Source: an uncultured Alphaproteobacteria bacterium
GTDB lineage: Bacteria > Pseudomonadota > Alphaproteobacteria > HIMB59 > GCA-002718135
Assembly: GCA_902614085.1 (NCBI GenBank)
Contig: CACMJS010000001.1
Span: forward strand, 299,127 to 363,126
DNA length: 64,000 nucleotides
Reading direction: 5' to 3'
The notes beneath the pieces are model-generated. The model saw nothing but the letters and a program-made list of their open reading frames with translations, was not told the origin of the DNA and ran no database searches. A program made the position numbers and the translations under genes. Below, piece after piece: positions 1 through 64,000 of the stretch. How positions within the stretch are numbered: position 1 is the first letter of the stretch; every line of letters starts with the position of its first letter.

Positions 1-226
1 GTATAATACCATCCCAATCTTGAGTTACCCATTCACAAGTAACCCCCATTCGCTTACAAGCTTCGTTACCAAAATCTATTTCAGCACCCTCAAGTTCACC
101 AGCTGAATTAAGATTATTCCATGGTGGGTAAGCACCTTCTGTACCAATTCTTATTGTTTGTGAATTTGCAATTGAAGCAACTCCAAAAATACCAATTGAT
201 AATAAGTATATTAAAATTTTTTTCAC
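1..226 (-). CDS. Polar amino-acid ABC transporter substrate-binding protein (HisJ/ArgT-like), truncated by window edge
   Basis: Manual translation from GTG at 226 (GGAGG RBS at 231-235): MKKILIYLLSIGIFGVASIANSQTIRIGTEGAYPPWNNLNSAGELEGAEIDFGNEACKRMGVTCEWVTQDWDGII. Signal peptide plus the IGTEGAYPPW and WDGII motifs of family-3 binding proteins. Not in ORF track. Confidence 0.85.
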   Translation of the reverse strand, partial: MKKILIYLLSIGIFGVASIANSQTIRIGTEGAYPPWNNLNSAGELEGAEIDFGNEACKRMGVTCEWVTQDWDGII

Positions 227-303
227 GTTTCCTCCTTGAAGAAGTATTTCTAAATTATAGGTGAACCATATAAGCTAAATAAAAAAAAACAAAATAAATT
301 GTT

Positions 304-690
304 TCAAACCTTGTTTCGTTTGCTCTTAATTAATACAAAAAACAAGCCAATTATTAGTAATATAAAAGGAAAACTCCAAAGAAAGATATTATTATAATTC
401 ATTAATGGTCTAAAAAGAATGTATTCACCATATCTTTCAACTAAAAATTTCTTAATATCTCGTTCACTTTCTCCGGCTTTCAACTTATTTTTAACTATTT
501 TTTTAATATCATTTGAGAATTCTGCATCTGAGTCATAAATGCTTTGATTTTGACACGTCATACATCGCAACTCTAAAGTTAATTTTTTTACTCTCTCATC
601 AATATTTTCAACTGCAAATATTTTTAAATTAAAAAACACAAAACTTAAAATTATCATATATAAAATTTTATAGAAGCGGCTCAATTTCAT
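304..690 (-). CDS. ccmH: Cytochrome c maturation protein CcmH (short form, no TPR domain)
   Basis: LRCMTCQNQSI (LRCxxC) motif, YGEYILFRP, C-terminal TM; last gene of ccm operon. Confidence 0.92.
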   Translation of the reverse strand: MKLSRFYKILYMIILSFVFFNLKIFAVENIDERVKKLTLELRCMTCQNQSIYDSDAEFSNDIKKIVKNKLKAGESERDIKKFLVERYGEYILFRPLMNYNNIFLWSFPFILLIIGLFFVLIKSKRNKV

Positions 691-1192
691 TTTTTAAAAT
701 ATCCATTGTTATCGGACCCATAAATTTATAGATAATCTTACCATCCTCATTAATTAAATATGTTTCTGGTAGACCAAAAACACCAAATTCTAATGCAATT
801 AAACCATCAGAGTCTACACCAACAAAATCGTATGGGTTTCCATCATCCTTTAAATATTTTTTTGCATCAATAGTTGGATCTTTGTGGTTAAATCCCAACA
901 AATATAGTTCAGGATATTTTTTACGTATTTCAAAAAAAAGTGGATGCTCTATTTTACAAGGACTACACCAAGAAGCAAAAAAATTAATTAAGGTCTTCTT
1001 ATTTTTTATATCTTTTGTTTTGATTATATCCTTTGCATTATACAAAGAACTACTTTCAAAAATAGGAACATCTTTATTTAAGAGTGCACTCGGAGGTTTA
1101 TTAGGATCTTTACCACTTAATAAATAAACTAGTGAAAAAATACATATGATTAAAAGTACTATTAATGGTGTTAAAATAAATATCCTGTTCAT
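668..1192 (-). CDS. ccmG: Thiol:disulfide interchange protein CcmG/DsbE
   Basis: N-terminal anchor, NFFASWCSPC thioredoxin motif, GVFGLPETY. Confidence 0.93.
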   Translation of the reverse strand: MNRIFILTPLIVLLIICIFSLVYLLSGKDPNKPPSALLNKDVPIFESSSLYNAKDIIKTKDIKNKKTLINFFASWCSPCKIEHPLFFEIRKKYPELYLLGFNHKDPTIDAKKYLKDDGNPYDFVGVDSDGLIALEFGVFGLPETYLINEDGKIIYKFMGPITMDILKNEIEPLL

Positions 1193-3051
1193 CTTCTAGA
1201 AACTGCTATTAAACCTGAATACATCATTATTATTACTCCAAGCCATATAAAGCTAACAAATGGATTAATTAAAACTTTTACAAACCACTCATTATTTTTT
1301 TGATCACCAAGGATAAAATATATGTCCTTATTCCACTGATGTAAAATACCAGCTTCAGATGTAATCATCTTTGACACTGGATAATAATTTTTTCCAGCCT
1401 CTATTTCTTTTGATTGATTTTTTTCAATATCAAACAAAAACTTTCCTCTTAAAGATTGAAAATTAATCTCATTAGTTGTTTCTATTTTTTCAAACAAAAC
1501 GATTTTTCCATTTACATTAAACTTATCTCCCTCATTAAGATTAAAATCTAGCTCATTTTGAAAAACACTAGAACAAGTGATGCCAATTATAGCAATACCA
1601 ACACCGATATGTGCTACATGAGGATTAATTATTTTGAAAAACTTAATGTTAATTTTAATTTTATACGAAGAAAATATAGCAATAATTGAAGCCAATATTA
1701 TCCAAAAACCTAAAAGTAGCCCTACAAAACCCCATGTATTAAAATCCAAAAAATATGATTGAAGTATAACTAAAACACTTAAGATAATAAAAGCTATAAC
1801 ATATTTTTTTGAATTATTTATCTGATTTGTTTGCCAGGATAAAATTGGTGCAATACTCATTAATAAAAAACCAGGGATCATTATAGGAATTACTGTTGAA
1901 TTAAAATAAGGGCCTCCAACCGATATTCTCTTATTATACAAAACTTCAATTATAATTGGGTATATAGTTCCTAAAAGAATAGTTAAGGTAGCTATAATCA
2001 TTAAAATATTATTTATTACAAGCGCTGAAACTTTATTGATAAATAATAAGTTTAAAGCATTTGATTTTTTTGGTTCTTTTAACAAAAAAACTAAAAAACC
2101 AAATCCAGTTACAATAAAAAAAATTAGTAATATAAATATGCCTCTGGATGCGTCTGCTGCAAATGAATGTACGCTTGTTAAGATTCCAGATCTTACCAAA
2201 AATGTTCCAAAAACACTCAATGAAAAGCAAAGAATTGATAAAAAAACTATCCATTTTTTAATAGCTTGCTCACCTCTTACCATCATGAGTGAATGAACTA
2301 ATGCAAGTCCAGCAATCCAAGGCATCAGTGAAATATTTTCAACTGGATCCCAAAACCACCAACCACCCCATCCTAATTCATAATATGCCCAATATGAACC
2401 AAGAGCTATTCCTCCAGTTAAAAAAGTCCAACTAATTAATGACCATTTTTTAGCAACATATATCCATTCATCATCTGTATTTTGAAATAAACCAGCTATT
2501 GCAATACTGAAAACTATAGAATAACCAACATAACCAGCATATAAAATTGGAGGATGAACAGCCAACCCAGGATCTTGTAAAATAGGATTTAAACCTAAAC
2601 CCTCGTTTACTAATATTGTATTAACGAGAAAAGGATTAGACGTTAAAACTATAAATAGACCAAACAAAATATGAAGAAAAGCTTGAATAATCAAAGTTAA
2701 TTTTTGAAAGTTATCTTCTATATTTTTAGTAAAAGAAAAAAAGAAGCTAAAGATAGATAAAATACAAAGCCACAAAAGCATCGAACCTTCATGATTCCCC
2801 CAAGTGCCTGAAATTTTATATATTAGCGGTTTATTTGAGTGAGAGTTTTGAAAGACATTATAATTTGAGAAATCAGATACAACATAGGCATACATTAAAG
2901 AAAAAAAAGATAACAAAGTTAATAAGGATGAAAAGCGGATGAATAAATTAAATTTCTGTTTTTGAAATTTAAATATGTATCTAGATAAAAATAAGTAAAA
3001 ATTAATACCTATCGCAAAAACTAAGCTTAAAAAACCAACTAATGAACTCAT
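1189..3051 (-). CDS. ccmF: Cytochrome c heme lyase subunit CcmF
   Basis: WGGWWFWDPVEN, HPPILY, RSGILTSVHSFA motifs; polytopic membrane protein. Confidence 0.97.
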   Translation of the reverse strand: MSSLVGFLSLVFAIGINFYLFLSRYIFKFQKQKFNLFIRFSSLLTLLSFFSLMYAYVVSDFSNYNVFQNSHSNKPLIYKISGTWGNHEGSMLLWLCILSIFSFFFSFTKNIEDNFQKLTLIIQAFLHILFGLFIVLTSNPFLVNTILVNEGLGLNPILQDPGLAVHPPILYAGYVGYSIVFSIAIAGLFQNTDDEWIYVAKKWSLISWTFLTGGIALGSYWAYYELGWGGWWFWDPVENISLMPWIAGLALVHSLMMVRGEQAIKKWIVFLSILCFSLSVFGTFLVRSGILTSVHSFAADASRGIFILLIFFIVTGFGFLVFLLKEPKKSNALNLLFINKVSALVINNILMIIATLTILLGTIYPIIIEVLYNKRISVGGPYFNSTVIPIMIPGFLLMSIAPILSWQTNQINNSKKYVIAFIILSVLVILQSYFLDFNTWGFVGLLLGFWIILASIIAIFSSYKIKINIKFFKIINPHVAHIGVGIAIIGITCSSVFQNELDFNLNEGDKFNVNGKIVLFEKIETTNEINFQSLRGKFLFDIEKNQSKEIEAGKNYYPVSKMITSEAGILHQWNKDIYFILGDQKNNEWFVKVLINPFVSFIWLGVIIMMYSGLIAVSRR

Positions 3052-3488
3052 TTATATTTTTTATTCCAATAACCTGTATCTTTCAGATCTTCTTTTATTG
3101 ATGCTGGCATATAATTTTCATCATGTTTTGCAAAAACATTAGTTGCATTAAAAATATTTTTATCAACAAAAGCACCCTCTATGACTGCACCTTGCCCTTC
3201 TCTAAATAAATCAGGAAGAATGCCTTTGAAAGTAACAAGTATAGATGCTTTTTCATCAGTAATTTTAAATTTAAATGAACTTGAAGAAATTTTATTAAAA
3301 CTATTATTTTCAACAAAACCGCCTATCCTTATTATTTTATTTATTATGATATCTGATTTATCTATTTCAGATGGTGTATAGAAATACGACACATTTTCTC
3401 TTGCATTATATAAAATAAGTAGGACTGCACTTAGTATAATTACCAAAGTAAGCAATATTAGCAGTAATCTTTGAAAGCGTAAGCTCAT
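3048..3488 (-). CDS. ccmE: Heme chaperone CcmE
   Basis: GILPDLFREGQG and AKHDENY heme-binding motif. Confidence 0.96.
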   Translation of the reverse strand: MSLRFQRLLLILLTLVIILSAVLLILYNARENVSYFYTPSEIDKSDIIINKIIRIGGFVENNSFNKISSSSFKFKITDEKASILVTFKGILPDLFREGQGAVIEGAFVDKNIFNATNVFAKHDENYMPASIKEDLKDTGYWNKKYK

Positions 3489-3589
3489 TTATTTTTTATT
3501 CTTTTAAGTTTTAAGTAACTAAAAAATAATAACAAAAAAATTAAAAGAAAGGCTGCTATATAAGATCCTAAAATATACCAAAAATACAT
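3485..3589 (-). CDS. ccmD: Heme exporter protein CcmD (34 aa, not in ORF track)
   Basis: MYFWYILGSYIAAFLLIFLLLFFSYLKLKRIKNK: aromatic N-terminus, one TM, basic tail; lies between ccmC and ccmE; its TGA overlaps the ccmE ATG. Alternative TTG start at 3604. Confidence 0.8.
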   Translation of the reverse strand: MYFWYILGSYIAAFLLIFLLLFFSYLKLKRIKNK

Positions 3590-3650
3590 AGTTTCTAATA
3601 ACAAAAATACTTAGGAATGATACTTAATCCAATGGACCAAAAGTCACAAA

Positions 3651-4349
3651 TTAACTTAAATAAGATTTTCTTGAAATTATCTCTGTTTTTATTCTTAAAA
3701 TGGCTATTGCTATTCCAATCAATATAAATGCAAATGTCATAATAATTAAAGGCGCCATCATTGAAGGATCAATGCTAGGTTTAGATAATTTACTTATTGT
3801 TGCAGGTTGATGTAAGGTATTCCACCAATCCACAGAAAATTTAACTATCGGCAGGTTTACTGATCCAACAAGAATAAATATAGCAACAACCTTTTCTCTA
3901 ACAATCCTATTTTCAAAAGATAAATTCATAAAAATAATAATTAGATAAATAATAAAAAGTATCGCAACAGATGTTAAACGCGCATCCCATACCCACCAAG
4001 TACCCCACATTGGTTTTCCCCACAAAGATCCACTTATTATACATATTAAAGTAAAAACAGCCCCTATCGGAGCTACTGCAGTATTAAAAATAAAACCAAA
4101 GGGTATTCTAAAAGCAAGTGCCAAAATACTATAAAGAATCATTATTGTATAAGTTAGTAAAGCTAACCATGCACTTGGAACATGTACATACATTATTCTT
4201 ACTGTTGATCCTTGCTGATAATCATCTGGTGATAAATAAAAAGAAAACAATAATCCTATTGCAAACAATATGATAGAAAAGATCAGTAATGGTCTAAACA
4301 AATAATCAGCCATCTCATTAAATTTACTAGGATTAACTAAGAACTTCAT
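3651..4349 (-). CDS. ccmC: Heme exporter protein CcmC
   Basis: WGKPMWGTWWVWDARLT (WWD domain), YVHVPSAW, WWNTLHQ. Confidence 0.97.
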   Translation of the reverse strand: MKFLVNPSKFNEMADYLFRPLLIFSIILFAIGLLFSFYLSPDDYQQGSTVRIMYVHVPSAWLALLTYTIMILYSILALAFRIPFGFIFNTAVAPIGAVFTLICIISGSLWGKPMWGTWWVWDARLTSVAILFIIYLIIIFMNLSFENRIVREKVVAIFILVGSVNLPIVKFSVDWWNTLHQPATISKLSKPSIDPSMMAPLIIMTFAFILIGIAIAILRIKTEIISRKSYLS

Positions 4350-4350
4350 A

Positions 4351-5022
4351 TTAGTTATTTTCTAATGAAAGTTTAAGACACAACCCGCTTGCCCAGGGAT
4401 TTATAGCAAAAACAATTAACAATATTCCAAATAATATATTTATAAGAGAATTAAAGCTTTCTTGCATATTAATTATACCTACTGAAAAAATAATTACTGG
4501 AACACTAAATATCATAACAACGACACTACCCAACAGAAAGTTTCTTTGATTCATTAGGTTCATTGAAGATGAAATTGAACCTAAACAGGACAGAATAAGT
4601 GATCCTATGCCAAAACTAGCAAATAAGTAGAAAAGTTTATCATTAGCAATGTTTAGTAAGATGCATGCAATCGGTATTGATAATAAAAAAGGTACTTGTA
4701 CAAACACAAAATGCGAAAAAGTTTTTAAAATAGCAATGAAACCAAAGCTAAACCCATTTAAATGTATAATCAATAAATTACCATTTTCAAAGTCATCTTG
4801 ATAAAATTTTCTTAGAGATAAAGTTGAACTTAATAGTAACAATGTCCACAATATACCGACTCCTATGATAGAAATGGTTTCCTTATCTGGTCCAATAGAG
4901 AAAATAAAAATAAATATTGATATGAAAAAGAAAATAATATTTGTTAAAATATCTTGAACACCACTCATATTTAATTTGTATTCTCTGTAATAAAAGAAAA
5001 TTATTTTATTTAAAAAATTCAT
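4351..5022 (-). CDS. ccmB: Heme exporter permease CcmB
   Basis: Hydrophobic protein with FYQDDFENG motif, between ccmA and ccmC. Confidence 0.88.
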   Translation of the reverse strand: MNFLNKIIFFYYREYKLNMSGVQDILTNIIFFFISIFIFIFSIGPDKETISIIGVGILWTLLLLSSTLSLRKFYQDDFENGNLLIIHLNGFSFGFIAILKTFSHFVFVQVPFLLSIPIACILLNIANDKLFYLFASFGIGSLILSCLGSISSSMNLMNQRNFLLGSVVVMIFSVPVIIFSVGIINMQESFNSLINILFGILLIVFAINPWASGLCLKLSLENN

Positions 5023-5026
5023 TATT

Positions 5027-5632
5027 TTATAATTGTATTTCTTCTGTCACATAAATCCCTGGATTTTGATGTGAGCTAAAAATTATAGACCCTTCTTTAG
5101 AGCAATGATCTTCAAAAGTTTGTTTCATTAGCTCAATTGAATCTTCATCTAAATTAGAAAGGGGCTCATCTAAAATCCAAACATTTTTGTTTTCTATTAT
5201 TAATCTTAAAAATTCTAATTTTTTAGTTTCGCCAAAAGATAATGTTCCAACTTTCTTATCCAAATAATTATCTAATTTTAATGTTTTTAATGCTGTTTCA
5301 ATTTGAGCTTCATTAATTTTTGATATAAAAAATTTTTTCCAAATATTAACATTATCTCTGATAGTTAATTTTCTTAAGCTTGATGTTGTATCACCAATGT
5401 ATGTAACATGATTATAGAAATCATATAAATTTTTCTTCAATAATTTTCCTTTCCAATATATTGATCCAAATGATGGCTCTAATAGATTAAGAATTGCTTT
5501 TATTAATGTAGTTTTGCCAGAACCGTTTTTACCTTTTAAAATGGTAATATTGCCAGCTGAAAGTGATAGATTAATATTTTCAAAAATTTTTTTATCTAAT
5601 CTCTCTATGGATAAATCTTTAACAATTAACAT
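5027..5632 (-). CDS. ccmA: Heme ABC exporter ATPase CcmA
   Basis: Walker A GKNGSGKTT, Walker B WILDEP; first gene of ccm operon. Confidence 0.92.
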   Translation of the reverse strand: MLIVKDLSIERLDKKIFENINLSLSAGNITILKGKNGSGKTTLIKAILNLLEPSFGSIYWKGKLLKKNLYDFYNHVTYIGDTTSSLRKLTIRDNVNIWKKFFISKINEAQIETALKTLKLDNYLDKKVGTLSFGETKKLEFLRLIIENKNVWILDEPLSNLDEDSIELMKQTFEDHCSKEGSIIFSSHQNPGIYVTEEIQL

Positions 5633-5669
5633 TATTAAGATCTAATTACTTTTTGATTTAAAACAATAA

Positions 5670-5692
5670 AAAACGGGGCATAACCCCGTTTT
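5670..5692 (-). terminator. Intrinsic terminator downstream of the Lys-rich gene
   Basis: AAAACGGGG-N5-CCCCGTTTT stem followed on the minus strand by TTTATTGTTTT. Confidence 0.75.
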
Positions 5693-5714
5693 ATCTTTTG
5701 AAAAAGATAAGAAA

Positions 5715-5741
5715 AAGAAAACTTTAATTTAAAGTTTTCTT
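5715..5741 (-). terminator. AT-rich perfect 12-bp inverted repeat followed by T-run
   Basis: AAGAAAACTTTA-att-TAAAGTTTTCTT, 17 nt after the stop at 5759. Confidence 0.5.
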
Positions 5742-5758
5742 GAAAAATTGAAGTATTA

Positions 5759-5935
5759 CTATCTTCTCTTTTTCTTCTTTTTAGCAGCTTTTTTCTTTTT
5801 CTTTTTAGGAGCTGCTTTTTTCTTTTTCTTAGGAGCAGCTTTTTTCTTTTTCTTTTTAGGAGCTGCTTTTTTCTTTTTCTTTGGAGCTGCTTTTTTCTTT
5901 TTCTTTGGAGCAGCTTTCTTTTTCTTCTTAGCCAT
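5759..5935 (-). CDS. Lysine-rich histone H1-like / protamine-like protein (58 aa, AAPKKKKK repeats)
   Basis: ATG at 5935 with AAGGAG RBS (5942-5947); MAKKKKK(AAPKKKKK[K])x5 AAKKKKKRR; 37 K, 2 R, no acidic residue. The track start at 5986 lies in the leader. Confidence 0.8.
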   Translation of the reverse strand: MAKKKKKAAPKKKKKAAPKKKKKAAPKKKKKKAAPKKKKKAAPKKKKKKAAKKKKKRR

Positions 5936-5958
5936 AAAATACTCCTTGTATTTTGTTA

Positions 5959-5995
5959 CCCCGGAGGAACCCCCCTCCCTCATCACCTAAGTGAT
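5959..5995 (-). promoter_or_regulatory. GC-rich structured 5' leader of the Lys-rich gene
   Basis: ATCAC-TTAG-GTGAT and GGAGG-GGGGTT-CCTCC hairpins in an otherwise very AT-rich intergenic region. Confidence 0.5.
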
Positions 5996-6230
5996 AAATA
6001 TAAAAGGCTGACTATTTATTCCCAAAACTTACGCTTAAAGTCAACAATATAGCAATATTTTAAAATTAACTAAGAGTAAGAAGTTCGAAGATTAAAAATT
6101 AAATATAAATTAAAAAAATTTTTTGTAATCTTCATATTTTTTGGCAGAATTCTGATAATAATTTAACATTTTGCTATACAAAAAATTATCTTCATACTAT
6201 TTATTTATTATAATTATTTTTTAAATTATC

Positions 6231-8873
6231 ATGAAAAACGTGAATTCTTTTGATTCTGAACATTTGATTAAAATAAATAACCAAAATTTTAGATATTTTG
6301 ATTTAAATGTAGTAGCAAAACATTTTGATATTGATCTTTATAAAGTTCCAATTTCAATAAAAGTAATACTAGAAAATTTAATTAGAAATGAGGATGGTGA
6401 AAATATTTCTAAAAGTATGATCTCTAATGTATTTTTCTCATTAAAAGATAGAAATAAAAAAAATGAAAAAACAGAGATAGCTTTTTTTCCAACACGTGTA
6501 CTTATGCAAGATTTTACCGGAGTACCAGCTGTTGCAGATTTAGCTGCGATGAGAAATGCACTAAAATCAAAAGGAATTGAGCCAAAAAAGATAAATCCTC
6601 TTTCTAGGGTTGACTTAGTTATAGACCATTCTGTTATGGTTGATAATTATAAAAATAATAACTCACTTAATGAAAATGTTAAGAAGGAATTTGAAAGAAA
6701 TAAAGAAAGATATGAATTTTTAAAGTGGGGTCAAAGTTCATTTGATAACTTTTACTTGGTACCCCCTGGAGCTGGTATTTGTCATCAAGTAAATTTAGAA
6801 AATATTGCTAAGACAGTTTGGTTAAAAGAAATTGAGAATAAAAAATATTTATTTCCAGATTCTGTGGTAGGAACTGATAGTCATACGACAATGGTTAATT
6901 CTCTTTCAGTACTAGGATGGGGTGTAGGAGGGATTGAAGCTGAGGCAGCTATGTTAGGCCAAGCAATTTCAATGAATATACCAGACGTAATCGGTTTTGA
7001 ACTTAAAGGATCTTTGAAGGAAGGAATTACTGCAACTGATTTAGTATTATCAATTACAAAAATTTTACGAGATAAAGGTGTAGTAGGGAAATTTGTAGAA
7101 TTTTATGGAAACGGTTTAGCGAATTTATCTTTAGCCGATAGAGCAACTATATCTAATATGGCACCTGAGTATGGCGCAACTTGTGGATTTTTTCCTACAG
7201 ATGAAGAAACAATTAATTACCTTAAGTTAACTGGTAAAGATAATGAACATCTAAATATTGTTGAAGTATATTCAAAAAAACAAACTCTTTGGGCGGATGA
7301 AAATTATGCACCAGAATACTCAGATAAAATAATACTAGATTTAGATTCTATTGAACCTTCTCTTGCTGGACCAAAAAGACCTCAAGATAAAATTCTTTTG
7401 AAAGAGGTCCCAGCAGAATTTAGTAAGATGGATAGCAATGTAAATAATATTAAAGATAAATTAAATACAGGTGATATTGTAATAGCTGCAATAACTAGTT
7501 GTACAAATACATCTAATCCAAATGTAATGATCGCAGCAGGATTAGTTGCTAAAAAGGCAGCAGATTTAGGTTTAGAGGTTAAACCTTGGGTTAAGACTAG
7601 TTTAGCGCCAGGAAGTAAAGTTGTTAGTGATTATCTTGATAAGGCCGGTTTAACAGAGTACCTTGATCTATTAGGCTTTAACACCGTTGGCTATGGATGT
7701 ACAACTTGCATAGGAAATTCTGGCCCTTTAGATGAATGGATTTCTAATGAAATTAGATCAAATAATTTGACTGTTTGTTCAGTATTATCTGGAAATAGAA
7801 ACTTTGAAGGTAGAGTTCACCAAGAAGTCAAAGCAAACTTTCTTGCTTCACCACCTCTTGTCGTTGCTTATGCTATTGCAGGTAATATTAATATTAATCT
7901 TACAACTGATCCACTTGGTAAATCAAAATTTGGAGAAGAGATATTCTTAAAAGATATATGGCCATCAAATAAAGAAATTAATGAAACACTTGGTTTATGT
8001 TTAACGCCTGAAATGTTTAAAGAAAGATACAGGGAAATATATAAAGGAGATGATAATTGGTTATCAATTAATAATTCAAAGGAAACAACATATAATTGGA
8101 ATGATACTAGCACTTATATAAAACATCCGCCTTTTTTCAATACAGAAAATAAATTTGAGTTAAAGGATATTAAAGATGCAAGAATATTGGCATTATTAGG
8201 TGACAGTGTAACAACCGATCATATTTCACCAGCTGGGAATATTAAAGAAGATAGTCCTGCTGGTTATTATTTAACAGACAGACAAATTAATCCTAAGAAT
8301 TTCAACTCATATGGATCAAGACGAGGTAATCATGAAATTATGATGAGGGGTACCTTTGCTAACATTAGAATAAAGAACCAGATTTTAAATAATGTAGAGG
8401 GAGGTTTTACAAAATCTTTTTTATCTAATAAACAAATGCCAATATATGATGCAGCTCAAGAATATATTAATAATAATGTTGATACAGTTATTATAGCTGG
8501 AAAAGAATATGGTACTGGGTCGTCTAGAGATTGGGCAGCTAAAGGCACAAGACTCTTAGGTGTAAGAGCGGTAATTGCAGAGAGTTTTGAAAGAATTCAT
8601 AGATCTAATTTAATTGGCATGGGGGTATTGCCTCTTGAATTTATGAATAATGAAAACAAAATAAATCTTAATATTTTAGGCCACGAGCTTGTCTCTATCT
8701 CTGGTTTATCTGAACTAAAACCTGGAATTATACTTAGTTGTAAAATTAATTCTGCTGAGCCTAAAAGTATAAAATTAAAGTGCAGAATTGATACTAAAAA
8801 AGAACTTGAATACTACAAAGCTGGAGGAATTTTAAACTACGTTTTAAATGAAATAATATCAGAAGCCGCTTAA
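6231..8873 (+). CDS. acnA: Aconitate hydratase A
   Basis: RVLMQDFTGVPAV, AITSCTNTSNP, GCTTCIGNSG, DHISPAG, GSSRDWAAKG. Confidence 0.98.
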   Translation: MKNVNSFDSEHLIKINNQNFRYFDLNVVAKHFDIDLYKVPISIKVILENLIRNEDGENISKSMISNVFFSLKDRNKKNEKTEIAFFPTRVLMQDFTGVPAVADLAAMRNALKSKGIEPKKINPLSRVDLVIDHSVMVDNYKNNNSLNENVKKEFERNKERYEFLKWGQSSFDNFYLVPPGAGICHQVNLENIAKTVWLKEIENKKYLFPDSVVGTDSHTTMVNSLSVLGWGVGGIEAEAAMLGQAISMNIPDVIGFELKGSLKEGITATDLVLSITKILRDKGVVGKFVEFYGNGLANLSLADRATISNMAPEYGATCGFFPTDEETINYLKLTGKDNEHLNIVEVYSKKQTLWADENYAPEYSDKIILDLDSIEPSLAGPKRPQDKILLKEVPAEFSKMDSNVNNIKDKLNTGDIVIAAITSCTNTSNPNVMIAAGLVAKKAADLGLEVKPWVKTSLAPGSKVVSDYLDKAGLTEYLDLLGFNTVGYGCTTCIGNSGPLDEWISNEIRSNNLTVCSVLSGNRNFEGRVHQEVKANFLASPPLVVAYAIAGNININLTTDPLGKSKFGEEIFLKDIWPSNKEINETLGLCLTPEMFKERYREIYKGDDNWLSINNSKETTYNWNDTSTYIKHPPFFNTENKFELKDIKDARILALLGDSVTTDHISPAGNIKEDSPAGYYLTDRQINPKNFNSYGSRRGNHEIMMRGTFANIRIKNQILNNVEGGFTKSFLSNKQMPIYDAAQEYINNNVDTVIIAGKEYGTGSSRDWAAKGTRLLGVRAVIAESFERIHRSNLIGMGVLPLEFMNNENKINLNILGHELVSISGLSELKPGIILSCKINSAEPKSIKLKCRIDTKKELEYYKAGGILNYVLNEIISEAA

Positions 8874-8878
8874 TCTTA

Positions 8879-11416
8879 ATGTCTAATAAAGATGAAAATT
8901 TATTAGCTATTCTTGGACCTACTAATACAGGAAAAACCTATACAGCGTTTGAAAAACTTTTCTCATATTCTTCAGGTATTTTTGGTTTTCCACTAAGATT
9001 ACTAGCTAGAGAGAACTATGATAAAGCTGTAAAAAGAATTGGACTTAACAATGTAGCATTAATAACAGGTGAAGAAAAAATTCTTCCAAAAGAAGCAAAA
9101 TATTTTTTTTGTACTGTTGAATCAATGCCTAAAAATATTTCTGCTGATTGTATAATAATTGATGAAGTTCAATTGGCAGCAGATTATGAAAGAGGACATA
9201 TCTTTACTGATAGGATTTTAAATCTAAGGGGCAATTTTATAACTATCTTCTTAGGATCACTAAATATTGAAAATATACTAAAAAAAATTTATCCAAATAT
9301 TATAATAGAGAAAAAAAAAAGATTTTCTCAACTTTCATTTTTGAGGAAACAAAATTTTTCCAAACTCGAACCAAGATCAGCTATAATTGCATTTAATATT
9401 AACAAAGTCTATGAAATTGCTGAAAACATTAGAACACATAAAGGCGGAACTGCTGTTGTTTTAGGTTCACTAAGTCCCAGAACTAGAAATGCCCAAGTAG
9501 AAGTATATGAAAATAAAAATGTAGATTTTCTTGTAGCAACAGATGCTATTGGAATGGGCTTAAATCTTAATATCAATCATGTAAGTTTTTCAGCACTAGA
9601 AAAATTTGATGGGAGATATAATCGTAACCTTGCTCCAAATGAACTAGGTCAAATTGCAGGTAGAGCAGGTAGATACAAACAAGATGGAACTTTTAGTCAT
9701 ACTAAAGAAGCAGGAAATTTGGATCCATTAATTATACAACAGATAGAAGCACACAACTTTGATAATATTCAAAAAATTTATTGGAGAAATAGTGATTTAA
9801 ATTTTAATTCAATAGATTCATTATTATCATCATTAAAAAAATATCCAATTCATAACTATTTTATACATAAAAAGAATGCTTTAGATGAAGTTAACCTTCG
9901 TAATTTAATTAATGATAATGAAATAAAGAAATTTCTTATATCAAAAAAAAATTTAAAGTTATTGTGGGAAGTATGTCAGGTTCCAGATTTTGAAAAACTT
10001 TTTAATGATAATTATTTATTACTTTTAAAAGATATATATCTTATTTTAATAAATAATGAATATAACATACCTGAGGAATGGATTAACAAAAAGGTCGGTA
10101 AACTTAATAATTTTGGTGTAGGTATATCTGAGCTTTCAATTAAAATTTCTCAGATACGTACATGGACATACATATCAAATAATCATAACTGGTTAAAAAA
10201 TACATACTATTGGAAAGAAAAAACTCAGCAGATAGAAAATGAATTATCTGATCAACTACATAACAGTCTTACAAAAAAATTTATAGATTATTCATCAAAA
10301 TTTTTTATAGGACAGGAAAAATTACAAAATATCCAAGATATACTTAAAAAAAATAAAAACGAAATTTTTTTAGATGATAATAAATATGGTGTTATAAAAG
10401 GTTTTGATCTTATTGAGGGTAAAAAAATATTTTCACAATCTCTTTTTTCGATTAGTAATATAAAAAAAACAGTAAGAAATATGATTAATGAAAAAGTAGA
10501 TAGTTTTTTAAGTGCCCCACTTGACTCAATTAGGTTTGGTGACATCACTAATTCTAAAATTAAAGATGAAACTTTTATTTATTGGGGAGATGAAAGTGTT
10601 GGTAAATTAAAGAAAGGTAAATCAATATATAGACCTATAGCTGAGGCTTTGAATTCCGAATATTTATCTTCAGAAAATAAATTATTGATTTCTGCTAAAC
10701 TACAAAAATGGTTAGAAAATGAAATAAACGATTATCTATATCCTTTAAATAAAAATTTAGATGAAGATATTAATTCTGAAATTAGAGCAATTACCTTTAA
10801 CTGTATTGAAAATTTTGGAAATTACCCAGTAGAAAAATTCAAAGGTATTCTCAAAAAAATTAGTCAAGAGAGTAAGTCGCAGCTTACTAAATTAGGCATA
10901 AGGGTAGGGGCAAAATATTTTTTTACACCAAGTCTATTAAAGAAAAAACCTCTAGAAATTTGTGCAATCCTATGGAAAACTTTTTATGGAAAAGACATTG
11001 ACAATTATCTACCACTCCCACAAAATGGTAGAGTATCCTTTACATCTGAAATAAAAATACCTAATCATTATTGGAAATCAATTGGGTATATTAATATTAA
11101 AAATTTTTCATTCAGAATAGATGTTTTTGAAAAAATTTTTTTTCTTGCAAGACAAAAAATTAAAAAAGGTCCTTTTCTAGAATCTTCAGATCTTATGAAT
11201 CCAATTGGATGTAACAGTGAACAGTTAAAAGATATTATGAAATTTTGTGGTTACGATTATGTTACTATTTCTGATGAAAAAAAATTATTTTTCTTAAGTA
11301 ACAAGAAAAAAGAAACAAAAAAAAATGATAGAAAAAATAAAAACAAAAAAAATAATGACAATACTTTAAAGAAAGATCCAAATTCTCCCTTTGCAGTTTT
11401 AGAGAAACTTCTTTAA
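8879..11416 (+). CDS. SUV3/MgpS-like ATP-dependent helicase
   Basis: GPTNTGKT Walker A, DEVQ, ATDAIGMGLN, QIAGRAGR. Confidence 0.9.
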   Translation: MSNKDENLLAILGPTNTGKTYTAFEKLFSYSSGIFGFPLRLLARENYDKAVKRIGLNNVALITGEEKILPKEAKYFFCTVESMPKNISADCIIIDEVQLAADYERGHIFTDRILNLRGNFITIFLGSLNIENILKKIYPNIIIEKKKRFSQLSFLRKQNFSKLEPRSAIIAFNINKVYEIAENIRTHKGGTAVVLGSLSPRTRNAQVEVYENKNVDFLVATDAIGMGLNLNINHVSFSALEKFDGRYNRNLAPNELGQIAGRAGRYKQDGTFSHTKEAGNLDPLIIQQIEAHNFDNIQKIYWRNSDLNFNSIDSLLSSLKKYPIHNYFIHKKNALDEVNLRNLINDNEIKKFLISKKNLKLLWEVCQVPDFEKLFNDNYLLLLKDIYLILINNEYNIPEEWINKKVGKLNNFGVGISELSIKISQIRTWTYISNNHNWLKNTYYWKEKTQQIENELSDQLHNSLTKKFIDYSSKFFIGQEKLQNIQDILKKNKNEIFLDDNKYGVIKGFDLIEGKKIFSQSLFSISNIKKTVRNMINEKVDSFLSAPLDSIRFGDITNSKIKDETFIYWGDESVGKLKKGKSIYRPIAEALNSEYLSSENKLLISAKLQKWLENEINDYLYPLNKNLDEDINSEIRAITFNCIENFGNYPVEKFKGILKKISQESKSQLTKLGIRVGAKYFFTPSLLKKKPLEICAILWKTFYGKDIDNYLPLPQNGRVSFTSEIKIPNHYWKSIGYINIKNFSFRIDVFEKIFFLARQKIKKGPFLESSDLMNPIGCNSEQLKDIMKFCGYDYVTISDEKKLFFLSNKKKETKKNDRKNKNKKNNDNTLKKDPNSPFAVLEKLL

Positions 11417-11438
11417 TAGTATTTTAAAAGGTAAAAAA

Positions 11439-11885
11439 TTGATAAATTTATTAAAAAATGTTTTAAATTATAAAAAATCTAAGGATGATGAAGAGGATAG
11501 TAAAAATCTTGAATTACTTTGCGGATTAATGATTGAAGCTGCATATACTGATGGAACAATAGGGGAAAGCGAGTTAAAAAAAATTAAATTTAGCTTGATT
11601 AATGTTTTTGATGAAAATGAAGAAGAAGTTGGCTTGGTTTTAGATGAGGCAATAAAAAATAAAAATAACTCTAAATCTCTTCACTATTATACATCCTTTA
11701 TTAATAAAAATTTTGACAGTGATAAAAAACTACTTCTTATAGAAGCTTTATGGGAAATTGTGTTATCTGATGGAGAAATTCATGATTTCGAGTCAAATCT
11801 TATTAGAAGGCTTGCTGGATTACTTTATATTTCTGATGTAAACTCTGGAAATGCAAGAAAAAGGGCTCTAAATAAAAATTCATAA
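11439..11885 (+). CDS. TerB family (tellurite-resistance-like) protein
   Basis: AAYTDG...[30 protein letters not shown] pattern; TTG start. Confidence 0.8.
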
Positions 11886-11889
11886 TATT

Positions 11890-12222
11890 ATGACATATGT
11901 AGTCGATGAAAAGTGTATTAAATGTAAACACATGGATTGCGTAGATGTGTGTCCAGTGGATTGTTTTTATGAAGGTGAAAATATGCTCGTAATACATCCT
12001 GATGAGTGTATTGACTGCGGTGTTTGTGAACCAGAATGTCCAGCTGAGGCAATTCTATCAGACACAGAGCACGGAATAGAAAAATGGGCTGAAATTAATA
12101 GAAAATATTCTGAAATTTGGCCTAATATAAATGAAAAAAAAGACCCTCCGCCAGATGCAGAAAAATGGCAAAATGTTAAAGATAAATATAATAAGTATTT
12201 TAGTGAAAAACCAGGGAGATAA
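11890..12222 (+). CDS. fdxA: 7Fe ferredoxin FdxA
   Basis: [43 protein letters not shown]. Confidence 0.96.
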
Positions 12223-12726
12223 ATGAAATCAAAAAAAAATTCAGACTTAAAAATAGGAGAAATCGTAGTTTATCCCAAGCATGGTGTAGGTGAAATTGAA
12301 AAAATAGAAACTATGGAAATATCCAATATTAAAACAAGTTATTATGTTGTCAAAATGGAGCAATCCAAATTAACAATTAGAGTTCCGCTTGATAAAAAAA
12401 ACGAGGTTGGATTAAGAAAAATCTCTTCAAAAAAAATTATAGAAGAAGTTTATTCTACATTAAAGTTAAAACCAAAAATAAGAAGAATAATGTGGAGTAG
12501 AAGAGCACAAGAATATGAAGCAAAAATTTTCTCTGGTGATCCAATTAAAATTTCTGAAGTAGTTAGAGATTTATTTAGAAAAAGTAGTCAAGCAGAACAG
12601 TCCTACAGTGAGAGACAAATGTTCCAGGTGGCAATAGAACGTTTAGCACGAGAAGTAGCCGCAGTTGAAAAAACAGATTATTTTCAATCGACAGAAAAAA
12701 TTGAACAAATACTAATTAAAAAATAA
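12223..12726 (+). CDS. carD: CarD/CdnL family RNA-polymerase-binding regulator
   Basis: VVYPKHGVG, WSRRAQEY, SYSER motifs; follows fdxA. Confidence 0.93.
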   Translation: MKSKKNSDLKIGEIVVYPKHGVGEIEKIETMEISNIKTSYYVVKMEQSKLTIRVPLDKKNEVGLRKISSKKIIEEVYSTLKLKPKIRRIMWSRRAQEYEAKIFSGDPIKISEVVRDLFRKSSQAEQSYSERQMFQVAIERLAREVAAVEKTDYFQSTEKIEQILIKK

Positions 12727-12730
12727 TATT

Positions 12731-13543
12731 TTGGATAAAGCCAGTAATTTTGTAGAATTAAAAGAAACAAGCAAGATATGGGCTATTGGTTCAATTCATT
12801 CAAATTTAAAATCATTTAGTGCAATAAAAAAATATATTTTAAATCATTTTAAAAAATGTGATAAATTAATTTTTCTCGGCAATGTAATTGGATTAGGAGA
12901 TGATTCAAAAGAGACTCTATCTAGTGTTATTGATTTAAGATTTAAAATAATGTCTAAATTTAAACTAAAACCTGAGTCAATTGTATTTTTAAGAGGTGCC
13001 CAAGAAGAGATGTTTAGCAAATTATTGCAACTACAACTTGCACCTAACCCAATAGAAATTCTTGAATGGATGTTTGAGCATGGAGTCAACAAAACAATAG
13101 AATCATATGGTTTTTCAGAGAATGAGATTAAAAGTTTAGCTTCTTCCGGAACTATTAATATATCGAAATGGACATCTTCCTTGAATAAATCCATACAAGA
13201 TAATCCTGGACATAATGAGTATTTTTTAAATTTAAAGCATGCTGCTTACTCTCATACAAAAAAAATATTATTTGTTAATAGGGGCGTTGATATAACTAGA
13301 CCTCTATCAGCTCAAAATGACTGTTTTTGGTGGGGTTTTCAAAATTTTTCAAAAATTCAAAAGCCTTATAATACATTTTTGAGGATTGTTAGAGGATACG
13401 AGTCTGAACATTTAAATCAATCTCAAAATTCAAAAAATAATGTAGTTTGTACTTTATTTAAACAACCTTTATCTAACAAAAATGTTTTATGCGGAATATT
13501 TACTGAAAACGGGGAAATTTTAGATTTATTTGAAAATAATTGA
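12731..13543 (+). CDS. Calcineurin-like (PPP) metallophosphoesterase fold protein with degenerate active site
   Basis: Motif scaffold retained (AIGSIHS, FLGNVIGLG, FLRGAQE, LFVNRGVD, IVRGY) but metal ligands substituted. Confidence 0.75.
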   Translation: MDKASNFVELKETSKIWAIGSIHSNLKSFSAIKKYILNHFKKCDKLIFLGNVIGLGDDSKETLSSVIDLRFKIMSKFKLKPESIVFLRGAQEEMFSKLLQLQLAPNPIEILEWMFEHGVNKTIESYGFSENEIKSLASSGTINISKWTSSLNKSIQDNPGHNEYFLNLKHAAYSHTKKILFVNRGVDITRPLSAQNDCFWWGFQNFSKIQKPYNTFLRIVRGYESEHLNQSQNSKNNVVCTLFKQPLSNKNVLCGIFTENGEILDLFENN

Positions 13544-13574
13544 TCTAATTTAATTACATTACGTATAATTAGTT

Positions 13575-14441
13575 ATGGTATCAAAAAATTTTTTCTTCTC
13601 TAGCAATCTAATAGAACTATCAAAAAAAGCATCAATTCTTGAAAAAGATGAGGAATTTCAACTAATAAATGATTGGAGAGATAACAAAACTCCTCGATCA
13701 CTTCAAAAAATTCTTAACTCATATCTTCGTTTAGCTGTTTCTTACGCAAGAAAATATTCCAGTTATGGCTTGCCAATTGATGATTTAATTCATGAGGGAG
13801 TTCTTGGCATCATGCACTCACTTGAAAAATTTGATACTTCTAAAGATTTTAGACTTTCAACCTACGCTTCATGGTGGATTAGAGCATCAATACAAGATTA
13901 TATTTTAAAAAACTGGTCAGTCGTTCGTACTGGATCCACAGCATCTCAAAAAGCACTCTTTTTTAATCTAAAAAAAATCAAACAACAGATTAATGATGTA
14001 TCAAGGGAATTCATGGGTCAAAATGAAATAAACAAAGTTTCAAATATGCTTAATGTCAAATCTATTGATGTTCAAAATATGGAGTCTAGGCTTACTGGGG
14101 GCGATGTTCATTTAAATCAAAAAGTTGATCATGATACAGAAAATGACTTAATGAGTTTACTTCCTGATGAAAGACAAAATCCTGAGGAAACGTTTGAAGA
14201 ATTTAATGATAAAAATATTAAAAAAGATTTTATTAATAAAGCTATAGATACTTTAAATGAAAGAGAAAAAACCATTATTCGTCTAAGAAAATTCAGAGAA
14301 AAAAGCATAACATTGGATGAATTAGGTCAAAAGTTAAAAATTAGCAAAGAGAGAGTTAGACAAATAGAAACGAAAGCGCTAGATAAACTTAAAAAATCTT
14401 TATTAGAAATTTCAAATCAAAATAAAGAATTTTTTATTTGA
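13575..14441 (+). CDS. rpoH: RNA polymerase sigma-32 family factor (RpoH2-like)
   Basis: FRLSTYASWWIRASIQDYIL, RpoH-box variant QKALFFNL, region 4 SKERVRQIE. Confidence 0.92.
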   Translation: MVSKNFFFSSNLIELSKKASILEKDEEFQLINDWRDNKTPRSLQKILNSYLRLAVSYARKYSSYGLPIDDLIHEGVLGIMHSLEKFDTSKDFRLSTYASWWIRASIQDYILKNWSVVRTGSTASQKALFFNLKKIKQQINDVSREFMGQNEINKVSNMLNVKSIDVQNMESRLTGGDVHLNQKVDHDTENDLMSLLPDERQNPEETFEEFNDKNIKKDFINKAIDTLNEREKTIIRLRKFREKSITLDELGQKLKISKERVRQIETKALDKLKKSLLEISNQNKEFFI

Positions 14442-14472
14442 TAGCTATTCTAAATAATTATAAAATACACTT

Positions 14473-15003
14473 ATGTCTAAAATTATTTTACTTATTGTAT
14501 CTTTTTTATTTTCAACAGTTGCGCATAGTAGTGGAACGCATGTTTTTGGCCTGGGAGTTTATGATATAAAATTAGATGGTTCAGAAAAAAATCAAGCTAC
14601 TGATTTACGATACGAATTTAGAAGCGATAAATCGTTACTTGATATTGGCCCAAAAGAAGATAATTTTTTTTTTTTAAAACCTTTTTTTGGAGTTGAATAT
14701 ACAAGCGACTCCGCTTCTTATTTTTTAACTGGCATATATTTCGAAGATAATTTAGGAGAATTATTTGAAGGAAATAAAAGTAAATATTATTTTACACCGA
14801 GTTTTGGAGCAGGATTTTACGATGATGGTTCAGGAAAAAAATTAGGTAATACTTTGCAATTTAGAACTTCCTTTGAAGTAAGTTACGAATTAAAAAACAA
14901 TAATAGAATTGGAATTTCATTTAGCCACATTTCAAATGCTAACCTAGGTGATAAAAATCCTGGTGTTGAAATTTTAAGTTTTTCATATCATATACCTTTT
15001 TAA
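14473..15003 (+). CDS. Acyloxyacyl hydrolase / lipid A 3-O-deacylase (PagL-like) outer-membrane protein
   Basis: Signal peptide, LQFRTSFE, HISNANLGDKNPG, terminal aromatic residue. Confidence 0.75.
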   Translation: MSKIILLIVSFLFSTVAHSSGTHVFGLGVYDIKLDGSEKNQATDLRYEFRSDKSLLDIGPKEDNFFFLKPFFGVEYTSDSASYFLTGIYFEDNLGELFEGNKSKYYFTPSFGAGFYDDGSGKKLGNTLQFRTSFEVSYELKNNNRIGISFSHISNANLGDKNPGVEILSFSYHIPF

Positions 15004-15006
15004 AGA

Positions 15007-15981
15007 TTAAGTTAGATTTTTCTCGCTAACAAATTTTATCAATAAATCTTCAATTAAATTAATTTTATGATCTTTCATATATTCGTTTATTTTAGATTTA
15101 TAAATTTTGCTATGAGGAACAGAGAAAAAAATATGAAGAAGAGGACTTAATAATCTAAATATTGATTCAACACTTAATTTTGGCTTTATGTAATCGAAAT
15201 AATTATAAATTATCGTTTCATCAATTAATCTACCTTTCTCTTTAAAAATTTTATTATCAACATCTTTTAAAATAAACGGATTATTTTTAATCAATCTTCC
15301 AACCATTACTCCGTCAAATTCTTTTAGTAAGCTTTCTGCTTTCTCAAGATTATTTATGCCTCCATTAAGAACGAATGTTATTTTGGGAAATTTGTTTTTA
15401 ATTTTTTTTACAAAATCATAACTAAGAGGAGGTATGGTTCTATTTGCTTGTGGACTAATACCATTTAATATTGCATTTCTTGCATGAACATAAATAATTT
15501 TAATTCCAGTTTTTGATATTTCATCAATAAATTCTTCAAAAAAAGCATAATTTAATTCTTTTCCCAATCCCAATCTACATTTTAATGTCGCTTCAATCTT
15601 ATCATTTTGTAAGGCCTCTATACAATTTCTAACAAGCATTTTATCTTTCATTAGGCATGCACCAAAACTACCCTTTTGCACAGCTTTACTTGGACAGCCA
15701 ACATTTAAATTAATCTCATCATAATTGTAATCAACTGCTATTTGGGACGCTTTTTTTAAGTCATCAATTTCAGAGCCACCTACTTGAAGAGCAACAGGGT
15801 TATTAAAATCATTATCAATAATATTTTCTATACTCTTTGAGTAAATCAGTGATTTTGTTGCTATCATTTCACTAAATAAAAAACTATTGTTTGACAAAAT
15901 TCTATAAAGTTTTCTTGCATATGGAGTTGTATATCCCATCATTGGAGCTACACAGAATTTTCTACTAATTTCCCTTTTCAT
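15007..15981 (-). CDS. dusA: tRNA-dihydrouridine synthase A
   Basis: VAPMMG, NLNVGCPS, VHARNA, NGGI. Confidence 0.88.
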   Translation of the reverse strand: MKREISRKFCVAPMMGYTTPYARKLYRILSNNSFLFSEMIATKSLIYSKSIENIIDNDFNNPVALQVGGSEIDDLKKASQIAVDYNYDEINLNVGCPSKAVQKGSFGACLMKDKMLVRNCIEALQNDKIEATLKCRLGLGKELNYAFFEEFIDEISKTGIKIIYVHARNAILNGISPQANRTIPPLSYDFVKKIKNKFPKITFVLNGGINNLEKAESLLKEFDGVMVGRLIKNNPFILKDVDNKIFKEKGRLIDETIIYNYFDYIKPKLSVESIFRLLSPLLHIFFSVPHSKIYKSKINEYMKDHKINLIEDLLIKFVSEKNLT

Positions 15982-16021
15982 TTAATTTTGCTATATAAAT
16001 AATTTTGATAAAAATAATATT

Positions 16022-16654
16022 ATGCAAATACCAAAATTTTTAAATGAAAGATATCAATTCTGGAAAAAGAATACTTTTGAAGATTACAAAGATATATACG
16101 CGCAAGCTTCTAAAACTGCACAAAAACCAATTGCAATGATTATTACTTGTTGTGATTCTAGAATTCTTGAAAATACAATGTTTGGAGGAAATGTAGGAGA
16201 TTATTTTATTCATAGAAATATCGCTAATATTGTACCTTCTAAAAATGATAATGATCAAAATATACAAACATTATCTGCTATAGAATACGCATTAAAAGTT
16301 CTAAAAATTCAAAACTTAATTATTTTAGGACATTCAAATTGTGGTGGAGTTGAATATTCTTATAAAAAATTATTAGATAAAAAAAATATAAATGATTTTA
16401 CATACATAAATCAATGGACAAGTTGTTTACAAAATTCTTATAACAATATCCCTAATGATCTTTCGGAAATTGAAAAAATAACTTTTTTTGAGCAGGAAAA
16501 TATAAGACAATCAATTAAAAATTTACGCGAATATGATTTTATAGATAAATTAATTAATGAAAATAAATTGAATATAGTTGGTTTGTGGTATCAAATTAAT
16601 TCTGGTTTAATCAAGTTTTTAGATATTAATAATAACTTTATAGACTTAGATTAA
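16022..16654 (+). CDS. Beta-class carbonic anhydrase
   Basis: TCCDSR, RNIAN and GHSNCGG zinc-ligand motifs. Confidence 0.93.
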   Translation: MQIPKFLNERYQFWKKNTFEDYKDIYAQASKTAQKPIAMIITCCDSRILENTMFGGNVGDYFIHRNIANIVPSKNDNDQNIQTLSAIEYALKVLKIQNLIILGHSNCGGVEYSYKKLLDKKNINDFTYINQWTSCLQNSYNNIPNDLSEIEKITFFEQENIRQSIKNLREYDFIDKLINENKLNIVGLWYQINSGLIKFLDINNNFIDLD

Positions 16655-17448
16655 TTGTAAGTAAATTTAGTACTAGGAAATTTTTTAAGCTTAACATCTC
16701 GATTATATTTCTTAACTATATTGCTGGCGACTTTATTAAAATTAAAATAATTTTTTACAAATTTTGGTTTCTTATCATTTGTAGTTAGATTGATTAAATC
16801 ATCAAATACCAAAACTTGACCATCACAGTATTTTGAAGCACCAATACCTATTGTTGGTATCGAAATATTTTCTGTAATTAGTTTAGCTGTATCGGTTGTA
16901 ATACATTCTAATAATACTGCTTTAGCTCCAAGCCTTTCAGATTCTTTTGCTAACTCTAATAAAATTTCTTTTTCTTTATCAGTTTTTCCTAAAACTTTAA
17001 TTTTGTTAAAATTTTTATAACTTTGTGGTGTTACTCCTATATGGGAAATTACATTTATTTTTTTATTCACTAAGTGTTTTAAAACAACTAATTTTTTTTC
17101 ACTAATTTCTATCTTTAATAAATCAGGCCTACAGTGATTTAAAAGTATTTTAGCATTTTTATATGCATCAATTTTATTGTCATATGTTTTATAAGGCATA
17201 TCTAATACCTTTAAACTTTTCTTAATTGTTTTATTTACAGCTGCCCCATGATTTTTCATCATATCCATCGTAACTCCTTGAGTATTCTTCATTCCATAGA
17301 GTGTTGAACCAATAGAGTCTCCAACTAGTATTAAATCAATTTTTCCATCTAAAATATTTGCAATTGATGGAGAGTATGCAGTCAAACAGCTTATTGGTTT
17401 AGAAAAACTTTTGTGTAAAATTTTAATTTTCTTCATTTTTAATTTCAA
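16651..17448 (-). CDS. panB: 3-methyl-2-oxobutanoate hydroxymethyltransferase
   Basis: LTAY, LVGDS, HIGVTPQ, PTIGIGA, DGQVLV. Confidence 0.95.
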   Translation of the reverse strand: MKLKMKKIKILHKSFSKPISCLTAYSPSIANILDGKIDLILVGDSIGSTLYGMKNTQGVTMDMMKNHGAAVNKTIKKSLKVLDMPYKTYDNKIDAYKNAKILLNHCRPDLLKIEISEKKLVVLKHLVNKKINVISHIGVTPQSYKNFNKIKVLGKTDKEKEILLELAKESERLGAKAVLLECITTDTAKLITENISIPTIGIGASKYCDGQVLVFDDLINLTTNDKKPKFVKNYFNFNKVASNIVKKYNRDVKLKKFPSTKFTYN

Positions 17449-17466
17449 TTAAACTTTAATTAAGAA

Positions 17467-19383
17467 TTAAACTTTTGATTTAAAATTCTTTATATCAACA
17501 ATTTTATTTTCATAAAAATTATTAATTTTTCTGATTATTGACTCAGTATCCATTTTAATATCTTGATATTGCTCATCCGGTGTCATATGTTCAACAAAAC
17601 GATCTGGAAAAATTAAATTTTTTATCACAACGTTATCCTTTTTTGATCTTATATTATGGACATAATGTAAAACATGAGATGAAAATCCGCCTATAGAACC
17701 TTCTTCTATAGTTAAAATATACTTATGATTATTTAATAAGTCATCTATTAATTGTGTGTCTAATGGTTTTGCAAATCGTGCATCTGCAATAGTAGGATAA
17801 ATATTATTTTGATTAAGAAACTTACTAGCTTCAATACATTTTTCGAGTCTTGTCCCTAAATTTAAGATTGCAACATCATTACCTTCAATTAGAATATACC
17901 CCTTACCTATGCTGATATCTTTAGGCTGATTATTAAATAGTTCATCTGATCCTGTTCCTCTTGGAAATCTAAAAGCTGATGGCGTGTCATTAATCTCACA
18001 AGATAACTCTATCATATTAGATAACTCTCTTTGGTTGCTAGGCGCCATAACTATAAAATTTGGTAAAGTGGCTAAATAAGTAATATCAAATGAACCAGCA
18101 TGAGTAGGACCATCTGATCCTACTAAACCTGCTCTATCAATTGCAAATCTAACAGGTAATTTTTGAATAGCTACATCATGAACTATTTGATCGTAAGCTC
18201 TTTGTAAAAAAGTTGAATAAATTGCAACAAATGGTTTGAAACCCTCAGTAGCCAGTCCAGCTGCCATTGTAACAGCATGTTGTTCAGCAATACCAACATC
18301 AAAAAATCTTTTTTCAAAATTTTGTTGGAATAATTTTAACCCTGTTCCAGACATCATAGCAGCTGTTATTGCAACAATTTTTTCGTCATTTTCAGCAAGT
18401 TTTGTTAGTTTTTCTCCAAAGACATTTGAGTAAGATTTTAGATTTGTTTTTTTAACTGAGTTACCTGTATTAATATCAAACTTTTCTACACCATGAAATT
18501 TATCTTCTGACTTTTCAGCAGGACTATAACCTTTACCTTTTTTAGTTATACAATGAAGAAAGATTGGTTTATCGAATTTATTATCTCTAATGTTTTCCAG
18601 AACTGAGACCATATGGTCTATATTGTGACCATCTATTGGGCCAAGATAGTAAAACCCCAATTCCTCAAATAAAGTACCTCCAGAGATAAGCCCTTTAGAA
18701 TATTCTTCTGTTCTATAAAGAGTCTTTGAAAGATTTGATGGTAATGTTTTAGAAATTTTTTTAATAATATTTCTTAAGCTTGAGTAAGATTTAGATGAAA
18801 GCAATCTAGTTAGATATGTACTCATAGCACCAACCGGTTTGTCTATTGACATTTTGTTATCATTTAAAATAACAATTAAACCTTTTTTTTGTGCGCCTGC
18901 GTTGTTTAATCCTTCATATGCTAAACCTGCGCTTAACGCACCATCTCCAACAACGCATATAACTTTTGAGTTGTCTTTATTTATATCTTTTGCTGCTTTA
19001 ATTCCTAAACCTGCAGATACTGCTGTTGAACTATGGGCTGTGCCAAAGGGATCATATTCACTTTCTGATCTTCTTACAAAACCATAAACACCATCTTTCT
19101 TTCTAAGTGTATCTATATTTTTTTTCCTTCCTGTGATGATTTTATGAGGATAAGCCTGATGTCCCACATCCCAGATTAATTTATCATGTGGAGTGTTAAA
19201 GACATAGTGGATTGCCACGGTTAGTTCAACAACACCTAATCCAGCGCCTAGATGACCACCAGTTTTTGAAACAGTCTCAATTGTTTTAGCTCTTAATTCT
19301 TCTGAGATTTGCTTTAGATCTTTCTTTTTAAATTCTCTTAGGTCAGATGGAAAATTAATTTTATCTAAAAGCTCATAATCCAT
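17467..19383 (-). CDS. dxs: 1-deoxy-D-xylulose-5-phosphate synthase
   Basis: GGHLGAGLGVVELT, WDVGHQAYPHK, GDGA..N TPP motif, IAEQHAV, DGPTH. Confidence 0.98.
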   Translation of the reverse strand: MDYELLDKINFPSDLREFKKKDLKQISEELRAKTIETVSKTGGHLGAGLGVVELTVAIHYVFNTPHDKLIWDVGHQAYPHKIITGRKKNIDTLRKKDGVYGFVRRSESEYDPFGTAHSSTAVSAGLGIKAAKDINKDNSKVICVVGDGALSAGLAYEGLNNAGAQKKGLIVILNDNKMSIDKPVGAMSTYLTRLLSSKSYSSLRNIIKKISKTLPSNLSKTLYRTEEYSKGLISGGTLFEELGFYYLGPIDGHNIDHMVSVLENIRDNKFDKPIFLHCITKKGKGYSPAEKSEDKFHGVEKFDINTGNSVKKTNLKSYSNVFGEKLTKLAENDEKIVAITAAMMSGTGLKLFQQNFEKRFFDVGIAEQHAVTMAAGLATEGFKPFVAIYSTFLQRAYDQIVHDVAIQKLPVRFAIDRAGLVGSDGPTHAGSFDITYLATLPNFIVMAPSNQRELSNMIELSCEINDTPSAFRFPRGTGSDELFNNQPKDISIGKGYILIEGNDVAILNLGTRLEKCIEASKFLNQNNIYPTIADARFAKPLDTQLIDDLLNNHKYILTIEEGSIGGFSSHVLHYVHNIRSKKDNVVIKNLIFPDRFVEHMTPDEQYQDIKMDTESIIRKINNFYENKIVDIKNFKSKV

Positions 19384-19522
19384 AATTTAGTTTACTATTT
19401 TTGCCTAGATTTGATATTTTTATATATGGAAAAAAACAAGTGTTTGTGGAAAGATTTTAGAGATAAATTTTAAAGTTAAAATCTCTAGACTTTTTAGAAT
19501 TTAAAAACTAATTATAATATTA

Positions 19523-20761
19523 ATGTTTTATGATGTAGATACAAAAAAAATTGATAAACTTGCACATCTATCTATTAAAAGAGGAGTTGCACTTCAAAAA
19601 GGTCAAAACCTTTTAATAACAGCACCCTTAGAATCTTTACCCTTAGTGAGAAAAATAGCTGAATATGCTTACAAAGAAGGAGCTGGACTTGTTACCCCAC
19701 TTTTCAATGATTCTGATATTACATTATCTCGATTTAAGTTTGGCAATGATGAATCTTTCAATGTTGCAGCAAATTGGCTTTATAATGGGATGGGCGAAGC
19801 TTTTGATAATAATACGGCTAGAATGGCTATTGCTGGTGATGACCCAATGCTATTATCTGAAATTGATCCTGATAAAGTTTCGCGCGCAAATAAAGCTAAT
19901 GCTGTTGCATACAAACCAGCTAGAGAAAGAATTACTGAATTTAAGATTAACTGGAATATAATTTCCTGGCCAGGGAAAGCATGGGCAAAAAGAGTCTTCC
20001 CAGATCTTGATGATAGTGAAGCAATTAAAAAATTAGGAGATGCAATATTTCATGCATCAAGAGTTAGTAATGATGATCCTGTAAGTGAATGGGACCAACA
20101 TAATAAAAATTTAAGAGATAAAACAGATTGGTTAAATGCTAAAAATTTTCATTCGTTAAAATACTCTGGCCCTGGAACATCTTTAACCGTAGGTCTTGCT
20201 GATGACCATGAGTGGATGGGAGGCGCATCAGAGGCACAGAATGGTATTGTTTGTAATCCAAATATCCCATCTGAAGAAGTGTTCACAACTCCTCATGCTG
20301 CTCGTGTAAGTGGTGAAGTCTGTTCAACCAAACCTCTATCTTATCAAGGAACCCTAATTGAAGATATTAATGTTCGCTTTGAAGATGGTAAAATTGTTGA
20401 TGCAAAATCCTCTAAAGGACAAGATGTTTTATTAAAAGTTCTTGATTCAGATGAAGGCTCAAGAAGACTTGGTGAAGTAGCCTTAGTCCCGAATAGCTCA
20501 CCTATTTCGCAATTAGGAATAACTTTTTATAACACTCTTTTTGATGAAAATGCTGCCTCTCATATTGCTTTAGGACAGTGTTACTCAAAATGTTTCAAAT
20601 CCAAAAAAGACTTATCAAAAGAAGAGATTACTCAAAGAGGTGGTAATTCAAGCATGATACATATTGATTGGATGATTGGTTCAGGTGAAATTGATGTAGA
20701 GGGTGTTCATAAGGATGGAACTGCTACGCCAATATTTAAACAAGGAGAATGGTGTAACTAG
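19523..20761 (+). CDS. Aminopeptidase, M29 (AmpS/PepS) family
   Basis: NIPSEEVFTTP, RRLGEVALV, LFDENAASHIALG, SMIHIDWMIG. Confidence 0.93.
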   Translation: MFYDVDTKKIDKLAHLSIKRGVALQKGQNLLITAPLESLPLVRKIAEYAYKEGAGLVTPLFNDSDITLSRFKFGNDESFNVAANWLYNGMGEAFDNNTARMAIAGDDPMLLSEIDPDKVSRANKANAVAYKPARERITEFKINWNIISWPGKAWAKRVFPDLDDSEAIKKLGDAIFHASRVSNDDPVSEWDQHNKNLRDKTDWLNAKNFHSLKYSGPGTSLTVGLADDHEWMGGASEAQNGIVCNPNIPSEEVFTTPHAARVSGEVCSTKPLSYQGTLIEDINVRFEDGKIVDAKSSKGQDVLLKVLDSDEGSRRLGEVALVPNSSPISQLGITFYNTLFDENAASHIALGQCYSKCFKSKKDLSKEEITQRGGNSSMIHIDWMIGSGEIDVEGVHKDGTATPIFKQGEWCN

Positions 20762-20766
20762 TTTTT

Positions 20767-20889
20767 CTATTTTTTTAAATAAGGTCCAAAGCTAAGATCT
20801 AACCCAACACCAACTCTAGCTAATGAATAAATAATAACTAAGAAAAAAATTACTATAACTAAGTTTCGTATAATCTTTTTTTCATCCAT
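20767..20889 (-). CDS. Putative 40-aa single-TM small protein (not in ORF track)
   Basis: MDEKKIIRNLVIVIFFLVIIYSLARVGVGLDLSFGPYLKK; ATG 4 nt after the MFS stop; fills the whole gap. Confidence 0.55.
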   Translation of the reverse strand: MDEKKIIRNLVIVIFFLVIIYSLARVGVGLDLSFGPYLKK

Positions 20890-20893
20890 AAAA

Positions 20894-22147
20894 TTACGCT
20901 GTTTGTATATTTGTATTAGATAATGGTTTTTCTCTAATTGGTAAATGGATTATTGCAGAAAAGGCACCTACTCCTATGCCAACCCACCATACAATATCAT
21001 AACTTCCATAGATATCATAAAATAGACCGCCTAACCAAACACCTACAAAAGATCCTAGCTGATGAGAAAAAAATACAATCCCATATAATGTACCCATAAA
21101 TTTTAATCCATAAATATGGCCTATAATTCCAGAAGTTAAAGGAACTGTTGCTAACCATAAAGCACCCATAACTATTGAAAATATTGCAATAGATGTTGGT
21201 GTAATAGGTAATAAGATAAATAAAATTGCCGCAATAGTCCTTCCAGTATAAATTAAAGATAAAAGATATTTCTTATAATGCCCCTTTCCTAAGGCTCCAG
21301 CAATCAAACAACCAATTATATTAAACAATCCTATAAGAGCCATAGATAATGCTCCTAAACCTTCTACAGAACTACAAACCAAACTTATTAAACTTCCTTC
21401 TATAATTGGACTACTAGATTCAACAATAAATGCTGGAAAATGTGCAGTAATAAATGCTAACTGAAAACCGCAAGAAAAAAAACCAAAGAACAACATTGAG
21501 TATGTTGGATCTTTTAATGCAACAAATACTGCATCAGTAATTTTTTCATTTTCATTATTAATATTTGTATTTGATAATTCTGTTTTTAAAATTGGAACAA
21601 GTATCAGTGTTATTAATAATATAATTGAAAAGATTTCAAACACTGAAGACCAAGGCAAAAATGATAATAGAATAGAAGCAAGTGGTGGACCAACCACTTG
21701 TCCAGCTGATCCTGCAGCAGTTGTAATACCTAGTGCTAAAGATCTTTTTTCTGGAGATGTAGCTCTTCCTACTACTGCTAAAATTGGACCAAAACCACTA
21801 CCAGCTATACCAAAACCAATTAATAGGTTTAAAGTTTGATGCGCCTCTGGAGTCGTAGCAGTACTACTTATAAAAATTCCAATTGCATAAAGAATTAAGC
21901 CTAGCGCTATTGCTTTTCTATCACCATATTTTTCGGCAAAAGCACTAAATAGTGGAGTGCCTACCCCCCAAGCTAAATTTTGAATAGCGATGGCAAGAGA
22001 AAATTCTGAACGGTTCCATAAAAAATCAGACGCAATAGGAATTTGAAATAGGCCAAATGTTGAACGAATTGCAAAACTTATTAAAAGAATTAAACTTCCT
22101 CCAATTAGAATAGGAGTAAATACAGAATTAATTCTCTCATCTTTCAT
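20894..22147 (-). CDS. MFS transporter
   Basis: ~12 hydrophobic segments, motif-A-like FAEKYGDRK, SHQLGSFVG. Confidence 0.9.
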   Translation of the reverse strand: MKDERINSVFTPILIGGSLILLISFAIRSTFGLFQIPIASDFLWNRSEFSLAIAIQNLAWGVGTPLFSAFAEKYGDRKAIALGLILYAIGIFISSTATTPEAHQTLNLLIGFGIAGSGFGPILAVVGRATSPEKRSLALGITTAAGSAGQVVGPPLASILLSFLPWSSVFEIFSIILLITLILVPILKTELSNTNINNENEKITDAVFVALKDPTYSMLFFGFFSCGFQLAFITAHFPAFIVESSSPIIEGSLISLVCSSVEGLGALSMALIGLFNIIGCLIAGALGKGHYKKYLLSLIYTGRTIAAILFILLPITPTSIAIFSIVMGALWLATVPLTSGIIGHIYGLKFMGTLYGIVFFSHQLGSFVGVWLGGLFYDIYGSYDIVWWVGIGVGAFSAIIHLPIREKPLSNTNIQTA

Positions 22148-22197
22148 ATTTAATTAGATAACAGGAAGAATTTTTATTTCTAGAATTTTTATTATTA

Positions 22198-22668
22198 TTA
22201 AATCGTACTATTTAATTCTGTCTTTTCGTTTTCTTCTTTTTCAGGAACAACATATGCAACAGCACAATGATCTAAACAATAAGGCTTATCTTCAAACCTA
22301 TCTTTGCCACAAAAACGAAAGTCTGCTTCATCAGGATGACCTTCAGGCCATTCACAACCTCTCTTTGGAGCTGCAGTGAATATATTTTTAACAACCGGTT
22401 GGAATACAGCAGGCTCTTTAGAGATAATCTCTGGTTCTTTGGTACTTTCAAAATTTAATTTTGGCATTACTGGAGATCTAGCTTTTTTTCGATCAGGCTT
22501 AACAGCTGTTCTTCTTATAGGTGATGGTCTTCTTTCGAGTCCAATTCTATGAGCTTTTCCAACCACTGCGTTTTTGGTGAAACCTAATAATTTTCCAATT
22601 TGAGCTGTAGGTAGACCTTGGTCCCATAAATCTCTAAGTTTTGCTACATTATTATCATCCCAAGGCAT
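22198..22668 (-). CDS. gcrA: GcrA cell-cycle regulator
   Basis: WDDNNVAKLRDLW...TKNAVVGKAHRIGL N-domain and CEWPEGHP...FCG...YCLDH C-domain; ATG 22668 with GGAG RBS. Confidence 0.92.
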   Translation of the reverse strand: MPWDDNNVAKLRDLWDQGLPTAQIGKLLGFTKNAVVGKAHRIGLERRPSPIRRTAVKPDRKKARSPVMPKLNFESTKEPEIISKEPAVFQPVVKNIFTAAPKRGCEWPEGHPDEADFRFCGKDRFEDKPYCLDHCAVAYVVPEKEENEKTELNSTI

Positions 22669-22697
22669 AATCAAACTCCATTACTACATTTAGTAGC

Positions 22698-22712
22698 TTA
22701 AAAAAGGTTTAA
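22698..22712. promoter_or_regulatory. Possible CtrA box (TTAA-N7-TTAA) upstream of gcrA
   Basis: TTAA-aaaaggt-TTAA, 30 nt upstream of the gcrA start; motif is common by chance at this AT content. Confidence 0.3.
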
Positions 22713-22806
22713 TATACTAAATATATGTATTAAAAAAGATAAAACTGCAAATTTTTAAAAAAAATCAATGATTTCCAGCATTTTTTTTATATACATGTGA
22801 ATAGAA

Positions 22807-24003
22807 ATGAAAGAATTAAGAGATCTAGACTGTAAAAATAAAAAAATAATTGTTCGAGTTGATTTAAACGTACCAGTTTTGGAAGGGACAATTACAGATC
22901 ATTCAAGAATTCATGCTATTTTACCAACACTAGAAAAACTAATTAAAAATAAAAATAAGATATTCTTAATTGCTCATTTTGGCCGACCTAAAGGTCAAGT
23001 TAATAAAACATATTCCATTGAGTTTTTATGTTCAGAATTAAAAAAATTTTTAAATTTAAACACAATTCATTTTTTAGCTAACTGTGAAAAAAAAATAATT
23101 GAGACAAAAATTGCTGAAATGGACATGGGTGAAATTTGTCTATTAGAAAATATTCGTTTTAATGCTGAAGAAGAAAAAAATGATCTTAATTTTTCAAAAG
23201 TATTAGCTTCTAGTTTTGACATATATATTAATGACGCGTTCTCTGCATCTCATCGTAATCATGCATCTATAGTAGGTATTACTAAATACTTACCTTCATA
23301 CGCTGGATTAAGTTTCTCAAAAGAAATTGAAAATTTAGATAAATTTTTAGAAAATTCAAATAAACCAAATTTAGCAATTATAGGTGGCTCAAAGGTTTCA
23401 ACAAAAATAAAAGTTTTAGAAAATATAGTTGAAATTTTTGACTCTTTAGTGATTGGTGGTGCAATGGCTAATACCTTTTTACTAACAAATAACTATAACG
23501 TTGGTTCTTCTCTAGTAGAAAAAGATTTTATTGAACTATCAAAAAAGATACAAAAAAAAGCAGAATCAAAAAATTGCAAAATACTTTTACCAATTGATGC
23601 TGTTTGCTCAAAAACAATAGAAGATAGAGTAAATGTTAAGACTTATTCAATCAATAATATTCCAAATGACCAAATGATACTAGATGTTGGTGAGCAAACA
23701 ACAAAACTAATTTCAGATGAAATATTAAAATCTAAATCAATTTTATGGAATGGGCCTTTAGGAGCATTTGAATATAGTCCATTTGATAAAAGTACAATTT
23801 CAGTTGCAAATATTATACAAAATTATTCAATTAAATCTCAATTAGATGCTCTAGCAGGAGGAGGAGATACACTTGCAGCAATAAAAAAAGCTAAAGCCAA
23901 TGATGCATTTAAATATTTATCTACAGCTGGGGGTGCATTTTTAGAGTGGCTTGAGGGAAATAAATCACCAGGATTTATAGCATTAAGAGAAAACAATTTT
24001 TAA
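22807..24003 (+). CDS. pgk: Phosphoglycerate kinase
   Basis: RVDLNVP, AHFGRP, LLENIRF, NDAFSASHR, WNGPLGAFE, AGGGDT, STAGGA. Confidence 0.98.
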   Translation: MKELRDLDCKNKKIIVRVDLNVPVLEGTITDHSRIHAILPTLEKLIKNKNKIFLIAHFGRPKGQVNKTYSIEFLCSELKKFLNLNTIHFLANCEKKIIETKIAEMDMGEICLLENIRFNAEEEKNDLNFSKVLASSFDIYINDAFSASHRNHASIVGITKYLPSYAGLSFSKEIENLDKFLENSNKPNLAIIGGSKVSTKIKVLENIVEIFDSLVIGGAMANTFLLTNNYNVGSSLVEKDFIELSKKIQKKAESKNCKILLPIDAVCSKTIEDRVNVKTYSINNIPNDQMILDVGEQTTKLISDEILKSKSILWNGPLGAFEYSPFDKSTISVANIIQNYSIKSQLDALAGGGDTLAAIKKAKANDAFKYLSTAGGAFLEWLEGNKSPGFIALRENNF

Positions 24004-24004
24004 C

Positions 24005-24544
24005 TTAATCTTCAATTTGATATTTTTTAATTAAAGGGAATTGTGTCATCGTAAAAATAAATGTAATTGGCAAGATACCAAAAACTTTAAAATTTACCCA
24101 AACATCAGTACTTTGTGTTCTCCAAACAATTTCATTTAAAACAGCAAGTGCAACAAAAAAAGCAATCCACCTTTGAGTTAATATTCTCCATCCATCTTCT
24201 TCTAGCTTCAGTGCAGCACCTAAAAGATACTTTAAAAGAGGTTTTTTAACGATCACTCCTCCATATAAAATTAATGCGAAGACCATATTTATTATTGTTG
24301 GTTTCATTTTAATAAAAATTTCATTGTCAAAATAAATTGTTAGACCTCCAAATATTAATACTATCGCAGCCCCAAGAGTTGGCATAATTGGTATTTTTTT
24401 CTCAAGTATATATGAAATGATTACTGAAATTACAGTTGCAATCATAAGAGGAAGTATTGCTTCTTGAAGACCGCTTCTTGTATAAAAAATAAAGAATACT
24501 GCAAGCGGTCCTATATCAATTAATAATTTATAAACTGACTTCAT
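24005..24544 (-). CDS. yciB: Inner-membrane septation protein YciB/IspZ
   Basis: LIDIGPL, FIKMKPTI, WVNFKVFG. Confidence 0.93.
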   Translation of the reverse strand: MKSVYKLLIDIGPLAVFFIFYTRSGLQEAILPLMIATVISVIISYILEKKIPIMPTLGAAIVLIFGGLTIYFDNEIFIKMKPTIINMVFALILYGGVIVKKPLLKYLLGAALKLEEDGWRILTQRWIAFFVALAVLNEIVWRTQSTDVWVNFKVFGILPITFIFTMTQFPLIKKYQIED

Positions 24545-25461
24545 TTTTGTTCTTCTAGATTTAAAATAGACCTAGCAAAGTTTTGAGAATTAAAGGTTAC
24601 AAGGTCCTCAATACTTTCTCCAAGACCAACATAACTTATAGGGATTTCAAATTTATTTGCAATTGAAATTAACGCTCCGCCTTTTGCTGTTCCATCCAAT
24701 TTAGTTATTATAAGACTTGATACATTAAGTTCGTTTCCAAAGACTTCCACTTGCTTAATCATGTTCGAACCATTTGTTCCATCTAAAACTAACACAGTTT
24801 CAATATTAAAAGAGGAATTAACTTTTGAGATAACATTCTTCAATTTAATTAGCTGATTAATGAGGTTAGTATTATTTGATAATCTTCCAGCAGTATCTAT
24901 AAGTAAAAAATCATAATTTTCTTTTCCGAATTCTTCAGTTGCTTGATACGCTACGCTTGCTGGATCTTGATTACTTTTTCCAGCGATAAAACCATTATTA
25001 TTTTTTTTCGCCCAATTTTCCAACTGCTCAACAGCTGCTGCCCTAAATGTATCACAAGCCGCAATCAGAATTTTTTTATTTGATAAAATCTTATTTGCAA
25101 TTTTACCAATAGTGGTTGTCTTTCCACTTCCATTTACTCCAACAAATATTAATATTTTTTTTTCATCATTTTTTTCATTTATCAGAACATGTTCTCTTGG
25201 AAGTAATATACTTTCTATATTTTGAGCTAAGATTTCTAATACATTTTTTATTCCATCATCATTTGAAATTCTTATTTTTTTTATAGAATCTATTAGCTGA
25301 TTTACAACATCCAAACTTATATCAGATGAAATAAGAACATTTTCTAATTCTTCTAAAGTTAAATCGTCTATTTTTTTGTTTTTTAAAATCTCTAAAATAT
25401 TAAAAGAAAGTTTATTTGAAGTTTTACTTAACTTATCTTTAAATATTGAGAACAAACTCAT
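24541..25461 (-). CDS. ftsY: SRP receptor FtsY
   Basis: GVNGSGKTTT, DTFRAAA, DTAGR, TKLDGTAKGG. Confidence 0.97.
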   Translation of the reverse strand: MSLFSIFKDKLSKTSNKLSFNILEILKNKKIDDLTLEELENVLISSDISLDVVNQLIDSIKKIRISNDDGIKNVLEILAQNIESILLPREHVLINEKNDEKKILIFVGVNGSGKTTTIGKIANKILSNKKILIAACDTFRAAAVEQLENWAKKNNNGFIAGKSNQDPASVAYQATEEFGKENYDFLLIDTAGRLSNNTNLINQLIKLKNVISKVNSSFNIETVLVLDGTNGSNMIKQVEVFGNELNVSSLIITKLDGTAKGGALISIANKFEIPISYVGLGESIEDLVTFNSQNFARSILNLEEQK

Positions 25462-26717
25462 GCTATTCTTGCTAATAACGTATCATTTTCTACACCTGTG
25501 TATATGCAGGAAATTATATTCCCCTCTTTAAACTCTTCTTCAAGTTTTACTTTTAAAAAATGCTGATCTTTTCCAAGTGAAAAATTTTCTTTTCTACTTT
25601 CAATTAAAATTTGTTCCTTCTTTCCAATATTTTTTTTTAAATGTTGTTTTAATTTTTCCATACCTCTTTCTCTAAGTCTTTTTGCTCTATCTTTGATAAT
25701 ATTTTTTTGAACTTGAGGCATTCTAGATGCAGGAGTGTTTTCTCTTGGTGAATATGGAAAAATATGAAGATGAGTTAAATTACACTCATCAACTAGCTTA
25801 ATTGAATCTTGAAACATTGTTTCTGTCTCCGTTGGAAAACCGGCAATTATATCAGCACCAAATGTTGCATCTTTCCTTATGGATAAAACTTTTTTACAAA
25901 AATTAATTGCCATTTCCCTTGAATGTCTTCTTTTCATTCTTTTTAAAATTAAATTGTTTCCAGCTTGCAAACTTATATGAAAATGAGGCATCAATCTTTC
26001 GTCCTTTAAAACATCCCAAAAATCTTCGTCTATTTCAGCGCAGTCAATTGAAGACAAACGCAGCTGTCTTAATTCAGGTACTAATTTTAGAATTCTTTTA
26101 ATTAAATTAGAAAAAGTAGGTTTTGCTGGAAGATCTTTTCCATAATCAGTTATATCTACTCCGGTTAAGACTACTTCATTATATCCATTGCTAACAATTT
26201 TTTTTATTTTATTTACTATCTCTCCAGCAGGTACACTTCTATTATTGCCCCTGCCAAATGGAATAATACAAAAAGTACAGCGATGGTTACAACCTTGTTG
26301 TATTTCAATATAAGCTCTCGATTTTCCTTCAAATTTTTCAATTGAATTAGGTATTGTTTTACTTTCTTCTAATATATTTCCTACTTTAAGATTTTTAGAC
26401 TGATCGATATTTTTCCATGTTAAAGTTTCTAATTTTTCTGTGTTCCCAATTACTGAGTCTACTTCTTTTAAATCTTTATATTTTAATGGATTGATTTGAG
26501 CCGCACATCCTGTAACTACTATTTTATTATTAGGAAAATTTTTTTTTGCTTTTCTAATTTCATAAGAAACTTTTTTCTCAGCTTCTTCAGTTACAGCACA
26601 TGAGTTTATGACTGTAACATTATTTAAATTATTTGTTTTAAGATGGTTTTTAATAATTTCACCTTCATAAATATTCAATCTACAACCTAGATTGACTACG
26701 TAGTTTTTATTTTTCAT
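25458..26717 (-). CDS. mtaB: tRNA t6A37 methylthiotransferase MtaB
   Basis: GCRLN, NSCAVT, CNHRCTFC radical-SAM motif; between dapF and ftsY. Confidence 0.93.
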   Translation of the reverse strand: MKNKNYVVNLGCRLNIYEGEIIKNHLKTNNLNNVTVINSCAVTEEAEKKVSYEIRKAKKNFPNNKIVVTGCAAQINPLKYKDLKEVDSVIGNTEKLETLTWKNIDQSKNLKVGNILEESKTIPNSIEKFEGKSRAYIEIQQGCNHRCTFCIIPFGRGNNRSVPAGEIVNKIKKIVSNGYNEVVLTGVDITDYGKDLPAKPTFSNLIKRILKLVPELRQLRLSSIDCAEIDEDFWDVLKDERLMPHFHISLQAGNNLILKRMKRRHSREMAINFCKKVLSIRKDATFGADIIAGFPTETETMFQDSIKLVDECNLTHLHIFPYSPRENTPASRMPQVQKNIIKDRAKRLRERGMEKLKQHLKKNIGKKEQILIESRKENFSLGKDQHFLKVKLEEEFKEGNIISCIYTGVENDTLLARIA

Positions 26718-26720
26718 AAA

Positions 26721-27539
26721 TTATATTTCTAAACTACCCCGATAACTTATTTCAGCAGGTCCTATCATAATAGATTCATTATTAATTATATTTATATGAA
26801 GTGAACCTTTTTCAAGTTTCACTTCAGCGTTATTTTCAGTCAATCCTTTTTTCCATGCCGCATATACAGCCGCACAGGCACCACTACCACAAGCTAAAGT
26901 GATTCCAACTCCACGTTCCCAAACTCTCATTTCAATTAAATTTGAATTAATAACTTCAACTATTTCAACATTTGTTTTTTTTGGAAAGAGCTCATGATTT
27001 TCTATTGTAGGACCTATACTTTCAAGATCTGTATCTTTGATCGATTTTCCAAAAAAAACTACATGTGGATTACCCACATTAACAGCAACTCCATTACTAT
27101 ATCCATCAATTGAAATTGGTACATTCATTGTATCGACTTCTTTACTTAAAGGAATTTTATCCCAAGTATTTTTTATTGAACCCATGTTGACACTTATATT
27201 GTTATCTATTTTTTTTGATTCTAATATGCCTGCATCAGATTGAATTTTTAAAATTTCTTTATTTGAATCTTCATCAAATAGTATTTTTGCCACGCAGCGT
27301 GTTCCATTACCACAAGCTTCGGCTCTATCACCACCAGGATTAAAAATTTCAATTTTAGCATCAGCAATTTGATTACTTGTATTATTAATTGTGATTAATT
27401 GATCACACCCTGCCCCAGTTCTTCTGTCACTGAGTCTTTTAATAATATCTTCAGTAATTGTGATATTGTTAGACCTTTTATCTATGATAACAAAATCATT
27501 CCCAAGTCCATGCATCTTTATAAAGTCTACTTTTTGCAT
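26721..27539 (-). CDS. dapF: Diaminopimelate epimerase
   Basis: KMHGLGNDF, ACGNGTRC, GNPH, ERGVGITLACGSGACA. Confidence 0.97.
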   Translation of the reverse strand: MQKVDFIKMHGLGNDFVIIDKRSNNITITEDIIKRLSDRRTGAGCDQLITINNTSNQIADAKIEIFNPGGDRAEACGNGTRCVAKILFDEDSNKEILKIQSDAGILESKKIDNNISVNMGSIKNTWDKIPLSKEVDTMNVPISIDGYSNGVAVNVGNPHVVFFGKSIKDTDLESIGPTIENHELFPKKTNVEIVEVINSNLIEMRVWERGVGITLACGSGACAAVYAAWKKGLTENNAEVKLEKGSLHINIINNESIMIGPAEISYRGSLEI

Positions 27540-27680
27540 ATTTGTTTTATAACCTAATTTATCGATAAATCTCAGTAAATATGGGAAATTTAAGAATACT
27601 TGACTTTCAATTATTCAGCTAATACAGGGTCAACAACAAATCCTATATTTGTAAACGAATTGAGCTTGTTACAATTGTGA

Positions 27681-27732
27681 TAGGTACTCTAGCCCACGAG
27701 TTTCGTGCCCTGGAGTTAAAAGGCTATTGGAG
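27681..27732 (+). promoter_or_regulatory. ffh leader RNA motif (structured 5' UTR)
   Basis: ACTCTAG/CTGGAGT stem enclosing CACG/CGTG, plus TAGCC/GGCTA alternative pairing beside the GGAG RBS; an ffh leader motif is known in Alphaproteobacteria. Confidence 0.65.
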
Positions 27733-27736
27733 ATTT

Positions 27737-29101
27737 ATGTTTGATACACTGAACACAAAATTTGAAAAAATTGTTCAAAGTATTCGGGGTAAGGCTGTTA
27801 TATCAGAAACAGATCTTGAAGTTACATTACGTGAAATTAGAATTGCTCTGTTAGAGGCAGACGTTTCATTAGTTGTAGTAAAAGAATTTATAAATTCCAT
27901 AAAGTCAAACATTTTAGGAAAAGAAATTCTCAAATCTGTTAAGCCAGATCAAATGATCATAAAGCTTGTGCAAGATGAGCTTGTAAAAATTCTTGGATCA
28001 GAAAATAAATCTCTTAATTTATCTTCGTCTCAATTAACTAAAATATTGTTTTGTGGATTACAGGGATCTGGGAAAACAACATCAATTGCCAAACTTTCGT
28101 ATTTGTTAAAGAAGTCTTCAAAGAAAAAAATTTTACTAGCATCAGCAGACATTTATCGACCAGCAGCGCAAGAACAATTAAAAGTATTAGCTGAAGAAAC
28201 TGGCTCAGATTTCTTTAATCACAATCTATCATCAGCCAGTAAGATTGTTGATGATTCCATAGACTATGCTCAAAAAAATTTATTTGATATTCTTATTTTA
28301 GATACTGCTGGACGACAAGTTGTAGATAAAAAGTTAATGAGTGAATTAATAGAAATTGAAAATAAGTTTAAACCTGACGAAACATTATTAGTAGCAGATG
28401 CTCTAACTGGACAAGATGCTGCAAATGTAGCTAAAAGTTTTAGTGATGCAATAAATATTACTGGATCAATTTTAACTCGAATAGATGGTGATAGCAGAGG
28501 TGGTGCAGCACTATCAATTAAATCGATAACAAACTCTCCTATAAAATTTATAGGACTAGGTGAAAAAGTAGAAAATTTTGAATCTTTCCATCCTGAAAGA
28601 ATTGCACAAAGAATTTTAGGTATGGGAGATATTGTATCTCTCGTCGAAAAGGCTGCTGAAAATATTGATAAAGAAGAAATGGAAGATATGGCAAAAAAGA
28701 TCGCTAAAGGAAAATTTGATCTTGAAGATTTTGCCAATCAATTAAAGCAAATGGGTAAAATGGGTGGAGTCTCCGGTTTACTTTCTATGATGCCAGGTGT
28801 TTCAAAGGCACAGAAGTTAATGGCAGAAAATAAAATTTCTAATTCAATGATTGACAAACAAATAGCTATAATCAGTTCAATGACAAAAAAAGAAAGGGCT
28901 GATCCAGATATTATAAAAGCTTCACGTAAAATTAGAATTTCAAAAGGATCTGGAACAAAAGTTCAAGACGTTAACAGGTTATTAAAACAGTTTCTCCAAT
29001 CACAAAAAATGATGAAGAGAATGAAATCAATGGGCAAAGGAGGAATTCCCAGTGATTTAATGCAAAAATTACAAGGAAATCTTCCTCCAAACATAAATTA
29101 G
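27737..29101 (+). CDS. ffh: Signal recognition particle protein Ffh
   Basis: GLQGSGKTT, DTAGR, TRIDGDSRGGAALS, M-domain. True start is ATG 27737 (MFDTL) with GGAG RBS, not 27677. Confidence 0.97.
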   Translation: MFDTLNTKFEKIVQSIRGKAVISETDLEVTLREIRIALLEADVSLVVVKEFINSIKSNILGKEILKSVKPDQMIIKLVQDELVKILGSENKSLNLSSSQLTKILFCGLQGSGKTTSIAKLSYLLKKSSKKKILLASADIYRPAAQEQLKVLAEETGSDFFNHNLSSASKIVDDSIDYAQKNLFDILILDTAGRQVVDKKLMSELIEIENKFKPDETLLVADALTGQDAANVAKSFSDAINITGSILTRIDGDSRGGAALSIKSITNSPIKFIGLGEKVENFESFHPERIAQRILGMGDIVSLVEKAAENIDKEEMEDMAKKIAKGKFDLEDFANQLKQMGKMGGVSGLLSMMPGVSKAQKLMAENKISNSMIDKQIAIISSMTKKERADPDIIKASRKIRISKGSGTKVQDVNRLLKQFLQSQKMMKRMKSMGKGGIPSDLMQKLQGNLPPNIN

Positions 29102-29113
29102 AAAGGAAATAAA

Positions 29114-29683
29114 ATGCCAGTAAGAATAAGATTATCAAGAGGTGGTGCAAAGAAAAGACCATTTTATAGAATAGTAGTTGCTGATTCTAGAAGAGCTAGA
29201 GATGGAAAATTTATAGATCAAATCGGAACTTATAACCCAATGCTTCCAAAGGATAGCGCTGATAGAGTTAAAATGGATTTAGATAAAGCTAAGGAATGGA
29301 TTGCAAAAGGAGCAAAACCATCAGATAGAATTTCTATTTTTCTTAGCAATCTTGGTGTGATGGAAAAACCAGTTATTACTGAAAAAACAAAAAAACATTT
29401 ACCTAAGAAAAAAGCACAGGAACGTTTGGCTGCTGCTAAAGAAAAAGAAGAAGCTGCGAAAGCTGCAGCAGAAGAACCAAAAGCAGAAGAAGCAGAAGCT
29501 AAGCCAGCTGAAGATGCACAACCTGCAGAAGAACCAAAAGCAGAAGAAGCAGAAGCTAAGCCAGCTGAAGATGCACAACCTGCTGAAGAACCAAAAGCAG
29601 AAGAAGCAGAAGCTAAGCCAGCTGAAGATGCACAACCTGCTGAAGAACCAAAAGCAGAAGAAGCAGAAGCTAAAAAAGAATAA
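29114..29683 (+). CDS. rpsP: 30S ribosomal protein S16 with long acidic C-terminal repeat tail
   Basis: [27 protein letters not shown]. Confidence 0.97.
29468..29673 (+). repeat. 57-nt tandem repeat, ~3.6 near-identical copies, encoding [19 protein letters not shown]
   Basis: Period-57 repeat visible directly in the rpsP 3' end. Confidence 0.95.
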
Positions 29684-29697
29684 AATCAATTTTTGCT

Positions 29698-30204
29698 TTG
29701 AGTAATAAAGATATTATTCTTGTTGGTCAGTTTGGATCTCCTGTAGGATTAAAAGGTGAAATAAAAGTTAATATGATGACTACCTCGTTTGAAGTTTTTA
29801 AAAATTTAAAAAACTATTATAATTTTGATGGTTCAGTTGCTTGGAATTTTAAAAATATTTTATTCAAAAATAATAAGTGTGTTGTTCAAGTTGAAAAATA
29901 CTTTTCTAGAGAAGATGTTTTAGAGCTTAAAGGTCAAAAAATTTTTTCAAATAAGAAATTTTTTCCAAAAATAAAAGATAATGAGTTTTACATAAACGAT
30001 CTAATCGAATGCATGATTTTCTTGAAAGACAATACTAGTATTGGAAAAGTTTTAAGTGTTCAAAATTTTGGGGCAGGTGATTTATTAGAAGTCAAATATA
30101 ATACGAAACTTATTCTTATACCTTTTGATAAAACAAATATTTTATCAGTTAATATTAATAAAAAAGAAATTATAGCTGATCCAATACCTGGTATTCTTGA
30201 TTAA
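29698..30204 (+). CDS. rimM: Ribosome maturation factor RimM
   Basis: GLKGEIKV, FYINDLI, NFGAGDLLEV. Confidence 0.93.
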   Translation: MSNKDIILVGQFGSPVGLKGEIKVNMMTTSFEVFKNLKNYYNFDGSVAWNFKNILFKNNKCVVQVEKYFSREDVLELKGQKIFSNKKFFPKIKDNEFYINDLIECMIFLKDNTSIGKVLSVQNFGAGDLLEVKYNTKLILIPFDKTNILSVNINKKEIIADPIPGILD

Positions 30205-30205
30205 A

Positions 30206-30904
30206 ATGAGAGTAGTAATTTTAACTTGTTATCCTGAGATGTTCCCTGGTTCACTAGGATATTCTGTAATCGGAAATGCATTAAACAATAAAAAATTTTC
30301 TCTCGAGATAGTCAATCTACATAATTTTGGAATTGACAAAAGAGGAAGTGTTGATGATGAACCTTTTGGGGGAGGCCCTGGAATGGTTATTCGTCCAGAT
30401 GTGATTGAAAAAGCATTAAATTCAATCACTTTCAAAACCGATAATTACTGCAAAATTTTTCTAACACCGTCAGGTCAGAAATTATCTCAAGCCAAACTTA
30501 ATAATCTATCAAAACATGATGAAATGCTTATTTTATGCGGTAGATTTGAAGGGGTTGACCAAAGAGCTATAGAAATTCTTGATTTTCAGGAAATAAGTAT
30601 CGGTGATTACGTCCTATCTGGTGGTGAGATTGCTGCCCAGGTGTTAGTTGAAGGTTGTATTCGTCTCATTCCTGGAGTATTAGGGCAGCCACAAAGTTTA
30701 TTAGAAGAATCTTTTTCTAATAATCTTCTTGAATATCCTCATTATACCAGACCACAAACCTGGGAAGATATTCAGGGAAATAAACATGAAGTTCCAGATG
30801 TTTTAACATCAGGTCATCATGAAAAAATTGATAAATGGAGAAAAGAAAAATCGGTTGAAAAAACTAAAGAATTAAGACCAGATCTTTATAAAAAGGAAAT
30901 ATAA
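30206..30904 (+). CDS. trmD: tRNA (m1G37) methyltransferase TrmD
   Basis: [42 protein letters not shown]; ATG 30206 preferred over TTG 30197. Confidence 0.97.
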
Positions 30905-30905
30905 A

Positions 30906-31511
30906 ATGAGTAATTTATTAGAGACATTTGAAAAACAACAGATTGAAAAGTTAACTTCAAAAAAAAGAGTTCCTGCTTTTCGTTCAGGTGATACTTTAAA
31001 AGTTACTGTAAGAATTACAGAGGGAAGTAAGTCGAGACTTCAAGCATTTGAAGGTATTTGTATTGCAAGAAAAAATAATTCAGTAAACTCTAACTTTACT
31101 GTGAGAAAAATATCTCATGGAGAGGGTGTTGAAAGAGTATTCCCTTTATTTAGTCCATTAGTAGAAAAAATTGAAGTTGTTAGAAAAGGCGATGTAAGAA
31201 GAGCTAAGCTATATTATCTAAGAGAATTATCTGGAAAGAAAGCAAGGATCGCAGATAAAGATAGGGGCGATGAAGCTGATCAATACGAATATATAGAAGA
31301 AGCTCCTCCGGTAGAAGAAACTAAAACTGCAGATACAGATACAAATGCTGCAGAGGAACCAAAAGCTGAAGAGGTAGAAGCAAAACAAGCAGAGATAAAA
31401 GCAGAAGAAGCAGAAGCCAAACCAGCAGAAGAATCTAAAGCAGAAGCTGCAGAGGAATCTAGTAAAGAAGAGGAAAAAGCAGCCGAAAATAAATCGGATG
31501 ACAATAAATAA
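30906..31511 (+). CDS. rplS: 50S ribosomal protein L19 with acidic C-terminal tail
   Basis: [36 protein letters not shown]. Confidence 0.97.
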
Positions 31512-32901
31512 TCCTAAAACTCTTTTTGATAAAATTTGGGAACATCATCTTGTTGATAGACAAGAAGATGGAACTTGTCTTATATATATTGATAGACACC
31601 TTGTTCATGAAGTTACAAGCCCTCAAGCATTTGAAGGTTTAAGAAATAATAATCGTAAAGTTAGAAGACCCGAAAGTACTTTTGCTGTAGCTGATCACAA
31701 TGTTCCAACCTCAGATAGATCTAAAGGTATAGAGAATAAAGAAAGTAGAATTCAGGTTGAAACACTAGAAAAAAATTGCAAAGATTTTGATGTTACACTT
31801 TTTCCATTATTAGATAGCAGACAAGGTATAGTTCATATAGTTGGACCAGAACAAGGCATTACTCAGCCAGGTATGACAATAGTTTGTGGTGATAGTCATA
31901 CAGCAACACACGGAGCATTTGGTGCATTAGCTTTTGGTATCGGCACAAGTGAAGTTGAGCATGTATTAGCTACTCAGACCTTAATTCAAAAACCTGCAAA
32001 GAATATGCGAATTTCTGTTGAAGGTAAGTTAAACTTAGGTGTTACAGCAAAAGATATTATTCTTCATATAATAGGAAAAATAGGAACGGCTGGTGGAACT
32101 GGTTATGTTATTGAATATGCTGGTAATGCAATTTCCTCTCTTTCTATGGAAGGAAGAATGACAATATGCAATATGAGTATTGAAGCAGGTGCTAGAGCTG
32201 GTTTAATAGCTCCTGACGAAAAAACTTTTGAATATATTAAAGGTAGACCGTATGCTCCATCAGGAGATAATTGGAATAAAGCGGTAGAATTTTGGAAATC
32301 TCTTCCATCTGATGAGGGCGCAAAGTATGATGAAGAAATTTTAATTAATGCTGAAGATATTTCACCACAAATTACTTGGGGCACAAGCCCACAAGACGTT
32401 GTTGCTATAGATGGTATAGTACCAAACCCACAAGAAGAGAGTAATCCGAATAGAAAGAGGGCTATGGAACGTTCTCTTGAATATATGGGTTTAGAACCCA
32501 AACAAGAAATACAAAAAATTAAAATTGATAAAGTATTTATTGGCTCTTGCACTAATGGAAGAATTGAGGATTTAAGAGAAGTTGCCAAAGTTGTAGAAGG
32601 CAAAAAAGTTTCTGTAGACTCAATGATCGTTCCTGGTTCAGGTCTAGTTAAAAAACAAGCTGAAGAAGAAGGTTTAGATAAAATTTTTATTGAAGCAGGA
32701 TTTGATTGGAGAGAGCCAGGTTGCTCCATGTGTTTAGCTATGAATCCAGATCAATTAAAACCGCAAGAAAGATGTGCATCAACATCAAATAGAAATTTTG
32801 AAGGTAGACAAGGTAGAGAAGGTAGAACACATCTTGTTAGTCCTGCAATAGCTGCTGCCTCTGCAATCAAAGGTTCTTTTGCAACAGCAGAGGATTTATA
32901 A
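31498..32901 (+). CDS. leuC: 3-isopropylmalate dehydratase large subunit
   Basis: [47 protein letters not shown]. Confidence 0.98.
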
Positions 32902-33504
32902 ATGGAATCATTTAAAACAATAATTGGTATCCCTGCACCACTACCAATGATTAATGTCGACACCGATATGATCATTCCAAAACAATTTTTGAAAACAATA
33001 AAGAGATCTGGTTTAGGAAAAAACTTATTTCATGAATTAAGATACGATATTCAAGGTAACATAAAGAATGATTTTGTTCTTAACTGGGACCCTTATAAAA
33101 CTTCAAAAATTTTAATTGCTGGGGCAAATTTTGGTTGTGGATCAAGTAGAGAGCATGCACCATGGTCACTTTTAGATTTTGGTTTTAAGTCAATAATTGC
33201 ACCAAGCTTCGCAGATATTTTCTATAATAATTGTTTTAAAAATGGAATACTGCCAATTAAGTTAGATCAACAAAAGGTAGATATATTAATGAACGAAGCA
33301 GAAAATAAAAATGATGTTTCAGTTGATTTAGAAAATCAAAAAATTACTTATGAAAATAATAAAACAATAGAATTTGAAATTGATGCATTTCGAAAAAAAT
33401 GTTTGCTAGAGGGTTTGGATGATATTGGTTTGACGCTCCAAAAAAATAAAAAAATTGATGTTCACGAAGAAAAAATACACAGTTCGCAACCTTGGATAGT
33501 GTAG
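32902..33504 (+). CDS. leuD: 3-isopropylmalate dehydratase small subunit
   Basis: NVDTDMIIPKQFL, NFGCGSSREHAPW. Confidence 0.98.
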   Translation: MESFKTIIGIPAPLPMINVDTDMIIPKQFLKTIKRSGLGKNLFHELRYDIQGNIKNDFVLNWDPYKTSKILIAGANFGCGSSREHAPWSLLDFGFKSIIAPSFADIFYNNCFKNGILPIKLDQQKVDILMNEAENKNDVSVDLENQKITYENNKTIEFEIDAFRKKCLLEGLDDIGLTLQKNKKIDVHEEKIHSSQPWIV

Positions 33505-33510
33505 TCAAAA

Positions 33511-34623
33511 ATGAGTAATAAAAAAATTTTAATTTTACCTGGTGATGGAATTGGCAATGAAGTTATGGCTGAGGTATTAAAAATCATTGATTGGATGGAA
33601 AAAACTAAATCTTTATCTTTTGATATTTCTGAAAGATTAGTTGGTGGTACGGCATACGATAAAGAAGGTAATTCTATAAGTGATGAAACAATGCAAGTAG
33701 CTATGGATTGCGATGCAGTATTATTTGGTGCGGTAGGAGGCGCTAAATGGGATAACGTAGAAAGAGATAAAAGACCTGAAGCAGCCTTATTAAGATTAAG
33801 AAAAGACCTTGATCTCTTTGCTAATCTAAGACCAGCGGTTGTTTTAGATGCTCTTTCAGATTCATCATCTTTAAAATCTGATCTTGTTAAAGGATTAGAT
33901 ATTTTGATAATAAGAGAGTTAACAAGTGGTGTATATTTTGGTCAACCAAGAGGTATATCAAAAATTACTGAGACTGAAAGTAAGGCAGTTGATACTCAAC
34001 TGTATACCACATCAGAAGTTAATAGAGTTTCCCGAGTGGCATTTGATTTAGCAAAGTTGCGTAATAATAAAGTTACATCAGTAGAAAAATCAAATGTAAT
34101 GGAAACAGGTTTATTTTGGAAACAAACCGTAACAGATTTACATAAAAAGGAATATTCTGATGTTAATCTAGAACACATGCTTGCAGATAATTGTGCAATG
34201 CAGTTAGTTCGTTTTCCAAAACAATTTGATGTTATACTCACAGATAATTTATTTGGTGATCTTTTAAGTGATACTGCAGCTATGCTAACAGGATCTTTAG
34301 GAATGCTTCCTTCAGCAGCTCTTGGACCAGTTAAAGAAAATGGAACTAGAGCAGCAATGTATGAGCCCGTTCATGGTAGCGCACCAGATATAGCTGGTCA
34401 ATCTAAAGCAAATCCTTTAGCAATGATTATGAGCTTTGCTATGATGTTGAAATATAGTTTTGATATGCAAGAAGATAGTCAAATGATTGAGAAAGCTGTA
34501 CAGAATGTATTACTTAAAGGTTTAAGAACAGCTGATATAAAAGATGGAGCAGAAAAAATTATCTCAACTCAAGAAATGGGTAATGCTGTTATTGAAGAAT
34601 TAAAAATTCTATCTGGAAATTAA
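33511..34623 (+). CDS. leuB: 3-isopropylmalate dehydrogenase
   Basis: [34 protein letters not shown]. Confidence 0.98.
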
Positions 34624-35667
34624 ATGACTCAAAGATACAATATAGCAGTAGCAGGAGCAACAGGTGCGGTAGGAACAGAAATAGTTCAAATATTAGAGCA
34701 AAGAGATTTTCCAATAGACAATTTATATTTACTTGCATCATCAAAATCAAAAGGCAAAAAAGTAGAGTTTAAAGATAAAGAAATTGTTGTAGAAGACTTA
34801 TCAGAATTTGATTTTTCAAAAGCTCACATTGGTTTATTTTCACCTGGTGGTAAAATTTCTGCAGAATATGCGCCAAAAGCAGCTAAAAAAGGATGTATTG
34901 TTATAGACAATACCTCTCATTTTCGAATGCAACAAAATATTCCTTTAATCGTTCCTGAAGTAAACGCTAATGCACTTGATGAATTTTTTGATGATGAAAA
35001 CAGAACTAATATTATTTCAAATCCTAACTGCTCAACTATACAAATGGTTGTTGCATTAAAACCACTTCATGAAAAAGCAATTATAAACAGAGTTGTTGTA
35101 TCAACATATCAAGCTGTTTCTGGAGCAGGTAAAACAGGTATGGATGAATTATTTAATCAGACTCAAAATGTTTATGCAAACCAAGAATTAAAAAAAGAAA
35201 AGTTTACAAAACAAATTGCTTTTAATGCGATTCCACACATTGGAGCTTTTTTAGAAAATGGTAATACAGAAGAAGAGCAAAAAATGATTGATGAAACAAA
35301 AAAAATTCTAGACGAGGGAATTAATGTTTCAGCAACTTGTGTTAGAACAGCTGTATTTATTGGCCATTCAGAAGCTGTAAATATAGAGTTTGACTCACCA
35401 TTAGACGAAAAAGAAGCTAACGAAATATTATCTAACTCTGAAGGTATTTCAGTAATTGATCATCGAAAAGATGAAGGTTACGTGACTCCAGTTGAAATTG
35501 CAGGAGAAGATAAAGTTTATATTAGTAGAATTAGAAATGATCAATCAATAGATAATGGTCTGAATCTATGGGTAGTTTCAGATAATTTGCGAAAAGGAGC
35601 GGCACTTAATGCTGTTCAAATTGCTGAGTTAGTAATTTCAAAGTACTCAGAAAAAATAACTATTTAA
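34624..35667 (+). CDS. asd: Aspartate-semialdehyde dehydrogenase
   Basis: GATGAVG, NPNCST, QAVSGAG, DNLRKGAALNAVQIAE. Confidence 0.98.
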   Translation: MTQRYNIAVAGATGAVGTEIVQILEQRDFPIDNLYLLASSKSKGKKVEFKDKEIVVEDLSEFDFSKAHIGLFSPGGKISAEYAPKAAKKGCIVIDNTSHFRMQQNIPLIVPEVNANALDEFFDDENRTNIISNPNCSTIQMVVALKPLHEKAIINRVVVSTYQAVSGAGKTGMDELFNQTQNVYANQELKKEKFTKQIAFNAIPHIGAFLENGNTEEEQKMIDETKKILDEGINVSATCVRTAVFIGHSEAVNIEFDSPLDEKEANEILSNSEGISVIDHRKDEGYVTPVEIAGEDKVYISRIRNDQSIDNGLNLWVVSDNLRKGAALNAVQIAELVISKYSEKITI

Positions 35668-35668
35668 T

Positions 35669-35743
35669 TGGCGGTCTCGTAGGGACTCGAACCCCAAATC
35701 CATGTTCCGAAGACACGTGTGATATCCATTTCACCACGAGACC
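35669..35743 (-). tRNA. tRNA-Arg (anticodon UCG)
   Basis: GGTCTCG-TG-GTGA-AATGGATA-TCAC-A-CGTGT-CTTCGGA-ACATG-GATT-TGGGG-TTCGAGT-CCCTA-CGAGACC-G-CCA: full cloverleaf, A20 Arg identity element, G37, encoded CCA. Confidence 0.95.
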
Positions 35744-35791
35744 TTTTGTTTATGAAACATTATATAGTATAAATTGAGTCTATAAAATATT

Positions 35792-36574
35792 ATGTCATTT
35801 TATCTATCTAAAATTTTATGGTTAATATTAAATCCTTTTAACATTTTTATTTTTATTACTTTGTTTTCAATTTCTTTATATTTTTTTAATTTGAGAAGAG
35901 TAAGTCTAATTATTTTTTTGATTAACTTTATATTTATTGCATTCATTTCTTTTATACCTATTGGAAGCTTTCTTATTTACAAAATTGAAAAGGAATATCA
36001 TTCACATATAAAAATTCCTGAATTAGTAGATGGTATACTAATACTTGGCGGAGCAACAGATCCATTACTTTTTAAAGAATATGATCAAATAAGTCTAAAT
36101 GGTTCTGCTGAAAGATTAGTTGAATCTGTAATGATTATTAAAAAATTTGATAAAGCTAAAGTTATTTTTAGTGGTGGATCAGGTATTATAAATAGACCTG
36201 ATCTTGGTCATTCACAAGTTGCTAAATCTTTTTACAAAAAAATAGGTATAGAAATCGACCAAATAATTTTTGAAGATCATTCAAGAAATACTTATGAGAA
36301 TATAATTTATTCAAAAAAAATCGCTAATCCAAAAATAAATGAAAATTGGTTATTAATAACATCTGCCTTTCATATGAAAAGAGCATTACTTATTGCAGAT
36401 AAACATAATTGGAAATTAATTCCCTATGCTGTAGATTTTAAAAATATTAGAAATTTTAAATTAACTCCTAATCTTAAATTATTAAAAAATCTAAATTCAT
36501 TCCAGCAAGGATCACATGAATGGCTAGGTTTAATTTCATATTATTTAATGGGAAGAACTGCCAAAGTTTTCTAA
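35792..36574 (+). CDS. YdcF/ElyC/SanA (DUF218) family membrane protein
   Basis: ILILGG, SRNTYEN, LITSAFHMKRA, HEWLG. Confidence 0.9.
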   Translation: MSFYLSKILWLILNPFNIFIFITLFSISLYFFNLRRVSLIIFLINFIFIAFISFIPIGSFLIYKIEKEYHSHIKIPELVDGILILGGATDPLLFKEYDQISLNGSAERLVESVMIIKKFDKAKVIFSGGSGIINRPDLGHSQVAKSFYKKIGIEIDQIIFEDHSRNTYENIIYSKKIANPKINENWLLITSAFHMKRALLIADKHNWKLIPYAVDFKNIRNFKLTPNLKLLKNLNSFQQGSHEWLGLISYYLMGRTAKVF

Positions 36575-37477
36575 TTTTTTAATAAAATCCTTTAAAATTG
36601 GATCTCTTTTTATTTCATAGACTATTTTAATTGGGTGCCTATTTTTATCTGAAGCCCATTTCATATCATCTAAAAGAATTGGAGATGGAATTGTGTTAGT
36701 TGGTGCCCAGTCTTCGTTTAAGACATAACCAACTGCTGCCATATCCCAAATTTCTTTTGACCAACCTTTATGGATACTATTGTACTCTTTAAATCGCATT
36801 GCTAGAAATTTACCGATTTCACCATGAGGTTCGATGTATTTTTCTATTTCTGGAACTGTTGAAATAAGATGTGAAGTTACTCCTTTACAAGGAACCATAA
36901 CGAGAGAAACACCGCTATCAAATAAAACTTGAGCACCTCCAATATCTTGCTTTAAATTAAATTCCAAATTTTGTGGCCAATAAAGCGCATTACCTCCCAA
37001 CCAAACTACAACAAGTTTTTTTATAATTTCTGGCTCTTTTAATATTGCAGACGCAACATTTGAAATAGCGCCGATAGCTAATACGTATAGAGGATCTTCT
37101 TCAGAACATTTTAAAGCACTTTCTATGATATTATCTGCTGCAGGCGAATTAATTGGTTTTTTTTCAAAACCTACATATTTTGTTGAGCCTTTAAAAACAA
37201 AATTATTTTTTTTAAAATTTATTTTTTCTAACAATCGAAAGATTTCATCGTAACTAAGCTCCATTCCCTTTTTTGGATTATTCGAACGATTATTCATTGA
37301 AAAAGGAGCTGCATTTATACTTTGCACTTCAATTTTTTCTTTTGAAAACAACATTTGCACTAAAGCAAATTGATCATCAATTTCATTGTAGGTATCTGTA
37401 TCAAGAATTGCTTTAATTTTCCCTTTTTTAAACTTAAGTTGTTTTAAAATATCTGAAAAATCTCTCTCTAAAAGCAT
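36545..37477 (-). CDS. Nucleoside hydrolase (IunH family)
   Basis: DTDTYNEIDD (DxDxxxDD) Ca-binding motif, EFNL, WD in place of catalytic HD. Confidence 0.88.
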   Translation of the reverse strand: MLLERDFSDILKQLKFKKGKIKAILDTDTYNEIDDQFALVQMLFSKEKIEVQSINAAPFSMNNRSNNPKKGMELSYDEIFRLLEKINFKKNNFVFKGSTKYVGFEKKPINSPAADNIIESALKCSEEDPLYVLAIGAISNVASAILKEPEIIKKLVVVWLGGNALYWPQNLEFNLKQDIGGAQVLFDSGVSLVMVPCKGVTSHLISTVPEIEKYIEPHGEIGKFLAMRFKEYNSIHKGWSKEIWDMAAVGYVLNEDWAPTNTIPSPILLDDMKWASDKNRHPIKIVYEIKRDPILKDFIKKLENFGSSSH

Positions 37478-37485
37478 ATCTTAAT

Positions 37486-38079
37486 TTACCAAGAACTATT
37501 CGGTTGTGTTAAAAATACCTCTTCTTCATTTGTTGATTTTCTATTAAGTATTTTATTTCTATGCGGATACCTTCCAAATTTTTTAATTGCCACGCTATGA
37601 TCATTCCAAGCTTTTTTAATATTAGTATATTCTGAATGATTATTTAAATATTGATCGACTAATTTATGACCAAGTTCATGATCCATGATATCCTCACTAT
37701 GAATTAATGGCAGTAATAAAAAATGTATTTTATCAATTTCTAGGCTGTCTAAATATCTTTTATTTATTGCTTCTTTAACAATTAAAACACACTTAGTATC
37801 CTGGTCATAAGCTTTTGAATTATTTCTGAAAAAATTTCTTGATAGTTGATCAAGTAATATAATCAAAGCTACACATTCTTCAGCATCATTTATCCAATTA
37901 TCATATTCATTATTAATAGCCTTAATGTAATCATCCATAAAACTACTTTTCAATATATTATCAAATTCATCATCTTTTTTAAACCACTGCTCAAGAGGAG
38001 TTTTGATGAAACAAAATTCTAGAATAGCTTTAGCTCTTTCATTAATCACAGAGCTGTAATATAAATATATATCTTCCAA
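37486..38079 (-). CDS. DUF924 family protein
   Basis: WFKKDDEFD, IILLDQLSRNFFR, FGRYPHRNKILNRKST; start could be GTG at 38049. Confidence 0.9.
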   Translation of the reverse strand: MEDIYLYYSSVINERAKAILEFCFIKTPLEQWFKKDDEFDNILKSSFMDDYIKAINNEYDNWINDAEECVALIILLDQLSRNFFRNNSKAYDQDTKCVLIVKEAINKRYLDSLEIDKIHFLLLPLIHSEDIMDHELGHKLVDQYLNNHSEYTNIKKAWNDHSVAIKKFGRYPHRNKILNRKSTNEEEVFLTQPNSSW

Positions 38080-38751
38080 ATGACATTAAGTAATTTAAAC
38101 AAATCCATTATTCATTGTAGAAAGTGTGAACGCTTAGTTAACTTCCGTGAAAAAATTGCTAAAGAAAAAAGAAAACAATATATTGATCAAATTTATTGGG
38201 GTAAGCCAATTACTGGTTATGGAGATGAAAAAGCTAAATTGTTAATGGTAGGTCTTGCGCCAGCAGCACATGGAGGAAATAGAACAGGTCGAGTTTTTAC
38301 AGGGGATAAATCCGCAGATTTTTTATTTTCCTGTTTATATAAAACTGGATTTGCAAACCAACCAGATTCAGTAGATAGAGGTGACGGATTAGAACTTCAA
38401 AATATGTACTTAACTACTGCTCTTAAATGTGTACCCCCAGAAGATAAACCTACGTCACAAGAATTGAAAACATGTTTTAATTTTTTTAATCAAGAAATTG
38501 CTTTCTTAAAAAAAATAAAAGTCATTGTTGCCCTTGGTAAAATTGGTCATGACGCCTGTGTAAATTATTATAAGCAACAATATGAAATACGAAATAAAGA
38601 TTTTATTTTTTCTCACGGATCTATGAATATTTTACCTGATAAGAAAATTTTAGTTGGTAGTTATCATCCAAGCCCACGAAATGTTAACACAGGAAGAATA
38701 GATAAAAGTAAAATGGTAAAGCTTTTAAATAGTATTAAAAAATTGCTTTAA
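38080..38751 (+). CDS. Uracil-DNA glycosylase family 5 (UdgB-like, Fe-S)
   Basis: CRKCERL, GLAPAAHGGNRTGRVFTGD, KCVPP, YHPSPRN. Confidence 0.92.
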   Translation: MTLSNLNKSIIHCRKCERLVNFREKIAKEKRKQYIDQIYWGKPITGYGDEKAKLLMVGLAPAAHGGNRTGRVFTGDKSADFLFSCLYKTGFANQPDSVDRGDGLELQNMYLTTALKCVPPEDKPTSQELKTCFNFFNQEIAFLKKIKVIVALGKIGHDACVNYYKQQYEIRNKDFIFSHGSMNILPDKKILVGSYHPSPRNVNTGRIDKSKMVKLLNSIKKLL

Positions 38752-38757
38752 ACTATA

Positions 38758-39948
38758 ATGAAAAATTTTTTTTTAAATGATCCTAATCTCTTAGTATACG
38801 GATTTGTCATGGTCTTCTTTGCAAGTTTTGGACAGACTTTTTACATTGCATTATTTAACGATGATATTCGAAATCTGTATAAAATAACAGATGGTGAGTT
38901 TGGATTAGTGTACGCCATAGCAACGCTTGTAAGTTCATTTTTATTTATAAACTTTGCTAAATTAATAGATAAAATTGATTTAAGATTATACTCCATAGGT
39001 ATTATTCTTGGTTTAGCTTTTGCTTGCACTGGTTTTTATTTTATTTTCGATAATATTTTTCATCTTTTTCTTATTTTATTTTTATTACGTTTTTTTGGAC
39101 AGGGAGCTATGACACATGCCGGCTCAACTTCAATGGCAAGATATTTTTTAATTGATAGAGGTAAGGCAATATCTGTTGCAACACTTGGAGGAATGTTAGG
39201 TATAATGTTTTTACCAAAGATTATCGTTAATTTGGACTCATACTTTAGTTTTAAAACTCTTTGGTTTTTAACAACTTTGACTCTTTTGATCTTAATACCA
39301 ATAATATACTTTATTCTTCATAATCAAAAAAGTAGGGATGCTGCTTTTCAAAAAAATATTGATAATGAGAAAACACATAAAAGTTGGACCATTACAGAAA
39401 TTTTAAAAGACCGAGTTTTTTTCATTTATTTTCCATTAGTTGCAGCCTTTCCATTTATTGGTACTGGGCTAATGTTTCATCAGATTTATATTTTTGATGC
39501 TAAAGGGTGGACAATGGAAATGCTTGGGAACGGTTATATATATTTTGGATTATTTTCTATTTTAGGTTTATTAATAGGAGGACCCTTAATAGATAAGATA
39601 AATACAAAAAAAGCAATACCTTTTGTGCTATTACCTTTGTTACTCTGTATCACCATTCTTTTTTTCTTTAATAATTATTGGTCATTCGTGCTTTACATGT
39701 CTTTATTTGGATTTAACTTAGGTTTATCAGCACCGTTTATGGGATCACTCTGGGCAGAAATTTATGGAGTGAAAAGTATTGGAACTGCTAAAGCTTTACT
39801 GCACGCAGTTGGGGTATTTGCAAGTGCCTTATCGCCTGTAGTTTTTGGTTATATTATTGATTGGGGTTATGGAATATCAGTTATATTTTTAATCAGCTTC
39901 ATTATGATTGTTGTATCATCAATTTTACCTATAATTTATAAAACATGA
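38758..39948 (+). CDS. MFS transporter
   Basis: ~12 TM segments, LIDKIDLR motif-A-like repeat, RGKAISVATLG. Confidence 0.88.
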   Translation: MKNFFLNDPNLLVYGFVMVFFASFGQTFYIALFNDDIRNLYKITDGEFGLVYAIATLVSSFLFINFAKLIDKIDLRLYSIGIILGLAFACTGFYFIFDNIFHLFLILFLLRFFGQGAMTHAGSTSMARYFLIDRGKAISVATLGGMLGIMFLPKIIVNLDSYFSFKTLWFLTTLTLLILIPIIYFILHNQKSRDAAFQKNIDNEKTHKSWTITEILKDRVFFIYFPLVAAFPFIGTGLMFHQIYIFDAKGWTMEMLGNGYIYFGLFSILGLLIGGPLIDKINTKKAIPFVLLPLLLCITILFFFNNYWSFVLYMSLFGFNLGLSAPFMGSLWAEIYGVKSIGTAKALLHAVGVFASALSPVVFGYIIDWGYGISVIFLISFIMIVVSSILPIIYKT

Positions 39949-40085
39949 ATAAACAAATAATGGAGAGTCTTAATTTTCTAATCAAGGAATATAAACGATT
40001 AAAAAAGAAAAAAGAAAATAGAAGCATCAGCAGTGATGAACTAGAAACTTTAAAACAACTTGAACAATACTTAGGTAAAAAATAA
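39945..40085 (+). CDS. 46-aa small protein translationally coupled on both sides (not in ORF track)
   Basis: MNKQIMESLNFLIKEYKRLKKKKENRSISSDELETLKQLEQYLGKK; ATGA overlap with MFS stop, TAATG overlap with zapE start. Confidence 0.7.
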   Translation: MNKQIMESLNFLIKEYKRLKKKKENRSISSDELETLKQLEQYLGKK

Positions 40086-41119
40086 TGTTTAATGTTATTG
40101 ATCAATACAATAGTTTTGTTGAAAATAATTTTATAAAAAAAAATAAAGATCAAATTGAATTTTTAAAAGAAGCAAATAATGTATGGTCATCTTTTAGTAA
40201 AACAAAGTTATTTTTTAAGGATAAAATTTTCGAAGGAATTTATCTTTATGGTCAAGTTGGAACAGGAAAAACATTTTTATTAAATTTATTTTATCAAAAT
40301 ACTAAGATTGGAAAAAAAATTCATTTTAATAACTTAATGAATGAAATCCATGAACAAGTTAATAAATCAGAAAATAAAGAACTTGCAATCGAAAACTATA
40401 TAAAAAATTTAAGTAGAAATTACAAAATAATATTTATTGATGAATTACATATTTTTAATATTGTTGACGCACTAATAATAAAAAAAATATTTAATTATTT
40501 TTCTAAATATAAAATATTTGTATTGCTGTCGTCAAATTTTCATCCAGATAATTTATATAAAGATGGTTTGCAGAGAAATGACTTTCTGCCATTTATTGAT
40601 TTAATTAAAAAAAATTTTTTTCTTTATGATATTAGTATTAAAACTGATTTTCGTCGACAAACGTTAAATCAATCAAAGACATATTTTACACCTATAACAA
40701 CTGAAACTTCAAATGAATTTGAAAAATTATTTAATCGCTTTGTTGATCCCTCCCATTTAACAACTGTAAAAATAAAATCTAAAAGTCGTGAACTAGAGTT
40801 TGATAAATGCACATCAAATCTAATGATGATAGATTTTGAAAATCTTTGTGAAGTAAATTTTGGTAATGAAGATTACAAAAATATTGCAGATAAATTTAAG
40901 TTGGTATTTTTAAAAAATGTTCCTGAATTTGATAATCAGAAGAAAGATGCGTGCAGAAGATTTATTGGATTAATTGATATGTTATATGAAAATAATTGTT
41001 CAATAGTAATTTTAGCGTCAAAACCTATAAATTCATTAAATAATATAAATACTCTTGCAGAAGAATTTAAAAGAACTGCTAGCAGATTATATGAAATGAC
41101 TATAGTAAAACCAGATTGA
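40085..41119 (+). CDS. zapE: AFG1/ZapE family ATPase
   Basis: GIYLYGQVGTGKT, FIDELHI, NLYKDGLQR, RRFIGLIDMLYE, RTASRLYEM. Confidence 0.93.
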   Translation: MFNVIDQYNSFVENNFIKKNKDQIEFLKEANNVWSSFSKTKLFFKDKIFEGIYLYGQVGTGKTFLLNLFYQNTKIGKKIHFNNLMNEIHEQVNKSENKELAIENYIKNLSRNYKIIFIDELHIFNIVDALIIKKIFNYFSKYKIFVLLSSNFHPDNLYKDGLQRNDFLPFIDLIKKNFFLYDISIKTDFRRQTLNQSKTYFTPITTETSNEFEKLFNRFVDPSHLTTVKIKSKSRELEFDKCTSNLMMIDFENLCEVNFGNEDYKNIADKFKLVFLKNVPEFDNQKKDACRRFIGLIDMLYENNCSIVILASKPINSLNNINTLAEEFKRTASRLYEMTIVKPD

Positions 41120-42105
41120 TGAAATACATAATCAGATTTTTAGTAAGCACTGTAGTTTTATTAGCAGTAGTTTATTTTACTGCAGGTTTCTATGTTGCTT
41201 ATCAAATTTTAAAAATAGATCCAACTTGTGGTTTACACGAAGGATCTCTTCCTAATTCATGGAGTACAACAGTTGACTCTCATGAATATTCTATTCTTGC
41301 ACGACAAAAAGTAAGAGAAAATTTTAACTTTAAAGACTATTATTTAGATGAATGGCAAGATGTATACTTTGAATCTCGTGACTCAGACATTAAGATTAAT
41401 GGATGGCTGTTTAATTATTTTCCAAATAGACCAATTATAATTGTAACACACGGTATAAGCCCGAATGGTAAATGTAAGTCTGAAGCAAATCTTACTGCAA
41501 GTTTTTTAGTTAATAAAAAATTTAATGTTCTTACGATAGATTTAAGAAACTACGGCCAAAGTGATACTGTAAGTAGTTATGATGATTTAGGTTTAAAGTC
41601 ATATAATGATATTCTTGGTGCATTTGATTTTTTAAAAAAAATTGGTTTCAAGTCTAATAGCATTGGATTACATGGAATATCTCTTGGTGCAAGCACCTCT
41701 ATTTTTGCAGCACATGCAGAACCGCAAATACGTGCCGTTTGGGCAGATAGTTCACTTGCTGAATTTAATATGATTTTAAAAGATGAAATAGCAAGATATG
41801 GTCTTGCTATAGAATTTGGGCCAGTAGTTAGTTTAGCTGGAAGAATCTTAACTGGAACAGACCCAAGAGAATTATCTCCAGCTAAAAAATTATCAAAGAA
41901 CCAATATTATTTTTTTACTCATGGCGACTCTGATACAAGAATCTTAACAAGACACTTTAATTATTTTAAAGAATATACAAATCAAAATAAAATTAATGCT
42001 GAGTTTTGGTTAGTTGAAAACTCTTATCATGTAGATGCTATGTTTAAATATCCCGAAGTATACTCTAAAAAGATGGAAGAATTTTTTAATAAAAATTTAA
42101 AATAG
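41116..42105 (+). CDS. Membrane-anchored alpha/beta hydrolase
   Basis: N-terminal TM, oxyanion HG, GISLG nucleophile elbow, HGDSD, terminal His (HVDA). Confidence 0.85.
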   Translation: MMKYIIRFLVSTVVLLAVVYFTAGFYVAYQILKIDPTCGLHEGSLPNSWSTTVDSHEYSILARQKVRENFNFKDYYLDEWQDVYFESRDSDIKINGWLFNYFPNRPIIIVTHGISPNGKCKSEANLTASFLVNKKFNVLTIDLRNYGQSDTVSSYDDLGLKSYNDILGAFDFLKKIGFKSNSIGLHGISLGASTSIFAAHAEPQIRAVWADSSLAEFNMILKDEIARYGLAIEFGPVVSLAGRILTGTDPRELSPAKKLSKNQYYFFTHGDSDTRILTRHFNYFKEYTNQNKINAEFWLVENSYHVDAMFKYPEVYSKKMEEFFNKNLK

Positions 42106-42241
42106 GCCGGACTCTAAAACTAGTTTGTACCTTGGCAGACACCTCTCTAGAAAAAGAAACTCAACTAATTATCAAACGGCGGGTAAGATAATTAAAATTC
42201 TTGGCGTTCCTCCGAAGCTAAGAAACGAGTATTATCCGGCT
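42106..42241 (-). ncRNA. Putative ~140-nt rod-shaped non-coding RNA (6S-like architecture, identity unconfirmed)
   Basis: Intergenic segment richer in GC than its flanks; GCCGG/CCGGC and ACTC/GAGT closing stem, inner TTAATTATC/GATAATTAG, AAGAA/TTCTT, ACGCC/GGTGT helices; promoter directly upstream; T-rich tail. Confidence 0.6.
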
Positions 42242-42246
42242 TATTA

Positions 42247-42275
42247 AGAGTAATATCTATCTATTTAAAATTCAA
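42247..42275 (-). promoter_or_regulatory. sigma70-like promoter of the putative ncRNA
   Basis: TTGAAT-N17-TACTCT, ending 6 nt before the GCCGG stem. Confidence 0.55.
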
Positions 42276-42434
42276 GATTTTTAGTTAAATTTGGCATTAA
42301 ATTTGGATGATTTTCATAAAATTTGGCACTTTTTATCAACATTTTACAAACTTCCGTGATAGTAAGAAAAAATAACTAAACCATTAATATTTTGAAATTT
42401 GAAGAAAAATACTTACTTATGAAATATAAAAAAA

Positions 42435-42815
42435 ATGAAAAAAATGACTGATAATAGACCATTATCACCTCACCTATCTATTCACAAAAGAGTACTTACA
42501 GCAGTATTTTCAATTTTTCATAGGATATCTGGAATAGGATTAAGTGTGGGTGCGCTATTAATTTCAATTTGGTTTTTTTTAATTAGTTTTGGTCCCGAAT
42601 TTTATATTTATTTTGAAATTCTTTCTAAGAGTATTTTGTTTAAACTAGTTTTAATGATTTGGACTGTCGGTATTTTTTACCATTTATTTAATGGATGTAG
42701 AAAATTATATTGGTCATTCGGTATTGGAATGGAATTATCTCAAGTGTATAAATCTGGTTATGCTGTTATATGTTTAACTTTAATTTCTAGTTTAGTTGTT
42801 TGGTATTTCGCATGA
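42435..42815 (+). CDS. sdhC: Succinate dehydrogenase cytochrome b556 subunit
   Basis: RPLSPHL, SIFHRISG, YHLFNG; alternative start 42444. Confidence 0.95.
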   Translation: MKKMTDNRPLSPHLSIHKRVLTAVFSIFHRISGIGLSVGALLISIWFFLISFGPEFYIYFEILSKSILFKLVLMIWTVGIFYHLFNGCRKLYWSFGIGMELSQVYKSGYAVICLTLISSLVVWYFA

Positions 42816-43141
42816 AAAATTATGCTTTTAAATGGTTAACCCAAAGAATTACTGCTTCAATTTTAATACCATTGACGTTTTGGTTTATATACTCTGCAAT
42901 ATCATTATCAAAGATGACATATTCTGAAATAGAAATTTTTTTTCAATCCTATTTTAATGCATTCTTATTTTTTGTGATGATGCAATCTATGCTTCTGCAT
43001 TCAAAATTAGGACTGCAAACAATTATTGAAGATTATGTCACATCGAAAAAGACAGCCAAATTCATTAAAGTATCAATAAATTATCTTATATATTTTATCA
43101 TGATTTTAATTACTGTTAACTTAGTGAAAATGGTCTTTTAG
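42812..43141 (+). CDS. sdhD: Succinate dehydrogenase membrane anchor subunit
   Basis: WLTQRITA, HSKLGLQTIIEDY; ATG 42812 overlaps the sdhC stop. Confidence 0.93.
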   Translation: MKNYAFKWLTQRITASILIPLTFWFIYSAISLSKMTYSEIEIFFQSYFNAFLFFVMMQSMLLHSKLGLQTIIEDYVTSKKTAKFIKVSINYLIYFIMILITVNLVKMVF

Positions 43142-44935
43142 ATGACTAATTCATACAAAATTATTGATCATTATTATGACGTTGTAGTTGTTGGAGCTGG
43201 AGGATCAGGACTGAGAGCTACGCTTGGATGTGCTGAAGCTGGATTAAAAACAGCCTGTATATCAAAAGTATTTCCGACAAGAAGTCATACTGTTGCAGCA
43301 CAAGGTGGAATTGGAGCAGCTTTAGGTAATATGGGTGAAGATAATTGGAAGTGGCACATGTATGATACAGTTAAGGGTTCCGACTGGCTTGGAGATCAAG
43401 ATGCAATTGAATACTTATGTTCTAAAGCCCCTGAAGCAGTAATTGAACTTGAAGAATATGGCATGCCTTTTAGTAGAACAGATGATGGCAAGATCTATCA
43501 AAGACCTTTTGGTGGACACTTAACCAATAATGGCGAGGGAGCTCCTGCTATGAGAGCTTGTGCAGCAGCTGATAGAACGGGACATGCTTTACTCCATACA
43601 CTTTATCAGCAATCACTTAAAAATAATGTAAAATTTTATATTGAATATTTTGTTTTAGATTTAATTTCTGATGATCAAGGTAATTGCATTGGTGTAGTAA
43701 CATGGTGCTTAGAGGATGGATCAATCCATCGATTTTTATCTCATCAAACAATTCTAGCTACTGGTGGATATGGAAGAGCTTACTTCTCATCCACGAGTGC
43801 TCACATTTGTACTGGTGACGGTAGTGCAATGGCTTTAAGACAAAACCTACCTCTTTCTGATATGGAATTTATTCAGTTCCATCCAACAGGAGTTTACGGT
43901 GCAGGAGTGTTAATCACTGAGGGAGCAAGAGGAGAAGGTGGATATTTAACTAATAGTGATGGTGAAAGATTTATGGAAAGATATGCTCCAAATGCAAAAG
44001 ATCTAGCATCAAGGGATGTAGTAAGCCGAGCAATGACTATAGAAATTAGTGAAAATAGAGGCTGTGGAGATAATGCCGATCATGTGCTTCTTCATCTTGA
44101 GCACATTGATGCTGATACATTACATAAAAGATTACCTGGTATTTCAGAAACTGCAAAAATATTTGCCGGAGTTGATCTAACTAAAGATCCAATACCAGTT
44201 CTTCCAACTGTTCATTATAATATGGGTGGTATACCGACAAATTATAGAACAGAAGTTCTAAGGCCAACAAATGAAAATCCAGATAATGTATGTGAAGGTT
44301 TAATGGCTGTTGGTGAGGCTGCATGTGTTTCTGTACACGGTGCTAATAGATTAGGAACAAATTCATTAATCGATCTTGTTGTTTTTGGCAAAGCAGCTAG
44401 CCTAACATGTAAAGAAAAAGTAAAACCAAATTCTAAAAAAATTGAAATTAGTAAATCAAAAACAGATAATATTATTGAGCGATTTGATAAGATTAGAAAC
44501 AGCAAAGGAAACTCTACAACTGGAGAACTTCGTACTTCCATGCAACATATAATGCAGCAAAAATGCGCAGTATTTAGAACACATGATCTCATATCAAAAG
44601 GCATTGAAGAATATTCAAAAGTTGAGAGCTCAATGGATGACATAGATATTAAAGACAAATCATTAATCTTTAATACGGACTTGGTCGAAGCTTTAGAGCT
44701 ACACAATTTAATGGCACAATCAAAAGTTACTCTTCATTCTGCGCTAAATCGAACTGAAAGTAGAGGCGCACATGCAAGAGAAGATTATAAAGAAAGAGAT
44801 GACAATAATTGGTTAGTTCACTCTTTAGCCTGGTTAAACGATAAGGGAGATGTGAGTATGGGTTCCAGAGGTGTTCATATGAATACTCTAACTAATCATG
44901 TTCAACCAATACCACCTAAAAGAAGAGTTTACTAA
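43142..44935 (+). CDS. sdhA: Succinate dehydrogenase flavoprotein
   Basis: [33 protein letters not shown]. Confidence 0.98.
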
Positions 44936-45723
44936 TGGCTCAGTTTACACTTCCTGCAAATTCAAAAATAACTAAAGGGAAAACTCACCAACTAAAAGAA
45001 CCTGCAAACGATCCAAAGAAACTTGCAATCTATAGATGGGATCCTGAAGATGATAAAAATCCTAGGATAGATAACTATGAGATAGATCAAGAAAAGTGCG
45101 GCCCAATGGTATTAGACGCACTTATGAAAATAAAAAACGAAATTGATCCAACTTTAACATTTAGAAGATCTTGCAGAGAAGGAGTTTGTGGTTCCTGTGC
45201 TATGAATATTGATGGTGTTAACACATTAGCATGTTTGAAAAGTATGTCTGATGTTAAGAATGAAATAAAAATTTACCCTCTTCCACATATGCGTGTAGTA
45301 AAAGATTTAGTTCCAGATCTTAGTAAGGCTTATGAGCAACTGGCTTCTATTAAACCTTGGTTGCAGCGTGAAAAAACAAATGAAGAAAAAAACTCAGGAG
45401 ACGAAAAAAAACAATCACCAAAAGATAGAGAAAAACTAGATGGTAAATGGGAGTGTGTATTATGTTTTTGCTGCACTACTTCTTGTCCAAGTTATTGGTG
45501 GAATGGAGATGAATATCTAGGACCTGCAGTCCTTTTACAAGCAGCAAGATGGGTAAGTGACTCTAGAGACTCAGAAAGAAAAGAGAGATTAAAAGCAATA
45601 AATGATTCATTAAAACTTTATAGATGTCATTCAATAATGAATTGTACTAGGTCTTGTCCTAAAGGTCTAAATCCAGCCAAAGAAATTGCTGGACTTAAAA
45701 AGGCTATTGTTACAGAATTGTAA
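44935..45723 (+). CDS. sdhB: Succinate dehydrogenase iron-sulfur subunit
   Basis: [34 protein letters not shown]. Confidence 0.98.
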
Positions 45724-45741
45724 TTAAAGTATAAAACTTAA

Positions 45742-46704
<963 letters not shown>

Positions 46705-46745
46705 TTGTATTTTTCATCTAATCTAACTATTACCTTTTTATCAAA

Positions 46746-47930
46746 ATGAATTTGCATGAATACCAAGCTAAAGATCTACTAAGAAAGTACAATCTACCTA
46801 TACTTGAAGGCAAAAGTTACATTGAAAATGTTGATGATTTAGAAAAAGATTTACAAAATATAAAAGGACCACCTTGGGTTATCAAATCACAGATTCATGC
46901 TGGAGGAAGAGGAGCAGGGAAATTTTTAAAACCATTTAATACAAAAGGTGGAGTACAAATAACAGAATCAATTGATGATGCACAAAAAATTGCAAAAGGA
47001 ATGATGGGCAACATATTGATTACAAAACAAACAGGTAATGAAGGAAAGTTAGTAAATAGAATTTATTTAGAAGCTGGATGTGAAATTGATAGGGAATATT
47101 ATTTAAGTATTCTTCTTGATAGGAATCAATCAAAATTAATGATGATGGTATCTGATGCTGGTGGTGTAGATATAGAAGATGTAGCTGAGAAAACACCAGA
47201 AAGAATACAATATGTTTATTTTGATAACTTAGAAGATTTCACAATTAGTGACAGTCTTCAAAATAAATTAAATTTTTCTATTAATGAGTTTAACCAATTT
47301 AAAGAAATTGTTTCAAATTTATGTAAGGCCTATGTCGAAATAGATGCTTCTTTAATTGAAATTAATCCTCTTGTTGTGACAAAAGATGAAAAACTAATTC
47401 TTTTAGATGCTAAAATTAATATTGATGATAATGCTCTGTATAGACAGGCTGACATTGAAAAATTAAAAGATACTTCAGAAGAAAATGATTTAGAACTTGA
47501 AGCTTCTGAAAATGATATGGTTTACATTAAGCTCGATGGAAAAATAGGCTGTATGGTTAACGGAGCTGGGCTAGCTATGGCAACTATGGATATTATTAAA
47601 CAATTTGGAATGGAGCCAGCCAATTTTTTAGATTTGGGTGGTACAGCAAATAAAGAAAGAGCCATTAAAGCTTTCAAGATTATTCAATCAGATAAAAATG
47701 TGAAATCTGTCTTCATAAATATTTTTGGAGGAATCATCCATTGTGATATGATTGCTAATGGCATCATTGATGCAATTAAAGAATTAGATTTTAAACTTCC
47801 TGTTGTTGTACGTTTTCAAGGAACAAATTCTAAAGAGGGAAGAGACATTATAAATAATTCATCATTAGGATTAATTTCAATTGATGATTTTTCAAATGCA
47901 GCTCAGAAAGCTGTGGAGTTATCAGAATAG
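46746..47930 (+). CDS. sucC: Succinyl-CoA ligase beta subunit
   Basis: [36 protein letters not shown]. Confidence 0.98.
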
Positions 47931-48814
47931 TGTCAATTTTAGTTAATAAAAATACAAGACTTATTTGCCAAGGCTTTACCGGTTCACAAGGAACATATCA
48001 TTCTGAACAAGCTATAGCATATGGGACAAACCTTGTTGGCGGTGTCACGCCTGGAAAAGGAGGACAGACTCATTTAAATTTACCTGTTTTTAATACTGTT
48101 GCTGATGCAGTTAAACAAACTGAAGCAAACGCAACAGTTATTTATGTACCTGCAAAGTTTGCTGCCAAAGCAATCCATGAGGCTTTAGATGCAAATATTG
48201 AATTAATTGTTTGTATTACAGAAGGTATTCCGGTCTTAGATATGATTGATATAAAAAAAAGAATTATTAAAAATAAAACATTTTTAATTGGACCAAACTG
48301 TCCAGGGTTAATCACACCTTCCGAATGCAAGATTGGTATCATGCCTGGCTTCATCCATAAAAAAGGTAAAATAGGAATAGTAAGTAGATCAGGAACATTA
48401 ACTTACGAAGCCGTTGCACAGACAACAGAGGTAGGATTAGGTCAATCAACATGCGTTGGTATTGGCGGAGATCCAATACATGGGATGGATTTTGTAGATT
48501 GTATAAAGTTATTTTTAGAAGACGATGAGACCGAGGGAATCTTAATGATAGGTGAAATTGGTGGCGAGGAAGAAGAAAATGCAGCAGAATTTATTTCAAA
48601 TTCAAAAAGAAAAAAACCAGTTTCAGCATTTATAGCAGGACAATCAGCACCAAAAGGAAAACGTATGGGTCATGCAGGTGCGATCGTTTCAGGCTCAAAA
48701 GGTACAGCACATTCCAAAATTAAATCTTTAGAAAAGGCTGGAGTTTTGGTGTCAAAATCCCCGGCATCATTGGGAAAAACCATGAAATTAGCAATGCAAA
48801 ATGGGAATAATTAG
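47930..48814 (+). CDS. sucD: Succinyl-CoA ligase alpha subunit
   Basis: [30 protein letters not shown]. Confidence 0.98.
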
Positions 48815-48865
48815 TTTCCATTAGTATGGTTGTTATGCGAAATAGTTTTAGTTTAATAGAAACCA

Positions 48866-51769
48866 ATGAATGATACTTTTTTAAATAGTGCTAATGCGCC
48901 ATATGTGGCCGAACTATATTCTAAATTTAGAAACGACCCTGAAAGTGTGGACACAACTTGGAAAGATTTTTTCAATAATTTAAATGAAGATGATTATTCT
49001 GTTCTTAAAGATTTTGGAGGACCAGAATGGAAAGAACGTCCATCAAGTATAATAGATAAAAATTATATAACTAAGGTTATAAAATCAAATGCGAATTACA
49101 ATTCTGAAGAATTTAGAGTATCAACTTTAGATTCAATTAGAGCATTAAGATTAATTAGAGCTTTTAGAATTAATGGACATTTAATTGCAGATCTTGATCC
49201 TTTAGGAATATCTGAAAGAGAGTATCCTCAAGAATTAGATTATAAAAGCTATGGTTTTATTGAATCAGATTTAGAAAAAGAAATATTCATTGATGGAAGT
49301 TTGGGTTTAGAAAAAGGTAAATTAAAAAATATTATTAAAATATTAAAAGAAACTTATTCTGCTTCAATTGGTGTTGAATTTTTACACATACAACAAGCTG
49401 ATCAAAAACAATGGGTCCAAGAAAGAATTGAAGAAGTAAGAAATAAAACAAATTTTACAAATGAGGGAAAAAAAGCAATCTATAAAAGACTAGTTGAATC
49501 AGAGTTATTTGAGCAGTTTTTAGATAAAAAGTTTTTAGGTACAAAGAGATACGGTATCGAAGGTGGTGAAGCGATGATACCTGGGATAGAGCAAATTGTT
49601 AAGCAGGCATGTTTGTCTGGAATTGAAGATATTATTATTGGAACAGCTCATCGAGGGAGACTAACACTTCTATCAAGTGTTTTGGAAATGCCTTACAAAA
49701 AAATATTATCAAAATTCCAAGGATCTTTAAACGATCCAAATGAGGTACTAGGTTCGGGTGATGTAAAATATCATTTAGGAGTTTCTGCTGATCGTGAATT
49801 TGAAAAAAAGAAAATTCATTTATCGCTCACTTCTAACCCATCACATTTAGAAGCAGTTAACCCAGTTGTAGCAGGAAAAGTAAGAGCTAAACAAACTTTA
49901 GCTAAAGATAAAACAACAGATAAAGTTATAGGTTTATTAATTCATGGAGATGCAGCAATAGCTGGACAAGGAGTTGTGGCCGAAACATTTGCTATGTCAC
50001 AATTAAGAGGGTTTAAAACAGGTGGCACCATTCACTTTGTAATTAACAATCAGATAGGTTTTACAACTATGCCACAATATGGACGATCAGCACCTTATTG
50101 TACTGAAATTGCAAAAATGGTTCAGGCACCAATATTTCACGTTAATGGCGATGACCCAGAAGCAGTAGTTCATGTTTGTAGACTTGCAACGGAATTTAGA
50201 AATAAATTTAAAGTCGATGTTGTTGTAGATATGTTTTGCTACAGAAGATCAGGACATAACGAAGCTGATGAACCTTCTTTTACTCAGCCACTAATGTATA
50301 AAGCTATCAAAAAACAAATTACTACGAGAAAAAAATATGAAAAAAAATTAATTGAGAATAATACTCTTTCAGAAGAAGAATCTAGAGACATTGTAGATTT
50401 TTTTAAAAATTTTTTAGATAAAGAATTTGAATCAACTAAAAATTATAAACCAAATAAAGTAGATTGGTTAGAGGGAACTTGGACAGGTTTATCTACTGCA
50501 ACATTTGATGCAAGAAGAGGAAAAACATCTGTAAAAGAAAAAACATTAATTAACGTTGCTAAAAAAATTCATGAAATACCTACAGATTTTAATGCTCATA
50601 GAAGAATAAAAAAAATTTATGGGGATCGATTAACAAGTGTCATCAACGGAAAAGGTATTGATTGGGCAACCTCTGAAAGTTTAGCTTTAGCAACACTTCT
50701 TGATGAGGGATACGGTGTTCGAATATCTGGACAAGATGTTGGAAGAGGAACATTTAGTCATAGACATGGTGTTCTATACGATCAAGAAAACGAAAATCGT
50801 TTTGTTCCATTAAGACACTTTCAAAACAAGCAAGGTTACTTTGAAATTATAGATAGTTTTTTATCTGAATTTGGTGTTCTTGGTTTTGAATATGGATATT
50901 CACAAGTTGATCCTAAGACACTTGTTATATGGGAAGCGCAGTTTGGTGATTTTGCAAATGGTGCACAAATTATGATTGATCAATTCATTAGTTCTGGAGA
51001 AAGAAAATGGTTGAGAATGTCTGGTTTAACGATGCTTCTTCCCCACGGACATGAGGGCCAAGGTCCTGAGCATACAAGTGGAAGATTAGAAAGATTTTTA
51101 CAGATGTGTGCGGAAGATAATATGCAAATTGTTAATTGCACAAGTCCTGCTAATTATTTTCATGTTTTAAGAAGGCAACTACATAGAAACTTTAGGAAAC
51201 CTCTAATTATATTTACACCAAAATCTACACTTAGACATAAATCTAATGTTTCTAATATTGAGGATTATATTAATGGATCAACTTTCCATAGAATTCTTAC
51301 TGATAAATTATCTGTTAAAGAAAAAAGGAAAAATAAAAGATTAATCATTTGCTCTGGTAAAATATATTTTGAACTTGCAGATCACATAGCAAAAAATAAA
51401 ATTAAAAATCTCTCCATAATAAGATTGGAGCAGATTTATCCATTTCCTTATGAAAACTTTAGAGATGAATTAAAACATTATACGGATGCTGAAATTATCT
51501 GGGCACAAGAAGAGCCAAAAAATATGGGTGCCTGGGGTTTTGTGAAAGGTAGATTGGAAAGTGTTATGAAGGAAGCCAAAGTTAAACAAGAAAAAATATT
51601 CTATGTTGGTAGAAGTCCAGCTGCGTCTCCTGCCGCTGGTTCTTTAGAAAGACACTTAAGTAACCAAGAAACTATTATAAAATTGGCAACTGAAGATTCG
51701 ATTAGCAAAATTATCAAATCTTGGGCAGGTATTTCAACAAAATTAAAGACTAATCTGCCAATTGAATAA
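48866..51769 (+). CDS. sucA: 2-oxoglutarate dehydrogenase E1
   Basis: GDVKYHLG, NPSHLE, HGDAA, WEAQFGDFANGAQ, GPEH. Confidence 0.98.
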   Translation: MNDTFLNSANAPYVAELYSKFRNDPESVDTTWKDFFNNLNEDDYSVLKDFGGPEWKERPSSIIDKNYITKVIKSNANYNSEEFRVSTLDSIRALRLIRAFRINGHLIADLDPLGISEREYPQELDYKSYGFIESDLEKEIFIDGSLGLEKGKLKNIIKILKETYSASIGVEFLHIQQADQKQWVQERIEEVRNKTNFTNEGKKAIYKRLVESELFEQFLDKKFLGTKRYGIEGGEAMIPGIEQIVKQACLSGIEDIIIGTAHRGRLTLLSSVLEMPYKKILSKFQGSLNDPNEVLGSGDVKYHLGVSADREFEKKKIHLSLTSNPSHLEAVNPVVAGKVRAKQTLAKDKTTDKVIGLLIHGDAAIAGQGVVAETFAMSQLRGFKTGGTIHFVINNQIGFTTMPQYGRSAPYCTEIAKMVQAPIFHVNGDDPEAVVHVCRLATEFRNKFKVDVVVDMFCYRRSGHNEADEPSFTQPLMYKAIKKQITTRKKYEKKLIENNTLSEEESRDIVDFFKNFLDKEFESTKNYKPNKVDWLEGTWTGLSTATFDARRGKTSVKEKTLINVAKKIHEIPTDFNAHRRIKKIYGDRLTSVINGKGIDWATSESLALATLLDEGYGVRISGQDVGRGTFSHRHGVLYDQENENRFVPLRHFQNKQGYFEIIDSFLSEFGVLGFEYGYSQVDPKTLVIWEAQFGDFANGAQIMIDQFISSGERKWLRMSGLTMLLPHGHEGQGPEHTSGRLERFLQMCAEDNMQIVNCTSPANYFHVLRRQLHRNFRKPLIIFTPKSTLRHKSNVSNIEDYINGSTFHRILTDKLSVKEKRKNKRLIICSGKIYFELADHIAKNKIKNLSIIRLEQIYPFPYENFRDELKHYTDAEIIWAQEEPKNMGAWGFVKGRLESVMKEAKVKQEKIFYVGRSPAASPAAGSLERHLSNQETIIKLATEDSISKIIKSWAGISTKLKTNLPIE

Positions 51770-51800
51770 ATTGACGTAAATGTTATTAAGAATTTAATTA

Positions 51801-52982
51801 ATGAGCACTGAATTAATAGTTCCAACACTTGGAGAGTCAATTACGGAAGCAACTGTTTCAAAATGGCTTAAGAATATAGGCGATAATTTTGAAGCAGATG
51901 AACCTTTGGTCGAAATTGAGACAGACAAAATTACAGTTGAAGTACCAGCACCTCATGCAGGCTCTCTGAAAGAAATAAAAGTTTCTGAAGGCACTGACGT
52001 TGAAATTGGTGGTATTTTAGGAATCTTAGATGAATCAAAAGGCAAAACATCAAGTCCTAAAAAAACTGAAAATAAAGAAGAAAAAATAAAAGAAGAAGTA
52101 AAAGCAGTTAAGGTTGAAACAAAATCTTCGCCTGCCAAATCTTCACCATCTGCAAGAAAAATTGCTGAAGAAAATAATATTAAACTTGAAGATGTCACCT
52201 CATCCCGTTCTGATGGAAGAATTAATAAAGAAGATGTAGTTTCTCATCTTTCTTCTTCAAATAAAACAACCACTAACAAAGGTGAAAGAGAAGAAGTTGT
52301 TAAAATGTCTAAAATAAGACAGACAATATCTAAACGCTTAAAGGAGGCTCAAAATACAGCAGCCATACTTACGACTTTCAATGAAATTGACATGTCCAAA
52401 GTTATGGAAATTAGAAAATCAAAAAACCAAGAATTTCAAAGTCGGTATGAGGTCAAATTAGGTTTCATGTCATTTTTTGTAAAAGCGGTAGTAAAAAGTT
52501 TGCAAGAGTATCCAGCTGTGAATGCTGAAATCAAAGATGAAAATATAATTTATAAAAATCATTTTGATATAGGTATAGCTGTTGGAACTGAAAAAGGATT
52601 AGTCGTACCAATACTTAAAGACGCCGATCAATTGAGTTTTGGAGAAATAGAAACTAAAATTATTGATCTTAGTACAAAAGCCAAAGATGGAACGCTGACC
52701 ATGGACGATTTGACTGGTGGAACTTTTACAATTTCAAATGGTGGCGTTTACGGATCAATGCTCAGCACCCCAATAATCAATAGACCTCAGTCTGGAATTT
52801 TAGGGATGCATAATATTCAAAAAAGAGCAGTAGTTGTAAATGATGAAATAGTAATTAGGCCAATGATGTATGTTGCATTAAGTTATGATCATAGAATTAT
52901 TGATGGAAAAGAAAGTGTTGGATTTTTAGTGAAAGTTAAAGAACTTCTAGAAGATCCATCCGAATTAGTATTAGGAATATAA
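51801..52982 (+). CDS. sucB: Dihydrolipoamide succinyltransferase E2
   Basis: Lipoyl ETDK, E3-binding domain, DHRIIDG. Confidence 0.98.
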
Positions 52983-52983
52983 A

Positions 52984-54381
52984 ATGGAAGATTTTGATTT
53001 AATAGTAATTGGTGCGGGACCTGGAGGATATGTAGCTGCAATCAGAGCAGCTCAACTTGGAATGAAGGTTGCTTGTATAGAAAAAGAACCATCACTTGGT
53101 GGAACTTGTTTGAACATTGGATGCATACCTTCTAAAGCATTATTAAATTCATCTGAAAAATTTGTTGAAATTTCAAATCATGCTGCAGAGCATGGCATAA
53201 AAACATCAAAGATAGATTTAGACCTAAGTGTTTTGATGGATCGCAAAAATAAGATTGTAAAAAAACTTACAACAGGGATCGGTTTTTTATTTAAGAAAAA
53301 TAAAATAACGCATATTCCTGGCATGGCTTCATTTGTAGATAAAAATACTATTTCTATTACAAATGGAAAAAATGAAATTACTGCCAGTGCTAAAAATTTC
53401 ATTATCGCAACAGGATCATCTTCGATTGAGATACCAAATATTCCTGTTGATGAAAAACAAATAGTATCTTCAACAGGTGCTCTTTCTCTATCTAAAATAC
53501 CAAAATCACTCCTAGTTATTGGTGGTGGATATATTGGACTAGAGATGGGATCAGTATGGAGTAGATTAGGCTCAAAGGTGACAGTTGTTGAAGCTCTAGA
53601 CAGAATTGTTCCAACTATGGATGGTGAAATTGCAAAAGAGTTTATGAAAATGTTAACTAAACAAGGATTAGAATTTAAATTATCTCATAAAGTTAGTTCT
53701 GCAAAATCTGGTAAGTCTGGTGTAGATGTTGAGATGGAAACATCAGATAAAAAGAAAATAAAAGAAAACTACGAAATAGTTTTAATGTCAGTAGGAAGAA
53801 AACCAAACACAGAGGGATTGGGTCTCGAAAAAATTGGTATTAAATTAACCGCAAAAAAATCCATTGAAATTAAAGATAATTTTCAAACTTCTGTTGAAGG
53901 AATCTACGCAATTGGCGATGTAGCTCCAGGACCAATGCTAGCACACAAAGCTGAAGAAGAAGGAGTGGCTTGTGTTGAATTTATAAACGGTCAAAAACCT
54001 CATATAAACTATGACGCTATACCAGCGATTGTTTATACTAATCCAGAGATAGCATCAGTTGGAAAAACAGAGGAACAACTCAAGCAAGAAAAGAAAGACT
54101 TCAAGGTTGGAAAATTTCCTTTTATGGCAAATGGTCGTGCCTTAACTACCTCCGCATCAGAAGGATTTGTTAAAATTCTGGTTGATAAACAAACAGATGA
54201 AATTTTAGGTGCTCATATAATTGGTCATGATGCTGGACAGTTGATCGCTGAAATTGTTACGACAATAGAATTTGGTGGTAGTGCAGAAGATATTGCTAGA
54301 GTATGTCATGCTCATCCGACAACTAGTGAAGCAGTAAAAGAAGCAGCTTTAAGTGTAGATGGTAGAGCAATTCATATTTAA
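52984..54381 (+). CDS. lpdA: Dihydrolipoamide dehydrogenase
   Basis: GGTCLNIGCIPSK, MLAHKAEEEG, HAHPTTSE. Confidence 0.98.
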   Translation: MEDFDLIVIGAGPGGYVAAIRAAQLGMKVACIEKEPSLGGTCLNIGCIPSKALLNSSEKFVEISNHAAEHGIKTSKIDLDLSVLMDRKNKIVKKLTTGIGFLFKKNKITHIPGMASFVDKNTISITNGKNEITASAKNFIIATGSSSIEIPNIPVDEKQIVSSTGALSLSKIPKSLLVIGGGYIGLEMGSVWSRLGSKVTVVEALDRIVPTMDGEIAKEFMKMLTKQGLEFKLSHKVSSAKSGKSGVDVEMETSDKKKIKENYEIVLMSVGRKPNTEGLGLEKIGIKLTAKKSIEIKDNFQTSVEGIYAIGDVAPGPMLAHKAEEEGVACVEFINGQKPHINYDAIPAIVYTNPEIASVGKTEEQLKQEKKDFKVGKFPFMANGRALTTSASEGFVKILVDKQTDEILGAHIIGHDAGQLIAEIVTTIEFGGSAEDIARVCHAHPTTSEAVKEAALSVDGRAIHI

Positions 54382-54581
54382 ATTTTAGCTAGATCTATTC
54401 CTTTTTTGTATTTTTTTGATGATTGTTTTACAACTGCTTGACCGCACCTCATAACTTTTCTTTTATGATCAAAAGTCATTTTTGGTTCACCATGTAATTT
54501 CCATCCATTAGAGAGTGCCTCTGTTACCCTTTGGCAAAAATCAACAGTGTCATCATCTGTAATAAATCTATAACCTTTCAT
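54378..54581 (-). CDS. DUF1737 family small protein
   Basis: YRFITDDDTVDFCQRVTEALSNGWKLHGEP...CGQAVVK. Confidence 0.75.
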   Translation of the reverse strand: MKGYRFITDDDTVDFCQRVTEALSNGWKLHGEPKMTFDHKRKVMRCGQAVVKQSSKKYKKGIDLAKI

Positions 54582-54593
54582 TTTACCTTCCTT

Positions 54594-55256
54594 TCATTTA
54601 ATACTTAATAAATTTACTTCTATAATTTTAATTAAGTACTCAACAAGATCAGTTTGCATATCAACTGTGAATTTATTTTTATCTTTTGATCCCATAGCCA
54701 ATATTAGACTATCTTCACGAAATTTAACTTTTAATAAAATATATGATTTTATCGTTGCTGATTTATTAGGAAAAAATAAAAGTAAACCTTTAGGATTTTG
54801 ATTTAAATTTGTAACCATTTTGTTTTTAAAATAACTATTTGCAATTTTAATATCCAATTGTGATAAGTTTTCTGCTCTAATATTTTCATTTGTAACAAAA
54901 CAATTCATTTCATCACAACCTAAAATTGTTTTAAGATCATTTTTAATTAAGCTTATTAATTTTTGTAAACTTTTTACATTTAGAATTCTAATTGTAGATT
55001 TTAGAATTCTTTTTTGTGCATTTAAATGACTTTTTCCTGCAAGTAGTACTTTTGTCATTTGATTTTGTAGATCTATGTTTTGTTGCGATATTTTTTTATA
55101 TCTGTAAGCCTCTAAATCAACTACCTTATCTGAACTATTATCTACGGTTGGAAAATTTAGTTCATTAACTAATTCAGAATTTTTAATAAAAAAATTTTTA
55201 TTTTTTTTTAAAAAATTTATTATTTGTTTTTCACTAATTTCATCTTCATGCGCCAT
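54594..55256 (-). CDS. DUF484 family protein
   Basis: IINFLKKNKNFF, VVDL, FTVDMQTDLVEYL; follows fsa; ATG 55256 preferred to the start overlapping fsa. Confidence 0.75.
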   Translation of the reverse strand: MAHEDEISEKQIINFLKKNKNFFIKNSELVNELNFPTVDNSSDKVVDLEAYRYKKISQQNIDLQNQMTKVLLAGKSHLNAQKRILKSTIRILNVKSLQKLISLIKNDLKTILGCDEMNCFVTNENIRAENLSQLDIKIANSYFKNKMVTNLNQNPKGLLLFFPNKSATIKSYILLKVKFREDSLILAMGSKDKNKFTVDMQTDLVEYLIKIIEVNLLSIK

Positions 55257-55261
55257 GACGA

Positions 55262-55921
55262 TTATTTTGGCAAGATTTGCTGTCCTGTTTTTGCCCAATC
55301 ATCAAGAAATGCTTTCAGCCCTTTATCTGTGAGAGGATGTTTATATAATTCGTGAATAACTTTAGGTGGTAGAGTTGAAACATGGGCACCAATCACAGCT
55401 GCATCAATAAGATGTTGAGTATTTCTTACCGAAGCAACTAATACTTCAGTATCAAATCCATAATTTTCATACATTATTACTATATCTGAAATTAGATCCA
55501 TACCTTTTTCACCAATATCATCGAGCCTTCCCACAAAAGGAGAAATAAATGTTGCTCCAACCTTAGCGGCTAGTAATGCTTGAGCAGCACTAAAACATAA
55601 TGTTACATTTACCATAATATCTTTTTCTCTAAGAGCTTTGCATGTCTGAAGACCAGCAGGTGTGAGAGGAACTTTTACAGCAACATTCTTAGCTAATGAT
55701 GCTAAGTATTCACCTTCTTCAAGCATTTTGTCATATTCAGTTGCTGTCACTTCTGCACTTACTGGACCAGACACTATAGAACAAATTGTTTTAATTGTTT
55801 CTCCCATATCTTTACCACTTTTTGCAATAAGAGATGGGTTTGTCGTAACACCGTCTATTAATCCGCTTGGCATTAACTCTTCGATCTCAGGTATATCGGC
55901 AGTGTCTATAAAAAATTTCAT
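55262..55921 (-). CDS. fsa: Transaldolase / fructose-6-phosphate aldolase (type 3)
   Basis: [43 protein letters not shown]. Confidence 0.95.
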
Positions 55922-55984
55922 TGTTTGTTGTATACCATATACAAGTTATTTAGAAAGTTAACATATAAAAAATACATAAATATA

Positions 55985-57940
55985 ATGTTGTACGATGTAG
56001 TAGTAACAAGACCTTTCGACAAAGTTTTCACTTATTCTTCAACAAATGAGCAACTTGAAATTGGTCAAGTAGTCTTAGTTCCATTTGGAAAAAAAATAGA
56101 AGCTGGAATTATTTGGAAAAAGAATGTTAAAAATCCTGGATACGAAATTAAAGAGGTTACAAAAATTTGTAATGATCTTATCCTTCAGAATTCTTCAATC
56201 GATTTTATAAATTGGATCGCAAGCTATACTTTAGCTCCACTAGGAGCAGTTTTAAAATTATTTCTTATTAATAATGATATAGTTGAATTTGATAAAGAAA
56301 AATTAGATAGTTTCAATAACACCGAACCTTCTTTAGTGACCTTGAGTGAAGAGCAAGCTAATTCATTTAAAGAAATCACCCAATCATTTAATAAATCAAA
56401 CAAACCTGTTTTATTAGAAGGTGTAACAGGCTCTGGTAAAACTGAAGTATATTTTGAAATAATAGATAAATTTTTAAAAGAAAAAAAACAAATATTAATA
56501 ATGGTTCCAGAAATTAGCTTAACACCGCAATTAGAGACAAGAGTAAAGAAGCGTTTTGGAATGGAAGTGTGTTTATGGCATTCTAAAATTACAAAAAAAA
56601 ATAGGCAAAAAATTTGGCATAAATGTTTTGCAGGAGATCCAGTTATTGTTATTGGTGCTCGTTCAAGTTTATTTCTTCCTTATACAAACTTAGGATTAAT
56701 TGTTGTCGATGAAGAACATGATTCTAGTTATAAACAAGAGGACAATATACGTTACCAAGCAAGAGATCTTGCAGTTGTAAGAGCTAAAATTGAAAAAAAT
56801 TTTATATTATTAGCCTCGGCAACACCGTCTTTAGAAACAATAAATAATGTTAAAATTAAAAAATATGATCAAGTCTATTTATCAAAACAATTTTCTGGAA
56901 CTCCATTACCTGAAATTTCTATAATTGATTTAAATAAAAATAAACTTGATAAAGATAAATGGATATCACAATCAATTATAGATTCTATTTCACAGTGTTT
57001 AGACAATAAGGAACAAACTCTTATTTTTTTAAATCGTAGAGGATATTCTCCATTAACCTTATGTAACAAATGTGGATTCAGATATGAATGTGATCAATGT
57101 TCATCATGGATGGTAATGCATCAACACAAAAAAGTTTTCTTATGCCATCAATGTGGAACTATAAAAAAATTAAATTTAGATTGTCCTAAATGTAATGAAA
57201 AAGATAGTATAAAATTTGTTGGTCCTGGAGTTGAGAGAGTTGCAGAGGAGTTAAAAGAATTCTTTCCTGGAAAAAATATTTCCATCATGTCTAGCGATAA
57301 TGTTAATACACCAAAAAAAATTAAAAAATTTATTACTGATATAAACAACAAAGATATAGATATAATTGTAGCCACACAAATTATGGCAAAAGGATATGAT
57401 TTTCCAAATTTGTCATTAGTAGGAATCGTTGATGCGGACGCAGGTTTATTTGGTGGTGATCCTAGAGCTATAGAAAAAACTTTTAACCTACTTCAGCAAG
57501 TTGGAGGAAGAGCTGGTAGAGGAAAAAAAATTGGTAAAGTTTTTCTTCAAACATATTTTCCAGATCAAGAAATAATTAAGTCGATTCAACTTCGAGAAAG
57601 AGAATCTTTTATTGAAAGAGCTTTAGAAGAAAGAAAGAATTTTAATATTCCTCCTTTTGGTTTTATGACTTCAATAATTCTTTCTAGTCATACAAAAGCT
57701 TTAGTTCTTAAACATGCTTCAAGACTGGCTCAACAAGATCAAAATAGTAAAAATATTAAAATTCTAGGTCCAGTTGAAGCTCCAATTTTTTTGCTTAGAG
57801 GGCAATATCGATATAGAATATTATTGAAGAGCAATAGTAGAAAAAATCTGAATAAATTCACAAAAAAAATTGTCGAAAAGACTAAATTACCTTCTTCTGT
57901 AAAGTTAATTATTGATGTCGATCCCTATTCATTTATGTAA
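55985..57940 (+). CDS. priA: Primosomal protein N' (PriA)
   Basis: GVTGSGKTE, DEEHD, Cys-rich region, QVGGRAGR; ATG 55985 preferred. Confidence 0.96.
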   Translation: MLYDVVVTRPFDKVFTYSSTNEQLEIGQVVLVPFGKKIEAGIIWKKNVKNPGYEIKEVTKICNDLILQNSSIDFINWIASYTLAPLGAVLKLFLINNDIVEFDKEKLDSFNNTEPSLVTLSEEQANSFKEITQSFNKSNKPVLLEGVTGSGKTEVYFEIIDKFLKEKKQILIMVPEISLTPQLETRVKKRFGMEVCLWHSKITKKNRQKIWHKCFAGDPVIVIGARSSLFLPYTNLGLIVVDEEHDSSYKQEDNIRYQARDLAVVRAKIEKNFILLASATPSLETINNVKIKKYDQVYLSKQFSGTPLPEISIIDLNKNKLDKDKWISQSIIDSISQCLDNKEQTLIFLNRRGYSPLTLCNKCGFRYECDQCSSWMVMHQHKKVFLCHQCGTIKKLNLDCPKCNEKDSIKFVGPGVERVAEELKEFFPGKNISIMSSDNVNTPKKIKKFITDINNKDIDIIVATQIMAKGYDFPNLSLVGIVDADAGLFGGDPRAIEKTFNLLQQVGGRAGRGKKIGKVFLQTYFPDQEIIKSIQLRERESFIERALEERKNFNIPPFGFMTSIILSSHTKALVLKHASRLAQQDQNSKNIKILGPVEAPIFLLRGQYRYRILLKSNSRKNLNKFTKKIVEKTKLPSSVKLIIDVDPYSFM

Positions 57941-58058
57941 TTTACCCACAATTTCAAAAATATCTTCAATTTAACTCATTTGACGCACAAACTGACAGTT
58001 TACCTACTTTTTCTGATGTGTTAATAGCCTATTTCTAAACTTCTTATGAACTTAATTT

Positions 58059-58616
58059 ATGGCATCTAATACATTGTCTGGAGACCTAATATCTGAAAGG
58101 TACGGAGCAGCTCTCTATGATCTTGCATCTGAAAAAAAATGCATTGATGATATTCTAAATGATTTTGAATTAGTGCAAAAAGCATTGAAAGAAAGTTCAG
58201 AATTAAGACAAGTTATTAAAAGTCCACTAGTAAATTCAGATGAGAAGCTTAATATTTTACTAAAATTATTTTCTAAAGCAAACTTACATAATCTTACTAC
58301 AACTTTTTTAAAAGTTCTTGATAACAATAAGAGAATTTCAAATATCGCTTCTATCATTTTACAATTTAAAAAAATAAACTCTGAAAAAAGAGGTGATATT
58401 ACTGCTGATGTAACATCAGCAAATATATTATCTGATGATGAAAAAAATAATATTACAAATCAACTTAAAAAATCTTTAGGTGAAAAATTATCTTTAAATT
58501 TTGATGTTGATGAAGACATTATAGGCGGTTTAATTGTTAAGGTTGGTTCCAAAATGATTGATACATCTATAGCTAATAAAATTAATAAACTTAAAATTGC
58601 AATGAAGGGGGCATAA
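58059..58616 (+). CDS. atpH: ATP synthase delta subunit
   Basis: [27 protein letters not shown]. Confidence 0.95.
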
Positions 58617-60151
58617 TGGAAATTAAAGCTGCAGAAATATCGTCTGTAATTAAAGACCAAATAGCTAATTTTGAAACTAAAGCGGATGTTGCTGAGGTTG
58701 GAACAGTACTAAGTGTTGGAGATGGAATTGCACGTGTGTATGGTCTTGATCAAGTACAAGCTGGAGAGATGGTAGAATTCCCAGGCGGCATTAAAGGTAT
58801 GGCCCTCAACCTTGAAATGGATAACGTTGGTGTTTCAATCTTCGGTGATGATACTGGAATTAAAGAAGGTGATACAGTTAAACGTACAGGAGAAATTGTT
58901 GACGTTCCTGTTGGAAAAGAATTATTAGGACGTGTTGTTGATGGTTTAGGAAATCCTATTGATGGCAAAGGTCCTATTCAATCTTCTGAAAAGAGAAGAA
59001 TTGAATTAAAAGCCCCAGGTATTATTCCTCGTCAAAGTGTTTCTGAACCTATGCAGACAGGTATTAAAGCACTTGATGCGCTTGTTCCAGTTGGAAGAGG
59101 ACAGCGTGAATTAATCATTGGTGACAGACAAACAGGTAAAACTGCTGTTGCTATTGATACAATCTTAAATCAAAAATCTGTAAATCAATCAGACAATGAA
59201 AAAGAAAAGTTATATTGTATATATGTTGCAATTGGTCAGAAAAGATCAACAGTTGCTCAAATTGTAAAAACGCTAGAAGATAATGGAGCAATGGAATATA
59301 CAATTGTTGTATCGGCAACTGCATCCGAGCCTGCACCGTTGCAATTTTTATCTGCTTATACCGGCTGTACAATGGGTGAGTATTTTAGAGATAATGGTAT
59401 GCATGCATTAATTGTTTATGATGATTTATCAAAGCAAGCTGTTGCTTACAGACAGATGTCTCTTTTATTAAGAAGACCTCCTGGACGTGAAGCATATCCC
59501 GGAGATGTATTTTATATTCATAGTCGTCTTTTAGAAAGAGCTGCCAAAATGAGTGATGAACATGGCGGTGGAAGTTTGACCGCCCTTCCAATTATTGAAA
59601 CTCAAGCAGGGGATTTATCTGCTTATATTCCAACGAATGTTATATCCATTACTGATGGACAAATATTCTTGGAAACCAACCTATTCTTTGCTGGTATTCG
59701 ACCTGCGATTAACGTTGGCCTTTCTGTAAGTCGTGTTGGTTCTGCTGCGCAAACAAAAGCAATGAAAAAAATTGCTGGTCCTGTAAAACTAGAATTAGCT
59801 CAATATCGTGAAATGGCTGCCTTTGCACAGTTTGCATCAGACTTAGACGCCTCAACAAAACAATTACTTGATCGTGGTGCAAGACTAGTTGAAATTTTAA
59901 AACAAGGTCAATATTCACCACTAACGGTTTCAGAGCAAGTTGTATCTATTTATGCTGGTGTGCGCGGATATCTTGATAAAGTTGCAGTAGGCGATGTAGT
60001 CAAGTTTGAAACAGAAGTTTTAAATGAGATTAGAACTAAGCATAATGATTTATTAGATGCAATTGCCAATGAAAAAGAATTATCTAAAGAAAATGATGAT
60101 AAATTAAAATCAATCTTAGATGATTTGGTTGGAAAGTTTGCAAGTAACTAA
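58616..60151 (+). CDS. atpA: ATP synthase alpha subunit
   Basis: [20 protein letters not shown]. Confidence 0.99.
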
Positions 60152-60154
60152 TCT

Positions 60155-62479
<2,325 letters not shown>

Positions 62480-62480
<1 letters not shown>

Positions 62481-62878
62481 TGGCAACAATTTCTTTTGAT
62501 TTAGTTTCTCCAGAAAACCTCATCTTTAATGATGATGTTGGAACCATTATTGTTCCAGGCAAAGATGGTGATCTGGGTGTCTTACCTGGACATAGTCAAG
62601 TAATGTCCTCATTAAGACCTGGTAGAGTGATGGTTTATAGTGAGGATAAAAATTTAGTTAAATCATTTTTTGTATCAGGTGGTTTTGCTGAAATTAATCC
62701 AGAGAAATGTATCGTTCTTGCAGAAAGTGTAGTTGAACTAAATTCTTTAGACAAGTCTTCAATTGAAAAAGAAATTGAAGAATTAGGTAGTAAGGAAAAT
62801 AAAGAGTCAGAAGAGCAACTGTCGATAGCAAAAGCTAAATTAGAAGCTATAACTGTAAGTTTTTATGATAAGATTTAA
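62480..62878 (+). CDS. atpC: ATP synthase epsilon subunit
   Basis: LVSPE, GVLPGH, FFVSGGFAEI. Confidence 0.96.
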
Positions 62879-63909
62879 TTTTTAGAATTAACAGAGTCTA
62901 TTAAATTTTTTGCATTATTATAAAAAAGATTCTGCTTTTCACTTTCCGTTATTTTGCTATTTCGAATTCCTCTCTTCATTGCTCTTAATTGTTCGTATCT
63001 AATAAATGTCATTCGATCATCACAATGACTTAGAGCTAAATTATGATTATCAGAATTTATTGCAGACCAAGCTTTCCCAAAAGTAATATATTTCCCTCTC
63101 ATTCTCCCTATCATATCATCTGATCCATACATTATTTTTTCAAGACCAACACCTTGATACAGAGCGTCAATTGAATCAGATTCACATACTGTAGAACAAT
63201 CATACCAAATATTTTTTAAATCTCTAATTTTCTTAATTCCTTTTTCTAACGCCCAAGCAGAATAACTTCTAGCACAGTGAGCAAGTATCCATTTAACGTT
63301 AGGATATTTATCACTCAAATAAATTAGGTCATTAATATTATCATCATCGGCAATTGCATCTTTTTTTGCTAAATGCATCATAATGATAAGTCCAAATTTA
63401 TCTGCAATTTCTATTTGCTCTTCAGTTATAAAGTCTAAAATTTTGCAATTAATTGTATCGTTTGTTTTTGAATAAAATCTATATGGTTTAAAACCTTTAA
63501 TGTTATTTTTTAATAAAAGCTCTTCAATATAATTTTTATCCATATTTGGGTTAATTAAAATTAAGCAATTATTTTCAGTATGTGTTTTAGTTTGTTCTAA
63601 AATATATTTATTTGAAGCTTCAAAATTACATGGATATTTGAATGGAAAAGGAAAACTTAACCTATTTACAACTCTATTAGGCATAAGTAATTGATCTACT
63701 TGATCTGCAAATCTCATAGATACTTCACTAAAATATTTTCCTTGAAAATTTCTTTCACCAATATTCTTATTAGGATCCTGATTAAAACTCCATTTATAAA
63801 TATGAGTATGAACATCAAAAATATTCTTAGGCACAAAGTTTTCTAACTCTTCATCCCATATTTGTTTATCTAAGCTTGTGATTATTAGTTCAGGATTTTC
63901 ATTAAACAT
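62875..63909 (-). CDS. Amidohydrolase-2 family metal-dependent hydrolase
   Basis: FDVHTH (HxH), GFKPY, MHL, LAHCAR, YGSDD. Confidence 0.85.
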   Translation of the reverse strand: MFNENPELIITSLDKQIWDEELENFVPKNIFDVHTHIYKWSFNQDPNKNIGERNFQGKYFSEVSMRFADQVDQLLMPNRVVNRLSFPFPFKYPCNFEASNKYILEQTKTHTENNCLILINPNMDKNYIEELLLKNNIKGFKPYRFYSKTNDTINCKILDFITEEQIEIADKFGLIIMMHLAKKDAIADDDNINDLIYLSDKYPNVKWILAHCARSYSAWALEKGIKKIRDLKNIWYDCSTVCESDSIDALYQGVGLEKIMYGSDDMIGRMRGKYITFGKAWSAINSDNHNLALSHCDDRMTFIRYEQLRAMKRGIRNSKITESEKQNLFYNNAKNLIDSVNSKN

Positions 63910-64000
63910 CTTTTAGAACTTTTTTAAATTCACTTTGAATTTTATGATAAACATTTTTTTTAAATGGTACTGCATTATGAGTAATTTTATCGTAATTCAT
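63902..64000 (-). CDS. 3' end of an unidentified CDS continuing beyond the window
   Basis: Open frame from the window edge ...NYDKITHNAVPFKKNVYHKIQSEFKKVLKDV* whose stop overlaps the amidohydrolase start by 8 nt. Confidence 0.5.
   Translation of the reverse strand: MNYDKITHNAVPFKKNVYHKIQSEFKKVLKDV

What the first reader, a model, noticed from the sequence alone, without database searches (positions are those of the whole stretch)
12731..13543. Pseudo-phosphatase embedded between carD and rpoH2
Seen: PPP/calcineurin-like motifs keep their order but are altered: GDxHG to GSIHS, GDxxDRG to GNVIGLG, GNHE to GAQE, HAG to NRG, GH to GY. Only one His ligand remains, yet the 270-aa frame is intact. 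It sits in a tight run (gaps 0-31 nt) of acnA-helicase-terB-fdxA-carD-X-rpoH2. Established: these residues bind the dimetal centre and perform catalysis. Inference: a catalytically dead scaffold or ligand sensor, possibly linking CarD and the RpoH2 stress sigma factor. I know of no characterised bacterial regulator of this kind.
Basis: partly seen in the sequence, partly recalled or inferred. Interest (0 to 1): 0.62.

Follow-up and report, generated by a model that had tools for sequence, protein, structure and literature searches.

The report
Dead phosphatase-fold gene behind carD
This gene encodes a well-conserved protein with the shape of an ApaH/lambda-type phosphatase but without the metal-binding catalytic residues; it belongs to an unnamed alphaproteobacterial family almost always encoded right after the transcription factor gene carD, so it is probably a non-enzymatic regulatory partner whose function nobody has tested.

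Summary
Window 12731-13543 (+) is an intact 270-aa ORF, 4 nt after carD and 31 nt before an RpoH-type sigma gene. A confident structure model (pLDDT 93.6) matches PPP phosphatases: ApaH-like, PP5, lambda phosphatase and RLPH2. The family profile also finds these by sequence.

The ligand loss is not local decay. Of 176 non-redundant family members, none keeps more than 3 of 8 canonical metal or catalytic residues. All 14 canonical paralogues keep 8 of 8. The replacements themselves are conserved (Asn51, Gly54, Arg88, Gln91, Arg221). dN/dS is 0.07-0.11.

About 99 of 301 sampled genomes of the class carry the family. None was found outside the class. carD lies directly upstream in 66 of 78 evaluable genomes.

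The RpoH link is weaker. rpoH follows X in roughly 30-50% of loci. The same rpoH subtype follows carD directly in 7 of 20 genomes without X.

No Pfam or NCBIfam model or paper covers the family. This scan has flagged it on at least 13 other genomes, and one earlier follow-up reached the same verdict.

Best reading: a non-catalytic phosphatase-fold protein that works with CarD. The mechanism is inferred, not shown.

The parts
12731..13543 (+). X: 270-aa PPP/ApaH-like phosphatase-fold protein with degenerate metal and catalytic motifs (GSIHS, GNVIGLG, RGAQEE, VNRG, RGY)
   Evidence: ORF; no Pfam hit; AF2 model pLDDT 93.6; Foldseek PPP hits; motif census; dN/dS 0.07-0.11
12223..12726 (+). carD/cdnL, RNA-polymerase-binding transcription factor; its stop lies 4 nt before the X start, so the two are probably co-transcribed and translationally coupled
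   Evidence: Pfam CarD_TRCF_RID 4.4e-15 and CarD_C 1.1e-21; directly upstream of X in 66 of 78 class genomes and 62 of 73 named loci
13575..14441 (+). RpoH-type sigma-32, PRK07500 ('rpoH2') subtype; one of two RpoH paralogues in this genome
   Evidence: NCBIfam NF005693 312 bits, NF005143 272 bits; second paralogue at 41% identity elsewhere in the genome
13540..13569 (+). Promoter-like TTGATC-N18-TATAAT overlapping the X stop codon; the -10 element ends 5 nt before the rpoH ATG
   Evidence: Consensus scan; TGATC and CGTATAAT nearly invariant with fixed spacing in 12 species while the spacer varies
11890..12222 (+). fdxA ferredoxin, conserved upstream member of the cluster
   Evidence: Pfam Fer4/DUF3470; upstream of carD in most loci
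11439..11885 (+). TerB-domain protein, frequent upstream member of the cluster
   Evidence: Pfam TerB 7e-23; synteny
8879..11416 (+). Suv3-like DEXQ-box helicase, frequent upstream member of the cluster
   Evidence: Pfam DEXQc_Suv3 1.5e-27 and Helicase_C; synteny

Best explanation
X is a member of an uncharacterised family of catalytically inactive PPP-fold (ApaH/PrpA-like) proteins that was found only in Alphaproteobacteria. Shown: it has the phosphatase fold. The dinuclear metal site cannot form, because the motif I Asp, the second motif II Asp, the motif III Asn and catalytic His, and the motif V His are replaced throughout the family. The gene is under strong purifying selection, and it is encoded immediately downstream of carD in most genomes that have it. 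Inferred: the former active-site cleft has been rebuilt with conserved amide and cationic residues (Asn51, Arg88, Gln91, Glu92, Arg221, plus His23 and His161). It now serves as a binding site for a phosphate-bearing ligand or for a protein segment. Through this site X modulates CarD-dependent transcription initiation, for example CarD's access to RNA polymerase or its stability. The adjacent rpoH is a frequent neighbour of the carD cluster with its own promoter, not an obligate partner of X.
For: Fold: AF2 model pLDDT 93.6, pTM 0.92; Foldseek top hits 2qjc, PP5, lambda phosphatase and RLPH2, probability 1.00. Homology: profile against PDB gives 2qjc 8e-7, 5vjv 3.6e-5 and ApaH 1.2e-3, matching in N-terminal, middle and C-terminal segments. 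Ligand loss is family-wide: 0 of 176 keep the motif I Asp, 175 of 176 have Gly at the His-partner Asp, 162 of 176 have Gln for the catalytic His, and at most 3 of 8 residues are retained, against 8 of 8 in 14 canonical paralogues. HMM scores are bimodal, 300-400 against 65-80 bits. Selection: dN/dS 0.07-0.11, compared with carD 0.04-0.08 and rpoH 0.03-0.06. Conservation peaks in the former active-site loops and adjoining helices, at residues 41-50, 81-100 and 181-200. carD link: directly upstream on the same strand in 66 of 78 class genomes, within 1.5 kb in 3 more, and none of the 20 listed carD-negative genomes has X; 62 of 73 named loci; 4-nt carD-X gap here.
Against: There is no direct evidence of any interaction with CarD, RNA polymerase or a ligand; gene order is the only functional evidence. 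In 9 of 78 genomes X lies away from carD. CarD proteins of X-positive and X-negative lineages show no obvious distinguishing feature. About two thirds of the class manages CarD without X. I could not inspect model coordinates, so the pocket geometry is inferred from motif positions. Residual or alternative catalysis is not excluded.
Confidence: 0.55

Rival explanations
1. X is still an enzyme. It uses a rebuilt, metal-independent or mononuclear active site made from the conserved His23, His161, Arg88, Arg221, Glu92 and Asn51. It acts on a phosphoester or pyrophosphate substrate such as a dinucleoside polyphosphate or an RNA 5' end.
For: The former active-site region is the most conserved part of the protein. 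The conserved set includes two His, two Arg and an invariant Glu. The motif IV His is kept in 84 of 176 members. The nearest active relatives are ApaH-like enzymes.
Against: The catalytic His is replaced by Gln in 162 of 176 members and is never His. The His-activating Asp is Gly in 175 of 176. No member keeps more than 3 of 8 canonical residues. To my knowledge no PPP-fold enzyme is known to work without the dimetal centre.
Confidence: 0.12
2. X is a dedicated regulator of the PRK07500-type RpoH sigma factor (rpoH2), for example an anti-sigma-like binder or stabiliser. Its position after carD is incidental.
For: rpoH follows X here and in 12 of 24 and 22 of 73 other loci. Within the window's order, 6 of 6 X-positive genomes have two RpoH paralogues and 5 of 5 X-negative genomes have only one. 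Across the class, a clear PRK07500-type RpoH is present in 57 of 99 X-positive genomes against 55 of 201 X-negative ones (my tally).
Against: About 40% of X-positive genomes lack a clear PRK07500-type RpoH at E<=1e-100. Many X-negative genomes have one, and in 7 of 20 X-negative loci it sits directly after carD. In four other genera of the same family, X is followed by pagL and rpoH2 lies elsewhere. The co-loss in the sister family could be a single deletion of two adjacent genes. rpoH has its own conserved promoter-like element.
Confidence: 0.12
3. X is a structural or housekeeping protein whose function is unrelated to transcription. It is kept beside carD only by operon inertia in a very old, rarely rearranged cluster.
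For: The whole helicase-terB-fdxA-carD cluster is conserved with or without X, so adjacency alone is weak functional evidence. X is located away from carD in 9 of 78 genomes.
Against: X is the only optional member of the cluster, yet when present it almost always occupies the same slot right after carD, across lineages sharing only 30-40% identity. The gap tightens to 4 nt in the streamlined genome.
Confidence: 0.18
4. Lineage-specific decay: X is a recently inactivated phosphatase gene on its way to being lost.
For: None beyond the missing ligands.
Against: The same substitutions occur across the whole family, down to 25-35% identity. dN/dS is 0.07-0.11. The frame is intact with no stops in all 56 order-level and 99 class-level strong matches.
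Confidence: 0.01

Closest known systems
Bacterial-type PPP phosphatases: ApaH, ApaH-like phosphatases (for example T. brucei ALPH1-type, PDB 2qjc), Rhizobiales-like phosphatase 2 (5vjv), lambda phosphatase (1g5b), PrpA/PrpB
   Same: Same fold and the same order and spacing of the five motifs. Detectable sequence homology and top structural matches. A helical insert lies between motifs III and IV, and a conserved His (His161) in that insert is shared with canonical paralogues in 13 of 14 cases.
   Different: All dimetal ligands except the motif I His (82% of members) and sometimes the motif IV His (48%) are replaced. The catalytic His-Asp pair is Gln/Gly. X falls below the Pfam PF00149 and NCBIfam ApaH/PrpA cut-offs. 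It forms a separate clade on a long stem. ALPH1 is an mRNA decapping enzyme (PMC5491325), and no activity is expected here.
Inactive metallophosphoesterase-fold scaffolds: Vps29 of retromer and the B subunits of archaeal/eukaryotic replicative DNA polymerases (from my own knowledge, not tested here)
   Same: Calcineurin-like fold retained while metal ligands are lost; the protein is kept under selection as a non-catalytic binding module.
   Different: No sequence relationship closer than the superfamily. They are eukaryotic or archaeal, in different cellular systems, and belong to different branches of the superfamily (not the PPP/ApaH branch).
CarD/CdnL regulatory inputs: ClpXP degradation through the C-terminal Ala-Ala degron in Caulobacter (PMC11034885, PMC5324124) and Clp/antisense control in mycobacteria (PMC8820732)
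   Same: These are the known ways in which CarD activity is tuned under stress. PMC11034885 notes additional, unexplained layers of CdnL control, which is the kind of role proposed for X.
   Different: None of these involves a phosphatase-fold protein. The CarD of this window's order lacks the Ala-Ala C-terminus.

Membership tests
Calcineurin-like / PPP metallophosphoesterase superfamily (fold level) | Beta-sandwich phosphoesterase fold with structural similarity to solved PPP enzymes | tested here: met
   AF2 pLDDT 93.6; Foldseek probability 1.00, TM 0.5-0.6 to 2qjc, PP5, 1g5b and 5vjv
Calcineurin-like / PPP metallophosphoesterase superfamily (fold level) | Detectable sequence homology to family members | tested here: met
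   Profile against PDB: 2qjc 8.2e-7, 5vjv 3.6e-5, ApaH 1.2e-3; canonical paralogues score 65-80 bits on the X-family HMM
Active PPP/ApaH-type phosphatases (enzyme family) | Dimetal ligand set and catalytic residues: GDxHG, GDxxDRG, GNHE, motif IV His, motif V His | tested here: not met
   Window protein keeps 1 of 8; family maximum 3 of 8; canonical paralogues 8 of 8
Active PPP/ApaH-type phosphatases (enzyme family) | Passing the curated thresholds of Pfam PF00149 or the NCBIfam ApaH/PrpA equivalogs | tested here: not met
   No PF00149 hit; only one of the 61 family members in alignment A1 matches it; NF001204 16.3 bits against a cut-off of 176; the same holds for Rhodospirillales-type members
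Active PPP/ApaH-type phosphatases (enzyme family) | Metal-dependent phosphoesterase activity | not testable with these tools
   Needs purified protein
Pseudoenzymes of the metallophosphoesterase fold | Catalytic residues lost across the family while the protein stays under purifying selection | tested here: met
   Census; dN/dS 0.07-0.11; no stops in any orthologue
Pseudoenzymes of the metallophosphoesterase fold | Demonstrated absence of activity and a defined binding partner | not testable with these tools
   Biochemistry needed
CarD/CdnL-associated factor (proposed) | Conserved operonic linkage with carD | tested here: met
   66 of 78 directly adjacent on the same strand; 62 of 73
CarD/CdnL-associated factor (proposed) | Physical or genetic interaction with CarD or RNA polymerase | not testable with these tools

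The most novel reading that the evidence does not exclude
X is a metal-free reader derived from an ApaH-like enzyme. It binds, without cleaving, a nucleoside polyphosphate such as Ap4A, (p)ppGpp or the Np4N or triphosphate 5' end of nascent RNA. It passes that signal to CarD at the open promoter complex. This would give many Alphaproteobacteria, including abundant marine ones, an alarmone input into transcription initiation that no one has described.
Probability: 0.1. Interest if true: 0.85.

Novelty: new variant of a known kind. Interest (0 to 1): 0.55.

Why it matters
CarD/CdnL is a global regulator of transcription initiation, and how it is controlled in Alphaproteobacteria is only partly understood; PMC11034885 points to unexplained layers. 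A conserved pseudo-phosphatase encoded right after carD in about a third of sampled alphaproteobacterial species is a concrete, testable candidate for such a layer. It would also be, as far as I could find, the first bacterial pseudoenzyme family of the PPP branch. Cultivable hosts such as Magnetospirillum, Nitrospirillum and Dongia carry it, so genetics and biochemistry are feasible. The large, unnamed families in which I found no copy (0/17, 0/12, 0/12 and 0/11) may include the standard model organisms, which could explain why it has escaped study. That last point is an inference, because the sampled families carry no names.

Tried and rejected
1. Single-sequence searches of Pfam, NCBIfam and PDB gave nothing significant. 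Homology appeared only with a family profile.

2. The search for related loci with the diverse alignment A1 failed for lack of a conserved stretch. It worked with the narrower alignment A3.

3. A search for domain fusions in longer family members found none that were informative.

4. I looked for a CarD feature specific to X-positive lineages. Core length and the C-terminal Ala-Ala degron do not separate X-positive from X-negative CarDs.

5. I tested whether X tracks the rpoH2-type sigma. The association is only partial.

6. Four literature searches on pseudophosphatase, CdnL, rpoH and fdxA combinations found nothing on this family. The single CarD mention indexed for PMC3688512 was not in its main text.

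8. Model coordinates are not exposed to scripts, so I could not measure pocket geometry or electrostatics.

9. Lineage-specific decay is rejected.

Full report
**The observation**

The window is AT-rich, about 28% G+C. It carries a same-strand run of acnA, a Suv3-like helicase, a TerB-domain gene, fdxA, carD, the ORF in question (X, 12731-13543), an RpoH-type sigma gene and a PagL-like gene. The gaps are 5, 22, 4, 0, 4, 31 and 31 nt.

X is 270 aa. Its TTG is the first common start codon after an in-frame TAA at 12713-12715, and it lies 4 nt after the carD stop.

**Is it really a phosphatase homologue?**

The single sequence finds nothing significant in Pfam or the PDB. NCBIfam gives only sub-threshold N-terminal matches to ApaH and PrpA/B models.

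A full scan of 1.8 billion cluster representatives found 403 relatives, 88 of them at E<=1e-30. Many are full-length proteins of 260-300 aa at 25-40% identity. A profile of 61 of these matches several bacterial-type PPP phosphatases:

- ApaH-like 2qjc at 8.2e-7, in three collinear segments
- Rhizobiales-like phosphatase 2 at 3.6e-5
- ApaH at 1.2e-3
- lambda phosphatase, weakly

An AlphaFold2 model built on that alignment is confident (pLDDT 93.6, pTM 0.92). Its best structural neighbours are all PPP enzymes at probability 1.00: 2qjc, PP5, lambda phosphatase, PnkP phosphatase, RLPH2 and calcineurin. So the fold and the homology are established.

**Is the ligand loss a local accident?**

No. I aligned 176 non-redundant family members and 14 canonical paralogues from the same class to the family HMM. 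The canonical proteins place their residues exactly in the expected columns, which validates the mapping.

| Position | Canonical paralogues (n=14) | X family (n=176) |
|---|---|---|
| Motif I Asp | D in all | Ala 95, Ser 66, never Asp |
| Motif I His | H in all | kept in 145 |
| Motif II bridging Asp | D in all | Asn 152, Asp 9 |
| Motif II second Asp | D in all | Gly 175 |
| Motif II Arg | R in all | kept in 62 |
| Motif III Asn | N in all | kept in 4 |
| Motif III catalytic His | H in all | Gln 162, never His |
| Motif IV His | H in all | kept in 84 |
| Motif V His | H in all | Tyr or Phe 139, His 9 |

No family member keeps more than 3 of the 8 residues, and every canonical paralogue keeps all 8. 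HMM scores are bimodal, 300-400 bits for the family against 65-80 bits for paralogues, with nothing between. The family forms one clade on a stem of about 1 substitution per site.

The window genome has six ordinary Metallophos genes, and the Pfam model does not detect X.

**Is it a working gene?**

Pairwise dN/dS among close relatives is 0.07-0.11 for X. The neighbours give 0.04-0.08 for carD, 0.03-0.06 for rpoH, 0.05-0.12 for the PagL-like gene and 0.10-0.17 for terB. No orthologue has an internal stop.

Conservation is not spread evenly. It peaks at three stretches:

- residues 41-50
- residues 81-100, which are motif III and the following helix, consensus LRGxQEEMWxKLLQLQ
- residues 181-200, which are motif IV and the FWWG loop

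These are the former active-site loops and the neighbouring cap. The replacements themselves are conserved: Asn51 86%, Gly54 99%, Arg88 96%, Gln91 92%, Glu92 100%, Arg221 95% and His161 97%. Asp-to-Asn and His-to-Gln are near-isosteric amide substitutions. Together with two conserved arginines, this looks like a cleft rebuilt for binding rather than abandoned. This last step is inference. I could not inspect coordinates.

**Distribution**

- In the window's own family, 55 of 60 other sampled genomes have X. In the sister family of the same order, 0 of 60 do.
- Across the class, 99 of 301 sampled high-quality genomes have a strong match (E<=1e-80), plus one partial match at a contig end.
- In a phylum-wide sample, the only strong hits (6 of 301) lie in the same class. 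Several large families of that class have none: 0/17, 0/12, 0/12 and 0/11.
- Named hosts include Magnetospirillum, Nitrospirillum, Dongia, Oceanibaculum, Inquilinus, Kiloniellaceae and Stellaceae, with more than 577 loci.

**Context**

The three class-wide searches drew the same genomes, so coordinates can be compared. Of 78 X-positive genomes where both genes could be placed:

- carD lies directly upstream on the same strand, with a gap under 400 nt, in 66
- carD lies within about 1.5 kb in 3 more
- carD lies elsewhere in 9

None of the 20 listed carD-negative genomes has X. In 80 named loci, carD is directly upstream in 62 of 73 evaluable cases.

The rpoH link is looser:

- rpoH follows X in 12 of 24 unnamed class loci and in 22 of 73 named loci.
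- In four other genera of the window's own family the order is carD-X-pagL, with rpoH2 elsewhere in the genome.
- In 20 X-negative genomes, rpoH follows carD directly in 7.
- All ten cluster-associated rpoH genes tested, with or without X, pass the same NCBIfam equivalog, NF005693/PRK07500.

So fdxA-carD-[X]-rpoH(PRK07500 type) is an old cluster in which X is the optional member.

Some association with this sigma remains. Inside the order, all 6 X-positive genomes checked have two RpoH paralogues and all 5 X-negative ones have a single copy. Class-wide, a clear PRK07500-type RpoH occurs in 57 of 99 X-positive genomes against 55 of 201 X-negative ones (my tally). The within-order pattern could be one deletion of two adjacent genes.

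In the window's genus, a TGATC-N18/19-CGTATAAT element overlaps the X stop and ends 5 nt before the rpoH ATG. It is nearly invariant in 12 species while the spacer varies. rpoH therefore probably has its own promoter, and X belongs transcriptionally with carD.

**What it most likely does**

The shown facts point to a non-catalytic PPP-fold protein retained for a function tied to CarD. The nearest active relatives act on dinucleoside polyphosphates and cap-like 5' ends: ApaH (from my own knowledge) and ALPH1, an mRNA decapping enzyme (PMC5491325). CarD acts at transcription initiation. In Caulobacter it is cleared by ClpXP through a C-terminal Ala-Ala degron during starvation, with further unexplained control (PMC11034885).

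A plausible mechanism is that X uses the rebuilt cleft to bind either a phosphate-bearing small molecule or a segment of CarD or RNA polymerase, and so tunes CarD action. I found no CarD feature that distinguishes X-positive lineages. The Ala-Ala terminus is present in 95 of 97 X-positive CarDs outside this order and in 15 of 20 X-negative ones, and it is absent from both families of this order.

**Novelty**

No Pfam or NCBIfam model covers the family, and four literature searches found nothing. Source annotations are 'hypothetical protein' or, once, 'serine/threonine protein phosphatase 1'. Inactive metallophosphoesterase-fold scaffolds are known in eukaryotes (Vps29 and the DNA polymerase B subunits, from my own knowledge). 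This is therefore a new variant of a known kind, not a new category.

The scan has flagged the same family on at least 13 other genomes, and one earlier follow-up (e1-2341644) reached the same verdict.

- the residue census
- the selection measurements
- class-wide adjacency statistics
- the control showing that carD-rpoH adjacency exists without X
- the partial RpoH2 co-occurrence

**Limits**

No complex prediction was possible, and no model coordinates were available. Genome families in the whole-genome searches are unnamed, so statements about which model organisms lack X are inferences. The adjacency and co-occurrence tallies were made by hand from tool tables.

Noticed in passing
window 13540-13577: A promoter-like TTGATC-N18-TATAAT overlaps the X stop codon and ends 5 nt before the rpoH ATG, with no Shine-Dalgarno sequence between them. 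TGATC and CGTATAAT are nearly invariant in 12 species. This suggests a leaderless or near-leaderless rpoH mRNA.
   Followed up: partly
L136:1495-2217 (-), sister family of the same order: In the X-negative sister family, CarD is about 240 aa. It has a Lys/Ala-rich, histone-H1-like N-terminal extension of about 75 aa in front of the normal CarD core, and the locus ends after carD with no X and no rpoH.
   Followed up: partly
window 12223-12726 and CarD orthologues: The C-terminal Ala-Ala that acts as a ClpXP degron in Caulobacter CdnL is present in 95 of 97 and 15 of 20 other alphaproteobacterial CarDs examined. It is absent from CarD in both families of the window's order, where the proteins end in ..ILIKK or ..ILNKR.
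   Followed up: partly
G109:C22:34276-35082, G001:C19:21923-22732, G025:C1:225219-226037: The matches to the second (rpoH1-type) sigma-32 paralogue contain one in-frame TAA in three genomes from three different genera of the window's family. This may be an alignment running past the true start, or something real.
   Followed up: no
L013:2115-2834 (-) and L014: Some relatives carry a canonical 239-aa PrpA-like phosphatase with all motifs intact (GDIHG, GDYIDRG, GNHE, HAG, HGH), about 30% identical to X. It is a convenient within-lineage control for assays.
   Followed up: partly
L044, L053, L064, L097, L099: Contigs carrying the alphaproteobacterial fdxA-carD-X synteny at 56-62% identity are filed under MAGs labelled Acidimicrobiia, Chromatiaceae, Acidoferrum, Anaerolineae and Mycobacteriaceae. 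These are probably binning errors.
   Followed up: no
G298:C25 and G147:C2: In one family (f29), about 1.4 kb separates carD from X, so an extra gene seems to have been inserted between them. I did not identify it.
   Followed up: no

What the first reader, a model, noticed from the sequence alone, without database searches (positions are those of the whole stretch)
35669..35743. tRNA-Arg with the rare UCG anticodon
Seen: complete cloverleaf with loop CU-UCG-GA, A20, G37, a 4-nt variable loop and a GUGA/UCAC D-stem. Established: most bacteria read CGU/C/A with tRNA-Arg(ICG) made by TadA; UCG is uncommon and in some Mollicutes accompanies loss of TadA, with U34 reading the whole box. Inference: this lineage may have changed its CGN decoding or acquired an extra tRNA to read CGA, which is used in the window.
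Basis: partly seen in the sequence, partly recalled or inferred. Interest (0 to 1): 0.62.

Follow-up and report, generated by a model that had tools for sequence, protein, structure and literature searches.

The report
Lineage-typical arginine tRNA with UCG anticodon
This is a real, working arginine tRNA gene whose UCG anticodon replaces the usual CCG tRNA in a whole order of AT-rich marine bacteria, while the standard ACG tRNA and its editing enzyme TadA are kept, so it is an ordinary, inherited variant of normal decoding.

Summary

The genome is 96% complete, 29.6% G+C on its largest contig, and belongs to the HIMB59/AEGEAN-169 order of Alphaproteobacteria. It also holds tRNA-Arg(ACG), a full-length TadA homologue, and tRNA-Arg UCU and CCU. 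It has no tRNA-Arg(CCG).

So UCG is not an extra tRNA, and this is not Mollicutes-style loss of TadA. It takes the place of CCG: it is the only cognate reader of the very rare CGG (108 codons) and gives a Watson-Crick reader for CGA (1204 codons).

The arrangement is inherited. All 8 genera sampled in the order have UCG and none has CCG. Across 401 good Alphaproteobacteria genomes, UCG occurs in 23 and CCG in 337.

The gene has an unusual short scaffold that I found only in this order. On 11 variants, 100% of cells pair and 11 of 21 pairs show compensatory changes. In the sister family the same scaffold also carries ACG, which looks like an anticodon shift.

The scan has flagged tRNA-Arg(UCG) on other DNA many times. 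Interest is low to moderate.

The parts
35669..35743 (-). tRNA-Arg(UCG) gene, 75 nt with encoded CCA. It has a short scaffold: D stem GUGA/UCAC, 8-nt D loop, 4-nt variable loop.
   Evidence: ARAGORN; Rfam RF00005 56.5 bits; sequence; covariation 100% paired with 11 of 21 pairs changed on both sides; 95-100% identical in 25 same-genus genomes
35708..35710 (-). Anticodon UCG (the plus strand reads CGA), flanked by U33 and G37
   Evidence: C35 and G36 are invariant in the alignment of 11 scaffold relatives; position 34 is U in nine and A in the two sister-family ACG genes
35759..35786 (-). Promoter-like site TTTATA-16-TATAAT. Its -10 hexamer ends 15 nt upstream of the mature 5' end.
   Evidence: Consensus scan, 10 of 12 matches. 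The region yields 4 such sites against 3.2 expected from shuffles, so this is suggestive only.
34624..35667 (+). asd (aspartate-semialdehyde dehydrogenase), convergent with the tRNA. Its stop codon ends 1 nt before the tRNA 3' end. It is a conserved neighbour of the tRNA in this family.
   Evidence: ORF; asd lies next to the tRNA in a second genus, G440; the downstream flank is shared with G016
30206..30898 (+). trmD, the tRNA (guanine37-N1) methyltransferase. It is the enzyme expected to methylate G37 of this tRNA.
   Evidence: TIGR00088 262.7 bits, above the cut-off of 195, at G000:C1:329332-330024. That it acts on this tRNA is an inference.

Best explanation
This is the chromosomal, vertically inherited tRNA-Arg(UCG) of the HIMB59/AEGEAN-169 order. 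Two tRNAs read the CGN arginine codons:
- tRNA-Arg(ACG), deaminated by TadA to ICG, reads CGU, CGC and, weakly, CGA.
- tRNA-Arg(UCG) reads CGA by Watson-Crick pairing and CGG by U-G wobble.

UCG therefore fills the role that tRNA-Arg(CCG) has in most bacteria. CCG is not found anywhere in the order.

This fits a very AT-rich genome, where third codon positions are 84% A or T and CGA is about eleven times commoner than CGG. A U34 tRNA serves both codons, and every other four-codon box in the genome also keeps a U34 tRNA.

Shown: the gene, its structure and conservation, the tRNA set, the TadA homologue, and the codon counts. Inferred: charging with arginine (from A20, C35, G36), which codons each tRNA actually reads, the modification state of U34 and G37, and the selective reason.
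For: The gene and its fold:
-.

The whole-genome tRNA set:
- 33 tRNAs are found.
- The arginine tRNAs are ACG, UCG, CCU and UCU, with no CCG.
- Every four-codon box has a U34 tRNA.

The TadA homologue:
- It is 154 aa and aligns over its full length.
- It carries H(C)E and PCxxC motifs.
- Its six best PDB matches are TadA or the Agrobacterium TadA entry.
- The second deaminase in the genome is a guanine deaminase.

Codon use over 1559 long ORFs:
- CGT 1239, CGC 285, CGA 1204, CGG 108, AGA 11884, AGG 1442.

CGG still means Arg:
- The CGG codon at GltB residue 61 aligns with the R of HRGAVDADGKTGDGAGI in solved glutamate synthases.
- In MetK a CGG aligns with a basic residue.

Survey of the order, 71 genomes at least 80% complete:
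- Every CGN-box tRNA matched is ACG or UCG, never CCG.
- The two genera the fixed pattern missed also have UCG.

Other points:
- The complete sister-family genome G037 has the same four arginine anticodons.
- A TadA-like ORF is found in 69 of 71 order genomes.
- TrmD and MnmG are present.
Against: - There is no direct evidence of expression, charging or modification.
- The TadA homologue scores 96.5 bits against NF008113, below the curated cut-off of 150. Its assignment therefore rests on full-length alignment and best PDB matches.
- The assembly is 96% complete in 11 contigs, so a CCG gene in a gap cannot be excluded for this one genome. That is unlikely, because none was found in 71 relatives.
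- CmoA and CmoB were not found. U34 may therefore be unmodified and read more than CGA and CGG, which would make the division of labour less clean than stated.
Confidence: 0.85

Rival explanations
1. Same function but a foreign origin. The odd short scaffold was acquired horizontally, for example from a phage tRNA array, at the base of the order and displaced the native CCG gene. It did not evolve from the native CCG or ACG gene.
For: - The scaffold occurs in 5 of 5 order genomes and 0 of 396 other Alphaproteobacteria.
- It is only 55-71% identical to canonical tRNA-Arg genes.
- A tRNA-Arg(UCG) in a 28-tRNA phage array (L183) is 83% identical to it. That is as close as genera of the family are to each other. 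The phage's other tRNAs are 53-80% identical to this genome's.
Against: - The phage hit came from a pattern that fixes 16 of the 75 positions, so part of the likeness is built in.
- The phage contig has 44% G+C, and its other tRNAs are unrelated to this genome's.
- The direction of any transfer is unknown.
- 75 nt cannot resolve a deep tree.
- No viral contig holds the exact 5' or 3' half of the gene.
- Only Alphaproteobacteria were surveyed for the scaffold. My phylum-level attempt was void.
Confidence: 0.25
2. Superwobble. U34 is unmodified, so this one tRNA reads all four CGN codons. That leaves tRNA-Arg(ICG) and TadA largely redundant, a step on the way to the Mollicutes state.
For: - CmoA and CmoB were not detected.
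- Unmodified U34 reads whole boxes in Mycoplasma and mitochondria (PMC3711424).
- Ala and Pro in this genome are served by a U34 tRNA alone.
Against: - ACG and the TadA homologue are kept across the order, which argues that they are still needed.
- The modification state of U34 is unknown.
- MnmG is present and could modify U34.
Confidence: 0.2
3. Mollicutes-like decoding of the CGN box without TadA.
For: UCG is present and CCG is absent, as in some Mollicutes (PMC3711424).
Against: The tRNA-Arg(ACG) gene and a full-length TadA homologue are present in this genome and throughout the family.
Confidence: 0.03
4. Reassignment of CGA or CGG to another amino acid, as in some low-GC Bacillota and Absconditabacteria.
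For: Low G+C and a very rare CGG (0.21 per 1000 codons) are the conditions under which such reassignments have arisen (PMC8629427).
Against: - The tRNA carries arginine identity elements (A20, C35, G36).
- A CGG codon falls on an invariant Arg of GltB.
- According to PMC8629427, a tRNA(UCG) that reads both codons hinders splitting their meaning.
Confidence: 0.01

Closest known systems
Standard bacterial CGN decoding: tRNA-Arg(ICG) made by TadA plus tRNA-Arg(CCG), as in E. coli (PMC3711424 abstract; Grosjean et al. 2010 as cited in PMC8629427)
   Same: The ACG gene and a TadA homologue are retained, two tRNAs serve the box, and AGR codons are read by UCU and CCU.
   Different: The second tRNA has U34 instead of C34. 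CGA therefore gets a Watson-Crick reader and CGG is read by wobble. CCG was not found in any of 71 genomes of the order.
Mollicutes that gained tRNA-Arg(UCG) after losing tRNA-Arg(CCG) and TadA (Yokobori et al. 2013, PMC3711424)
   Same: An AT-rich, reduced genome with CCG absent, UCG present, a strong preference for AGA, and a rare CGG.
   Different: TadA and ACG are kept here. There is no GCG replacement, and UCG is not the only CGN tRNA.
UCG genes made by tandem duplication of the ACG gene and one wobble change. I saw examples in Alphaproteobacteria G353 and G179. An earlier scan report describes the same in pelagic Methylophilaceae (e1-5208532).
   Same: The outcome is the same: ACG plus UCG in streamlined aquatic bacteria.
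   Different: Here the UCG gene is 68% identical to the genome's own ACG gene, lies about 230 kb away, and has a different scaffold. It is not a recent duplicate of ACG.
tRNA-Arg(UCG) in a phage tRNA array (IMGVR_UViG_3300007735_000628, locus L183)
   Same: It has the same GUGA/UCAC D stem and the same CUUCGGA loop closed by a U31-A39 pair. It is 83% identical overall.
   Different: It is 76 nt with a 9-nt D loop, and it sits in a 44% G+C viral contig whose other tRNAs are unrelated to this genome's. It was found with a pattern that forces part of the match.

Membership tests
tRNA (Rfam RF00005) | Cloverleaf of four helices with conserved D and T loop residues | tested here: met
   RF00005 56.5 bits against 29; ARAGORN; 21 pairs paired in 100% of 231 cells, 11 of them with compensatory change
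Bacterial tRNA-Arg (ArgRS identity set known from E. coli: A20, C35, G36 or U36) | A20 in the D loop, with C35 and G36 in the anticodon | tested here: met
   GGAUA motif and the UCG anticodon; these columns are invariant in 11 scaffold relatives
Bacterial tRNA-Arg | Aminoacylation with arginine | not testable with these tools
   Needs charging assays or tRNA sequencing
ICG + UCG decoding of the CGN box (TadA kept, no CCG) | tRNA-Arg(ACG) gene present | tested here: met
   G000:C1:565510-565586
ICG + UCG decoding of the CGN box (TadA kept, no CCG) | TadA present | tested here: met
   A 154-aa ORF at G000:C1:436801-437262. It matches NF008113 over its full length at 96.5 bits, below the cut-off of 150. 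Its six best PDB matches are TadA or the Agrobacterium TadA entry. It is found in 36 of 36 other family genomes. Its activity was not tested.
ICG + UCG decoding of the CGN box (TadA kept, no CCG) | No tRNA-Arg(CCG) gene | tested here: met
   None among 33 tRNAs in the 96%-complete assembly; none in the complete genome G037; no CCG match in 71 order genomes or in the 5 order genomes of the class survey
Mollicutes-type TadA-less CGN decoding (PMC3711424) | Loss of tadA | tested here: not met
   A TadA homologue is present
Mollicutes-type TadA-less CGN decoding (PMC3711424) | UCG alone, or paired with GCG or with an undeaminated ACG | tested here: inconclusive
   ACG is present alongside a TadA homologue. 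Whether A34 is actually deaminated cannot be tested here.
UCG gene from recent duplication of the ACG gene | UCG and ACG genes of one genome nearly identical, often adjacent | tested here: not met
   68% identity, different scaffold lengths (75 against 77 nt), about 230 kb apart on C1
CGA/CGG codon reassignment (PMC8629427) | The codon falls at positions conserved for another amino acid, or the tRNA has non-Arg identity | tested here: not met
   A CGG codon lies at the invariant Arg of GltB, and the tRNA carries Arg identity elements. Only two codons were inspected.

The most novel reading that the evidence does not exclude
The 75-nt GUGA-stem scaffold is a tRNA-Arg lineage peculiar to the HIMB59/AEGEAN-169 order and possibly of phage or foreign origin. 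It first displaced tRNA-Arg(CCG). In the sister family a duplicate then changed U34 to A34 and displaced the canonical tRNA-Arg(ACG) as well. There, a TadA substrate would now sit on a scaffold that began as a UCG tRNA. This would be a two-step takeover of a whole codon box by one tRNA lineage through anticodon shifts.
Probability: 0.35. Interest if true: 0.4.

Novelty: new member of a known kind. Interest (0 to 1): 0.22.

Why it matters
Mostly it matters as a correction. A UCG arginine tRNA in an AT-rich bacterium does not by itself signal loss of TadA or an altered code. Here it is the inherited stand-in for the CCG tRNA.

It also adds a clean, clade-wide example of tRNA sets following base composition, in an abundant group of ocean bacteria. 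A U34 tRNA replaces a C34 tRNA where CGA is common and CGG is nearly unused.

The more interesting by-product is evolutionary. One unusual tRNA scaffold, confined to this order, carries UCG in one family and both UCG and ACG in the other. This offers a natural case for studying anticodon shifts and what TadA requires of its substrate.

Tried and rejected
- **Phylum-wide scaffold search and first viral pattern.** Both were void because I wrote 5 instead of 6 bases between the D stem and the anticodon loop. The own genome did not match, which exposed the error. I repeated them correctly.
- **Positional orthology between the two families.** I tested whether the sister family's ACG or UCG gene sits in the same place as the window tRNA. 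Neither gene in G037 shares neighbours with the window locus, so this is unresolved.
- **Exact 5' and 3' halves of the tRNA in viral contigs**, to look for phage attachment sites. No matches.
- **MFE folding of the single sequence.** It does not return the cloverleaf and gives z = -1.95. This is usual for tRNAs, so I relied on covariation instead.
- **Literature on HIMB59 tRNAs.** PMC3937112 and PMC10734472 say nothing about tRNA-Arg(UCG).
- **Limits of the fixed-spacing patterns.** They undercount. They missed two genera whose D loop is 1 nt longer. The class figures (23 UCG, 337 CCG of 401) are therefore lower bounds.

Full report
**The object.**
ARAGORN reports one tRNA in the 64-kb window: tRNA-Arg with anticodon tcg at 35669-35743 on the minus strand. 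Rfam's tRNA model matches the same place at 56.5 bits, against a gathering score of 29.

The minus strand reads GGTCTCG TG GTGA AATGGATA TCAC A CGTGT CTTCGGA ACATG GATT TGGGG TTCGAGT CCCTA CGAGACC G CCA. The features are:
- anticodon loop CU-UCG-GA
- G37
- A20 in the GGAUA motif
- D stem GUGA/UCAC
- a 4-nt variable loop
- an encoded CCA

The anticodon occupies 35708-35710.

The gene is convergent with asd, whose stop codon ends 1 nt before the tRNA's 3' end. A promoter-like TTTATA-16-TATAAT lies just upstream on the minus strand. That region gives about as many such sites by chance, so this is weak evidence.

**Is it real and functional?**
- The same 75 nt are 95-100% identical in 25 of 36 same-genus assemblies searched, and an 83% variant lies in one more. 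All carry UCG.
- I collected 11 distinct versions of the scaffold from across the order and laid the cloverleaf on them.
- All 231 cells form standard pairs, and 11 of 21 pairs change on both sides.
- No shuffle out of 500 reaches this, and slid controls pair in only 37-52% of cells.
- A single-sequence MFE fold does not recover the cloverleaf. That is usual for tRNAs.

**Whose genome.**
The assembly is 1.65 Mb in 11 contigs and 96% complete. Contig G+C ranges from 27 to 32%, with 29.6% on the largest. It has a two-piece tmRNA.

The closest asd loci come from marine single-cell genomes. Their records are labelled uncultured Alphaproteobacteria, 'Pelagibacteraceae bacterium AG-337-I02', 'HIMB59-LRMED', 'MarineAlpha5' and 'Pelagibacterales bacterium SAG-MED31'. 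Placing the genome in the HIMB59/AEGEAN-169 order is my reading of these labels. The literature treats that group as separate from SAR11 (PMC10308909).

**The rest of the decoding system.**
The whole genome has 33 tRNA genes.
- The arginine set is ACG, UCG, CCU and UCU. There is no CCG.
- Every four-codon box has a U34 tRNA. Ala and Pro have only that one.

A 154-aa ORF on C1 matches the TadA model over its full length. The score is 96.5 bits, below the curated 150. Its six best matches among solved structures are TadA enzymes or the Agrobacterium TadA entry. The genome's other small deaminase is a guanine deaminase.

TrmD is in the window itself at 30206-30898, and MnmG is present. CmoA and CmoB were not detected. 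That agrees with their restricted distribution reported in PMC6063277.

**Codons.**
Counts over 1559 long ORFs:

| Codon | Count |
|---|---|
| CGT | 1239 |
| CGC | 285 |
| CGA | 1204 |
| CGG | 108 |
| AGA | 11884 |
| AGG | 1442 |

Third positions are 84% A or T. CGA is thus as common as CGT, and CGG is nearly unused.

I inspected two CGG codons. One falls on the invariant Arg of the HRGAVDADGKTGDGAGI motif of glutamate synthase. The other falls on a basic position of MetK. Together with the arginine identity elements of the tRNA, this gives no sign of reassignment.

**How it most likely works.**
ICG, made by TadA, reads CGU, CGC and, weakly, CGA. UCG reads CGA by Watson-Crick pairing and CGG by U-G wobble. 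This is the decoding assumed for tRNA(UCG) in PMC8629427, and it is the role that CCG plays in most bacteria (PMC3711424).

So the tRNA is not an addition. It is the second CGN tRNA with U in place of C at position 34, which suits a genome where CGA outnumbers CGG about 11 to 1. Which codons are really read depends on the unknown modification of U34.

**Distribution.**
I used a pattern spanning the D loop, the anticodon loop and the T loop.

| Group searched | UCG | CCG |
|---|---|---|
| 401 good Alphaproteobacteria genomes | 23 genomes (17 of 295 genera) | 337 genomes |
| The five genomes of this order within that set | 5 of 5 | 0 of 5 |
| 71 genomes of the order, at least 80% complete | every match is ACG or UCG | none |

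- The two genera that seemed to lack UCG have it with a D loop 1 nt longer.
- The complete genome of the sister family has the same four arginine anticodons.
- A TadA-like ORF is found in 69 of 71 order genomes. The sister family's diverged copy still matches TadA structures best.

It is nonetheless the fixed, inherited state of this order.

**Origin.**
The UCG gene is not a recent copy of the genome's ACG gene. The two are 68% identical, 75 against 77 nt long, and about 230 kb apart. By contrast, the tandem, near-identical ACG/UCG pairs I saw in two other Alphaproteobacteria are recent copies.

The short scaffold (D stem GUGA/UCAC or GUGU/GCAC, 4-nt variable loop) was found only in this order: 5 of 5 order genomes and 0 of 396 others in the class.

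In the window's family it carries UCG, beside a canonical ACG gene. In the sister family both the UCG and the ACG genes are built on it, and no canonical ACG gene exists. The parsimonious reading is a duplication of the UCG gene, a U34-to-A34 change, and loss of the canonical ACG gene. The direction is inferred, not shown.

One genus of the window's family has a UCG gene on the canonical scaffold instead. That looks like a second origin.

The nearest sequence outside the order is a tRNA-Arg(UCG) in a 28-tRNA phage array. It is 83% identical, while that phage's other tRNAs are 53-80% identical to this genome's. The search pattern forces part of that likeness, so a horizontal origin is a lead only.

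**Verdict.**
- The kind of thing is known. PMC3711424 and PMC8629427 treat tRNA(UCG) as a normal option, and this scan has noted it on at least 45 other genomes.
- What may be new is the order-specific scaffold and the apparent anticodon shift in the sister family.

Noticed in passing
Sister-family genomes, e.g. G037:C1:191867-191938 (L140) and G037:C1:257190-257261 (L138): The sister family has no canonical 77-nt tRNA-Arg(ACG). Its ACG tRNA uses the same odd 75-nt scaffold as its UCG tRNA: 83% identical to that UCG, but 61-71% to canonical ACG genes. This suggests an anticodon shift on a duplicate followed by loss of the canonical gene.
   Followed up: partly
L197 (G467:C19:73080-73220): One genus of the window's own family carries tRNA-Arg(UCG) on the canonical 77-nt scaffold (79-83% identical to canonical ACG genes) and gave no short-type hit. 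This is an apparently independent origin of UCG.
   Followed up: partly
L027 (G016:C14, locus 1330-1575) and L017 (G019:C2, locus 804-1575): The asd-tRNA junction is rearranged in two same-genus genomes.
- One has the native 5' half (positions 1-39), a 133-bp spacer, and a divergent full tRNA-Arg(UCG).
- The other has the intact tRNA, 625 bp with a small ORF, and a degenerate copy.
- Both share the spacer TAGGTGGTATATCTATTTCC...GTGCAG.

This looks like scars of integration or recombination at the tRNA.
   Followed up: partly
Sister-genus genomes, e.g. G051:C1:143520-143551 and 144834-144865: 32-nt copies of the 5' part (positions 7-38) of the tRNA-Arg scaffold lie 1.3-2.8 kb from the ACG gene in many sister-genus genomes. 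They may be remnants of attachment sites.
   Followed up: no
L183 4069-4144 (IMGVR_UViG_3300007735_000628): A viral contig with 28 tRNA genes holds a tRNA-Arg(UCG) that is 83% identical to the window tRNA and has the same GUGA/UCAC D stem. Its other tRNAs are unrelated to this genome's.
   Followed up: partly
G000:C2:88343-88650 (outside the window): A permuted (two-piece) tmRNA with tag ANDNRLALAA, as is usual in Alphaproteobacteria.
   Followed up: no
G000:C3:12520-12990 (outside the window; L032 1345-2639): A 155-aa guanine deaminase (PDB 1wkq, E 4e-47) sits directly downstream of a 276-aa ORF. I took that ORF to be XdhC-like from its sequence alone. The pair hints at purine salvage.
   Followed up: no
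window 36545-37477 and 38080-38751: Two ORFs lie on the 5' side of the tRNA: a 310-aa ORF at 36545-37477 (−) and a 223-aa ORF at 38080-38751 (+). From their sequences alone I took them to be a nucleoside hydrolase and a uracil-DNA glycosylase family protein; no family search was run. Relatives of the 260-aa ORF at 35792-36574 and of the 223-aa ORF also lie beside the tRNA in two other genera of the family.
   Followed up: no

What the first reader, a model, noticed from the sequence alone, without database searches (positions are those of the whole stretch)
42101..42275. Unannotated ~140-nt rod-shaped RNA gene with its own promoter, divergent from the TCA superoperon
Seen: TTGAAT-N17-TACTCT (42275-42247, minus) points into a segment richer in GC than its flanks, starting at GCCGG. 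It folds end to end: GCCGG/CCGGC, ACUC/GAGU, UAG/CUA, a weakly paired central region, then ACGCC/GGUGU, AAGAA/UUCUU and UUAAUUAUC/GAUAAUUAG closing a 13-nt loop, followed by a U-rich tail. There is no convincing coding ORF. Established: a rod with a central bubble is the 6S RNA architecture, but 6S is usually longer and often beside zapA/ygfA, which are absent here. Inference: a compact divergent 6S RNA or a new sRNA class. Its 3' end meets the hydrolase stop, so it may also terminate that operon. Folding was done by eye.
Basis: partly seen in the sequence, partly recalled or inferred. Interest (0 to 1): 0.72.

Follow-up and report, generated by a model that had tools for sequence, protein, structure and literature searches.

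The report
New branched small RNA beside sdhC
A real, independently transcribed, about 137-nt structured small RNA gene of a previously undescribed family sits head-to-head with the succinate dehydrogenase operon in a clade of abundant AT-rich marine alphaproteobacteria; it folds into a branched shape, not a 6S-like rod, and its function is still unknown.

Summary
The gene is real and lies on the minus strand (about 42241 to 42105). It has a conserved sigma-70-type promoter (TTGAAT, 16-17 nt, TACTCT/TAATCT) and a U-rich tail, and it matches no Rfam family. I found 186 complete copies (133 distinct) in SAGs, MAGs and marine metagenomes. Every copy with enough flanking DNA is divergent from sdhC (171 of 171), even where SdhC identity falls to 36%.

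Covariation and a G-U versus A-C count (504 vs 68 cells) fix the strand. They support a branched fold: closing stem P1, stem P2 enclosing hairpins P3 and P4, then hairpin P5. Three blocks are invariant: GCUUCGGAGGAA, a CCGCC pentaloop, and GUGUCUGCCAAGGU. A 6S identity is not supported.

My best reading is a trans-acting structured regulatory or ribonucleoprotein RNA of a new family. One concrete but weak lead concerns the invariant P3 sequence GGAGGAAC. It complements an invariant GUUCCUCC in the leader of a tiny Lys/Ala-rich gene upstream of ccmABC. This resembles the predicted sRNA-1/PBC-3 pair of SAR11.

The parts
42270..42275 (-). -35 hexamer TTGAAT of the RNA gene's promoter
   Evidence: Sequence. 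Conserved as (C/G/A)TTGAA(T/A) in 98 diverse relatives, with the first T in 97%.
42247..42252 (-). -10 hexamer TACTCT (TAATCT/TAATTT in relatives), 16-17 nt from the -35; it places the transcription start at about 42241-42243
   Evidence: The start position is inferred from promoter geometry and was not measured.
42105..42241 (-). The structured RNA itself, 137 nt in the window and 136-171 nt in relatives
   Evidence: Covariance model R1 gives 117.6 bits and finds a single copy in the window. There are 186 complete homologues, 133 distinct. No Rfam match.
42234..42240 (-). P1 5' strand, GCCGGAU
   Evidence: Pairs with 42106-42112. Compensatory changes C-G to U-A in 24 sequences and G-C to A-U in 2.
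42106..42112 (-). P1 3' strand, GUCCGGC; its end abuts the hydrolase stop codon (42103-42105)
42226..42230 (-). P2 5' strand, ACUCG
   Evidence: Pairs with UGAGU at 42159-42163. Of the 5 pairs, 95.3% of cells are paired and 4 pairs show changes on both sides.
42159..42163 (-). P2 3' strand, UGAGU, just 3' of hairpin P4
42198..42224 (-). P3 hairpin: base UUCUU/AAGAA, apical GC-UUC-GGAG-GAA(c)GC. It contains the invariant block GCUUCGGAGGAA, with the SD-like GGAGG
   Evidence: 97.7% of cells paired. The base shows U-A to U-G changes only. Invariant columns are listed.
42166..42194 (-). P4 hairpin UAAUUAUC/GAUAAUUA, with loop UUACCCGCCGUUU. Two inner pairs leave an invariant CCGCC pentaloop
   Evidence: All 5 core pairs covary and 95.7% of cells are paired. 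The inner A-U to U-G change is seen in 29 sequences.
42120..42150 (-). P5 hairpin: CUAG/CUAG outer helix, an internal loop, then the invariant GUGUCU-GCCA-AGGUAC with tandem G-U/U-G pairs
   Evidence: The outer helix is paired in 98.5% of cells, with U-G/G-U variants. The inner helix is invariant except for U-A to U-G in 21 sequences.
42091..42104 (-). U-rich 3' tail, UAUUUUAAAUUUUU. It overlaps the last codons of the hydrolase gene on the + strand
   Evidence: Mean 7.1 U in the first 10 nt against a background of 3.55. 66% of sequences have at least 7 U, against 4.4% of background windows.
42332..42350 (+). Degenerate remnant (TTATCAACAtttTACAAAC) of two tandem DnaA-box-like 9-mers, which are intact in most other lineages. 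It lies between the two divergent promoters
42392..42419 (+). Conserved sdhC promoter (TTGAAA, 16 nt, TACTTA), more than 150 nt downstream of the element. The element is therefore outside the sdhC mRNA if this promoter is the one used
   Evidence: Assigned from consensus only.
5950..5975 (-). Candidate trans target: the leader GAGGGAGGGGGGUUCCUCCGGGGUAAC of the 58-aa Lys/Ala-rich ORF (5759-5935, minus), upstream of ccmA and ccmB
   Evidence: Best non-self duplex site for the P3 block in the window: -28.9 kcal/mol against -23.3 for the next. The core GUUCCUCC is invariant in five lineages.

Best explanation
SHOWN. This is a stand-alone small RNA gene on the minus strand. Transcription from a conserved sigma-70-type promoter starts at about 42241 and ends in a U-rich tract just past 42105. 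The roughly 137-nt transcript adopts a conserved branched fold. A closing stem P1 brings the two ends together. Stem P2 stacks on P1 and encloses hairpins P3 and P4. Hairpin P5 follows. Three sequence blocks are invariant across lineages whose SdhC proteins are only 36-60% identical: the P3 apex GCUUCGGAGGAA, the P4 CCGCC pentaloop, and the P5 apex GUGUCUGCCAAGGU with its fixed tandem G-U pairs. The gene is always divergent from sdhC. It belongs to no described RNA family.

INFERRED. Invariant loops on covarying stems point to an RNA that presents fixed surfaces to conserved partners. The RNA therefore most likely acts in trans, as a regulatory RNA or ribonucleoprotein tied to respiratory and TCA gene expression. 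It probably shares regulatory input with sdhCDAB through the common divergent control region.

MOST CONCRETE MECHANISM (about 0.25 on its own). The SD-like P3 apex GGAGGAAC base-pairs with the anti-SD-like GUUCCUCC in the leader of the small Lys/Ala-rich gene upstream of ccmABC. It would compete with the leader's own GGAGG arm and so remodel that leader, changing translation or stability.
For: Gene and strand:
- The promoter hexamers are conserved in 98 relatives.
- G-U pairs outnumber A-C 504 to 68 on the minus strand. That gives 89.3% standard pairs on the minus strand, against 79.9% if the + strand is read.
- The U-rich tail is enriched.

Fold:
- 91.9% of cells are paired and 26 pairs change on both sides.
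- 372 compensatory cells, against 142.6 +/- 9.0 in shuffles (0 of 500 reach the observed value).
- Slid controls give 29-45% paired. The same picture holds on the plain MAFFT alignment.
- RNAalifold independently returns the same helices.
- The per-sequence MFE is this fold in 15 of 19 representatives.

Family and context:
- 74 of 77 genome loci carry it and the other 3 are cut contigs.
- sdhC is divergent from the RNA in 171 of 171 loci. The hydrolase is next to it in only 159 of 167, and other genes replace it at the 3' end elsewhere.
- There is one copy in the window.
- No Rfam hit in the window or in 10 diverse relatives.
- It is absent from the published structured-RNA lists for HTCC1062 and HIMB5.

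Target lead:
- 9 contiguous Watson-Crick pairs, and 15 of 16 counting G-U, with the leader at 5950-5975.
- The 9-mer occurs only 3 other times in 1.18 Mb of loci.
- The leader is the best non-self duplex site in the window by 5.6 kcal/mol.
- The core GUUCCUCC is invariant in lineages with CcmA at 94%, 71% and about 49% identity. Two of these are the same SAG contigs that carry the RNA: L039/L201 and L053/L210.
- A published parallel exists in SAR11. The loop of sRNA-1 (GAGGGAG) is the complement of a conserved sequence in PBC-3, which lies upstream of cytochrome c biogenesis genes.
Against: - No expression data were available, so the transcript ends are inferred.
- The three invariant blocks cannot show covariation. 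Their local pairing is therefore not proven, for example P3 apex and P5 apex as separate hairpins versus block 1 pairing with block 3 as in the rod.
- P1 is not a local hairpin, so the U tract is not a canonical intrinsic terminator.
- The target lead is weak. Both partners are invariant, so nothing covaries between them.
- The leader's CCUCC also pairs in cis with an upstream GGAGG, which alone could explain its conservation.
- In distant lineages only 8 bp remain, and the leader is no longer clearly the best site in its own locus.
- A second adjacent site (GGGUAA against the P4 loop) is not conserved.
- Fixed tandem G-U pairs and about 50 invariant nucleotides look more like a protein- or ligand-binding RNA than a simple seed-pairing sRNA.
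Confidence: 0.6

Rival explanations
1. It is a protein- or ligand-binding structured RNA with no base-pairing target. It would be a ribonucleoprotein component, a protein sponge, or a trans-acting sensor whose invariant loops and tandem G-U pairs form a binding pocket or protein interface.
For: About 50 invariant nucleotides sit in three blocks on covarying stems. The tandem G-U/U-G pairs of P5 are fixed in 99 of 99 sequences, as is the CCGCC pentaloop. The two ends are paired, as in SRP, 6S, Y RNAs and riboswitch aptamers. Evidence for a specific mRNA target is weak.
Against: No partner protein gene is linked to it. The only constant neighbour is sdhC. No known aptamer or RNP family matches. 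This reading is not exclusive of the best explanation.
Confidence: 0.25
2. It is a highly diverged, compact 6S RNA, or a functional substitute, that binds RNA polymerase holoenzyme by mimicking an open promoter.
For: The window's own MFE is a rod. Invariant blocks 1 and 3 are largely complementary to each other (rod helix 6, 88.6% of cells paired), so a rod-like alternative conformer is possible. No 6S RNA is listed among the known RNAs of P. ubique HTCC1062. It is a widely conserved single-copy gene with paired ends.
Against: RF00013 and related models give nothing even at E<=10 or in relatives. The evolutionarily supported fold is branched, and the rod-specific helices are paired in only 36-81% of cells. 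Even the rod has only small internal loops and no 12-15-nt central bubble. At 137 nt it is short for a 6S RNA. There is no ygfA/zapA context.
Confidence: 0.07
3. It acts in cis at the sdhC control region. Either divergent transcription of the RNA gene, or the RNA itself, modulates sdhCDAB promoter activity. This could work together with the protein that binds the two DnaA-box-like sites between the promoters.
For: The head-to-head arrangement with sdhC is invariable (171 of 171 loci) with a spacer of fixed size. Tandem DnaA-box-like 9-mers sit at fixed positions between the two promoters in most lineages.
Against: An elaborate conserved fold with invariant loops is not needed for promoter interference. 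The DnaA-like boxes have decayed in the window's own lineage while the RNA is unchanged. There is no complementarity between the RNA and the sdh operon mRNAs: the 9-mer is absent from 1.18 Mb of sdh loci except in antisense of mdh.
Confidence: 0.06
4. It is a + strand element: a leader or riboswitch of sdhCDAB, or the terminator of the hydrolase operon.
For: The + strand of the window folds better on its own (-39.7 kcal/mol, z = -3.59) than the minus strand (-37.1 kcal/mol, z = -1.54). The element lies between the hydrolase stop codon and sdhC.
Against: The G-U versus A-C count is 504 to 68 in favour of the minus strand. The conserved promoter points the other way. The conserved sdhC promoter lies downstream of the element, about 10-20 nt before the start codon. 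No U-run follows the structure on the + strand. The hydrolase is dispensable for the element's presence.
Confidence: 0.02

Closest known systems
SAR11 'sRNA-1' candidate and its partner 'PBC-3' (Stav et al. 2019, PMC6429828, supplementary text)
   Same: Both are stand-alone, roughly 150-nt small RNA candidates confined to AT-rich marine alphaproteobacteria. In both, a purine-rich, SD-like hairpin loop is the exact complement of a conserved pyrimidine-rich sequence near cytochrome c biogenesis genes. In SAR11 the pair is GAGGGAG with a sequence in PBC-3. Here it is GGAGGAAC with GUUCCUCC in a leader.
   Different: The architecture and sequence differ. sRNA-1 is two hairpins around a single-stranded GAAUCA, and neither GAAUCA nor GAGGGAG occurs in this RNA (sequence). 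The genomic context differs too: sRNA-1 lies between convergent genes, whereas this RNA is always divergent from sdhC. Both pairings are predictions only.
6S RNA (SsrS, Rfam RF00013)
   Same: Both are single-copy, widely conserved small RNAs with paired 5' and 3' ends and their own promoter. The window sequence alone can be drawn as a rod.
   Different: The 6S model does not match. The conserved fold is branched and has no large central bubble. The RNA is shorter, and there is no ygfA context.
Iron- or respiration-linked base-pairing sRNAs that control sdhCDAB (RyhB, NrrF; SdhX from the sdh-suc operon 3' end)
   Same: A small RNA is associated with TCA and respiratory genes. It ends in a U-rich 3' tail. 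Trans-acting regulation is a possibility.
   Different: Those RNAs are loosely structured, with a single-stranded seed and a local terminator hairpin, and they pair with sdh mRNAs. This RNA is tightly folded, lacks a local terminator hairpin, and shows no complementarity to the sdh operon.
Riboswitch aptamers and other junction-type structured RNAs
   Same: A closing P1 stem, multi-way junctions, invariant loops and junction nucleotides, and fixed non-canonical pairs.
   Different: It is not upstream of any gene on its own strand. The sequence downstream is the antisense of varied genes. It matches no known aptamer class.

Membership tests
6S RNA (RF00013 and related 6S models) | Match to the family covariance model | tested here: not met
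   cmscan found no hit at the gathering threshold, none at E<=10 on 41950-42450, and none at E<=1 in 10 diverse homologous loci.
6S RNA (RF00013 and related 6S models) | Extended rod with a large central bubble flanked by a closing stem and a terminal stem | tested here: not met
   The branched model is paired in 89-92% of cells, with 25-26 covarying pairs. Rod-specific helices are paired in 36-81% of cells. RNAalifold returns the branched fold.
6S RNA (RF00013 and related 6S models) | Typical length of 150-200 nt and frequent linkage to ygfA/zapA | tested here: not met
   The RNA is 137 nt here and 136-171 nt in relatives. Its neighbours are sdhC and an alpha/beta hydrolase.
6S RNA (RF00013 and related 6S models) | Binds sigma-70 holoenzyme and templates product RNAs | not testable with these tools
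   Needs RNA polymerase co-immunoprecipitation and pRNA detection.
SRP RNA, tmRNA, RNase P RNA, tRNA | Match to the Rfam models or to ARAGORN | tested here: not met
   The only hits are tRNAs elsewhere.
SAR11 sRNA-1 candidate (Stav 2019) | Two hairpins flanking a conserved single-stranded GAAUCA, with GAGGGAG in the P2 loop | tested here: not met
   Neither motif occurs in the 137-nt RNA or its homologues (sequences). The published alignment itself was not available for comparison.
Canonical Hfq-type base-pairing sRNA | Local GC-rich terminator hairpin followed directly by a U tail, with a single-stranded conserved seed | tested here: inconclusive
   The U tail is present. The helix before it is the long-range P1, not a local hairpin, and the terminator scan finds none. 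The candidate seed GGAGGAAC lies partly in a predicted stem.
cis-regulatory leader or riboswitch of sdhCDAB | Lies on the coding strand within the 5' UTR of the regulated gene | tested here: not met
   The structure is on the opposite strand. The conserved sdhC promoter lies downstream of it.

The most novel reading that the evidence does not exclude
The RNA is a new class of trans-acting structured 'sensor' or ribonucleoprotein RNA. Its invariant core (the CCGCC pentaloop, the tandem G-U helix and the junctions) would bind a metabolite or protein that reports respiratory, TCA or iron-heme state. Its SD-like P3 loop would then reprogram translation of the Lys/Ala-rich nucleoid-like protein and cytochrome c maturation locus. 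This would give streamlined marine alphaproteobacteria, which have few protein regulators, an RNA-based link between the TCA cycle and the respiratory chain. Alternatively it could be the missing 6S-like global regulator of this clade in an unprecedented branched form.
Probability: 0.15. Interest if true: 0.85.

Novelty: new variant of a known kind. Interest (0 to 1): 0.62.

Why it matters
HIMB59/AEGEAN-169-like and related AT-rich alphaproteobacteria are among the most abundant bacteria in the surface ocean. They have streamlined genomes with very few protein regulators.

This single-copy structured RNA is undescribed and more conserved than its neighbouring proteins. About 50 nucleotides are invariant where SdhC is only 36-60% identical. 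It is locked next to the succinate dehydrogenase/TCA gene cluster. It is therefore a strong candidate for an important regulator or ribonucleoprotein in these organisms.

It adds a well-supported new family to the set of bacterial structured RNAs. The alignment and covariance model are ready for Rfam-style curation. It also gives a directly testable hypothesis that links it to the cytochrome c maturation locus, parallel to an untested prediction in SAR11.

Tried and rejected
1. Rfam families (6S, SRP, tmRNA, RNase P, riboswitches): no match in the window or in relatives. ARAGORN found nothing.
2. The end-to-end rod: tested on 99 sequences and worse than the branched model.
3. A + strand RNA: rejected by the G-U/A-C asymmetry and the promoter orientation, although the + strand of the window alone folds better.
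4. A repeat or mobile element: there is a single copy in the window and the synteny is fixed.
5. A coding ORF (42125-42247, + strand, 40 aa): no Pfam hit, and close relatives differ by 1-nt indels.
6. mdh as a target of the P4 loop (CGGCGGG at 45780): the site varies synonymously among relatives, so it is rejected.
7. sdhC codons (CACCUC) pairing with GAGGUG of the RNA: this holds only in the window's lineage, because most relatives have GAAGUG. Rejected from the sequences.
8. A second leader site, GGGUAA against the P4 loop UUACCC: not conserved in distant lineages.
9. A replication origin at the DnaA-box-like pair: GC skew shows no switch near 42 kb.
10. Literature: the P. ubique HTCC1062 intergenic-region table and the HIMB5 motif table list nothing next to sdhC. 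Searches for a described SAR11/HIMB59 6S or sdhC-linked RNA found nothing.
11. The first homologue search with CcmA returned only hits of 93% identity or more. Diverged lineages were reached only through cluster representatives.
Full report
WHAT IS IN THE SEQUENCE

The window is AT-rich, about 28% GC. Around the finding all genes are on the + strand: an MFS transporter (38758-39948), an AFG1/ZapE-like ATPase (40085-41119), an alpha/beta hydrolase (41116-42105), then sdhC (42435-42815), sdhD, sdhA, sdhB and mdh. The 329-nt gap between the hydrolase stop codon and sdhC holds a segment of 42% GC at 42105-42241, between flanks of 20-25% GC.

TTGAAT is at 42275-42270 and TACTCT at 42252-42247 on the minus strand, 17 nt apart. 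AGCCGG starts at 42241. GGCCGG sits at 42105-42110, touching the stop codon TAG at 42103-42105. A U-rich run follows on the minus strand.

IT IS A CONSERVED ELEMENT, NOT CHANCE

Using SdhC as bait, 77 loci were recovered from single-cell and metagenome-assembled genomes of uncultured marine Alphaproteobacteria. Where named, they are Pelagibacteraceae/Pelagibacterales, HIMB59 or MarineAlpha5. Of these, 74 carry the element at the same place upstream of sdhC. The other three are contigs cut before that point.

Nucleotide identity to the window is 72-99%, even where SdhC protein identity is only 52-60%. In total there are 186 complete copies and 133 distinct sequences, 136-171 nt long.

Three blocks are invariant in a 99-sequence non-redundant alignment. 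On the RNA strand they are GCUUCGGAGGAA, CCCGCCG and GUGUCUGCCAAGGU. A covariance model built from the family finds exactly one copy in the 64-kb window, so it is not a repeat.

STRAND

The single-sequence energy favours the + strand: -39.7 kcal/mol with z = -3.59, against -37.1 kcal/mol with z = -1.54 for the minus strand. The comparative data decide the other way.
- In the supported helices, G-U pairs on the minus strand number 504 cells, against 68 A-C cells that would be G-U on the + strand. That means 89.3% standard pairs on the minus strand and 79.9% on the + strand.
- A sigma-70-type promoter is conserved on the minus strand in 98 diverse relatives. Its form is TTGAA(T/A), 16-17 nt, then TAAT(C/T)T or TACTCT. 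It is placed so that transcription would start at the first base or bases of the closing stem.
- The 10 nt after the closing stem hold 7.1 U on average, against a background of 3.55.

The transcript ends are inferred, not measured.

FOLD

Fifteen of 19 representative homologues instead fold into one common branched structure. I tested both models on the 99-sequence MAFFT alignment.

The branched model:
- 89.3% of cells are paired and 25 pairs change on both sides.
- No shuffle out of 500 reaches the observed value on any of the five measures.
- Slid controls give 34-47% paired.

The rod model:
- 82.2% of cells are paired overall.
- Its own helices are paired in only 36-81% of cells.
- Its long block 1/block 3 helix is almost entirely invariant, so it is uninformative.

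After realignment to a covariance model, which leans towards that model, the branched fold reaches 91.9% paired. It has 26 covarying pairs and 372 compensatory cells, against 142.6 +/- 9.0 in shuffles. RNAalifold run on that alignment independently predicts the same helices: 37 pairs, 15 of them with compensatory changes.

The helices in window coordinates are:
- P1: 42240-42234 with 42112-42106.
- P2: 42230-42226 with 42163-42159.
- P3: 42224-42198, with apex GC-UUC-GGAG-GAAcGC.
- P4: 42194-42166. Its loop closes by two further covarying pairs, leaving a CCGCC pentaloop.
- P5: 42150-42120, made of CUAG/CUAG and then GUGUCU-GCCA-AGGUAC, with tandem G-U/U-G pairs fixed in all 99 sequences.

P1, P2 and P4 are well supported by compensatory changes. 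The P3 base and the outer P5 helix are supported by one-sided U-A to U-G changes. The apical parts of P3 and P5 never vary, so their local pairing is only a prediction. Blocks 1 and 3 are also complementary to each other, so a rod-like alternative conformer cannot be excluded.

CONTEXT

sdhC lies divergently, 160-250 nt from the RNA's 5' end, in 171 of 171 loci with enough sequence. This holds down to 36% SdhC identity. The hydrolase is at the 3' end in 159 of 167 loci. Where it is absent, unrelated genes of either orientation take its place. The RNA is therefore not a leader for a gene on its own strand.

The spacer also contains a conserved sdhC promoter close to the start codon. In the window this is 42392-42397 and 42414-42419. 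That places the element outside the sdhC mRNA (consensus only).

In every lineage except the window's own group the spacer also carries two tandem DnaA-box-like 9-mers, for example CTATCCACAgacTTATACACA. They sit at fixed positions between the two promoters. GC skew gives no sign of a replication origin here.

WHAT IT IS NOT

- No Rfam 15 family matches: not at gathering thresholds over the whole window, not at E<=10 on the region, and not at E<=1 in ten diverse homologous loci.
- ARAGORN finds no tRNA or tmRNA.
- The published surveys of structured RNAs in P. ubique HTCC1062 and HIMB5 list nothing beside sdhC.
- The defining structural features of 6S RNA (model match, rod, central bubble) were tested and not met. 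Polymerase binding could not be tested.

HOW IT MAY WORK

No experiment or expression dataset was available, so the mechanism is inference.

The RNA has about 50 invariant nucleotides displayed on covarying stems, fixed tandem G-U pairs, paired ends, a single copy and its own promoter. This is typical of RNAs that offer defined surfaces to conserved partners. I therefore read it as a trans-acting regulatory RNA or ribonucleoprotein. It is probably co-regulated with sdhCDAB through the shared divergent control region.

I searched for base-pairing partners of the invariant loops. One candidate stood out. The P3 block is complementary to the leader of a 58-aa Lys/Ala-rich ORF (5759-5935, minus strand). 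That ORF lies just upstream of ccmA and ccmB and is divergent from aconitase.
- The match is 9 contiguous Watson-Crick pairs (CGGAGGAAC with GUUCCUCCG), or 15 of 16 counting G-U.
- It is the best non-self duplex site in the window: -28.9 kcal/mol against -23.3 for the next, with a scan mean of -8.3 and sd of 3.2.
- The 9-mer occurs only three other times in 1.18 Mb of related loci.

I then fetched the homologous acnA/ccm region from lineages with CcmA at 94%, 71% and about 49% identity. Two of these are the very SAG contigs that carry the RNA. The small gene, its promoter, its structured leader and its terminator are all conserved. The 8-nt core GUUCCUCC is invariant.

The lead is weak for four reasons:
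- The flanks differ, so distant lineages keep only 8 bp, and there the leader is not clearly the best site in its own locus.
- CCUCC also pairs in cis with an upstream GGAGG.
- Nothing covaries between the partners.
- A second adjacent site is not conserved.

The idea has a published parallel. [quoted passage not shown] I give this specific mechanism about 0.25. The protein- or ligand-binding reading is about as likely and is not exclusive of it.

NOVELTY AND VERDICT

The finding is a real gene and a new, well-supported family of bacterial structured small RNAs in an ecologically dominant clade. It is not a member of any family tested. Function remains open, and the decisive tests are listed separately.

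Noticed in passing
window 42332-42350; e.g. L055, L069, L073 at -135/-123 from the RPLSPH codons of sdhC: Two tandem DnaA-box-like 9-mers (nTATCCACA, 3 nt, TTATnCACA) lie 12 bp apart, in sdhC orientation, at a fixed position between the RNA promoter and the sdhC promoter. They are present in nearly all lineages. In the window's own group they have decayed to TTATCAACAtttTACAAAC. GC skew shows no origin-like switch.
   Followed up: partly
window 5672-6050 (minus strand): A compact transcription unit lies between aconitase and ccmA. It has a promoter (TTGACT...), a structured GC-rich leader with a covarying hairpin and a GGAGG/CCUCC hairpin, a 58-aa Lys/Ala-rich ORF (MAKKKKKAAPKKKK...), and its own terminator (AAAACGGGGCATAACCCCGTTTT). 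It is almost invariant at the nucleotide level, synonymous sites included, in lineages whose CcmA is only 71-94% identical.
   Followed up: partly
window 3651-8873; loci L199-L213: The arrangement acnA (divergent), small Lys/Ala-rich ORF, ccmA, ccmB, ccmC (then ccmE) is conserved across all lineages fetched. This may correspond to the 'PBC-3' region described upstream of cytochrome c biogenesis genes in SAR11 HIMB5.
   Followed up: partly
window 42286-42330: There are three closely spaced copies of AAATTTGG(C/A) upstream of sdhC in the window's lineage. They could be a regulator binding site that replaces the decayed DnaA-like boxes.
   Followed up: no
L053, L091, L146, L192 (RNA nt about 12-40): A subgroup of the RNA family carries an extra hairpin of about 30 nt (e.g. 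UGUCAUUUUAUGAUGA) inserted between P1 and P2. This gives RNAs of 156-171 nt with lower model scores (79-93 bits).
   Followed up: no
L052 (contig CAYTIE010000056.1): A 3.4-kb contig binned as 'uncultured Flavobacteriaceae' carries the alphaproteobacterial sdhC locus with the RNA. This is probably a mis-binned contig.
   Followed up: no
window 35672-35743 (minus strand): This is the only Rfam hit in the 64-kb window: a tRNA gene (56.5 bits).
   Followed up: no
window 42392-42437: The conserved sdhC promoter (TTGAAA, 16 nt, TACTTA) ends about 15 nt before the ATG. The sdhC mRNA would therefore be nearly leaderless and has no recognisable Shine-Dalgarno sequence.
   Followed up: no
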